A stretch of DNA of 64,000 bases from Diadema setosum (GCF_964275005.1 NC_092698.1:38728639-38792638); one strand, 5' to 3'. Counted from the stretch's first letter, positions 1 through 64,000 are shown. Translations and numbers: made by a program. Notes: generated by a model not told the origin, from the sequence alone.

Positions 1-643
1 AAATATTTACATTTTTTATCATATTCATACCATTATGTGCCCTTGATGTAGAGCACACACAAAAAATAACTAACTGTATAATGAGAGTAAATAACAAAGC
101 AAAAATTGTCAGGTTCTTTCATAAGTATTTTCTTTGCCTTCATTGAGGCTTCCTCAAGCGACTTCCCCGCGAGCCCAAAATTCACCAGGCGGTATTTGTT
201 TTGTTTACTAGAAATTGATTTCAACTGTAATTGCTTCAAAATTCAAATATCTAGTCTTTGCTTGAGGTATGCCGCTTCCTGTATATAGCAGTTATGTTTT
301 CAAATAGTCCACATTTTCCATTGCCTCTATACTGCATATGTGAATTGCCTTATTCTTTGACCATCTTATTGCTTTTATGTTCACTTTCAATTCATTCTGC
401 TGAAGTTGCGAATAAAAGTTTCAATAATCACTAACTACGTTATTGATTGTTGAGCTTTTGTCTTCATTTTGATACAAATCGTAATTCAATGCAGTCTGTC
501 ATGAGATTTCCTGGAAGAATTTTTGAGCAATACATACAGACACAAGCGAAGTCATATTGGAATACACATCACATAATTTTATCTAGCTTTAATGGTGATG
601 CATGAGTTTATCATTACGTTGCCACTCTTTGGCTGCACTTTTC

Positions 644-853
644 CTACTGGAAAGAGCACACTCTCCCACAGTGTGTTCACAGTGTGAAGATGATTTCACA
701 CTGTGGTGGGGTTTTCACAGTGTTCACATAGTAATGCTTTGTTTCACACTATGAATTGATGACTCACATTGTGTTCACACTGTTAAAACGCTCGAATTTA
801 ACAGTGTGAAGAGTGTTTCTCACACTGTGGGACACTGTGTTCTTTCCGGCAGG
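644..853. mobile_element. Foldback/MITE-like palindromic element with repeated TGTGAACACAGTGTGAA sub-motifs (copy A).
   Basis: The 5' CTACTGGAAAGA pairs with the 3' TCTTTCCGGCAGG. Internal CACACTGTGG / CCACAGTGTG palindromes are present. A second copy with the same termini lies at 3928-4077. Confidence 0.5.
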
Positions 854-1882
854 GGTGTTACTTATACCATTACTTCACTGAATCTTACTACAATTATTTA
901 TCAATCCTCTCTATAAACTATTGAGGAATTAATGTAAATAGATGTATGTACATGGTACATGTATGTATCATGTGTGAGTGTTGATGAACTCTAACTAAAC
1001 TGAAACGAACCTTCCAAAATGACTGCAGGATTCCATCCTTGAAATTGGTATTTTTAGGCTTGTTTCTGCTATTGATATCCAGTTTTATTTGGTACATCGA
1101 AACCTTGCTTTATGTCATTTTATGCTACATCCACGTTGCAATTTTTAGCAGAGCAGATCATACAAATAATATGAATAATTGTATATCATCCTCCCCACAA
1201 TATCCTCCCTCCTACTTTCATGCTTAGCCTGCCGGTACCTGTACGACATGTAGCCAGTTCCATTATTTTTCTCTCATCCATCAAATCCTTTCCAGAGAGT
1301 GGGAACCCATTCAATCCATTGCGGTGTTGTGTTTCACGGATTAATTAGGCAAGAGTATGAGTTTGTCAGATGTCAGATTAATTACGAAAACAGATAAGAG
1401 GTAATTGAGAGAAAATAGCGCTGTTTCTATAATTAGCTCGAATGCACATTTCCAGCGACAAAGATTGCGATTGGACATTTAGAGATTACAGAGCCATTTA
1501 TTACGCCATTAATTTTCAAAAGCACGGTTTTGAAATAGCCACAAATTGTTAATTTGCCTGCCGACAGAGGGGAAGGGGGGGGGGAGGGAGGGAGAGAGTA
1601 GCGTACTCAGCCAAATTAGAAACATAAATCTCAGCCATCCACATTTCCGTTGTAATATCTAAATTCATGTCTGTGCTTCAGGAAACCAACATTTTAAGTG
1701 TGTGACAATTCCACTTGATTGAATCAATAAACCCGTTAATCTCGAGAAACTTCATTTGATTTAAATTTCACTTCACTGATTTAATTTCAAGTCTAATTCA
1801 TTTGATAAAATGTGTCTTTTATTGGCTGCTTCAGCTTCTTTTAACTTATTTTATTTCATTTAACGCCCTCTCTGTTAAGTTC

Positions 1883-1883
<1 letters not shown>

Positions 1884-1921
<38 letters not shown>

Positions 1922-1960
1922 CGCTTAGAAACATTGTATTAAGCGCATTACAAATGTAAT

Positions 1961-2004
<44 letters not shown>
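1884..2004. repeat. (AAT)~12 - 26-bp palindrome GCGCTTAGAAACATTGTATTAAGCGC - (ATT)~13: a long perfect-stem hairpin/cruciform-capable structure.
   Basis: The two microsatellites are reverse complements of each other and sit around a palindromic centre. Confidence 0.85.
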
Positions 2005-2006
<2 letters not shown>

Positions 2007-3927
2007 CATTAACTAACAATCGTCTTCAAATGCCATGGAGACGAAGAATAATGGTGAATGTTGACTCCCCCTCCCCCCCCCCCCAAAAAAAAAAATAGTG
2101 AGAGGATAATAGGCAAAATGGTAGCAATATTTCAATATTTCACTACGCCATGCTATTATTGTTGGATTTATTGAGTCATTCATCGCATGCGGATACGACC
2201 AGTTACTCCTTCGTTGCTAGGGTTTGGGTGGGGAATTTAACATTTTACACAAAAAGGAATTAGCAGACTCGGTATTTCGATTGTATAGAGTCATAAGACT
2301 TGAAGAAAACATTAAATACTGCCTCACGCAAAAACGAGAATTCTATGAGCCAGATACATAAGTAATGGTTCAAGTGAAAATTGAATTATATTTTAATTTT
2401 TGCTAGGAGCTGAAGTCAATTCCTTATAATTATGATCAATTTTGTATGCTGTCCAACTGCGAAAAGAAATCTGAATAGATTCCAACAATGATAATGTTAC
2501 TGTCATTATAATAATCATTACTGTCCTTTTTGTTATTTATATGATCGCCATCATTATTTAGCATTTAGGGACGATAAAGAATGTAACATAACTACATCAC
2601 ATCTTTTAGTAACATTTTACAACTTGTAGTGATTTGCAGCTTTGATATGTGGAAGGCGTTTGTTCCATTTCGGCTGCTGTTATGATTAAATTAATGTGTT
2701 TTGAGTTGCAGGATAATCCAAACGCAGGTTTCATGTGTCAGAGTAACATAACTCGAGACAATTAATATAATTTTGTGTCTTATCATGAAATGATTTGAAT
2801 ATACACAGAAGAACCTTATCGTCAATCCTTTCTTTCCCTAGAAGCCAATGCAATGAATTATCAAGGCAATGATGCGAGATAGTTACGACGATGTTGATCG
2901 GGTAGGTCATACAATGTATTATATGAATTGCCCAATTATGTAAGCTCTGTAATCTTCCTAAATGCATATGTGATATCTTAGTCAAAAGACCGTTACGTAA
3001 CAGATATCTAATGGAGTCATTGGAATAGAGAGGTTAGGATGTAAGAAAGCTGTGTTATTGTAGGAAGGGGTCGTCTTACCACCATGACCACTGATTCCTA
3101 CAAGCTGAATGGTGGTCTGATATTAGTTATTTGTTTCCATTTTTTCTGACCAGTTCTTTTATGAGGTTAATGGAAATAATGGATGGATGAATAGATGGAT
3201 GGATTAAAAGATAGAGGATTGATAGTATAGTAGGGTAGCAATATTATTCAAAGAAAAAATTATGCAGTATATATTATACAATAATGCATAGTTTGCGTAT
3301 TATCAAGTAACATATGACTTCTATTTTCACGTAATATAATGTTCATTTCAATTCAATTCAATTTAATTTTCATTTTGCATCCAACAAAGAGTGAAACAAG
3401 GTACACTGTAATATCAACCATGCGCAAAACAATCACATTGTATGATTCTTTTGAATCAAAGAAGAAAGAAGTACATAACTAGTGGAGGGCGCAAGGGACT
3501 TTTTCGTTCAAATTCTTCCAAAAGCATCAAATTTGGCAGACATGTACACCAGACAATAAACTATTTCGATTTTTTATTTCTTTATATTGTTGTTCACACA
3601 TACGTCATAACCTCTAGTAGTCTCCTCATCCAGCGATTCCAACGCCAAAACTTAAACAATTCATAACTTTTACATCCGATTTGTCCGATTTTCCTCAAAC
3701 TTTCACCGATGTGTTGCGAAAAAGGTAAATACAACTTTTGGATGTGTCTATAGAGAACTCTTTATCTCTATTTTCACCGATGTGTTCTACTGATGTTGCT
3801 GCTTTCACTCAATCCACATTGCTCTTTGGGTTTGGGTTTCCTTCAAGGAAACGCTGAATAAAGGTGCTTATGAGCGAGCTGCCACGATAGTGACGACTTA
3901 CGTGTCGTTTGAAGGACGAGTATACCC

Positions 3928-4077
3928 TACTGGAAAGAATACAGTGTCCCACAGTGTGAACACATTGTGAACACAGTGTGAAATATCTTCACACTATTAA
4001 ATTCGAGCGTTTTCACATAGTCGACTATGTGAACACAGTGTGAAGACACTGTGGGATACTAAGTTCTTTCCAGCAGG
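3928..4077. mobile_element. Foldback/MITE-like element, copy B, same family as 644-853.
   Basis: Termini are CTACTGGAAAGAATAC...GTTCTTTCCAGCAGG. Internal sequence shows the same cacagtgtgaacac / gtgttcacactgtg symmetry. Confidence 0.5.
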
Positions 4078-4207
4078 GCGTATAGTACCTTGACTTGGTT
4101 ACAGCCGCTGTTATGATGGAGGACGCGAACCAGAGACCCAAGATTTAGAGTCCAGGCATGATCTCATCTCCAAAACCATGAAAACGGTTCAGTACAACAC
4201 ACTGAGA

Positions 4208-4270
4208 GTTATGTTATGTTATGTTATGATATGTTATGTTATGTTATGTTATGTTATGTTATGTTATGTT
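4208..4270. repeat. (GTTAT)n microsatellite
   Basis: gttatgttatgttatgatatgttatgttatg... Confidence 0.9.
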
Positions 4271-4523
4271 ATTCGTATAAATATGAAAAAGTATGAGGAA
4301 GAGCTGTATGTTAAATTGGTTTACCTTAATGAATCCTTCATGGTAACATCGATTTACATAAATTTTTAAATAATCTTCTTCATTATTCAGTTAGTTTCTT
4401 CGTGTACAATGTGAAGTGAAGGTAATGCTATGAACATTACTCATTTTGTGTGTGGTTGGAATACTGGTTGGAATTGGAGAACGACGGAATAATGGAACTG
4501 ATTATTTGCATTTTTTTTTTCAG

Positions 4524-4696
4524 GTAAGGAGATGGTTGATTACATCGCTGACTACCTCACGACGATTCGATCAAGACGCACTCTACCTGACGTACAGCCA
4601 GGTTACTTGAGAAACCTCATTCCAGAAAGCGCCCCCATTGAAGGCGATAGATGGAGTGACATTATGTCAGACATCGAGCGGGTGATCATGCCTGGG
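4524..4696 (+). CDS. HDC: Histidine decarboxylase, first resolvable coding exon (phase-1 acceptor). Encodes (G)[57 protein letters not shown]
   Basis: A T10-CAG acceptor sits at 4521-4523 and a GTAAGT donor begins at 4697. The peptide is almost identical to Drosophila Hdc residues ~11-67 and human HDC (REMVDYICQYL...DIERIIMPG). An in-frame ATG lies at 4532. Either a short upstream exon of about 10 aa is missing or translation starts at that ATG. Confidence 0.8.
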
Positions 4697-7600
4697 GTAA
4701 GTCTCCAACTAAGGGATGTGATATGTTTTGAATGTGGATGACTGGATGTCGTGACAAGTACATATATGTCCCTACATATATAATTATGTAATACGTACAT
4801 ATATATTCACACATACACAAATATATATATTGAGCGGATGATTAGAATTTTTCAAATATTGGACGGTATCATAAGTATGCATTCATATACACATTAAGAT
4901 TACACCTCTCACTCCACCTCTCACCCTAATTTCTCTTGGCATCGTTCTGCTATCTTAATAGTATTACCTTGACATGTACGGGTCATGGGAGTATTTTCTT
5001 TGACTTCTTTCAGCGTTTGCCATGAGAATCATTTCGTGGCATCCCATTACCTTTCCCACCAGCCGCGGCTTTGCCTTTATGCCTGGTGGCATTATATCCC
5101 TTCCATACATAATTTAACGGAAGATGTTTCTTCTTATCTTGCAATATAACGCGGCTGTTGGCATCATGCAAGTGGAATTTACCTACCAGCCTTATCATAA
5201 ATCCCCCTATTGGGAAGAAGTTTGGATCAGTCTGAACTCACTGCAGAAGCCTTCGTCATTCTTGGACGATCAAATCGTCGATGAATCGTGGTCGTTGTGC
5301 AGAGTGCTTCCGCGATAAATTGACGTCAAATTGAGAAGACGAGGATGGGTATGGTATCCAAGTCATCTATCCCTACCGGAGGAAATGCATCTATAGCACG
5401 GATTAGGGGCGTGATATCGGCGATGGAGGTTAGATTGAAAATATGAAACAGTGACGTCATGCCTCAGAACGAGCAAAGTAAAACGGCCTTACAACATCGT
5501 CACATAACATGAATAGGGGAAGAAGCAATTTAACATTTACCCTACCTTTTGGTCCCTGCCTAAAGGTTGAGTAGCATCTCATGTCGCATCATTTTCATCA
5601 CCTCAACATAGCATGGCTGGGAGAGAAGGATGTCGATGCAAAAGAATAATGCTAAAAATTGTGGTAGCATTTAAAGCCTGTTTTCCTCTTAAAAGTGACG
5701 ACAGAATTTAATCTAGTGTTTGTTATTTTTGGAAAATTCTTGCCGCCATTTTTCTAGATGATGGAAAGTTACCTTTACCCTTTCCTTTCTACTCAATTGG
5801 AGGGAAAAGGTTTCCGCCCAGGTTGCAGACACACATAACAGACTTGTCATATTCTTGCGCACATGCATATATCACAGTGCGCGCCCAACATCAGACAATT
5901 CAGAAATCTATACCAATTTGAACGATATCACTTCATTTATGTCATTCGCTTTCAATTTAGAAGTCGAAAGTCTGAAAGGCAGCAAAGGAAAAAGTGCAGA
6001 CAAAAAATCATTATATCAGTCTCCATGACGTCATTCAAATTGATTCAATCTCACTCTGCTAACGATTATTGAAGCCAAGATTGCTTCAAACACAGCATCA
6101 TTCGGCAGATTGATCCCAAGAGAACAGAAGAAAACTTTGATAATCACATGACCAAATGCGGGTTACCCAACAAATATCTAAAAATAATTCGTTTTTCTCC
6201 GTACTTTTTGTTCTAAATGATGTTCTGCGGATAAGCAGAGGATATGCACGAATATCACTAAGATTAAGGTTGTATCGTTGCCAGTGGCGTGTGTCCACTG
6301 TCCTATTCTTTATGTAATCTGGAAGATTGGTTTGTGAGTATTCCACCAGAAGATATAAACATAAAGTACGAAATATTTACAGACAACGAACGGAGGTGCA
6401 ATGGTTTTAAAGTCCACTGACACGCAAAAAGAGCTAGTTAAAAAAAAATCAATTTTATTATTAAGTCGAACATTTATTAATGCACACGACAAGTTAGCCA
6501 AGAATCAAAACATGTATACGTTCATTTGAATTTTCCAATAAATTTTGAAATTCATTCTGAATTTTGATTTTGAATTTTTGAAATTTTATTCTTCATATAT
6601 CCATGAATCACAAGTCTGCAGCAGAACAGTAAAGAATAGTAAGGAAAAGGATAGGAAAACTTTGGGATGAAACAAGTAGAAGAAAAGATATAGAAAAAGA
6701 AGCAGAAAAACTGGCTAATCCGAGAAATGGAAGATAAACATAGAGAGAGGAGAGATGAATGCAAGTTTACGAATGTAAACAAAGTGGAAGATGTGAGGAA
6801 AACTTATCAGGAGAATGATAGACATATAGACAGGAGGTCCTCTAAGAAGTGAAGCCTGTTCTAGCTTTGTCAGCCTAGTGATCACCACGGGTTTCCATTT
6901 ATGGGACACTGTTACTATTTTTGACGAGATTTCGACGGTGTATTCTGAGAGACAAAATGGTAATTGACCCCAATCACTATCAGCCTACGAGTCACCTTTC
7001 CTTCTTTCTTTAGCCTTAAGTACTGCCGGGCGTTCCAGCACATTACCAAGCTAATTTCCTGTGGTATCGGGGCTCTGAATCCCATAAGAGGTGCTACAAT
7101 TACTTTGGCTGCCTATGGCAGGCACAACGCCTAGAGGTGTAGCAGCCTAGACATCAAAATAAAGACCATGATAGGAATGCTAACTCCAAAATGCGAGCTA
7201 TCGCTTTGGAGTAGCAGCACACTGTGCTGGCGACACTGAACTTCTAACTTCCATCTTGCAGTGGCCAGTACGGCAGACCAGAAATCCTTCACCACCCACC
7301 CGGGAGACGTGCCATTATTCTGGCATTGTCCATAGGACAAATTAACTACATTAGCTACTTTCTTCATAAGTTTGTTACAAAAATGTACAAAGCTCGTTAT
7401 TTTTTGCAGCCTCAGTTTTAAAAAAAAACACCAAAAAAAAAAAAATAAATTTCTGATGATGATGTAAACAATGTGCGCAGACCACTGACGCTAAGCTTGA
7501 ATGAACATCACGAAGGTTGCTAGGAGCAAACCTTCTATTGTCAAGAGGTGGAAACTGTCTTTCCTCCCCTTGATCACAAATGCGTCGGAAAAAAAAAAAC

Positions 7601-7808
7601 GAACAAAAAACTTTGAAGGCGGTTTTCTCGAAACCACTCAACATGCTCTCATAACGTTATTGATATCTCCGCAACCGAGTACTTTTATGAGTCATGTTAC
7701 ATATGAAATGAAAGTGGAAGAGTAAGAGAATGATATCATGTTTCAGAAAATCGATCTCCCTCGACTTTCGGATCCTTTTGCTGTAGTGGGTCATGTATAT
7801 GTATATAA

Positions 7809-7811
<3 letters not shown>

Positions 7812-7865
<54 letters not shown>

Positions 7866-7866
7866 A
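7812..7866. repeat. (AT)n microsatellite in the HDC intron
   Basis: atatatat run. Confidence 0.9.
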
Positions 7867-7959
7867 GTTTATTTGTTAATCTACGAATATTTATTTGTGT
7901 ATAAGCCGGCCTACAGAGTCATCATCTTCAGTGTTTGCTTGCTCTCCACACCCATCCAG

Positions 7960-8073
7960 ATCACTCATTGGCAGAGTCCTCACATGCACGCTTACTTCCC
8001 TGCTCTGACGTCATATCCGTCCATGCTTGGAGATATGTTGGCTGACGCGATTGGTAACTTGGGCTTTACCTGG
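7960..8073 (+). CDS. HDC: HDC exon: [38 protein letters not shown]
   Basis: Acceptor is cccatccAG and the donor is TGG|GTACGT, both phase 0. The motif [14 protein letters not shown]...[14 protein letters not shown] is diagnostic of HDC. Confidence 0.88.
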
Positions 8074-11000
8074 GTACGTATTCAACTTTTTGCGCTGATG
8101 ATTTATTTGCGCTCATGAATTAAAAACATCAAGAAGAAATAAGAAGATAAGCAAGTGGATGCACTTAGAGGAAGGCCAACAGATCACTAAAAGTTACACC
8201 ACAGTGTACGACATTTTGTTGTTAACTTAATTATCTTGCTTGTGTTAAGTAAAGCATCTGTTGACCTTTCTTTACAATCATGCTGTGTTGCCGTGCTTTT
8301 GTGTTTGTGTTTTTATTTTTTCCTGCTTTGTTTGTTCTACAAGGTCCTTACTGTTTTGAAATACCCATATTTTCCCTTTAAAAAGTCGTTTTTTTACGTC
8401 GATTGCATGAGTTGTCCACAGTATACAAGCACTGCTTTTTAGTGGACCCTCATTTTTCCTCAGAAAATGGATAATGTATATAACAAGTTTGATTTGAAAC
8501 TACGTAAAGATGCTTTAAAGTTGTTAAGTCAAATTTTCATTATACAGTCAACCATTGTGTACTCAAATCCTTTGTGATTTTCTTATATACAAAATAATAT
8601 AAATATATCATTTTATCTTTTGTTTGAAAAATAGAATTGAATCAAACTGAATCGAGTTGAATTTTAAATTTTCATTAATCGTTGTTTGCTATGAATTTTG
8701 TAAAGCCCCCAAAAGATACAGAAATGCAATGTGTACGATTTTTTTTTTCTCTCGAGTAAAGCCTCGACAATGTGTTAGAGATTCACCGGTATGCTCCTTT
8801 CGTTATTAGTCTTGTACCAAAAAAGGCATTATCACTGATTATGTAAGGTGGTTTTAAACAATTGGATAAAAGCTAAATTTCCCCGAGAGTCAGGATGACT
8901 TGTCATGCTGAGTAATTTATCTTTAAACGGGGTAGTACAGTGAAGAAAACATGATTGATTTTCATGATTTCTCTAACCTTCTCGGCGCACGTCCAAAATC
9001 TACCGATTTTCTCTCGAATGTGAAGGGAATCAACTTGGGTTCTTTAGAAGAAATAGAATTGCTTGAAATAGATGATAATAAACTCGAATTCATATTTACA
9101 GCATGACGTCATTTACGTATTCAGACTTGTTCACATCGAAATTATCACTTCTAGTATTTTAAATACGTTGCTTTAAGTGTGCAACAATGACTGTCTTGTT
9201 AATGTACTCAAACAGTACAGTTCAGAAAAGACCTGAATTCATAGTCTGTTATCTCTGTAACCTTGCCATTATTTCAATTATCGTTATGCATACAATATTT
9301 AATTTGATAAATCATAACTTCCTTAGCATGTTAAGGAACATGACTAATTGATTTGAAACATAGGACATTGACATTTTTTATTATCACTATTTTTAAACTG
9401 AAACATACTAAAACATCATAAGTATATACAAAGCAGCCAGAGCATGAAGGACCTTTGTCTATGTCAGCCAAAGTTGGATTTGCTCCTGAAATTATGGAAC
9501 CTTAGCTGGTGTAGATGCAACTCCAGTCCAAACATTAGTTAGTCTAATAAGAAAGAGTAAAATATTACAAATTCAACGATTAAATTTTGATCGAAATCGG
9601 GTGAAAAATAGGGAAGTTATGGCGTTTTTCAAGTTTCGCTAATTTTTCAGGAAACAGTTCTTGAACATGCAAATGGCAAAATAAGCATGTCATGATATAC
9701 CCTCACAACTTGCCATAGTTTGTACGTACAATTCTGAAATTTTCAGTTTTTCATTCAAACGCAATTATGCCCGAGGCTCAATTCCTAGTATATCCAACCG
9801 ATTACCATTCTGAAGTTATTCAACAAGGAATAACGTCATTTTTCAGACTTCAATGACAAAAACATTGAATTTCGTCATTTTTTATTACAGGATCAATGGA
9901 AAATTGTTAGGTTATGACATGGTTAGCTCACTAATTTGCACATTCATATCCACTGTAAAAGAACTGTTTTGCAGAAATTAGCAAAACTTCAAAATGTCAT
10001 AACTTCCTTATTTTTTCATCCGATTTTAGTCAAATTTTTACCGTTGAACTCGTAAGATTGTTTATTCTTTTTAATGAGACTAACTTATAATTGGACTGGA
10101 TTTCCCTTTAATGTCTCTCGGATTTGTCTTCCCTTCCCCTCTTCCATAATGGAATACATGATACAAATATACCATTCTCAAATGAAATCAGTGTCTTAGG
10201 CTTCCAATTTATTATTTCAGTCCTCTATCAGCTAATCTAGAGCAGAGGGTAAATACACTGTACCACGTACCTTGGTCACATCCTTCACAAGAAGGAAATC
10301 CTTTGCCAGAATCCGCACGCGTTACACTTGTTATTAAAAGTCCATAACGAACTCCGTACAGGCGTTTGTTTCAACTTTTATTACCTAAACGGAAAGCTAA
10401 TATAGATTTTTACGCGTATATCATTACACACATCATTATTCTGGAAAGAACTTCTCACGGCACCCCGGAAAATAGCGAAAGGAAACTGTTCTCTCAAAGA
10501 GCATGTCAAATTCTTATGGCTCCAAGGTTTTTACCCTCCCTGACAGGTGCTATTTGGTAAAAAGGTCAGTTATCCCGCCAAGTGACTAATGCTGACACAG
10601 AAAGGTATATCTCAAACCCTGTTCCAAGATAATTAACGACGAACGTGCCCGTGTGACGTGGAGATGGATGGCTGAGGGTTATGGAAAGAATAAACCTGAT
10701 GAATAACTAATGAATCGTAGAGAAATCTTGCCTCTTGTGAGCTCCAGCGGCATCAATAACGGCTCACGTCTGTCGAACTCTTCTCATCTCATATTTTATG
10801 ATACTTTATTTCATTCGGTGACATAACTTTTGCTCCGGCCTTGTCTCCTACCCCTTCAACCAACTTCTTTTGAAACTGTAGAAATTCATGGCAAATTCTT
10901 GCTCATTTGTGTTTTCTTTGGAGTTATTTTGTCAATTCCATACAGAATTTGTACAAGCTTGAGAAATATACAGCAAGGAAACACTAGACATGTTAGTCAT

Positions 11001-11749
11001 AATGTAACAGTAACCAGGAAACTTATTACCGAAATGTCTAAAGACATGGATAAAACTGTCAGTACCTTTGATTGTTGTCGTTGATCAATTCATGGAGTTA
11101 ATACACATATGGACTGTTAACAGATGTCTTTCTTTGATCCATCATCACCACCGCCACCTGATCATGTGCATCTTAATGAGTACATTCAAATGTTTGGACA
11201 ATGACTATTGTCAATCATGCATCGATCGTCACTGACAAGAGAACAATTATATTTTCCTCATTTCCGTCATTGATTATTTGGCTGAGGTGCCTTTTCAGGC
11301 TCAAATGCCTTCGAATAAATACCAAACCTCCTAACATTATAAATTTTGTGTTACAAAATTGGTTATTGCTAAAATGTGCACTTGTGGACATACATGTAAT
11401 GTTGCTTAATGTTTAGAACATACATGTCGTCTACCGTTACTCTCTATGTTTATTCTGAACAATGTGCGAAAAATGGGAAAATTACATATCAAATCACAAT
11501 CAACCAGTCAAAATATTTGCTTTCTCTTGTAAAGTACCTGTATTTCTGTCGGCGGTAATGATGAGATCAAAGCAGGAAAGCATGCTTAAAATTATATTGT
11601 GACGCTTTTGACAGAAACAGGTGCATGAATTGATTAACTAGCGATGAATGTCCATGTAAAGTAAGTCCATGTCTAATCATCAACCTCTCTAGTTACTATA
11701 AACGTATCGTCGAGTAAAGGTTGACATAGAAAAATGCGGTTTATTACAG

Positions 11750-11801
11750 GCATCGAGTCCGGCGTGCACGGAGTTGGAGAAGGTGGTCATGGACTGGCTA
11801 G
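11750..11801 (+). CDS. HDC: HDC exon: ASSPACTELEKVVMDWL(+1 nt)
   Basis: Acceptor is ttattacAG and the donor is CTA G|GTAAGT (phase 1). It matches WASSPACTELE..VMDWL of fly and human HDC. Confidence 0.85.
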
Positions 11802-13487
11802 GTAAGTACAGGACAGACAAATTCATCAACATATCAGTTGTGTTCTCTACTTCATCTTGCTTTCCCTTGGTTATCTGTATTATATACATGCAGCAAAACA
11901 GACACATGACAAGTATCTCTGGCAGTTCCTCATAACTTCATATCATATTAAGGTTGTTACTTTGCATTGTTAAGACGTTAATGTTCTGTTTGGTGGCGGC
12001 AATGTTGCAGTTATTCGTGAGAACCCTATCCTCATGCCTTTGTCTGGAGTTACTGTTACGTGAATACATTGATGTCATGTGATACTTGTGTTTCGTCAAA
12101 TGTTGGTGTTTAATCAATTCTTGTGCGTTATTTCTCACTAAGCAGTAGAGAGAATGACAATCGCCTCCTTACGTTCTCTGCATATTCACATAATATGTCT
12201 TTAATGGTTATTGCCGTGACAATCTTGAATGTTCGAGGGGGTTTTGACCGAATGCTTTACACGCATGCACAGTTTTATAGTAACATTCTATATTGATGAT
12301 AGCTGTTAAACTTTTTATACAGGTCTGTTTTACCACTTCTTAGATCATTTAAGAATAAAGGACAGGTGGACAGAGAGCAATGCAAAACAACCATTTCATT
12401 AAAACGTACATATTAGCATAAAGGGTCTCCATGTTCACGTTACCCGATCTCTCTGTCATCACCCCCCCCCCCCCCCACGTTAACAACGTGCTTACGAGAA
12501 TAAGGCTTGTCATGTTTAACCTCTTTGAACAATGACATTAAGTTTTATAGTGAAAATGTTCAGGAAGATGAGAACCTTATATGCTATCTAAGACTGATGA
12601 GAACTTCCTGGCTAAGGATTGCTTGCTATATACCAAGTTGTGATAAAAAAAGAAAGAAGAAGCATAATATGTCAACTTGGCGCCTTCGGGCAATTCGGAC
12701 AAAAGCAAATCAGCGTAATAATGCATTATGTAGTAGCTACTAGTGGACATTACTGGTCAGCTTCACCGAAATTCATGCAATATTTCTGAGGTCAATGTGT
12801 AAGATGCCCGTAATTGCAAGCCATAACTTGTTCAAATCAAGGCACAAATCAAGACGCAACCAGCTGCTAGCGAATCGACGAATCATGGGAGCAACTCAAG
12901 CAAACTAATTTCACTCGTCGCGAGACGCTATGAAAAGTTTAACACTAAAAAACGTGGCTTTATACATTAACATTTCATCATCTCGCCGTAGCATTTTTTA
13001 TTTGTTAAACAAGGTTAATGAACTCACCTAGAGGAATTCGAAAACGTTTCAATTTCTCATTTGTCTGATATAGAAGACAGTCACAAGACAAAATTACAGT
13101 AGGCTACATGATGGAGGTCTCTCATTTCTCGAAATCAGTGTATCGCGCTGCATTATTCATTGTCTATACAGGGACTGTTTGCAATCAATTTACCTCGGTT
13201 TGTCCTCTCCGTGGTCTCTGTAGACTGCATTATCAGCAATTTACTTGTCACTACCTCTTGTAAAGCGCCTCTATTTTGTCCCTATCTTTTCAGGTTAAGA
13301 AACCTTTTTAAACTTACGAAACCTGTATTAATTTTTTACGATTATTTTTGTGAATGTGTGTGTATGCGTATGTACGTCCTTGTGTGTTTGTTTGTCTGTG
13401 TGTGTGTGGGAGGGTGCGTCTGCATCTGCGTGAGAGGAGAACGAGCGAGGAATCGGACATATACATGCAGAGCGCACGACAATTTTA

Positions 13488-13600
13488 CACATGTGATTGT
13501 GAGTCCTGCGACATAGTGGATAAGACTCCCGACTACCAATCGGAGGACACGAGTTCGATTCCCATCCAGTGCTTACGTCCTTGGTCGAGACGTTTTTATT
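13488..13600 (+). mobile_element. tRNA-derived SINE-like repeat, copy 1 (B-box-like GAGTTCGATTCC, ends in a T-run).
   Basis: It shares ...ACTCCCGAC..GGAGGAC(A/C)CGAGTTC(G/A)ATTCC(C/T)..CCAGTGCTTACGTC.TT.G.C.AGA with the copy at 29751-29870. Confidence 0.45.
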
Positions 13601-16600
13601 CCCCATGTATCCTAAATGGGTAATTACGCCATAATCTATGGCGTAATTCCAAAATTCGTTTTCCAGAAGGTACATTCATCCGAAAATGAAATAAGGTTCG
13701 TTATCCCTGAAGTTCAGCCTTCAAAATCTAACCTTATTTCGTTTTCGAATCAGCGAACCTTCAAAAATTAAAGATTTGATGAGTGTTGAGCAGAAATAAG
13801 CAAGTTTCTATTGAATACATATGTCGCATCTGCAAAATCATGTTCATTACAATTTACAATTTGTCAGTAAAGGCTTTTCGTGGAACTAAATTATTTGCAC
13901 TAACAAAATGTTTACGAAGCTGTGGACATTATTTATTTGACCGTTATTGAAATCGACGATACAGACGAGAGTATCAATATGAGTCCAAACATCACGGAGA
14001 CATCGTTATACTCACATGTTCTCCCACGTAGTAGTTGAACAGTCAACTTCATTTAATTTTGACCTGTAGGAGGGTTTACATATCCCACCTAATCGACAAA
14101 CGTCTCTATGAACTCTAGAATGTATATCTCATTCTAATCTTCAAGCGAATGTGCTAGATTTTCATGATATGTGGCACATAACACCTTGCATAAATTAAAG
14201 GGAGTACCAATCTGTTAGTGTATCAGATTTAATGCTCTCCGTTTCATTTTCAAACTTTTATTTCCACTCCAAATTTATAAATGTATGTACATAAATCAAA
14301 ATGATATGTCCAGTATAAAAACAGAAAATTTGGAAAAAAATGCGACATACCAAGAAACTAGAAAAGTGACATCAGAGAGTCTCTCCATACCATCACTGTG
14401 TGTACAGTCTGAAATATATGTTTTATATATATATATAATCATTGTGCAGGTAACAGGTGTTACAGTAACCATGGTAACCATGAAATTGCACACAGTAAAG
14501 AATTACTGTGTGCAACTAGACAAAGAAATAAACAAGACATTCTGAAAAGCAGATAATTAAATAGTCACTGAAAGCGGTTAAGGTATGTTTCTTGAGTGGA
14601 ATTATATTATCATATTGTCTAATTAGAACATAGAATATAGAGAATTGGATAAATGTATAGTTGCTTTGTCAAATACTTCTCTGATGTTTTACGCTTTATG
14701 TTTTCTTATTTGAGACCATTGTTTAGTACTGATGAATTCAAATATATATTTTTTAGGATAAGTAATTCCTGCGCGTCTGTTTTCTACAACTGACTTCTGA
14801 AATCGTGGCACAAGACAAAACACATAAAATCATGTCGGTATGTTGAATCATTCTCCAAGTTGAAAAATAAATCCCAATCAATAGATGCATGGAATTGTAG
14901 CTATGGTTTCCAATATCATCATTCCAGGAGAAATGCTGCGTTTAGGGAAATTTACCTACAGTCATTTCAATACTGCTTTGAGATGCAAAAATATCTTGCG
15001 ATTGGTTGTATCAAATTTCCTCCCGACTCTTTTAGACAACACGCTCATTTACGTGTAACTCAAATCTAAAGTGCCTCAGCTCTGTGCGGGATAATTCAGA
15101 TGGTGAAGCGAAGTTGATGCAGTTTTGCAGTGAAACATGGCAAGAAGACGCCACGTCATTTTCCAGCTCTGCGACTTAACAAGGTTACGACAGGCCACCG
15201 CATACCCTGTCTCTTGTATGGAGTTATATCTAAGGCCAAAAGCGGCACTGAGTTTAGTGCGCTCTCGTGTTCAATTGAACTCGGCCACTATCCTGTCCTC
15301 AATCACCAGCATGCGTTCCGAAACAAAAACAACGAGCGCGTGGTATTTATAGACGGAAATTGTTTCCTCGTCCATAAGTCGATATCAAATTAGGGAAGAT
15401 AAGATGATGAAATAAAACCTTTCCCTGTGGTCCAGATCTTCTCTTGCATCATAATACAATAGTTTGGCTGCAAGAGTTGAAAATGATTTCCCCTCCATCG
15501 ACGGGACGGTGAGCTCAAATGGTCTCTCAGCGCCGCATTCATAATGAGCGTGTTCAAACATGACCACGATGCTACTCTGAAAGGGGTAGAGTTGTGGGAC
15601 CCAGTAATCGAATAATCTTTGACTGTATACAGACGGGTTATATTTCTTGCAGAAGAAGAGAAATTAAAACCGGCATTGAGAATCAGGACTGCTTCTTGCT
15701 CAGCGCCTCTATTTGTTCTGGGAAAATTTGACTGGGCTAATTATCTTTGTCACTTTTGAGACTAACTTTAGTCGTAAAAGTCAATAAAGTCAATAAATAG
15801 GGAAAGGAAAAGAAAAAAAAAAGGAAAAGGGGAAGAAGAAGGAAGGGAGAGAGAGAAAGAAAATCTTTTGAGATCTACCGGTCCACTTTGATGGCTAATA
15901 TTTTGCCTTTCTCTTCCTGTGCCAGTGAGTCAACATATGCACGAATTTCTCACACGAACCTATGGAAAGGAAATAAAGGTTACACACAGAGGGTTAAGGG
16001 ATGTCACCGATGGCTAAGGCAGAGGTTTGTCTTTCTTCCCACTTCAGTCCAGCTCTTTGCAGCTCTTTGCATCCTTCTTGCGTCATTTACAGTCAGAAGA
16101 TCTTTTCTGCCAAAGAATCCTCTTCCAATATAAAGTCGACATGAGGTCAAAATGCCCCATCACTTTTAGAAACGCACAACTAAACCAGTCGTTAAAAGAA
16201 TGTTCAGTACTAATGTCCCCGACATGCCAGCTCTGTGAGGAGAGTCAGATGCATGTCAAAGATTTGAAAGATATATCATCACTCACGTCTTGAAGATGTT
16301 AAGAGGGGCAAACTAGTTCAATAACTAATGCAGTGGTCCTCCACTGATACCCCTTTCCCAAACGCATCTTGATATCACGCATGAGTGGACACGCTACTAA
16401 AAAATTGAGTTCAGAAACCCTAAAAAAAATGCGAACTTTTTTTTTTTTCACGAGCATGACGAGGGCCCGTGAAAAGACGCCCATAATCGTCATTATATTT
16501 TGTACTGCATACTCTCCTCCGAAGATGGCGTGCATGAAGAGGTGACCTTTTGACCGCGCATTGGAAATAATTCTCATTATTTTTAATTTGCATTCACAAA

Positions 16601-16699
16601 CTCCAAGTCCGCGGATCGATTGCAGCGTCGAAGTTGTGTGGGTGTTACTCTGGTCCCACTCCGATTTCACGACCAAATAAAGCGGATACTATCCGCATA

Positions 16700-17310
16700 A
16701 CTGAGTTTATGAAAGAGTAGAGTTCAGTAGAAGAGTCCATCGATATCCCAGCTTGTATTTTCGGATATAGTTCATTTTCCGAATGCTCGTTAATCCGAAA
16801 ACGACATACGGTTCGTTATCCCGAAGGTTCGTAGTTCCGAAGATTCATTAATCCGAAAATGTGATAAGGTTCATATTCCGGTCTTTCGTTAACCGAAAAA
16901 TAAAACAGGGTTTGTCATTCCGAAGGTTCGTTATTCTGAAGGTTCGTTAATCCGAGAACGAGAAAAGGCTCTTAATTCAGAAAGTGTATTAAAACGCATC
17001 TTCTTTCTATTTTCGGATTAACGAACCTTCGGAATGCTTACTTGCTTAATTCGAGTGGTGTTCTCGATCCACAATGGCACTCCAAGTTTGTCTGTCCAGC
17101 ATTGCGGTCATTATCTCGTTGGTGTCTAGACCAGTGTCTACAAAGTTGATCACTGGTCTGCCTGGTTTCCTGCTCCCATGCTTGGGCATCCAGTGTATCA
17201 GTTTGGAAACACACTCATTACTCCTGAAGCAGTGGCCGGCAAAACGAAGCATCCTTATCCTAATCTTCTGGCTTATTTTAGGTATATACCTTCGGAATAC
17301 CGCCACATAA
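16700..17310 (-). mobile_element. LINE (RTE/L2-like) 3' fragment. Reverse-transcriptase C-terminal motif peptide IRMLRFAGHCFRS...KLIHWMPKHGSRKPGRPVINFVDTGLDT...LDRQTWSAIV (17046-17306) followed on the minus strand by a ~20-bp-unit satellite tail (TTCCGAAGGTTCGTTAA)n at 16740-17040.
   Basis: The (W/F)AGH(V/C).R....(L/I).W.P..G.R..GRP...W.D.(V/T)..D......DR..W signature is typical of non-LTR retrotransposon ORF2 C-termini. The truncated ORF has no upstream continuity. Confidence 0.5.
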
Positions 17311-19187
17311 TGTTCTGATTAACGAATCTTTTTTAATTTTTGGCTTAACAAACATCTAGGTATTATGAATTTATGTATTTTGGAATAACAAACCTACCGA
17401 ATAACGAACATATCACCCGTTTTTCACATAAAAGAAGAGTCTGAGTCATAGCACATAGTATGTGTAAAAACTATCAATAAAGCGGTAGTACAAGGACACT
17501 CCCCGTGTGTTTGAAAACAATTTAAGGAGAAGTTATCTTCTCTTTTTCATCTCTATAATGATTCCTTTTTTTTTTGTTATCATGACAAAATGTGCATTGT
17601 TTCTTTTTTTTTATTAGAACATCATTCGTGCATATACTTTTAATTGTGTTTAATGAACTTTCCTTATCAGATGAATGGAAGTCAATTGACAATTTGTACC
17701 GCTTTGAATCATATTTTTGTTTTCTTTGATGGAAATAAATAAACTGTTGAATCGAATTGAAGTTATTATCCTTGCGTGCGTGAGCGCTGACCACTGATTC
17801 ATTCTATGCTTTAATTATTTCAAAGTAGCGACACATTGGTACTAAACAGTTTTTTTTTCTTCTTTCATATACATTTGCAATTTCGTCAAATGATGCCATA
17901 TAGGTAGAATATACTGATCGAAATGATATTTTTTTATATACAATATAGACTTAAAACATAAGTATGACATCAACCGATTGTAAAGAATCTTGTCACATAG
18001 CTTAGCAAATGCGGATAAGATAGAAAAAATGTCTGTAGTTAGGTAGAATACTAGTGTCGCCCCCTTTTTATGAATAGAAACAATCATATAGCTGCAATCT
18101 TCAATTAACATAGGAAATCACTTTGTTCAAATCAATTATTAAAAATGCTACACTGCAGAGGAGTGGCAAGACAATGGAGGGATTTTTTCTTTAATCCTTC
18201 AGAATCAATGTCATCATAACAAACACGTTTTGCTTGCTTTAAACACGATAGCAATCTTAAAGATTTCGACTGGTTTGGGGGTCTTTGAAAAAAAAAACAC
18301 AAGTTCTCTTGGGTAAAAAAAAAACAACAAAAAGCATGCTTAATGACTATAAACTTTGTACTATATAAGCTGTTTTTTTGTGGGGGGGGGGGGGTATGGG
18401 TGCCGTTATACTCTCTCTATATTATATTTTCCATAATAACTATCCATTTTCTTCGAAACAGAATTCAATGTGTTACTCATTTCCTGTTATGCTGAAACTT
18501 GCATAACATGTTCCGTACAAGCGTTGCATTTTAGGTAAAAATATGTAATAAAATAAAGGCGAATAGTTAAGCTATACATGTTTATTATGTAATATTGTGT
18601 TCATGTTAAGAGGGAGTCGGCGGGGCAGAAGACATTGCTAATCAAGCGGCGTATGTGTAACATCACATCACGAAAGACCTGTTGCATATTATATTCCAGA
18701 GTGTCTGTAAGACAGTGCATAGTGCCAGATTAAGAATAATATCACGCTAAACCAGCTGATGTCGGACCGTTATGGAAGCCAAGTATTGCTTATGGGGGAA
18801 AAATAAAGTAATAGAGCGTCGAGTCAACTCCTCTCAACGCTGCACTACACTACATAGAAAGCAGTCTGCCACCTGTGCGAATGAAATACATCTATCTTTC
18901 TAGTTTCTGAAATACGATGACTAATCATTTACAAGACATACCAAAATTCATCATTATTTTTGTTGTCATATTGTAGTTTGAATGGGCTCAACAAAATTAC
19001 ATCTTTTCCGTACACCATCAGTTTTCTTTTTCTTTTCTTATTTTCTTTTTCTTTTTTTGGTACCGCTGGTTATTTTATTTCAACGTTAGGTTTGTTACCT
19101 TGCTTTCATGCGTATTTCCGAGAAGCCTTTGCTATGACGTAAATATCAACTTTAGTTTGATTGGACCGAATCTGCAGAGAGTGACTA

Positions 19188-19290
19188 AGGACAGCAGATA
19201 AGAGGGAGAGACGGGGAGAAAGAGGGAGAGACAGGGAGAGAGAGACAGAGAGAGAGACAGAGAGAGGAGAAGAAGAGAGAGAGGCAGAGT
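19188..19290. repeat. (GA)n / GAGA-rich purine tract in an HDC intron
   Basis: agagggagagacggggagaaagagggagagacagggagagagagacagagagagag... Confidence 0.85.
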
Positions 19291-21220
19291 CAGCGCCTCA
19301 TCGCTGCAATATCATGACGAATATTGTCGTTCGCTTAATGCGTGCAGGGAGACGAGCACTCAACGACCCCCTAATCACGTAGAGGCAGCAATTTCGGTCA
19401 ATCATGATTCACGCTTCCCATATTTCCTCTCCGTTTACAGCCAGTTTTTGCCTATTTCAAACATGGAGTCAATCGTGGCTATTCCATGCTGGCTTAGAGC
19501 AAACATAATAGGATTACAAAGCTCATAGTAGTGCAAAGCGAGGTGACGTCATAAATTAACTTCATATACGACGAGATAGGACAGGGATCATTTTACACAG
19601 TCATTCGGAGAAAAACTACAGACAAAATAATTATTTTATTTCATTTCATGGAAACTACAGTGGGTATGCAGATGTATAACATAATCAATAGATATCTATT
19701 CTGATTCTCATTCCCTTTTTTTTTGTTGATATAGCAAGTTTAACATTCTATATCGTTACTTGAGAATGATTTTGAGGAAATTTCATATTTTGTAATGTCC
19801 AAATATTTTGATTATAGAAGTTAAAGAAGGTATATAATAAGTACACATGTTGAGGTGATATAACTGTAAATCATGATTTATAAAATTGACAAGAGTAAAT
19901 GTTTACGTAATCATAGTGTAAATTAGCGTCATAACGGATTCCTTTTACAGCAGAATATGAGAAAACGATGAATTTGTGGTGTGGTGCAACATAAATTGTT
20001 GTTGTTTTTTTGTAGGGGGCCTGTACATATTCAATCTAATGCACATTTGAAACAAAATGATGATGCAGAAGGTATTTCTTACATTCTAAAATGAGATATC
20101 ATAGCACACACCACAACCTCAATGATATTTCATTAGAATATCATTCATAAAATCTTAAGCACAAAGCAGTAAAGCTTCCTGATAATATGAATTAACGTGT
20201 AACACATTTCTTTTCATCACTTTTTGGTATCAAGTTTGAATGTATGAAACATCAGTTTTGTCCGTTCTTTTCTTTTGCTACTCAAACGTTGCTGTGAAGA
20301 CGATTGAATGGAAAATTGACAATTTTTCAATTGAAATATTGTTTGAATGGTAAGAACGGCCCGCATGCAGTTTTTATCTTTTCTTAGATGTAAAAAAGGT
20401 AATAAATGACTTGAAATTATTAACTTAATTGCATATAAATGCTTATGCACCGCACACACGATTTTTTTTCTGATTTTTTTTTTTACTTCCTTCAAAAAAC
20501 TGATGCAACAAATCAAATAAAGATCCTGTTATTACAATTGCATCTTCTGCAGTATAACTTCATTTCATTGCATTTTCTACAGTATGATGTTATAAAGCAA
20601 ATTTGTACTGTACAAACAAAAACAAAAACCCAAACCATGAAACATACTTCACTGGGGATTTACGAGAAAAAGGAAAGAAGAAAACAAAAGAAAATCCGCA
20701 ATGACTTAATCTATATACCCTCCCCCAATCCCTGAGAAACACATACACCCACATACACTTACTTTACCTCCGAATATCCCTCGTTATGTTACAAGTCAGA
20801 TATTACTAGAAAGGTTTAATTTTGCTCTATCTGATGATGGACTTACGCTTAGCTCATTCTTTGCAATAAAAAATAAAAAATAGTATTCCACCAAGCTCCA
20901 CAACTATCTGTAATCAGTTTAATGACGATGTTTTCAAACACATTACATAAATTTCTAATTCTTATGACTTGTATGAGGTGTTGTTCAGCCGCCGGTCATT
21001 TATTTCTGAGAGACACGTTTGGGAGAAATTTGATTACTTTTGTGATGTTGCAGAGCCTGCGTTTTATTGTAAATTGATCATCAGTGTCTTCATTGTTTCT
21101 GTCATCTGTGTATTCATGTTCATGGTATTGCGAACCACTGTGAATATTTTGAGTGTTGCAATTCAAGAGACCCTTATTATTATGATGCAACACTAGCACA
21201 AATTTCTTTGCTCCCTACAG

Positions 21221-21291
21221 CGGACCTAATCGGATTGCCCAGCATCTTTACACATCGTGATACATCTGGACCGGGAGGGGGCGTCATTCAG
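21221..21291 (+). CDS. HDC: HDC exon: (A)DLIGLPSIFTHRDTSGPGGGVIQ
   Basis: Acceptor is ctccctacAG and the donor is CAG|GTACAG. It completes the split codon left by the previous exon. The GGGVIQ motif is conserved. It follows a ~9.4-kb intron. Confidence 0.8.
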
Positions 21292-23000
21292 GTACAGATA
21301 TTCAATTATTTTGTCTTCAAAGCCATTGGTTTTCACCTGGGAAAGAAGTAGTTCAATGTTAGCATTTTAAAGACTGGTGAAGGGTTGGACGCTATGCTGT
21401 TTGACTCTTCAACAGATGTAGCCTCAACACTGATAACATAATATTCTACAAGAAGTCTTCAAGTTTTTGAAATATCTCATTTACCAATGTTATGTTTCAA
21501 TTTATTAGAAATAAACGCAATGTTTTCTAGTTTGAAGCATTCTTTTTGTAAGAGAGTCTCAGGCACACGTCAGTTTTCGTCACTCTACAGCGTGCGCATC
21601 GCTGACGTCATAGTACATGACGATGTTCCCTCTCAGCTATCGCATTCCCCAAATCAGCTGCCGCTCTTGCTTGTATCCATTCAATAAATTGAGTCAAGGC
21701 ACGACAATGCGACAGGATGAGGCAAGAGAGAGAGAAAAAAGCCTTTTACCCCATACAACCATCCTCTAGCGGAAATTAACTGCCGAAAGAAACAGTATAT
21801 AAATACCTTGATATCTTGGCTGGCGCGATTTGTTCATTTAGCCGTGGGAATAGGATAGAAGTGTATTGCAACGGTTAAAGCCGCGGAGTATAAGAAAGAG
21901 TGGGTTAATCTGAAGCAAGGTGTTTCTACGAGGGTATTCGCTTGTGTAATTCCACCAGCTGATTCTCCGGACATGGAAAGGGCGGCTTGCCCGCAGGCGT
22001 ACGGGAATGACGCGGCTGCGCACGGTCGATATGTTTAGTGCGGCTCCGCTGGAATCGCTCCCTCTATAAATTCAACAATAGTCTTCTCTCATTTTGTCAA
22101 AATTATATGATGAAATAGATGATGGATACAGCACAAATGTTTCGATGTATGCACAGAAAAAAGCAACACGCAGAAAAGTCCATTATCATAAGTGTCCGTG
22201 GGATGTGCATGTATACCCCCACCGATCGAATAAGCGAATATCCTGGCAAGATACATGTCATGACCCATTGTCATCGTTGTATCGGAATGTTGTTTTCTCT
22301 TCTCATGTCAAAATGAGATCTTCTTACATGAACATTCGGAGCTATATAGATTGGTTGAAATCTTCTCCGTATTTCTTTCTTAGACCTATAAACCCATCCA
22401 TAACTTTCTAGAGTCATCTCTCAAGCTAAATAGACGAATCAGGTAACAGCAACACAGAATTCAAAAGGACATAATAATTCTTCTCGTGTTGTACATATAG
22501 CACTCTGCTCTCAAAATATTGAAACCCCTGATTTCTTTTTTTCCTTTTTGCACATTTTCAATCCAGATCGTTTTCAATGAACACAGAACTTAAACCATTC
22601 AAACGTAGACTAAGCAGCTATTGGAAAACACCAAGATTTGATACTATAGGAGGGCAAGTGCCGTGCCAGCTATACACGGTTAACAAAAACCTGTAATACA
22701 TGCAATATCAGTGCCTAGTGAAAGGGTGCGTACCACTTAATCTTGTTTTATACACGCTGAATATTCACAAGGCACCGCATCAATAAACCCTGCATAATAT
22801 GATAATTGCAATATTTTCGACGGTTAGTTAGAAAATGTATAGTGATGGAAGAAACATTATTATGAATGGATTGTGGGGAAGGAGTAGCTTAATTGCCTCA
22901 GAATCGGAACTTGTCAATAATATTTCAAGTATATACAGCTTTATGTAGGCCTACTGTATCATTGAAAGACGGTGAATGATGTTTTGCGCATTTTTCCCAG

Positions 23001-23141
23001 GGCACAATGAGCGAAGCAACACTTGTGTCCATGTTTGCTGCTAGACGAGAAGCGATTACACGGCTTCAAACCCGCCAAGAATACCAAGACATGGAAGAGG
23101 CAGTAATATGCTCCAAGCTAGTTGCTTACTGCACCGATCAG
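23001..23141 (+). CDS. HDC: HDC exon: GTMSEATLVSMFAARREAITRLQTRQEYQDMEEAVICSKLVAYCTDQ
   Basis: Acceptor is tttttcccAG and the donor is CAG|GTAGGA. It matches fly TTASEATLVCLLAGR...ARLVAYCSDQ. Confidence 0.88.
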
Positions 23142-24289
23142 GTAGGATTCGAGACTTTTTCCTTTTTCGTTTGTAGTCCCTGAGAGTTTTATTTCATTAT
23201 ATGCCTCCTTCAGGAGTATAATGAGAAATGTTCCTTTATGCTGTATGTATATGTACATATTTCATGTATATATATACGACATGAATACATAGATTTTGTG
23301 TGTACATCCAGGTACTTGCCTACAATATATGATTTTGTGTGTGCGTGTGTGGAGACAGAGATTTAGAGTGAGGGGAAGAGAGATGTCTAGAGAGAAGATG
23401 TAATTCAAGTCAATTTAATCATTATTTATCACTTTTGTCCCTTTTGTAATCATTGGTGGACGATGTTATCGGTACAATGTACCTGTTTCTACTTCCCACC
23501 ATTTAGTTTCAATCGCATTTTAGGCGATTGGTTATTAAAGTTTGTCAGAGATAGTTATATCGCATATCGTTTTCCTCCCATCTTCATCTTCTTCAGTAGT
23601 ATTCCTGACCCTGAATTTCCTGCATGGCCAGTTCAGTTTTCGTTGCCGAGCTTTATCATATTGCAGTTATTTTTCAACTGTTACATTAATCGTCACAACA
23701 TACCATGGAATGTGAGAGTATGTTGAAAAGTATACGCGTGTACACTGGAAATGTGTTTATGTTACTTTATAAACGAATTGAATCGTGCATCTTTCTTGTA
23801 ATAGTGTTTTCGACTATTATTCCTCAGCTACCTATGTTCTTTTGGGTTTTGTTTTGTTTTTGCTTCGGGCTTTTGTCTTGTGTTTTGTTTTGTAATTTGC
23901 TGTAATATATAGGTGAGTACTTCTTTATCAAATTATGCGAATTATGCAAATTATGCGGTCTTCTTCCAGCATCAATGATTTAACGGGACGTGTAATCAAA
24001 CAGGCTCTTTTTTTTTTGTCACCCAGTTCATACTTCTTGTTTTTTTTTTTCGGTACCCCAACATTTCCTGTCATTTGTCGTTGGTATTAGGTTAGAGTAA
24101 ATATTATCATTTTGTAGTGTATTTGTTATTTTGATGTATCTTCGTAGGATAAATATTAAATTAAATGAAAAAGGATGATCCAACATGTTAAAGATATTGT
24201 GGATATGGTATGCTCTTTGAAATTAAGAGTCCTGTTTCATATGTATTTGATGCATTCTTAAATAAGTTGTGTCCTTCCCACTACCGCAG

Positions 24290-24433
24290 GCTCACTCCTC
24301 TCTAGAGAAGAACGCAGTATTGGCGATGGTCAAACTCCGCCACGTTCCCTCGGACCAAAAACTCAGTCTGCGCGGTGAAGCGTTACGTGCTGCAATCTCA
24401 CAGGATCGAGAGCATGGACTCATTCCCTTCTAT
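24290..24433 (+). CDS. HDC: HDC exon: AHSSLEKNAVLAMVKLRHVPSDQKLSLRGEALRAAISQDREHGLIPFY
   Basis: Acceptor is ctaccgcAG and the donor is TAT|GTGAGT. It matches AHSSVEKAGLI...RGEAL..AIE.D...GL(I/V)PF. Confidence 0.88.
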
Positions 24434-25197
24434 GTGAGTCCACAAGGCCTTGTCACTACATTGCACTTTGCCTTTTTTCCCTTCTCATTCTAATTTTAAC
24501 ATTAAGGCTCAGCAGAGCTTTAATTACAATTGACAAGATACCAAGGCCTCTGACGTCATCTGTGCAGAAAACAACACCGACAACAACACATTTCTCTCTA
24601 TGTATTTAAATGTGGTATTTGGGGTTAATGTTATTCAAGTCTTATAATGAGGTTAATGTGCGTACAACATTCAGAAGTGCATAACTAAATTCTGAATGGA
24701 TAATCTTGAAGGTAAGCAGGAACAATTTCCATCCGAGTAATAGCTCATCAATTAATTAAAGCAGATGCAGACGCGTAAGAATTGAAAATTGAAAATTTAT
24801 CATTTTTTTAGCCGTAAAAATGGCAGGGTACAGTCACATTATGTTGTGCCTGCACTTATTGTCAGAGACGTCAGTCCGTACTGTGAACTGTGCTCCCATT
24901 TCACCTGATTTGAAAGTAGACGTCGTTTAGGTTAATAAGCATGAATCTGGGATGGGTGAGGCACCCTCCTTAGCCTAACCTAACAGACAAGATGATATTC
25001 ACACGAGTAACATAGATTGGCCTAAATTGATTGTAAGTCCTACGTTTGAGATGATGCCTGACATTGCACGTGTGTCATTATTCGTTATTTGTATCCCATT
25101 CTAGTGTGGTGGTCATAGTGAAGGTTAACTGAGAGGCTTGTAAGGTACATTGATTGGCGATGTCCAAACCACTTTGGATGCACTCTTTCTCCCCTAG

Positions 25198-25264
25198 GTC
25201 TGCGCCACGCTGGGTACAACAGGTGCGTGTGCATTCGACAACCTGGAAGAACTTGGGGCAGTCT
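25198..25264 (+). CDS. HDC: HDC exon: [22 protein letters not shown](+1 nt)
   Basis: Acceptor is ctcccctAG and the donor is GTC T|GTGAGT (phase 1). The human equivalent is [22 protein letters not shown]. Confidence 0.88.
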
Positions 25265-25745
25265 GTGAGTATTCGTCTTGAACAATCTTTCTATACTTTC
25301 CACTTTTAACATGCCTTACTGGATGCATTTTCACTTTCATTTTCACTTGCATTTTTTTTTTGTCACTTGTTCATACCAGTATATATTATTTACTTTAAAA
25401 ACAGTGTGTCAGGTAGAGTATATCTAAGAAGATATTTTACAGTACTGTTCTTGAAGGAATTGTGTGACTGACAGAGATGTTGTTATAATGTACACTTTAA
25501 TTTGTAGTAAAAACTGGAAAATTGAATTAATGAAATTTAATCTTAGCTGGAAAAGAGATTGCATCACGAAACAAGTAATTTGACTTTTGGCAATGTGTCA
25601 GCAGTCACCCATCTTTATTGTAATTTTGTTGTTGTTGCTAGTGGTTGCTTACGCACACTGTGGTAGTCATTGATCCACTGTCTCCAGAAAGAGTTGTGTC
25701 CCTTACTTTAATGAACAAGATAGTGTTAGTATGATTTTCCTCATC

Positions 25746-25748
<3 letters not shown>

Positions 25749-25789
<41 letters not shown>
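25749..25789. repeat. (TA)n microsatellite
   Basis: tatatata run. Confidence 0.9.
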
Positions 25790-25790
<1 letters not shown>

Positions 25791-26329
25791 GGAAACTTAC
25801 GTGCTAAAACATTTAAGTATGTGCTCCTTTTACTTCTCCCTGACCCGGCCTCTTACAACGCCTGTGGCTCATACTCCGCTCCCCACCCCATATCTCATCA
25901 CTCTCTTTACTGATCGTCTTTCATTACTTGGCTTGCTTCCCGAAGAGGAAGGTTGTGAACTTGTGAACTTTTCACCGTACAGATGATTTGGCAAACTCCC
26001 CAGTAATGACTGAACTGAACTGAACAGAAGCAACCATGTTTCAATTATAATCATTTCATTATTGCCTGTTACTTTGAGCAATTACAGAGAACATTAGCTG
26101 CCGAAATGTTCCTCCGTGTGTTCCGATGTTAGTAGTTGGAATATATTAATATGTGATGATATATTAATATATGAATATAGGACGCACTTGTAAAACTGAG
26201 CTTAAAACATCTACATGTATGTACGAAACAGTACGAAAGGTTAGGGATAGAGCGTCTATAACTACAGTACAGGCAATTTCATAAAAATGTCAGTAATAGG
26301 TTCTAGTCACACATAAACGAATGCCAGTC

Positions 26330-27150
26330 GCCAACCATTCTACGACGTCTGAAATCACTGGTTGGGAGTTTGCTGTTACACGTCGCATTTTTATTTATCT
26401 ATCTATTTCATTTTTTTTTTTATTAGCAAATGGTTGTCAGCGGTCTGTCGGCGACCAGTTTTTGTCGGCTAGATGTTTTCTAGGTTGCATCAAAAACGTT
26501 TGGTCAACAAAAGTTATTATGGTTGTTTTAAAAGGGTCGGCAACCGGTTGCCGACTGGTCTGCTGGTTGCTAACGACTGGTCTGCTGGTTGCTAACGACT
26601 GGTCTGCAGTGATTTCTATTCCTTGTCATGAAGAGTTTTGGTCAGGAACCAGTTGCCGACCAATTGCCGATCAAATAGAATAATCGCCGACCATTCGCCA
26701 AGTGGTTGCCAACCAGATTACATGTATAATAATCGCTTTTGAAAACCTTTTTTTTTTTCTTCTGTAACAGTGTCTGCATCCATGTGCATTGACGTGTCCA
26801 CACATTTTGTTATCATGCATTAATGTTGCCGAGTCGCAAACGGAAATCAGCAACCAATCGGCTTCCAATTTCTAGTGGTCTTCATTAACTTGCCAAACCA
26901 TTTGCCGACCAGTTGCAGACCATTTGCAGATATTTCTTTGAGCATTTGCATATTTATCTTCATTTTTGGTTCGCAAAACGCTCGCAAAGTGCTCTCAAAC
27001 CGGCCGTCAAATGATTCGCAAATGGTTGGCAGTTGTGGACAACCGAATGTCAGCAAAGAGTCCCCAATAAAAAACTTTGAGGGTTTGGTCGCCGATTGGT
27101 TGTCGAAGGTTGGCAGAAATTTTTGATTGCTAGAGGTCGGCGACCAGTCC
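26330..27150. repeat. Cluster of degenerate GTTGCCGAC / GTCGGCAAC-type motifs including a perfect 16-bp palindrome CGGCAACCGGTTGCCG, in the HDC intron between the exons at 25264 and 27858.
   Basis: More than 12 occurrences of (T/G)(T/C)GCCGACC / GGTCGGCGAC / TTGCCAACC within ~800 bp. One direct repeat is ctggtctgctggttgctaacga ×2 (26552-26595). Confidence 0.7.
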
Positions 27151-27857
27151 TCGCGAATGTGTGAGATAAGGCTCTTATCTGTGCATAAGTGCAGTTAACT
27201 TGTTACCATGCACCATCAAAATACTCAGTGAGCTTTGACAGGTACTCTAAACGCTTTGCTTGTAAGGCTAAAGTATCACTTAGGGTGGGTCATTATCATT
27301 TTTTCTTTGTCTTTCTCAATTTGGATCCCGCTTGTCAGGTATATCTAACTCAATTCTAAAAGAATTTCGTTTTTTCCCCATTCCCATTGCACTTGCTGCG
27401 TTGTTGCGTTGTCCCTGCACGTTGAGGTTCGGTCGAAAGTGTGAGATGTGTGAGTATATGGACAGTGCCGAATATCTATAGATTTATATTTGGTTGTGTG
27501 GTGTTCAAAGTTAGTAATCATCATTTGGTCTAATAGTCAGATATTAAAAAAAAAAAACAAACAAACAAACATTGAATATCATATGCGAAGAATTAAATCA
27601 GAAATGGGGTTTTCGCTGAGTTTTCGGATGTTGCCGAACAACTGCAAAGGAAACCCGGAATATGAACAAAACCCAATGTGAACGCTCCTATTTTGACTAA
27701 AGTAAACAGAGGTCTGTCATTTCATTGGACACAACACGCGGAAGTAGAATAGTTCCACTTCTCGAAATTATCCTGGAAACACTGCCTCCTTTTCTGTATC
27801 TACTACTACTTTGTCCTATTTGACATGTCAATTTCCATGCATCCACTTTCTATTTAG

Positions 27858-39390: not shown

Positions 39391-42300
39391 TTAAAGATTA
39401 AAGTCTGCTCTTTCAGAATATGATCTTAACTAAAAATTCATGTCTGGCGACTTTTTGTTTGTTTTGAGGTGCAGTGTCACATATAATGTTATATATTAGT
39501 ATTATACACAAATAAATCACACAATTAATGGAAGTATCTCTTCTCAATCCAAGACTGCAACAATTGCTGACATCTTGTAAACCAGTTAAACCCACTGACA
39601 GTATGATAATACATGTACAATGCACATCTTATCCCCTTTGAAACACAGGGTCTCACTCTTCCTTCCAATTTAAATAGTCAACACCTTTTTGTGCACTTCA
39701 TTTTGTTTTATGGCTGTGACATTTGCACAACTCTGAGAGATCACATATTTAGCACAGACCTTGGCACATTAATATCGCTGATTTAAAAGAAAGCCCCAAT
39801 TTAACAATGTTTCTGGAATCACCAATTTGCCCTAGTCAAAGCCACTCTCTCTTGTTCAAGAAAAAGACATTTTCGAAATGTCACATGGGATGAATGGATG
39901 GACAAAGTTATATAGCGGTCACATCAAGATTGTGAGATCATAATGTGTATCAAGGCATTCATGTCACTAAAAGAATAATAAGTGTCTATAAAATTAAATG
40001 AGGAAAATATAATAAGGGCTTAAAATGTTATTTCCTCCGAACATTTGTTAAATGTATATGTTTACCTATGAAGGTGTACAGTGGTTAATAGGTTTTTGAT
40101 CACTTAAAGTGTCCTTTTAAAAAAATTCTCTATCTAATGATACAATTCAGCAGTTTCTAAAATGAATGACTCTCTAAAGGAATGTGAAAGGCCATACAAT
40201 AACATTCAGTACCACACCCTACTCTGATATAAGAGTTTGACACACTTCTTCCCTACCAGATCATTTCAGTTTAGCTACATTCAGCCAACCAGTCAGCAAT
40301 GCATGTCAAGCAAAATGTCTTAAGCTCTGAATAAATCCAGGGAAAAATAGAAACGAGCCTGCAGTTATAACCTCACTATATCAAACCAACAAATACACGA
40401 TAGTTGGGGTGGGGTTTATAATTCAGAATTACCTCACTATAACAGTAATCTTGTTAAAGCCATGCTTGCTTAAAGGTGGCTGTTCTGCTGTAGGATAACA
40501 CTGCAAAGGTTGGCAACATCTTGTCTAAAAGTAACTCAAAAGTGAGCTGATTATAATACAACTGAATTGTAGCACCACCTTTCCAGTTTGAGGACACTTC
40601 GCTCTTTACACTCAGCAAACAAAGAGTGCATAAAAAACGAACAACAGCATGATGAAGCATTTCATTTGAGACTAGACAGAGCAGAGAACACTGAATTACT
40701 GTAGTTAGGCTCAAACTGCATTAATGTTTGTAATCAAACTGACTTTTGAGTATCAATATAAGGAAAACATTATAAGCACGCTCAGGATTACATCATTCCA
40801 ACAGGCAGCAAAGCTCAGCACACAATATCAATCATGAACTGGTGAAAGAACCATCAATCATGTGAGAATTCCCTATCATGATATGACAGGATGAAAACAA
40901 CACCTCCATCTTATTGCAACATTTCCACACTCAGTGCATTGCTAAGCAGTACTATTGCATCTTGTAATCACCTTGTCTACTCCGAAGCTGAACTACAACA
41001 ACAGAGTGTGATTCTGTGAGTTTCTCAAGTTCACAAATTTCAGTGAAATCATTCATGAAAATAAACTAGAAACAGAAGAAAATTATGATCATATGTGCTC
41101 AAAGACATTTAAACGTAACTACAGCAATTCGACTCCAGCACGCAGTTGACTTTCAGATGCCTCCAATCTATCACGCATTCACTATACATGTATAAGCCAT
41201 AAGTATGTGGCTCCTCATTTGCCTTTGAACAAAGGTCATCCATCTTGACCACTGACCAAGGATTGACCGTATCTGTACTCATGAATTATTTCCCATTTCA
41301 TTAATGTCCATAAGACAAAAATCACATATCACTGGATTTACAAATCTGTAGCCAAACTTCTGTGATGATCTGCTAGTTGTCTATCTAGTCAATGCATCTA
41401 CAGCTCATGCAGTATACCAAACCAAGTTCTCAGGCAATCTGCAGAACTGTTCCTCTTGAATCCCAGAAAAGAGACATGGCACAAAGAGACTGACGGACAT
41501 ACCACCCCAAAAACGTAATAAATGCCTTCAACACTCTTGGGAAGAGACATAAAATAGATGCTTAAAGTATTTACTCATTGTTCATCTCATATTGGCCCCA
41601 ATCATCATAAAATCATACATGACACATGAGCAACAAAGCTATCAAATAGGATTTCTTCAAGATTTTTTTTTGTTTTGTTAATCTATTGAGGCAAAAATTC
41701 TATTAACAGAAAAAGAGAAAACTCTAGAATTTCTGACACCTTGTAGCTCATATACAGACTACAATGTTTTCTCCATATATCAATGAAGAGATGACCTCCT
41801 ACTGCACTTTCTTTTTTTTTTTTTTTTGTCAAATGGCACAGACACCTTGGTGATTTCTTTATCAACTGGCACAGATAGCCTGGAAACTATATGTCAATAA
41901 ACAAATATTACCCCCCCCCCCCCCACCTCCGTTTTGTGGCCATAACTTTTCTGTTGGCCTTAGAAACATTGCTACAATTGAATGGGCTTGCTACCTTGTA
42001 CAACTACGTCCAGTTTGGATGGACAACTGAGAAATAATGAAAAGCTTGGTACGCAAAGGGATAATACATTGGTAGCATAATAACCTACTACATTGGCAAT
42101 CAGTAGAGTACAGGTATATTTGGAGGTTGAAATAATGATGATTTGCTTACAATGCTTGTGTAATCTGTAAAGAATAATACAAAAGGAATGTGTGTTACTC
42201 AAAAAGTTTGCCTGGAACAATTTCATTTGAATAAGCCATGTATTAGGACTTTAATACCAACCTGTGTCTCGTAAAAGAGCAAGATAAAGATTGTCCAAAC

Positions 42301-43436
42301 GTGAGAGACGTAAAAAAAAAAAAAAAAAAACACTCAGTAAGTGTAGAATTCCTGATCTTCTCATTTGTCTCACAAATTTTGCTGTAAAACATGAAGAGTA
42401 AACATGCAAAAACTTCCAACTGTAGTACCAAAAGTCTCCGTACTAACAGATAATCAAATCCTATCAAATTCATCAAATTATCACTCTTTCCTCTTTGTTA
42501 ATGCCCACATAACTAGCTGCAATTTGATCGCCACTGATACTGATACTGTACACTCATAATTTACAGCATGTTGACAGATATTTGTACTACATAAATGTAT
42601 AATTAAAATCACATATTTACAATGCTCTCTACTTAAGAGCAAGCAAGTAAAACTGGCAACATACTCCCAAGAGTAAAACCACATAACTAACAAAAATAGA
42701 TTTCAGAAAATTGATGATGAGACTGCATTGATAAAACCCACAAAATATAAAGTCAAATCAAATTTTCAAGGATAAACCTTAACTTTCAGCAGCCACATTA
42801 CCTCCTCCACTTAATACCATTTCCACCATTGGCTAAATAATGATGACATTCTATCAGACATCATAAACTATACTAACTTTAGTTGAATTTTTTTTCTCCA
42901 TTGATACCAGTTCATGTCAAAATATAAACCAGTAGACCAAAGACTGAAATCCCAAAACTGACCATTATGTTGAAGGACTGTCTACAGTCAAGCTGTGATA
43001 CTAACATTGGGAACACACTTGTACATATGTAACATAAGCTTTATGTAAGAAGACAAGACCAAGTCTTGAAACCAGAGTTAAGTTTCTACTCAGGGCTCCA
43101 AACATGACACAAACACATTTGTAAGCTTTGGTATGCAAGTTTGTCACAGTGCCTTTTTATCCACAGATGTTTGCACGATGAATTCATTTTTATTTCTTCT
43201 CTCTGCTATCAAGATCAGCTCAGCAGTACAAGTGTTCTGAATATGACTGTCCCTGGAACTCTAAATCTTCTGTGATTGGCAGCTTCCCATCCGCTTGCCA
43301 TGACAAATTATGTTTCTCACCACTCTACCATAAGTGGCCAACATAGAGTCAGGCTTTTTTGTTTACGTATTTCAGATCCAGTAGAAATCACAGACATCTG
43401 AAATTGAGTTGAGACAATGAGAGCACAGGTAGGACC

Positions 43437-43580
43437 CTATTTCCCATATCGTCGAGTTGTGTAGTTTCGGATGAAGTAGCCTGGTGTACTCCAGTCACTG
43501 GCCGGTGTTGGTGTCTTGTAGTAACGTGAGACAGCACTGTTATAGATGGGCAGTAGTTCTGATGCCTCACTGGACAGGAC
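43437..43580 (-). CDS. Pdk: PDK terminal exon: VLSSEASELLPIYNSAVSRYYKTPTPASDWSTPGYFIRNYTTRRYGK*
   Basis: Minus-strand acceptor is cccatacAG. The stop codon sits at plus 43437-43439. It matches ALSTDS(V/F)ERLPV(Y/F)NKSAWRHY.T...DW. AATAAA lies on the minus strand near plus ~43190. Confidence 0.8.
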   Translation of the reverse strand, partial: VLSSEASELLPIYNSAVSRYYKTPTPASDWSTPGYFIRNYTTRRYGK

Positions 43581-43653
43581 CTGTATGGGTTTGCACACAT
43601 AAAATGGATCCCTAGTAAGGTATGTCAAGCTAAAATTGTAACACTTTGCATAT

Positions 43654-43655
<2 letters not shown>

Positions 43656-43689
<34 letters not shown>
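43656..43689. repeat. (GT)n microsatellite just 3' of the PDK last exon
   Basis: tgtgtgtgtg run. Confidence 0.9.
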
Positions 43690-43690
<1 letters not shown>

Positions 43691-44335
43691 ATATAATTAT
43701 GTTGGTGTGTCCCAGTTTGGCCATTCATGTGTTCATGCTTTTAAAGAACAACTGATGGTGTACACACCTGCTTTGGATTTAACAAACACTCACTATGGAC
43801 AATCTTGGAGGCTGGAAAAGCACAAAGGCTAATGATCATGTAGACATTGGAATTCACAAGGCCAGACATCAGTACATGTATACACTATACCTAATTCCCT
43901 GGGCTTTTTCAATATGTATCTTTTATGTTCACCATTAGGTGCTTAGGAATGAAATACATATAAAACTTACAAGATAGATCAGTCAAAGCTTTAGAACTTT
44001 TCAAATATGTGACCGCCCAGCTAAAAACCCACAAAAAGTAGGTCAACATTAACTTCTACTCTTCTAGTACATTGTTTAATCAAGACAGAGCTCTAAGATT
44101 TCAAACGATATATAACTTTTTAAAATTGGACCATCCTAATTGACAAAAATTCAAAAAAAAGTGATCAAAATAAGAGAGTTAGGAGGTGCAATTTCAATGA
44201 AAAGGGAGAAAACGGGATTTAAAGACTTGGATTGCTCAAGTGTGCTGTGCAGAAGTATCGATGAAAACATGTCCTATTTCACAGTAAAAGCAGTTTCTGT
44301 ATGAAAAGGAAAATACATGGACAACAAAAATTGCT

Positions 44336-44936
44336 AATACAGTTCGAGCTCGATTATCCGGCCATGTCGGGACCAGCGCTCATCCGGATAAGCGAATTGG
44401 CCGGATATGAGAGACACAATGTTAACAGTGGCGGATCCACAGGGGGGGCGCAACCGGCGCACACCCCCCCCCCCTTTATTTTTCGTTAAAAACAAAAGAA
44501 ATAAAAAGAAAAAAAATGAAATGAAACCCGGAAGTGGCACCAGAAATATTAATCATGCCCCCCTTTACAGAATTCCTGGATCCGCCCCTGGTTAATGTAT
44601 ATAGCTGCCGTCCCAGTGCACTGGCAGCTAGGCAGGTAGTGTACCCCGCAACGGTGGTGTAATCTATGCTAGCCTGCGCAAAATTGTAATCTCTTCTTCA
44701 CAAAAATAAAGTATATACTATCTTTATGTGAAAATCATACATGTTTTACCTCATTAGATATTGAGAAACCTATCATGCATATCTTATGAAATTAGTGAAA
44801 TAGATCCATGAAAGTCACTGTTTTTTCCCAATTTTTGGATAAAAAAAAAAGTCCTTCACTGAATGAACGCGTCCGGATAATAAGAGATTTCCGGATAAAA
44901 GGAGGCCGAATAATCGAGGTCAAACTGTATCTTGAT
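44336..44936. mobile_element. MITE with ~25-bp TIRs ACAGTT(C/T)GA(G/C)CTCGATTAT(C/T)CGGCC (~600 bp). It contains an internal ~170-bp G/C-run hairpin module that is also present at 54578-54766.
   Basis: Left end is acagttcgagctcgattatccggcc. The right end, reverse-complemented, is acagtttgacctcgattattcggcc. The internal module gtggcggatccacaggggggg...aaaaaaaatgaaatgaaacccggaagtggcaccagaaa...cctttacagaattcctggatccgcccctgg recurs at ~54578-54766 (a 27-base block is identical apart from one substitution). Confidence 0.5.
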
Positions 44937-45430
44937 CTCAGTTTAATTTTAAGTCACCAAATTTTGACAGTAGGCAAGAGAAAAGATTACTCTCCCAGGT
45001 AAAGACAAACTTACAAATCTTGAGTCGGTCACCACGAGTGACATATTTTGGGTCAATATCAGAGAATTGTTATTGGCTGTGACTTTTCGTGGGTTTTGAG
45101 CTGGATGTTCACATATACTCATTTTACTGCACATGACTTGATGTGATATCTGGTCTTCACATGATTCTATTTATTTGTAATATTTTTCTCTCATTCATGA
45201 AGGAAACATTGAGGTAATTTACAAAAGCTGACATCGCAAACAAGTAAAAGAAGTAAACAGTTCAATCCATCAAGCCACTTTACAGTGGTTTATACATCGA
45301 GTTGGCAATCATGCTAAAGCGGATTCAGCATTTCACTTATGAAAGCCTACAATACAAACCTTTCACCATTTTTTCTCTTCTATCATATCCTAATCAAATG
45401 ATATTAATGGCGAAATGCTTCCTTCTTTAA

Positions 45431-46205
45431 CCCTATTTTAACTGGGCTATTTGAGACTAAGTTTTTACTGGGGGGGGGGGATCAATTTGAACCCCCCCCC
45501 CCCTTCAGATCTCGGCCGCGGATCGCGTGATTGCCGCGAAATTTTGCCTGAAGATAGAGCCAGATGTCAACTACAAGATTACATGGTCATACAATAGAAA
45601 AAAATTGGCTTTCTATTTTTAGTAAATTAATTATGCAAATTTACGCATGAAATCATATTTTCACCTATAACTCCATTAAAATGACTGATGGATCACTAAA
45701 TTTTCGTGTCAGAGTTCCTAAAGACACGTCAAACAATTTTCTTGTAAAAAAATAGCAAAATCAAAATCAGTTTCTTTTGTTTTTATTGTTTTGTTAATTT
45801 CTTATGTATTTCATTGTTTTTTCGACCTTTTGTTTTCAACTGTTTTTTCGCCAAAATTTGTTGCAGGCACTTTTCCAAGCTTATCTACATTAGAATTGAT
45901 TAATTTCAATGGTTAAAAGTTAAAATAATCTCATTTATATCAATTTAACAAAAAAGCACATTTTGCATTGGATTTGCACATGATATCATGAATTTGAGCC
46001 GTTTTCGGGTTGACATGCATATGCAAAATGTTACGTAACTTCAGAACAGAGTACCGGACGTCACAAATTTGGTCTCAAAATATGCGGGAGACTTCAATGA
46101 AAAAAGTCATGAAACGACGCGGCAAAATCTTTGCGGAATCGTGACGCGAAATGTCGAGGGGGGTCAATTTTACACCCCCCCCCCCCCCCCCCAGTTGGAA
46201 TAGGG
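45431..46205. mobile_element. piggyBac-like MITE, copy 2 (~775 bp), TTAA-flanked, same orientation as copy 1.
   Basis: Start is TTAA|CCCTATTTTAACTGGGC and the end is GCCCAGTTGGAATAGGG|TTAA. It shares internal blocks with copy 1 (gagatctcggcc, aaattttgc, aattaattatgcaaatt, cttatgtatttc..ttgtttt). Confidence 0.65.
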
Positions 46206-46544
46206 TTAAAACGTATCATACAACCACCGACTTTGCCAAGATTAATCACACTGAGCCAGTTCAATGAACTTGCTTATTTAACATTTCATAAACAAGAGTA
46301 TCTATGTTCTCAAATGTTTGCATGTTACTATTTCCACAATGTTTCAGCCAAGTGTGAAAAATGTGAGATTTTTCAAGCTACTAAATATTTCATGTTAACA
46401 GCAGATTGCTGCACACAGTCTGGCTCCCCAAGTGCTGATCCCCATTGCAGTAGTTTGTCTTGTTTGTTTTTTAAACCCAAGTAATTACAACAAGGCAAGT
46501 GCCAAATTGTGTCTCGCCCATTCGCATACAAGGAATTAATATTT

Positions 46545-47690
46545 TTTATAACCCCCAGAAGTTAATTGACCTGCTTATGACCTTTGACCTTGTGGTGACC
46601 TTCAACACCCCAAGGGACATTAACTATCCAAGTTTGGTCACAAATGGACAAGGGGATCAAAAGTAATGAGCTATAATCGAAATGCACCATAAAAACTTAA
46701 CATTGGGCCCTAAAAATTTGTTGACCCCTTTTTGTGACCTTTGACATTGTGATGACCTTTAACTCCCCAAGGGACATCTACCCTCCAAGTTTGGTCACAA
46801 ACGGACATAGGGATCAAAAGTTATGAGCCACAATCAAAACGCGCTCTAAAAACATAACATTGGGCCCTAAAAGTTTGTTGACCCCTGTATGTGACCTTTG
46901 ACCATGTGACGACCTTCACCTCCCCAAGGGACATCTTTCATCCAAGTTTGGTCACAAACGGACAAAGGGATCAAAAGTTATGAGCCATAAACGAAATGCG
47001 CCCTAAAAACTTAACATTGGGCCCTAAAAGTTCGTTGACCCCTGTCTGTGACCTTTGACCTTGTGGTAACTTTCAACTTCCCAAGAGACATCTACCATCA
47101 CCAAAGTTTGATTGCCATTGTAGCAACATGTGCTGAGTTACATGTGATAAGAGAGTCTTGCAAGTAAACTTTAACATATGACCTCAAACGACCTTTGACC
47201 TTATCATGTGACCTCTTACGGCACCATAACATGAAGGTACCCCCAGTGCATCCATCACCCAAGTTTGATTGTAGCAACATGTGTCGAGTTACGTGTGATA
47301 AGAGAGTCTTGCAAGTAAACTTTAACGTATGACCTCAAATGACCTTTGACCTTATCCTGTGACCTCCAAAGGCACCATAACATGAAGGTACCCCCAGTGC
47401 ATCTATGACCCAAGTTAGGTTGTAATCCAAGCAACTTATGTGAAGTCATTTGTCAAAAGAGAGTCTTGCAGGTAAACTTTAACATAGAAAAGAGAGTCTT
47501 GCACATACTCTTTAATATATATGACCTCAAATGACCTTTGACATCATCACATGACCTCTGACAACACCATAACATGAAGATACCCCTAGTGCTTCTATCA
47601 CCCAAGTGTGGCTGCCATTGCTGTAACAGTTGCCAAGTTATGCATCATAAGAGAGTCTTGCAGGTAAACTTTAACATTTGTGACGGACGA
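46545..47690. repeat. Intronic tandem array (~1.1 kb) in the PDK gene. It has ~3.5 copies of a ~157-bp unit followed by ~3 copies of a related ~140-190-bp unit. Every unit carries TGACCTTTGACC (a DR1 of AGGTCA half-sites on the opposite strand), often as TGACCTCAAA(C/T)GACCTTTGACC (DR4+DR1).
   Basis: gtgacctttgacc recurs at 46579, 46735, 46892, 47049, 47201, 47343 and 47534. The conserved flanks are ccccaagggacatcta...caagtttggtcacaaa(c/t)ggaca and gagagtcttgcaagtaaactttaaca. Confidence 0.8.
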
Positions 47691-48041
47691 CGGACGGACG
47701 ACGAACAGACACCATTTGGATCCCTTAGTCTCGCCTTCACCTCCGGTGGGCGAGACAAAAATGAAAACCCTCCTCTTTCTCAGAATTCACATGAGTAATG
47801 CAAATCCTACCAGACTCTTGTAAGATCCTAGAGCTTACATGATCTTCAATATCAATGTCATACAGTAGCAAATTTAAATTTGTCTAAGTAACACCATACT
47901 AGTCAACATAGACAAATGCGTAATCATATATCATCTGAGGTAGTTATTGAACCCTTCCTAAATCCACAATAAGAACACTTGGTGAAGGGCGAGAGCTGGC
48001 CTCAAAGAATTACTATGAAAATCATAGAGCTGCATCATTAC

Positions 48042-48155
48042 CTTGAGGTAGACCACAGCATCAGTGCCATAGCCATCCATGGAGGAAAGAGTCAGGTCGC
48101 CATGGAAATACTTGGCATACAGTCTTGAGATGGGCAAGCCATATCCATAGCCAGC
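48042..48155 (-). CDS. Pdk: PDK exon: [38 protein letters not shown]
   Basis: Minus-strand acceptor is ctttttctAG and the donor is AAG|GTAATG. It is near-identical to [14 protein letters not shown](K/R)YFQGDL.L.SMEG.GTDAVIYLK. Confidence 0.88.
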
Positions 48156-49379
48156 CTAGAAAAAGAAGATGATCCAGGTCAGTGATTCTCAATATCTACA
48201 CATGGCCTGGTTCTCAACCCAACTTTAATCTATAAATGAGAGGAACAAACATTCCCTGGGAAAAAATTAGGAGGGTTTAGTGTTTGTTTGATAATTGTTG
48301 TCATTTGACATTATTTTTCTTTACCAATTTAACATATTTTCAACCTTTCATTGCGTTTGAAATTAAGGGAGATCTTTTGAAGTCAGGTTATCAGGTCTAT
48401 GGACTACCAGTAATGTGATTAAGCAATGATACTGCCTTTACTAATTCAACAAATTACAACAGATAGCAGCTAATTTGTTTGCCGTCCTCTAAGACCCTCT
48501 TTAAGACTGTAACATTCCCAATAAAGTTACATCCAGCTTCACAAGCATCCCACTTAGCTGCAAGTCATCTGTTTGGCCGTACCTTCTCAAGCTGTCTGAT
48601 TGGCTATATTTATGGGTGCAGAAATAGCACCAAAAAGCCATCGCCATCAATTATGATATATTTTTTGTTTTTCTTTTTTAAAATGATATCAAATTGCAAG
48701 AGGAGTCCAGTATGCAAGACATGGCTCACAGCACTGAGTTACAGTTTGTGTCATAGGTTCAATAGCAATAGCAATTTTTTAATGTATTCATGTGTAGGTG
48801 TTCTTTATGTGCATGGCACATAATGAAGCACATAAACTGTTCTAATGTTAGCCCTGCAGCTATCGGATTTTTTTTTTTCACTGCCTGTTGTAAACACACA
48901 TTAATGGACTATTTGATCTTCATGCAAATTGCTACTTGCATAATATTCCTAAACATATTTCCATCTCTCTTTCACTCATAAACCATTTTGTCACCTCCAG
49001 TCAAATATATCACTCAGCATAGTGTGTTGTGCTTTTACAATAAAAATAAGAATACAAAAACAGCTCAGAATCAAGACTAGGCACGGCTCCACATCTACAC
49101 ATAAGCATAGTGCAATGACACAAAGTGAAGCTAAAGCAACTATAATAGAGACTATGGTTTTCATGTAACATCAGTGGTGGTATTTGCAAACAATAGCAAA
49201 CCCATTGTGAGAGAAACCTATGCCTAAATCACAGTGAAAAGCAGGCATTGTCATAAATCTTTTTGAATACCCATCTCTGTCTATGTTAGTACCAGCTGAA
49301 AAGTTCTCAACATACTATGGGCTAGGGCATGCATGTAATGAGACTTGACTGGATAGCTGCCAAACTCTGGGTGACTTAC

Positions 49380-49493
49380 CAGGGGAGGGATAGTGCTAAC
49401 ACCAGGTTTAGGAGGAGTCGGTGCCGTTGAGTACATATAGTTGAAGAGTTTGTCAATCTCACTCTTCGGGATTCCACCCCCTTCGTCTGTCAC
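49380..49493 (-). CDS. Pdk: PDK exon: [38 protein letters not shown] (ATP-lid / G-box region)
   Basis: Minus-strand acceptor is ttttggcAG and the donor is CTG|GTAAGT. It matches [26 protein letters not shown]. Confidence 0.85.
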
Positions 49494-49865
49494 CTGCCAA
49501 AAACAATGAGACATCTAAGGATTAAACTGTGTTGACTCAACTTTCCTTATAATGAAATGTTTGACCCTGAATGCAAACAAATTAAAACTTGTTTGTGTAG
49601 CAGGTGCTGTAGTGATGTTTTGACACAAAAGGTAAGACAAGGATTTGTCTACATCACAATCTATTTAAGTGACCAAAATAACATTGAACTTATAAACCTT
49701 CAAGTTATTTATGAAAAAAAAAAGATAAAAAAACCATCTGAAAGTAGGCAAGTATATACTAGCACAGCACAGTGGACTATTCTCAAAATGTATGTTTCTA
49801 ACTCACTAAAGTGGGCAACAAATACACAGTGTGGTCATACATGACAAGTCATTAAAATAAATCAT

Positions 49866-50100
49866 AACTGAACTTTAACAAATGAATGATTCACTTTCAA
49901 CATGATATGGAACACTGTACTTTCTTAGAATAGCGCTAGAATGACCACAGGTTCCCCCAGCCCTGTATCTCATTGAAGAAATAACTGAACTTTAACAAAT
50001 GAATGATTCACTTTCAACATGATATGGAACACTGTACTTTCTTAGAATAGCTCTAGAATGACCACAGGTTCCCCCAGCCCTGTATCTCATTGAAGAAGCA
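49866..50100. repeat. Direct tandem duplication, 2 × ~118 bp (aactgaactttaacaaatgaatgattcactttcaacatgatatggaacactgtactttcttagaatag.gctagaatgaccacaggttcccccagccctgtatctcattgaagaa).
   Basis: Two near-identical adjacent copies are visible directly. Confidence 0.85.
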
Positions 50101-50324
50101 AATCTACATAGTGGAAGAACAGCTATACAGATCTCAGCATCATAATCACAAAAGATATGGAGTGGCTGTACAAGAATTGCTTTTTTAAAATGTACAAGAA
50201 AGAGTTAAGGCAAGACTGACAGACATATAAAAGTGTGTGCTTCACATTTTGATTTTATGTTTCCAAGAGCCTGTAAAATCATATATATTACATATAATTC
50301 AACTTTTGCAACACATGACTTTAA

Positions 50325-51085
50325 CCCTAAAAAGACTGGGGGGGCCTAAAAGGCCCCCCTCGACATTTCGCGCGATTACTCTGCAACACGCAATGCTCTC
50401 GCCGCGATGCTCTATGACTTTTTTCTTTCAAGTTTCCCGCACATTTTGACACCAAATTTGTGACGCCCGGGGGTACGGTTCTGAAGTTACATAACATTTT
50501 GTACATGCATGTGAGGCCGAAAATGGCTCAAAAATGTGATTTTGTGTACAAAGTCAATACAAATTGAGTTTTTTCACATGGTTCATATAAATATGCTTAT
50601 TTTTGCTCTCAATGGCTAAAATTAATTTCTTTTAGGAGTATTATGCTTCAAAAAGTGTCTGCCACAAATTTTGTTTAAGAAAACAACTAAAACAAAAGGT
50701 CGAAAAAACAAAGAAATACATAAGAAATTCATGAAACAATAAAATAAATAAGAAATTAATTCTGATACCGATTTTCTTTTCAAGTGCATTTGCTAAGAAT
50801 GCCACAAAGAATAATTAGACCAAAAATGAGCACTTTTGGAGCTTTATTTACTGATTTAGATCAAAGAGTCTGATTTCTCGCATAAATTAGCATAATTAAT
50901 CAAAATAAAATAAAAGAAGACTATTATGGAAAATTTAAATATACGATCTTGTAGATGACATCGCACACTACCATTGTGCAAATTTTCGCGGCGATCACGC
51001 GATCCACGGCCGAGATCTTAAGGGGGGCCCTTTAGGCCCCCCCCCCAGTCTTTCGAGCTACCAAAATAGCCCAGTCTTTTTAGGG
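50325..51085. mobile_element. piggyBac-like MITE, copy 3 (~760 bp), inverted relative to copies 1 and 2, inside a PDK intron.
   Basis: Start is TTAA|CCCTAAAAAGACTGGGGGGGCC and the end is GGCCCCCCCCCAGTCTTTTTAGGG. The same internal blocks appear as reverse complement. The 3' TTAA is degraded (gtaa). Confidence 0.6.
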
Positions 51086-51169
51086 TAATCAATAAAACCA
51101 CTTCCACTAAAGTGAACATACACTTCCATGTATAAACTCTGATAATGCTTTTTTTTTTTTTCTACATAC

Positions 51170-51271
51170 CTTGATAGTGACGTCTTCCTTGCCTTTGGTC
51201 ACCAGTATCCTGATTGCTGGATACTCGCTGGCTGATGTACCTCTGTGCTCCATCACTGCACGCATTGCATT
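51170..51271 (-). CDS. Pdk: PDK exon: NAMRAVMEHRGTSASEYPAIRILVTKGKEDVTIK
   Basis: Minus-strand acceptor is ctttatcttccAG and the donor is AAG|GTATGT. It matches NSMRATVE......YPA(V/I)K.LVTLGKEDLSIK. Confidence 0.82.
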
Positions 51272-52598
51272 CTGGAAGATAAAGTGAAGACAGCAGCCTC
51301 TAATATTCAGTCTTTAGGGACAGTAATTTTGAAGCATTTTCTCTTCTTGACCATCATCATCATACACAGGAAACAGATTCTCAGCAGGGTTGTACATGAA
51401 AGCTGTCAAATGTTCTGAACAAAGGGTTTTTCTGAAACCACTTCACTATGGTAAATTCAGTGATATAATTTCAATGCCTTGAACTTGATGTGCATTAAGG
51501 AAATTGTTGACAATCCTGTACTTTTCTTTCTCATTTTTCTGCAGCAGTTTTTAAGTATCCCTCAATTACAGTTTCATGGTAAGAGTTTTAACAAACTCCA
51601 ATTGTAATGATCGCAGACAGCCAACAGTTAGTTTACATGAGCTGTGTCAGGATATGGGACACACCTGTGAAAGAGTAAAGATCACTGGTACGTATCTCCT
51701 TCCTCTGCCAGCACAATGAACTGATTAGCATTGAAAGATAACCATTTAAAGTACTTGGATAACGTGTAGTGATTATCAAGTGCAACTATTAAACTTTGCA
51801 TTGGGAAAAAAAAAAGGAATCAGAACAAAATCCAACAATTAAAAGAAAATTCCATCCTGATATTATGTTGCTTTGTATGAAACAAAAATACTACATATAG
51901 TAAAAATTTTGAAAAAATGGGCACATAGAAAGAATTATGGATTGTTTAAGTTTAGAGAGTAAGTAAAATGTACAACTGTGTGACGTTATGTTGAGCAGCT
52001 CTCCACTTTTTTGAACACAAAAATCTCTCTCATTTTCACTTTCTCACATATTTGAGCACAGATACAACTTATTGACTGAGGATGACAGACAAATATGTAT
52101 TACTCTTTCTATGTAACCAAGAATAGGCTTGAAAACAATTTTCCAACAATGCAAAATTAAAATTGGATGGAGAGCTGCTTTATACCGGGCCTAAATCACA
52201 TTGAGTGGCTAATTTGTATTACTCTCCAAACTTTGGCAGTTCATAACTTTTTTGTGTGTGTTTGATTTTCCCTCAAATTTTCATTGATCTATTCCATATC
52301 ATTACATGATAAAATGGAATTTCCCTTTAAATTTCATACAAAAAGTGTAAACAGCAGCATATTCCTGTATTTATGCAGTACTATATCAACTAAGGTAATG
52401 TGGTTTCTTAGCCCTTACACAGCATTGGCTTGACACACAGTCTCATCTCCCATGACACATGACTCAAGCCAAGTTCAGAACCTTCAAAGCTTTTTGATAA
52501 TCACATGCCTCTATTATGTGTTAGCCTCAAAATGGGTCAGTCCACTCTTTCATATCTCCTATCATTGACCTCAGCCTTAATGTCTGGTTCTCTCTTAC

Positions 52599-52675
52599 CT
52601 TGAGAAGCTCAAACATGATGTGGTAGAGATGGGAGGGTACATACACCATGGTGATATTATCACTCTTGTCCCGAG
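52599..52675 (-). CDS. Pdk: PDK exon: RDKSDNITMVYVPSHLYHIMFELLK
   Basis: Minus-strand acceptor is ttttactttacacAG and the donor is AAG|GTAAGA. It matches PIQVVYVPSHLFHMLFELFK. Confidence 0.82.
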
Positions 52676-53492
52676 CTGTGTAAAGTAAAACAAAGACCTG
52701 ACATTATCAGACTTACAATTGTACTCCATGACACTTCACTCTCAAAAGAAGATGGGTTAAATTATCCAAGTTGAGTATTTTGAGCATCAATGCTTGAGTA
52801 GAATAGTTGAAGATTCAGAGTTATGCCTTAATCCCTTATCCATTGGGGTATTTTGACAAAAGTTATATCTATCAACAGCCTTGTCATACCTTGTACCAAA
52901 TAAATCCTGATATTGAATTGACAAAACCAACATAGAATTGATTTGAATACTCCTGATCCTCCTCAGCTGTATCCCTATCAAATATATAAATGATGGTATT
53001 ATTCTTCATGTTTCACTATGCTTCACAGAGCATTTCATGACTATCACCCTTTCAAAACAAAATGAAACCATATGGACCTCTGGGCATGAAGACAGGTGCA
53101 AAACTTGCATACATCACGCCTTTGGCACCGTCAATATAAAGACATAAAAAGACTTCACTGTGAGCTCAAGAAAATTTGACAGGAGCAGATAACAATACAT
53201 CAAACACTCTAGAAAATCTTTCACAATATTTTCTCATGATATGCCTGTCACGTGCTGTTAGCACATATTTCATGGCCACATTGCTCAACAAGCTATCGAA
53301 AAAGCACTCAAACAATGAACACATGTCCTGCCATACAATTGAAAGAAATACAATCAGTATTTCTATATTGTCACATGATCAAAATGCATATATCACAATT
53401 TATGATTTTATGTTACATTAATATGACTGCTTGCTATTGGCAGAAAATAAGAGTAAAAGAGGTAGGAAGGTATCTCTTGTTTGTGTACATAC

Positions 53493-53570
53493 CATCAATC
53501 CATCTCATGTCGATGTCAGGAGCTGCAAGATAATACTGATCACACAAGAATCTGGCACTCTCGTAGGCAT
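53493..53570 (-). CDS. Pdk: PDK exon: (D)AYESARFLCDQYYLAAPDIDMRWID(A)
   Basis: Minus-strand acceptor is ttcttttcacccAG and the donor is GAT G|GTATGT. It matches DAYETAKMLCEQYYLVAPELE. Confidence 0.8.
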
Positions 53571-54414
53571 CTGGGTGAAAAGAACCAACAATCATTATAT
53601 TTGACTCATGACATTTGAACGTACAGTCATGGTAAGTTCACAGCTGCATCTCCATGAGCTTATTTTTTAAGATATTAAAAATGTCAGTGTTACAAACATA
53701 CAAATCTATCCTCAGCATCATCAGGAACTGCTTTGCAGAAGACTTGCATCATTGCTGTATCCTTTACAAGATTTTTGTCTTCATTCTCTCAAAGTATCAA
53801 CATTGAGGACATTGGAGAGACAATAGTACTCATGACAATCACAGTGAAGCAAAGTTGATGTCATCTGACTACTGTAAAACAAGGAATATTTGCGTGCATT
53901 TTAATTTTGCAAATTTCGCGAGTGCCAACATTTGCGAAATTAAAATGCACACAGAAGTTCTTACCTACACAATATGCATTGGATGCCAGTGGCAATTCGC
54001 AAAAATTTCATGCTGCGAGAGAGGCTGTCAGCTCCAATTTGTGAAATTTTCATGCCGCGAGTATATCGCGTTTTACAGCATTACACACTGACACCGAGCA
54101 TACTACGTAGAAATGTCAAACTCTTCTCTTCATCCTAGCCATGGTTTGCTGTCTTTCTGAGACTATCATTTTGTGAACGAGTAGAACAGTGCCTACATAT
54201 CACATAATGATTTTTGATGCTGAAGGGAAAAGCAGCAATATTGTTAACATCTCAAATGGTTCAAAATGGACCTAAAATATACCGAACTATTGATTCATCT
54301 TAACCTCTCTAAACATATTTATCCAGTGAGTTGTCTACACATGATAGAAAAGGGAACTACAAGCACAAAAATAAAAGAAACATTCATATACTGGAGGAAA
54401 TGTGATGAGCATAC

Positions 54415-54501
54415 CTCGTATCACTGCTACGACATCACATCTCGGGTCTATACTGCCTATATGCAGAGGGTGTGTCTTGGGTGACCTCCCAAACATCAGA
54501 G
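54415..54501 (-). CDS. Pdk: PDK exon: (T)LMFGRSPKTHPLHIGSIDPRCDVVAVIR(D)
   Basis: Minus-strand acceptor is ttttcttccattcctcatccAG|CT and the donor is CGA G|GTATGC. It matches TLLFGGDTNPVHPKHIGSIDPNCNV..VVKD. A weaker upstream AG (plus 54541/54540) would add 13 in-frame codons. Confidence 0.72.
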
Positions 54502-55556
54502 CTGGATGAGGAATGGAAGAAAAGATTGTGTTTATCAAATCTACGGTCCTGTACCTCCATATACCCAACGCATACCAGTGGCAGATCGGGGGGGGGGGGG
54601 GGGGGGGATAAAGAGAAATAAATAAAGAGAAAAAAGGGGGGATAAAGAGAAATAAATAAAGAGAAAAAAAATGAAATGAAACCCGGAAGTGGCACCAGAA
54701 ACATAAGTTGTGCCACCCCTCCCCCCCCCCCCCCTTTACAGAATTTCTGGATCTGCCCCTGCATACTTGTACAAACAGTCTTTGCTGCTCACTGCTTAGG
54801 CACAATTACAACTTGCTCAAGCATAAAAGTATATGTTCCGCGGTTTGTTATGAATACAACACTTTTAAAGGTTGGCCAATCAAAAAGTGAAGGGGGTAGG
54901 GTTACCATCACAGTCAGTCCCACTGATTTACCTGTAGCCTACAACTGCATTCCAACAAGGGGGTGCTGCAAACAATACTGTTGCTTCTCATGTGCATTCA
55001 TTTTTTTTTTCTCTTTGACAAACATGTGATGCCAAATAACAACCCTTTAAAGATACATAGTCTGCTGTATACAGAGCAGTGTGATGATTGGTGGAGAAGT
55101 TGAATTGCCTCTTTGATAAACCATTCAAACACAGTAAAAATTCACCATTTCTGCTTCATACACAATTAGAAAACAGTAAACCATAAACACCTGAACATTC
55201 ACGTAGGTTTTGCTCATTTGCTTATGTAAAATCTTTTCTGAAAGAATGTTTCAGCACTGTATATCATTTTAACAAAATGCAAAATACAATGTGGACTTGA
55301 ATAGCATCGACATTTTACCCGACATGATTGTGAGTTACTCAAATTAGTTCATTAGCATGGTATCAGTAACTACACTTCTGATCATTCATTACCTACATAC
55401 AACATCACAATGTGATCCAATATTTTTGCATGAAATATATCACAATGGAAATCCTGTGTATGAATGAGAAACTGAAGATGGCAGTGCCTCAAGTCATGAC
55501 AAGATGAAGGTAGTATGAGTGAGAAGTGAAGAGAGGGAAGGCCTGTGTCAACTCAC

Positions 55557-55677
55557 TGTGCTGGTTGATCAGCATCCTGATGCCAATACGTGAGATGTAG
55601 AACCTGTCTAGGAAGTACTGAATGTTGTTTTCTTCATGCTGATCCACCTTGTAGCTCTCTCTCATTTCAAGTACACC
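55557..55677 (-). CDS. Pdk: PDK exon: [40 protein letters not shown](+1)
   Basis: Minus-strand acceptor is ccttgacAG and the donor is CAC A|GTGAGT. The [17 protein letters not shown] motif is diagnostic of PDK rather than BCKDK. Confidence 0.85.
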
Positions 55678-56315
55678 CTGTCAAGGACAGCACATTTATT
55701 AGTACATCAATTACAAAACAACCAATGATGTTGTCAATTACCGGTATGGTATTTTTTAGAAGGCTTCATAATGTATCACAATCTTAACTAAAAATTCTGA
55801 GATTAATGCTGGGAGAACAAATATTTTCAATACAGCTTGAATGACCTTGCTTGTCCTACACAAATACATTATACAAAGAAGTCAGCAGAAGTACTGTAGC
55901 TCAATCATCTAAATTATTTGAAAACTGTGTTCATAGGACTTTCTGTCACCACAAATAAAGCAGTTACTATGACAACAGCTCATTGGACACTCAAAAAACA
56001 TAACTTGCACATAAACCTTCTAAGGTTGTTTATGTGCCAAGTTCAATTTGTAATTAGTCACACTCTTTTAGAACAATTTGCTCACGATTTTTTCCTCTCG
56101 TTTTGATGTGGTTACCATGGTAATGATTGGCCAAACAAATGACAAGAAAGAGAATGTTTTGGATATTAATACCTCTCAGTTGCTAGGTCTATCAAAATAT
56201 TTTGACTACACGAAGCCTGTAGAAGTACGTTACTCTGTGAAGTTTTCTCATGTTGATATTACAATATTGATGACAACATTTAAAAAAAATAATAAAATGT
56301 AAATACTGTACATAC

Positions 56316-56379
56316 CTGTGCCATTGTCTCAACAACATTCATGTGTCGGTTTCGTATTGTTACAAGTTGGTCTGTAAAG
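56316..56379 (-). CDS. Pdk: PDK exon: FTDQLVTIRNRHMNVVETMAQ
   Basis: Minus-strand acceptor is tttctccAG and the donor is CAG|GTATGT. It matches FTDTVIRIRNRHNDVIPTMAQ. Confidence 0.82.
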
Positions 56380-57314
56380 CTGGAGAAAATAAACAAGAAA
56401 TCAATGTGAAAATAACAGATTTCTATCATATTGATTTGTTCACGCGAGATTGTTCAAATAAACCTTTTAGGAAGACACATTTAAAGGACATTGATATATG
56501 TGTTTATATTTCAGTCATAACTCAACCAAAGCATGAACTCCATGCATCTTTAAACAATTGATGTACGAGCATGTAGCGTGCTATAACATGTGAATTGTGA
56601 AGCAAGAAGTACAATGAAAGGTATAAAGTTCAACACACATGCTATAAATATCTTTATCTGACCAGGCCTTTGGTGTGTACATATATGCGTTCAATATAAA
56701 TAGATAATTCTCATTGAAAAATTATTTGAACTTGCTTGTCACATGTACAGACAAGCACAGCTGAGAGTATATACATGTAAAATAACACAAGTACAACATG
56801 TAAGTAGTATGTTGTTTACGAACACATGTGATGTTGGTTGGTTCTCATGGATAAGACAATTTATTTGTCTATAAGATAAGACAATCTATTGGCTGAAATG
56901 CAACAATTCATATCTGGTGCTTTCATTTAAATTACAAACAGTTAAACTGATTATGATTCATGATATCATTATCATTCAAATACCTGGACGTGGATGCATT
57001 TAATAACAAACAATCATGCGTTTATTTAACAAGGATGACTGACAGAACTACAGTATGTGAGGCAGTGACTAACAGTTTGGCCATTTTACTCAGAGTTAAC
57101 CCATTGGCATGGTAACAATTATGTCATAATTGGATGTACATGTTGCATATCATTCAAAGCATTTTAAAGCTACACATATGTACTGATGACGTTCAAATGC
57201 ACATAGATAACAGAGCTGTATTACAATAAGTTAAACATGCTCACACTATAACCTTTTACCAGATGAAAGCATCCATAACACATGAGCTGCAAATGTTCCC
57301 ATTTTCCCCATTAC

Positions 57315-57386
57315 CTTGATATTTGTGATTTATCCTCCTCTGATAGATCGGTGTAGTCAAGCAAGTCTGTAAATGTTTGCTGATAC
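57315..57386 (-). CDS. Pdk: PDK exon: (W)YQQTFTDLLDYTDLSEEDKSQIS(S)
   Basis: Minus-strand acceptor is cttcatacAG and the donor is TCA AG|GTAATG. It aligns to PDK WYIQSLQELLDFKDKSAEDAKAIYD. Confidence 0.78.
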
Positions 57387-60196
57387 CTGTATGAAGATAA
57401 ACAAATTACATTGCACAAGTTGTTTTAGGGGACAAAAATCATAAAATATTTCTCACCACAATAGGAGAGTAGTTTTACTCCTGGATGAAAACAAGAAATA
57501 TTCATAATTAAATTATGAATATTTCTTGTTTTCATCCAGGAGTTATGTATTGCAAGAGTGGACATTTTTGCAGTCAGCCTGTTTTTGATGAATTTTGCTT
57601 GTTTATATTCCCAGGAATAAAAATGTAAAGAGTGTTACATACAAATGTAGTCAAAATGTAGCAAGCAACAAATTTTGAGCATTTTTATTTTATGGTTAGT
57701 TTCATGTTGCATGAAATGCTCAAAAATGTCTACATAGCATTTTTCTTTTTAACTTTTACAGTGTCACAAATTCAAGTTCAAATTGGAAATACTAACAGCC
57801 CTTATCTGACAGAAACTTGATGCACAGTTATCACACGGGATACAACTTCGAACGTCCTTCACACCTCTACATTTTCAAATTGCAAGTGTTCTGCACGCCA
57901 CAAATACAATTAGAAATGAAAGGTTATATCGTATGAGATCACACTGTGATATGTTGCATGCATTGGTACACCCAGTAAGCAGTTCCCCCCCCCCCCCCCT
58001 TTTTACCTCCGCCAAGGGAGGAGGTTATGTTTTCGTTACCGTTGGTTTGTGTGTTCGTTAGTTAGTTAGTTAGTTAGTTTGTCCAAGTGCAAAATAACTT
58101 AAAAAGTAGTGAATGGATTGGGATGAAACTTGCAGGAAAGGTTGAGAATGACACAAGTAACAAACGATTAGTTTTTGGTAGTGATCCGACAATTTTGGGG
58201 GAATTTATGAAGGATTTTTGATATTTTGGCAGGTAGGGTCAATGAACTTGGGAGTTCAGACTGTGCGTATTTGAGGTTTGCATGCGTGCACTAAAGTGCG
58301 TGCTCTAGTTTCTGCTAGGGCGAGGCGCGCCGTGCAGCTGCGGGTTTATGACGTAACAAAGGCTTCTATATTGGGAAATCGGGTGACTTTCAGCACACAG
58401 TGCTATAAGTACGTATGGGTGGAAATCACTGATATCTCTATGGAAGAAAAAGATCAGTGGTGGAAATGAGCTGTATGCTTGGCGGAGGTCTGTGCTCTCA
58501 GAGTGCCTCTCAATTTTAATCTTCAGTAATCTTTTCGTGAAATGAAAAAAAAAAATGTCTATGCCTTAAGTTGTACTAGATAAAAACAATCATGCAACCA
58601 CTGCATGCAGGTAAAGTTGGCAGAGTATCATGCAAAGTTTCATAGAGGCACTCATTTATTTACACTGTAAATGCTAGCAGTGCCAGTTTGTAACAAGGAC
58701 AAATATGACAGTTTATTGACATTGTGTCATGAATAATACATTTAACAGTGGTGACACTTGGTCAAAAACAATCAAATGGCCACGTTGTATGCATACATGT
58801 ACCACAAGAACAGGACATTTCATCTACTTTTGGCCAAGGTCTAGATTTGCTCAGGGATATGTACACTCTAATCACAGATAACAGATAAATGCAGTACAAT
58901 GGAAGAGAACACTTGAATACAGACTTTAATAAGCCAACAAACTTTGGACTCCCTATCATTCTACTCACAGGGACATACATTGCACACTAGGGTATACACT
59001 GTAGTGTTACTGAGTGAAATAAGGCCACCAAACTTTGGTTAAATACGTATCTTTTAGCATGTGATAAAATTGAGGTTCAAGCAGTGTGTCATCAATAAAA
59101 GTACTTTGACAATGTCACTGTTTTTATGTCTAGGTCCCTATTTGGGGGGAAAAAATGTGCTGGAAGCATTGTGCTTTTCAGAAGCTTAGTTCTCCTAACA
59201 TGTGTAAAAAAAGCATGTCATACCGGTACCATTTTTTTGGAGTGACATTTCAGGATCAAATAAACATGTTCAAAATTACAAGCACCTGCTGTAAAATGAT
59301 TGTACAATATTTGTTCTTCTGATAAGAATTCACAAGGTGTTCTTCACCTACCTTTTTAAAGTCATCAAACAACTCGTACATGGTATTATAAAATAGCCTT
59401 CATACTTATGAGACAGGCCGGCAGTGCATGACAAAAGTTATAGAGCACGCAAAATATAATAATTGCAAACGATAACCCACTATCGATGTGACTATCGGTT
59501 TTTGCTCCCTCACTTTAAATCATCGAGTACTTGAATCCCGCATCTTATCGACGTGACTGCGCCACAGCCGCGATATGCTTTGCTCGATATTATCATCATT
59601 CTCGATTCTCGCTGGCTATGCCAGCAACTTATCTGTGTGAGACTAGACTTTCAGCGGTAGATTTAAACATGGAAGCTGAAAACAGCAGGTTCGCTACCTT
59701 TACAGAGACTGATCTATAAATAAACAGCATCTTAGACGATAAGGACACAGAGAAAACAAAGGATGTCATGAAATACGCCCTACGAATTTTGGACTCCTAC
59801 TGTTCTGAAAAAGGAATCAACGGATATTGAGCAAGTCAACCCAAGATTTGTGCTGCTTTCTCCGTACATTCTATGCGGAAGAGCGCCGTGGAAATGGGCA
59901 GCGTATGCACGGTATATAATATGCTAAGCGCTCTTTGATCATGCTACGCTATGAACTTCTACAACGACATTTACAACACACTCTCGGCATTCACATTTGC
60001 AGTAATGGTGACTTCAATGATGGTGACTTGCTACACAGGCAGTTATATTCAATTCGGCCTGCAGCCTCATTGAATATAACTGACCTTCGGGGCAAATTCA
60101 GAATTTGTCGGTGCTTATATTGTTATAGTGCATTCAGCCTCATGCACTACACAGGAGGTAATAGGGGGTGTGAGGGGACTAAATATTTTAACTCAC

Positions 60197-60341
60197 CATC
60201 CTTGCACAGTCCTGACAGACGGCATCTGTAGTAGTTTCTCTGGTAGAAGATTGATTTCCTTCATAATATTAGCTATCCTCACTGGTAGTTCTTGCCGTAG
60301 AAATACATATGACTTGGCAGCATCTGAACTTTGACTTTGAC
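60197..60341 (-). CDS. Pdk: Pyruvate dehydrogenase kinase exon (second coding exon by homology): [47 protein letters not shown](W)
   Basis: On the minus strand there is a very pyrimidine-rich acceptor (ttctttttttctttctattcctcatcacAG) and a GGA TG|GTGAGT donor. [20 protein letters not shown]...PSVQLVQSW is the conserved PDK N-terminal domain. Confidence 0.82.
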
Positions 60342-62389
60342 CTGTGATGAGGAATAGAAAGAAAAAAAGAATGTGTGAAGTTGATAAAAATTGAGAAAGA
60401 TCACAGCATTTTGTTTATTATCAATATTGTTCATAAAAATCATGACAGTAAATACCTGTGGACAAATACTCTTAAACGGAGAAATGTACATGCGTATGTC
60501 ACATTCACATCGAGATCATAGTCAATATTTTCGCGTGTCTTTAATTTCGCGAATAGCACCCGACTCGCGAAATTCACGAAAATAAAAACCTCTCGAAATA
60601 TTTGGCGTATACAGTAATCTAGCAAGTACAATGTAGCAATGTAATACTGTACATATCGTCGCTGGTCACACGAACCGACGAATCCCTCAGGTTTGCATAA
60701 GAATGACAATTCGAGAAAATCGCGTTTGAAGTTAACCCATTTTTGACTTATGGTTGCTACACTTTCTACACTAACTTGTGAAGTTTTTATCAAATTGTAT
60801 TGTTAACAAATAAGCGGGAAATCGTCAAAGAGCTGCATGCATGTATTTTCGGTCTGCAAAGAACGTTGTCATTTCCCATGTGTGTCCATATGTACATGTA
60901 CATTGAGCGTTGTCATTGTCAACGCATGTATTACATAGTACGCGCACTGTGCGCGCGGTCAATGAACTGTTGAATCTCAAAAACTACACGCAAGTCAATG
61001 CGCACTGATTCGTCGGTTCGGTGACCGCGCGTACTAGTACGCGCGGTCACCGAACCGTCGAATCGCCTGATTGTTTAACACACGCGTCTACGGGGAAAAC
61101 AAATAATTTTCACAAATGAAATTACATACTTCTACAAAAGTGATAACTACGTAAAAATTACACCGAATTACACACTGAGAATTTCAGAATATGTAGTATG
61201 GAATGTCTACTATCGAAATGAGTGAAAATCTCAAAATCGAAAATTTGACCCAAAATCGAGTGATTCGTCGGTTCGTGTGACCGGCGACGATATTTACCAT
61301 CAGTAATGTAACCAATTTGTTTGAAAAAAGGAGAAACTAGTGTTGTCTTCACACTGTAGATGCAGTTTTTGTCCAATAATATCTTATACGGTACCTGAAA
61401 TGACAACATGATTCCATCTCTGCAGTGAAAGTATCAGCTCAAAGGCCTACTTTGTATACCAGCAGTTTAATAAATAAAGCTAAATTCATATACGATGTAA
61501 GCATGGCATCAAAAGTAAATTAGCCATAATAATTACAACAGCTACACAAATTTGTAGAAAACAACATTTTAGGCAGATTGTGGCATTGTACAGAAGACCT
61601 TTTAATAACATTTCTTTCAACTTTGCACACTGCGCATGCATGATTGTGTTGATACAATGTATTCTGAACAGCATCACTCGTCTATATTGCCGTACTGCCC
61701 ATACTACAGGAAGAAATGTAACTTGTACACAAGCTACAACATGTAAAGCCAGATGAAATGGAAATGGTAACATGCCCCATACAAAGTTGTGGGTTTTAAT
61801 TGAGGAAGAGTACAATGTATTGCATAAAGTAGCTATCACAATTCTCACAATGTGAAATGATTACTATTTCTACCATGTACACATTAGCTTGTATACCACT
61901 TGACAGGGCGTTTACTGCAAGCTTGACTGGTGTACAACTGTATTGCATAATTCAGAGGCCAGGAAATACAAAAATTGTTATCTTGAAGAACTATTCAAGG
62001 ACAGTAAGTCAATAACCCTAAGCAGCAGATACTCTGTACCAACCATCCACCAATAATTTTTCAGTGTACTGGTAGAATCCTGTACACACTTTTACCTGCA
62101 CATCCATAGATTGGTCATATAAATTACACTATGTACAATGCAAGTGATACTGTGACAGCCACTGGCACTGTATTGACAGGTATCCAACATACTTGGAGTT
62201 GGGGGGGGGGGGGGGCTTGGGTGTCTGTAAATTGGTCCAAATCCAGGAAACTGAACTATTCTCTTTAGAAAGGGGTTGAATTGGAACACTTTGAAAGGCA
62301 ACTGTTACCAATTTACTAAAACTGTCACAGCCTGTCCACGTGAGTACTGATTACCAGTAGATACAACAGTGGTTCACTACACTAAATCA

Positions 62390-62390
<1 letters not shown>

Positions 62391-62429
<39 letters not shown>

Positions 62430-62433
62430 TGTG

Positions 62434-62464
<31 letters not shown>

Positions 62465-62465
62465 T
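62391..62465. repeat. (GT)n microsatellite followed by a G-run
   Basis: gtgtgt...gtgttggggggggggg. Confidence 0.9.
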
Positions 62466-64000
62466 GGGGGGGGGGGAGCATATTTCCATCACACAATAGA
62501 AGCACTCTGTGGCTTACTTCCTGTTACCTGCCTCTCCAACACAAAATAAGTTGGGTCTGTTTTGAAAATCAGTTTGGCATGAACTGCACAGCCAAATCAT
62601 TCACTGTCACCACAAGTACATGTACGTTAATACAAAGTGTGTGTTTACCAGTATAGCAAATCTGTGTAGGCCTACAGTACATGTACATGTAGATGTATAC
62701 GGAATTGTGTTATCCAGTCTGTATTATGTAGTAGATACTGGAACACTACTACAATACTCGCAACAGGGAATTGTGTTACCCAGTCTGTATTATGTAGATG
62801 GTGGAACACTGCTACCACATGTATATCTTTATGTGCCACGTTCGCACGCCCGACTCAGTCGACGGTGTGCCAACTTCGCACAAACCTGCCCAAACCAATT
62901 GATAAATCGCAAAATGCCACAGTACAACAAATGCATTTCTTGTGACTCCATTCCTCTCATATTTAGCTTGCATTTTATGTGGTGACTGACTAGCAATCGG
63001 TGTTCCCTACTGGATTTGCGTGTAAATTCAAAGTTTCTGCCACTGTTACAGGGATGCCAAGTTCAAAAAAGTTTTATGAGTGAGATTTTCATGACTCGGC
63101 ATCTTGGCGAGCGAATGCGCGCGCGAGCGAGGATGTGGGAGGGTTTTTTTCCCCCTGTGGCCTCCCACGGTAGGGAGCTTTTTCAATTTTTCGCTCTTAA
63201 TGATGCGACCAGGTGCATACTTAAGTGACTATTTTCTACTTATTTTGAAAGACAAAAGGAAAATATACCTTCAATTGCAACTATCATCTTAATCTTTTGA
63301 GCTATGCTCATTATTATAGGCCCAAGTTGCAGACTTCGCCCGATGCGTGAGAAAAATGGGTGCCATGCGTGAGATCGTGAGACGGCCCCTAAATGCTTGA
63401 GTCTCACGCAGAATGCGTGAGACTTGGTAGCTCTGCTGTTATTGTGTTTTTTATATCTTTTTTTTCCCTATTGTCTAACACCAGCCCCTAGGGAATATCA
63501 TTTTTGTCATTTCAGGTTCAGTGCTGGTGTAAGCATTCTCTTGCCGTGCGAGACCTACGATGTACATTCACTTCTATAATAGATGCACGTTTTACGTGCA
63601 AAGTCTACTTTGTATGCTGATGCAATGTTCGCCTACATAATGTACACGAACACTCCAGACATGGCTATACAGATACAAATTATGTACAAATCCGAGCCTG
63701 GAAGCAAAGTTAAGATAATTGTGTTTTAAAGAAAGGATGAAATTTGGGGCATTTTAATGAGTTTTCTCGTACCTGTACATGTATGTGTCTAAAACTAAGC
63801 AGTCATGGCCACATCTTTTGATATTTGACTTCGACTACGTGTATGCGCCATCACTTTATTCGTCGCACAATTCCCACGGACTTCGTGGTACAAGTACCAA
63901 ATGCTAGCACCCAGTGTTGGGATCAATAATTTGATTGGTATTGCTTCATCAATCTGACCATCGGTGTTAGAGCTAGATATAAGGCTGTTATTTGGGGGCT

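What the first reader, a model, noticed from the sequence alone, without database searches (positions are those of the whole stretch)
46545..47690. Intronic satellite array inside PDK whose every unit carries DR1/DR4 nuclear-receptor-type direct repeats
Seven tandem units each contain TGACCTTTGACC, a perfect DR1 of AGGTCA half-sites on the other strand. Four of them read TGACCTCAAA(C/T)GACCTTTGACC (DR4+DR1). DR1 and DR4 elements are the binding sites of the HNF4/RXR/PPAR/COUP and TR/LXR class receptors. Vertebrate PDK4 is a classic nuclear-receptor target. An array of about seven such sites in the last intron of an invertebrate PDK is either a striking coincidence of a satellite family or a repeat-borne enhancer cluster.
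Basis: partly seen in the sequence, partly recalled or inferred. Interest (0 to 1): 0.55.

Follow-up and report, generated by a model that had tools for sequence, protein, structure and literature searches.

The report
Helentron-type transposon inside PDK intron
The apparent array of nuclear-receptor sites is the tandem-repeat core of an ordinary non-autonomous, DINE-1/HINE-type transposon in the last intron of the sea urchin Diadema setosum PDK gene, and the receptor-like motif belongs to the repeat family, not to this gene.

Summary
The repeats are real, but the description needs correcting. The interval holds two related arrays, not one. Array A has 157-bp units (x3.4) and array B has 151-157-bp units (x3 plus a part). 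Exact TGACCTTTGACC occurs 4 times, and 7 times with one mismatch allowed. The DR4+DR1 composite occurs 3 times, not 4.

The host is the sea urchin Diadema setosum, and the arrays lie in the 4.46-kb last intron of its PDK gene.

The arrays form the core of a 1.27-kb element at 47761-46489 on the minus strand. It has the full anatomy of a non-autonomous Helentron (HINE, DINE-1-like, pearl/Cg_HINE-like):
- a T-run at the 5' end
- a 14-nt subterminal inverted repeat with an adjacent complementary repeat
- a (GTCS)n microsatellite
- central tandem repeats
- a 3' subterminal inverted repeat

Copies with the same termini but unrelated flanks occur on independent public contigs. About 34 translated-ORF clusters carry related units.

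The orthologous PDK introns of Lytechinus and Strongylocentrotus are about 0.6 kb and lack the element and the motif.

The AGGTCA-A-AGGTCA block is a duplicated heptamer (TGACCTT x2). It is the best-conserved part of the repeat family. Enhancer function is untested and unsupported. This is an ordinary finding with one mild curiosity.

The parts
46489..47761 (-). Whole non-autonomous Helentron-type element (HINE), about 1,273 bp, in the same orientation as PDK. It starts 280 nt downstream of the 5' splice site of the last intron.
   Evidence: The termini were defined by comparison with independent copies L002 and L006. Homology starts at TTTTTGTCTCGCCC and ends at ..GCCTTGTT, and the flanks are unrelated.
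47747..47760 (-). 5' subterminal inverted repeat TTTTGTCTCGCCCA, preceded by a T-run at 47757-47761.
   Evidence: Inverted repeat I8, 14 nt, 93% complementary to 46507-46520. It is identical in L002, L006 and L007.
47728..47735 (-). Internal inverted repeat (IR) GGCGAGAC, 11 nt from the 5' subTIR. It forms a hairpin with the subTIR.
   Evidence: DNA fold gives -11.9 kcal/mol, z = -2.6, and 4 of 200 shuffles fold as well. The same hairpin occurs in L002 and L006.
47712..47727 (-). Conserved left-flank box TAAGGGATCCAAATGG.
   Evidence: It aligns with L002 and L006. GATCCAAAT is also kept in the second subfamily, L010.
47682..47706 (-). (GTCS)n microsatellite, read as GTCG/GTCC on the minus strand and ACGG/GACG on the plus strand.
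   Evidence: Sequence. It is the only (GTCS)3 run in the window. Its length varies between copies and is longer in L002.
47092..47681 (-). Core repeat array B: units at 47675-47520, 47483-47327 and 47326-47177, plus a hybrid partial unit at 47175-47049. There is a 36-bp internal duplication at 47484-47519. Each unit ends with AGGTCA-N7-AGGTCA-A-AGGTCA-TTTG-AGGTCA.
46570..47099 (-). Core repeat array A: 157-bp unit x3.4, about 85% identical. The units are homologous to B units over the TGACCT cluster and the CCAAGTTTGG block.
46578..47543 (+). Span of the seven DR1-type sites TGACCTTTGACC. Exact sites start at 46578, 46892, 47049 and 47340. One-mismatch sites start at 46735, 47189 and 47532. 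DR4+DR1 composites lie at 47179-47199, 47330-47350 and 47522-47542.
46507..46520 (-). 3' subterminal inverted repeat, TGGGCGAGACACAA on the minus strand.
   Evidence: I8. It is conserved in L002 and L006.
46489..46506 (-). 3' tail ending in ..GCCTTGTT, with a very short palindrome GGCA-N2-TGCC at 46494-46503.
   Evidence: The shared 3' end appears in three copies. The hairpin is weak at -2.8 kcal/mol and is no better than shuffles.
43437..43580 (-). Last coding exon of PDK (VLSSEASELLPIYN...RRYGK, then the stop codon).
   Evidence: tblastn of PDK proteins, with exact matches to the D. setosum protein P0123.
48042..48155 (-). Penultimate coding exon of PDK ([38 protein letters not shown]). The last intron is 48041-43581, 4,461 bp.

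Best explanation
The interval is the internal tandem-repeat core of a roughly 1.27-kb non-autonomous transposon of the Helentron-associated type. Other names for this type are HINE, DINE-1-like, and 'pearl'/Cg_HINE-like in molluscs. The element is inserted in the last intron of the pyruvate dehydrogenase kinase gene of the sea urchin Diadema setosum, in the same orientation as the gene.

Read on the minus strand, it consists of:
- a T-run
- a 14-nt subterminal inverted repeat
- a complementary 8-nt repeat 11 nt further on, which forms a hairpin with it
- a conserved box
- a (GTCS)n microsatellite
- two consecutive arrays of related ~155-bp core repeats (B, then A)
- the 3' subterminal inverted repeat
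- a short tail ending in TT

Steps that are inferred, not shown: such elements are thought to be mobilised in trans by the Rep/helicase/endonuclease of an autonomous Helentron that recognises the terminal structures. The internal arrays are thought to expand and contract by unequal exchange or replication slippage.

The DR1/DR4 'nuclear receptor' motif is part of the ancestral core repeat. TGACCTTTGACCTT is a tandem duplication of the heptamer TGACCTT, and each unit carries 3-4 such half-sites at its 3' end, next to the unit junction. Tandem amplification of the unit produced seven copies here. The array is therefore a passenger of a transposon insertion that helped inflate this intron. There is no evidence that it regulates PDK.
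For: Anatomy, seen directly in the sequence:
- subTIR pair 47747-47760 / 46507-46520, 93% complementary.
- subTIR-IR hairpin of -11.9 kcal/mol, z = -2.6.
- (GTCS)n microsatellite at 47682-47706.
- Two consecutive arrays whose consensus units are homologous: score 80 against 45.5 +/- 5.6 for shuffles.
- This is the published HINE/Cg_HINE/DTC84 layout feature by feature: 5' subTIR, IR 1-22 nt away, GTCY-type microsatellite, ~150-180-bp central repeats sometimes from two clusters in consecutive order, 3' subTIR, T-rich insertion and no TSD (PMC7492417; PMC3879986; PMC4067079).

Mobility and dispersal:
- A protein search with translated repeat ORFs found independent contigs.
- L002 and L006 are complete copies. 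They share the 5' end TTTTTGTCTCGCCCACCGGAGGTGAAGGCGAGACT.AGGGATCCAAATGG-(GTCS)n-CACAAATG-GTTAAAGTTTAC and the 3' end TGGGCGAGACACA..GCCTTGTT. Their flanks are unrelated and their internal content differs.
- L007 is an inverted dimer. L001, L005 and L008 carry related arrays.
- An exhaustive search found 38 ORF clusters at E<=1e-3, of which 36 are other than the two already found. 34 of those 36 are repeat-derived.
- No TSD is visible in any copy.

Not locus-specific or conserved:
- The host was identified as D. setosum. The PDK query matches P0123 at 99%, and the exon matches are exact.
- The orthologous last introns of L. variegatus (L003) and S. purpuratus (L004) are about 0.6 kb. They have no TGACCTTTGACC, no subTIR, and no blastn or nhmmer similarity to the element.
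- The same Diadema intron also holds another dispersed repeat at 45494-46184.

Background:
- Rolling-circle elements are annotated in D. setosum at 0.92% of the genome, 11,509 copies (PMC11066563).
- DINE-1-like elements and Helentron proteins are reported in sea urchins (PMC4067079).
Against: - No autonomous partner with matching termini was identified.
- The 3' palindrome expected of HINEs is only 3-4 bp and folds no better than shuffled sequence.
- The copy number in the D. setosum genome itself was not measured. The other copies come from ENA metagenome assemblies whose source organism I could not determine.
- No empty site was recovered.
- Two JGI metagenome scans and one viral-contig scan found nothing.
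- The DR1/DR4 block is the best-conserved part of the repeat family. It may therefore be under some constraint, and a regulatory or protein-binding role cannot be excluded.
Confidence: 0.88

Rival explanations
1. A repeat-borne enhancer. The transposon's DR1/DR4 sites are bound by HNF4/COUP-TF/RXR-type receptors, and the array has been co-opted as a lineage-specific intronic enhancer of PDK.
For: - The sites are perfect consensus AGGTCA-A-AGGTCA and AGGTCA-N4-AGGTCA. There are 19 co-oriented half-sites in 1.27 kb.
- The block is the most conserved part of the unit across copies and subfamilies.
- Repeat-borne nuclear-receptor sites have precedent: HNF4alpha sites in Alu (PMC3252374).
- From general knowledge, vertebrate PDK4 is a nuclear-receptor target.
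Against: - The motif occurs wherever the repeat family occurs, so its presence at PDK carries no locus-specific information.
- It is absent from the orthologous introns of two other urchins.
- No expression, accessibility or binding data are available.
- The motif is explained more simply as a duplicated heptamer amplified with its unit.
Confidence: 0.06
2. A cut-and-paste MITE with internal tandem repeats, mobilised by a TIR transposase and not by a Helentron.
For: - A 14-nt inverted repeat lies near both ends.
- pearl and DTC84 elements of identical layout were first described as MITE-like, with an 'AA' putative TSD (PMC3879986).
Against: - The inverted repeats are subterminal.
- The ends are T-runs/TT.
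- No TSD is visible in three complete copies.
- The 5' subTIR + IR + GTCY microsatellite combination is the diagnostic HINE/DINE-1 layout. That layout was reassigned to Helentrons once autonomous partners with matching ends were found (PMC4067079; PMC7492417).
Confidence: 0.05
3. A locus-specific tandem duplication, or a fragment of classical satellite DNA, unrelated to any mobile element.
For: Head-to-tail units of satellite-like length (about 155 bp).
Against: - There are only 6.5 units.
- The array is bounded by conserved transposon termini that recur with the same repeats on unrelated contigs.
- Two unit types occur in a fixed order.
Confidence: 0.01

Closest known systems
[quoted passage not shown] 2020, PMC7492417)
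   Same: Identical module order: 5' subTIR, complementary IR 1-12 nt away, GTCY/GTCC/GTCK microsatellite, short array of ~150-180-bp satellite-like repeats, 3' subTIR plus a short tail. Some elements carry two repeat types in consecutive order. Both insert at T-rich sites without TSD and are dispersed through the genome.
   Different: The phylum differs (echinoderm against mollusc). I found no sequence similarity: the motif and the subTIR are absent from that paper's supplementary text. The 3' palindrome here is much weaker.
pearl (Crassostrea virginica) and DTC84 (Donax trunculus) tandem-repeat-containing 'MITEs' (PMC3879986)
   Same: Layout L flank + 1-5 core repeats of about 160 bp + (ACGG/ACGA)n + R flank, with an 11-bp inverted motif that is subterminal at one end. 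The microsatellite is the same ACGG type. A conserved short structured motif sits at the 3' end of every core repeat next to the junction: a palindrome in DTC84, a TGACCT direct-repeat cluster here. Repeat variants occur in a fixed order.
   Different: The junction motif is a direct-repeat cluster, not a palindrome. The host is a sea urchin. The sequences are unrelated.
DINE-1 / HINE non-autonomous Helentrons (Thomas et al. 2014, PMC4067079), including the sea urchin Tsp elements cited there
   Same: 12-15-bp subTIRs a few nt from the 5' end, an IR near the 5' subTIR, a microsatellite, optional central tandem repeats, and T-runs at the boundaries. Helentron proteins are reported in S. purpuratus.
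   Different: The defining link to an autonomous partner with matching ends was not shown here. The 3' tail after the subTIR is short (about 18 nt) and its palindrome is marginal.
Alu-borne HNF4alpha (DR1) binding sites in primates (Bolotin et al. 2011, PMC3252374)
   Same: A nuclear-receptor DR1-type motif embedded in the consensus of an abundant mobile element, and so scattered through introns.
   Different: Binding was demonstrated for Alu and nothing was demonstrated here. The element class differs (SINE against HINE). Here the motif is multiplied by tandem repetition within each element.

Membership tests
HINE / DINE-1-like non-autonomous Helentron | 11-15-bp subterminal inverted repeats, with the 5' one 2-5 nt from the element end | tested here: met
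   The pair 47747-47760 / 46507-46520 is 14 nt and 93% complementary. The 5' copy follows a 5-T run that starts the element.
HINE / DINE-1-like non-autonomous Helentron | A short inverted repeat (IR) complementary to the 5' subTIR, 1-22 nt downstream | tested here: met
   GGCGAGAC at 47735-47728, 11 nt after the subTIR. The hairpin is -11.9 kcal/mol, z = -2.6. It is conserved in L002 and L006.
HINE / DINE-1-like non-autonomous Helentron | A GTCY-type tetranucleotide microsatellite after the left flank | tested here: met
   (GTCG/GTCC)n at 47706-47682. Its length varies between copies.
HINE / DINE-1-like non-autonomous Helentron | A central short array of satellite-like tandem repeats in a fixed orientation (optional in the family, typical of the pearl/Cg_HINE subgroup) | tested here: met
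   Arrays B and A, 151-157-bp units, 6.5 units in total.
HINE / DINE-1-like non-autonomous Helentron | A 5-10-bp palindrome (stem-loop) between the 3' subTIR and the 3' end | tested here: inconclusive
   Only GGCA-N2-TGCC in the window, and 2-3-bp equivalents in L002 and L006. The fold is -2.8 kcal/mol, no better than shuffles.
HINE / DINE-1-like non-autonomous Helentron | Insertion at T-rich/TT sites without target-site duplication | tested here: met
   The element starts with TTTTT and ends with TT in the window, L002 and L006. The flanks show no duplication. No empty site was available for confirmation.
HINE / DINE-1-like non-autonomous Helentron | Multiple dispersed copies with the same termini at unrelated loci | tested here: met
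   L002, L006 and L007 carry the termini. L001, L005 and L008 carry the arrays. 34 repeat-derived ORF clusters were found. The source organism of these contigs is unknown, and the copy number in the D. setosum assembly was not measured.
HINE / DINE-1-like non-autonomous Helentron | An autonomous Helentron (Rep/helicase/endonuclease) in the same genome sharing the terminal sequences | not testable with these tools
   The D. setosum genome could not be searched. The literature reports Helentron proteins in S. purpuratus and 0.92% 'Rolling Circle' repeats in D. setosum.
Nuclear-receptor response element cluster / PDK enhancer | Consensus RGKTCA half-sites in DR1 or DR4 arrangement | tested here: met
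   Exact TGACCTTTGACC x4, plus 3 with one mismatch. DR4+DR1 composite x3. 19 TGACCT hexamers.
Nuclear-receptor response element cluster / PDK enhancer | Locus specificity or conservation at the orthologous position | tested here: not met
   The motif travels with the transposon family. It is absent from the PDK last introns of L. variegatus and S. purpuratus. These species are distant, so a Diadema-specific co-option is not excluded.
Nuclear-receptor response element cluster / PDK enhancer | Receptor occupancy, open chromatin, or reporter activity | not testable with these tools
   No functional data are accessible.
Classical satellite DNA | Long homogeneous arrays (tens of kb or more), typically heterochromatic, not bounded by transposon termini | tested here: not met
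   6.5 units, about 1.1 kb, bounded by HINE termini.

The most novel reading that the evidence does not exclude
The AGGTCA direct-repeat module (AGGTCA-N7-AGGTCA-A-AGGTCA-N4-AGGTCA) may be a functionally constrained part of a whole superfamily of echinoid HINE core repeats, and not merely a neutral duplicated heptamer.

Evidence for constraint:
- It is the most conserved block across 22 aligned units from 8 loci.
- It survives in at least two HINE subfamilies with different termini.
- Exact or near-exact versions occur in 34 of 34 repeat-derived ORF clusters.

If it is bound by nuclear receptors (HNF4/COUP-TF/RXR class), these transposons would be seeding arrays of receptor sites through sea urchin introns, one of them inside PDK. 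Alternatively, the module may serve the element itself, as a junction-proximal hotspot for array expansion or as a docking site for a host or transposon protein.
Probability: 0.12. Interest if true: 0.55.

Novelty: new member of a known kind. Interest (0 to 1): 0.2.

Why it matters
It matters mainly as a correction. A striking cluster of textbook transcription-factor sites in a metabolically suggestive gene is the internal array of a mobile element. The seven sites count as one ancestral event, not seven.

It also documents a pearl/Cg_HINE-like, tandem-repeat-carrying Helentron derivative in a diadematid sea urchin. About 26% of that genome's repeats are unclassified (PMC11066563).

The one point worth a specialist's glance is that the receptor-like direct-repeat block is the most conserved segment of the repeat family. 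This is cheap to test with existing urchin ATAC-seq pipelines or with gel shifts.

Tried and rejected
1. Bivalve origin. The anatomy and the ACGG microsatellite first suggested an oyster or clam pearl element. The PDK search rejected this and identified Diadema setosum at 99%. An earlier search with a 214-aa partial query gave only matches of 50% or less, because long hits were not returned.
2. Sequence relationship to the oyster Cg_HINE repeats. No occurrence of the motif or the subTIR in that paper's supplementary text.
3. Known RNA family, or tRNA-derived SINE. No Rfam match at E<=1 and no tRNA-like gene in the window.
4. Further copies inside the 64-kb window. None.
5. DNA-pattern scans of JGI metagenome contigs, once with the 5' flank and once with the DR block, and one scan of viral contigs. 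Zero hits.
6. Exact look-up of the D. setosum PDK protein to fetch the locus. It is not on record.
7. Reading Cohen et al. 1985 on the sea urchin Tsp elements. The paper is not held.
8. Protein-coding reading of the repeat ORFs. Rejected: the frames in the window are broken by stops (ORFs of 45-74 aa), there are no Pfam domains, and the conservation follows the DNA motif.

Full report
THE OBSERVATION

The interval 46545-47690 does contain tandem repeats, but there are two arrays, not one. TRF and the repeat finder report a 157-bp unit repeated 3.3-3.4 times at 46570-47099 (about 85% identity, array A). They also report a 151-157-bp unit at 47092-47677 (array B). Array B has three full units plus a partial one, and one unit is lengthened by a 36-bp internal duplication at 47484-47519.

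The exact 12-mer TGACCTTTGACC occurs four times, at 46578, 46892, 47049 and 47340. Three further sites have one mismatch, at 46735, 47189 and 47532. All seven lie in the arrays, against 0.37 expected in the window. The composite TGACCTCAAAYGACCTTTGAC occurs three times, not four.

The element holds 19 of the window's 30 plus-strand TGACCT hexamers, all co-oriented, about 100-fold above the surrounding density. Because the units are copies of one another, these are one or two ancestral events multiplied by amplification. They are not seven independent coincidences.

HOST AND GENE

PDK exons lie on the minus strand. A near-full-length reconstruction matches the annotated PDK of the sea urchin Diadema setosum at 99%. 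Lytechinus variegatus (86%) and Strongylocentrotus purpuratus (85%) come next. The exon-by-exon matches to the D. setosum protein are exact.

The penultimate exon ends at 48042 and the last exon starts at 43580.

WHAT THE ARRAY BELONGS TO

Read on the minus strand, in order:
- a run of five Ts (47761-47757)
- TTTTGTCTCGCCCA (47760-47747)
- 11 nt later, the complementary GGCGAGAC (47735-47728), which forms a hairpin with it (-11.9 kcal/mol, z = -2.6)
- a box TAAGGGATCCAAATGG
- a (GTCG/GTCC)n microsatellite (47706-47682)
- array B, then array A
- a 49-nt spacer
- the inverted copy TGGGCGAGACACAA (46520-46507; 14 nt, 93% complementary to the 5' copy)
- an 18-nt tail ending in GCCTTGTT (46489)

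This matches, module for module, the published structure of non-autonomous Helentrons (HINEs, DINE-1-like elements). In particular it matches their tandem-repeat-carrying forms in molluscs. Those forms have:
- a 5' subTIR
- an IR 1-22 nt away
- a GTCY-type microsatellite
- ~150-180-bp central repeats, sometimes of two kinds in consecutive order
- a 3' subTIR
- T-rich insertion sites
- no target-site duplication

The sources are Cg_HINE (PMC7492417), pearl and DTC84 (PMC3879986), and the definition of HINEs (PMC4067079). The A and B consensus units are homologous to each other: score 80 against 45.5 +/- 5.6 for shuffles. Their longest shared block is TGACCTTTGACCTT.

EVIDENCE THAT IT IS MOBILE AND DISPERSED

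The window holds no second copy. DNA-pattern scans of JGI metagenomes and viral contigs found nothing.

Translating the repeat ORFs and searching them as proteins did work. Two ENA metagenome ORFs matched, and their contigs carry the same repeats. An exhaustive profile-free search returned 38 clusters at E<=1e-3, 10 of them at <=1e-10. Two of the 38 were the ORFs already found. Of the other 36, two are unrelated real proteins and 34 are repeat-derived. All that I traced come from ENA assemblies.

Contigs L002 and L006 hold complete copies:
- Both have the same 5' end: TTTTTGTCTCGCCCACCGGAGGTGAAGGCGAGACT.AGGGATCCAAATGG, microsatellite, CACAAATG, then the first unit starting GTTAAAGTTTAC.
- Both have the same 3' end: TGGGCGAGACACA...GCCTTGTT.
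- Their flanks are unrelated and their internal content differs. L002 has B units only. L006 has two B units plus about 580 bp of other sequence.

L007 is an inverted dimer of the 5' half. L001, L005 and L008 carry related arrays. No copy shows a target-site duplication, and the boundaries are T-runs. These comparisons fix the element in the window at 47761-46489.

I could not determine which organism these contigs come from. The left flank of L006 is identical to the window's, which suggests the same or a closely related species.

LOCUS SPECIFICITY AND CONSERVATION

The orthologous PDK loci of L. variegatus (L003) and S. purpuratus (L004) were retrieved. Their last introns are about 0.6 kb. 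They contain no TGACCTTTGACC, no subTIR, and nothing similar to the element by blastn or nhmmer.

The Diadema intron is about seven times longer. Besides the HINE, it contains a copy of another dispersed repeat at 45494-46184, with relatives at 38635-39396 and 50319-51086. The simplest reading is an intron inflated by transposon insertions. The two comparison species are distant from Diadema, so this does not exclude a Diadema-specific co-option.

THE MOTIF ITSELF

TGACCTTTGACCTT is two tandem copies of the heptamer TGACCTT. Array A units carry three TGACCT-type half-sites plus a TGACCC, and array B units carry four, all at one end of the unit. [quoted passage not shown] DTC84 repeats carry their conserved palindrome in the same position.

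The block is conserved:
- Among eight B-type units from three loci, it is one of the two best-conserved blocks (0.98-0.99 against a mean of 0.90).
- Among 22 units from eight loci, including the A units and a distant family in L009, the block around AAGGTCAAAGGTCA is the most conserved 13-column window (0.90 against a mean of 0.72).
- A second HINE subfamily (L010) has a different subTIR and ~170-bp units. It keeps GAGGTCACATGACAAGGTCAAAGGTCATTGGAGGTCA.
- At the peptide level, VKGH (GTCAAAGGTCA) is exact in 29 of the 36 additional clusters. It is one residue off in five more, and is absent only from the two unrelated proteins.

These counts are biased towards whatever is conserved, because the hits were found by similarity, and the units are not independent. 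I treat the conservation as a lead, not as proof of constraint.

MECHANISM

Shown:
- the module anatomy
- the shared termini at unrelated loci
- the absence of TSDs
- the absence of the element from orthologous introns
- the origin of the seven sites by amplification of one unit

Inferred from the literature on the family:
- mobilisation in trans by a Helentron Rep/helicase/endonuclease that recognises the subTIR and hairpin structures
- array length change by unequal exchange or slippage

Not shown:
- an autonomous partner
- an empty site
- the copy number in the D. setosum assembly
- any effect on PDK

The expected 3' stem-loop is marginal. No Rfam family and no tRNA-like sequence is present.

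COMPARISON AND NOVELTY

The class is well known. DINE-1-like elements were reported in sea urchins decades ago (Tsp, cited in PMC4067079). Helentron proteins occur in S. purpuratus. The D. setosum genome paper lists 0.92% rolling-circle repeats and 25.9% unclassified repeats. I found no description of this particular family, so it is a new member of a known kind.

Repeat-borne nuclear-receptor motifs also have precedent: Alu and HNF4alpha (PMC3252374).

VERDICT

The enhancer interpretation is unsupported.

Interest is low (0.2). The residual curiosity is the strong conservation of the AGGTCA direct-repeat module in the repeat family. I give about a 12% chance that it reflects real protein binding with regulatory consequences.

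Noticed in passing
window 38635-39396 (+), 45494-46184 (+), 50319-51086 (-): Three copies (66-70% identical) of a ~770-bp element with G-run/C-run ends and inverted termini ACCCTAAAA...TTTTAGGGT. It looks like an older MITE-type family. One copy sits in the same last PDK intron, next to the HINE.
   Followed up: partly
window 49864-50097: A 117-bp sequence duplicated in tandem at 99% identity, inside another PDK intron. It looks like a very recent duplication.
   Followed up: no
window 44495-44590 and 54650-54761: A ~100-bp repeat (78% identical) associated with G/C runs and AAAGAG-type simple repeats, in two PDK introns.
   Followed up: no
window 48041-43581 versus L003 22639-23231 and L004 20111-20720: The last PDK intron is 4.46 kb in Diadema and about 0.6 kb in Lytechinus and Strongylocentrotus. 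At least 2 kb of the difference is recognisable transposon sequence.
   Followed up: partly
L007 9924-10452: Head-to-head inverted dimer of the HINE 5' half: left flank, microsatellite and one unit, then the mirror image. The whole forms a long palindrome.
   Followed up: no
L010 3940-5048: A second HINE subfamily from the same ENA sample. It has a different subTIR (TGTGTCGCC), a (GTCC/GTGC)n microsatellite and ~170-bp units. It keeps the GATCCAAAT box, the GTTAAAGTTT array start and the AGGTCA DR1/DR4 block.
   Followed up: partly
L009 135-652, 1094-1787, 3744-4043 and 10086-10462: Several arrays of 145-147-bp units rich in GGGTCA/AGGTCA half-sites on a 114-kb eukaryotic contig of unknown origin (ERZ25070167). 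These are distant relatives of the same repeat superfamily.
   Followed up: no
(tool behaviour): A 214-aa partial PDK query returned only proteins of 375 aa or less, at 50% identity or less. A 369-aa query found the 411-aa D. setosum protein at 99%. Hits much longer than the query appear to be dropped, which can hide the true source species.
   Followed up: yes
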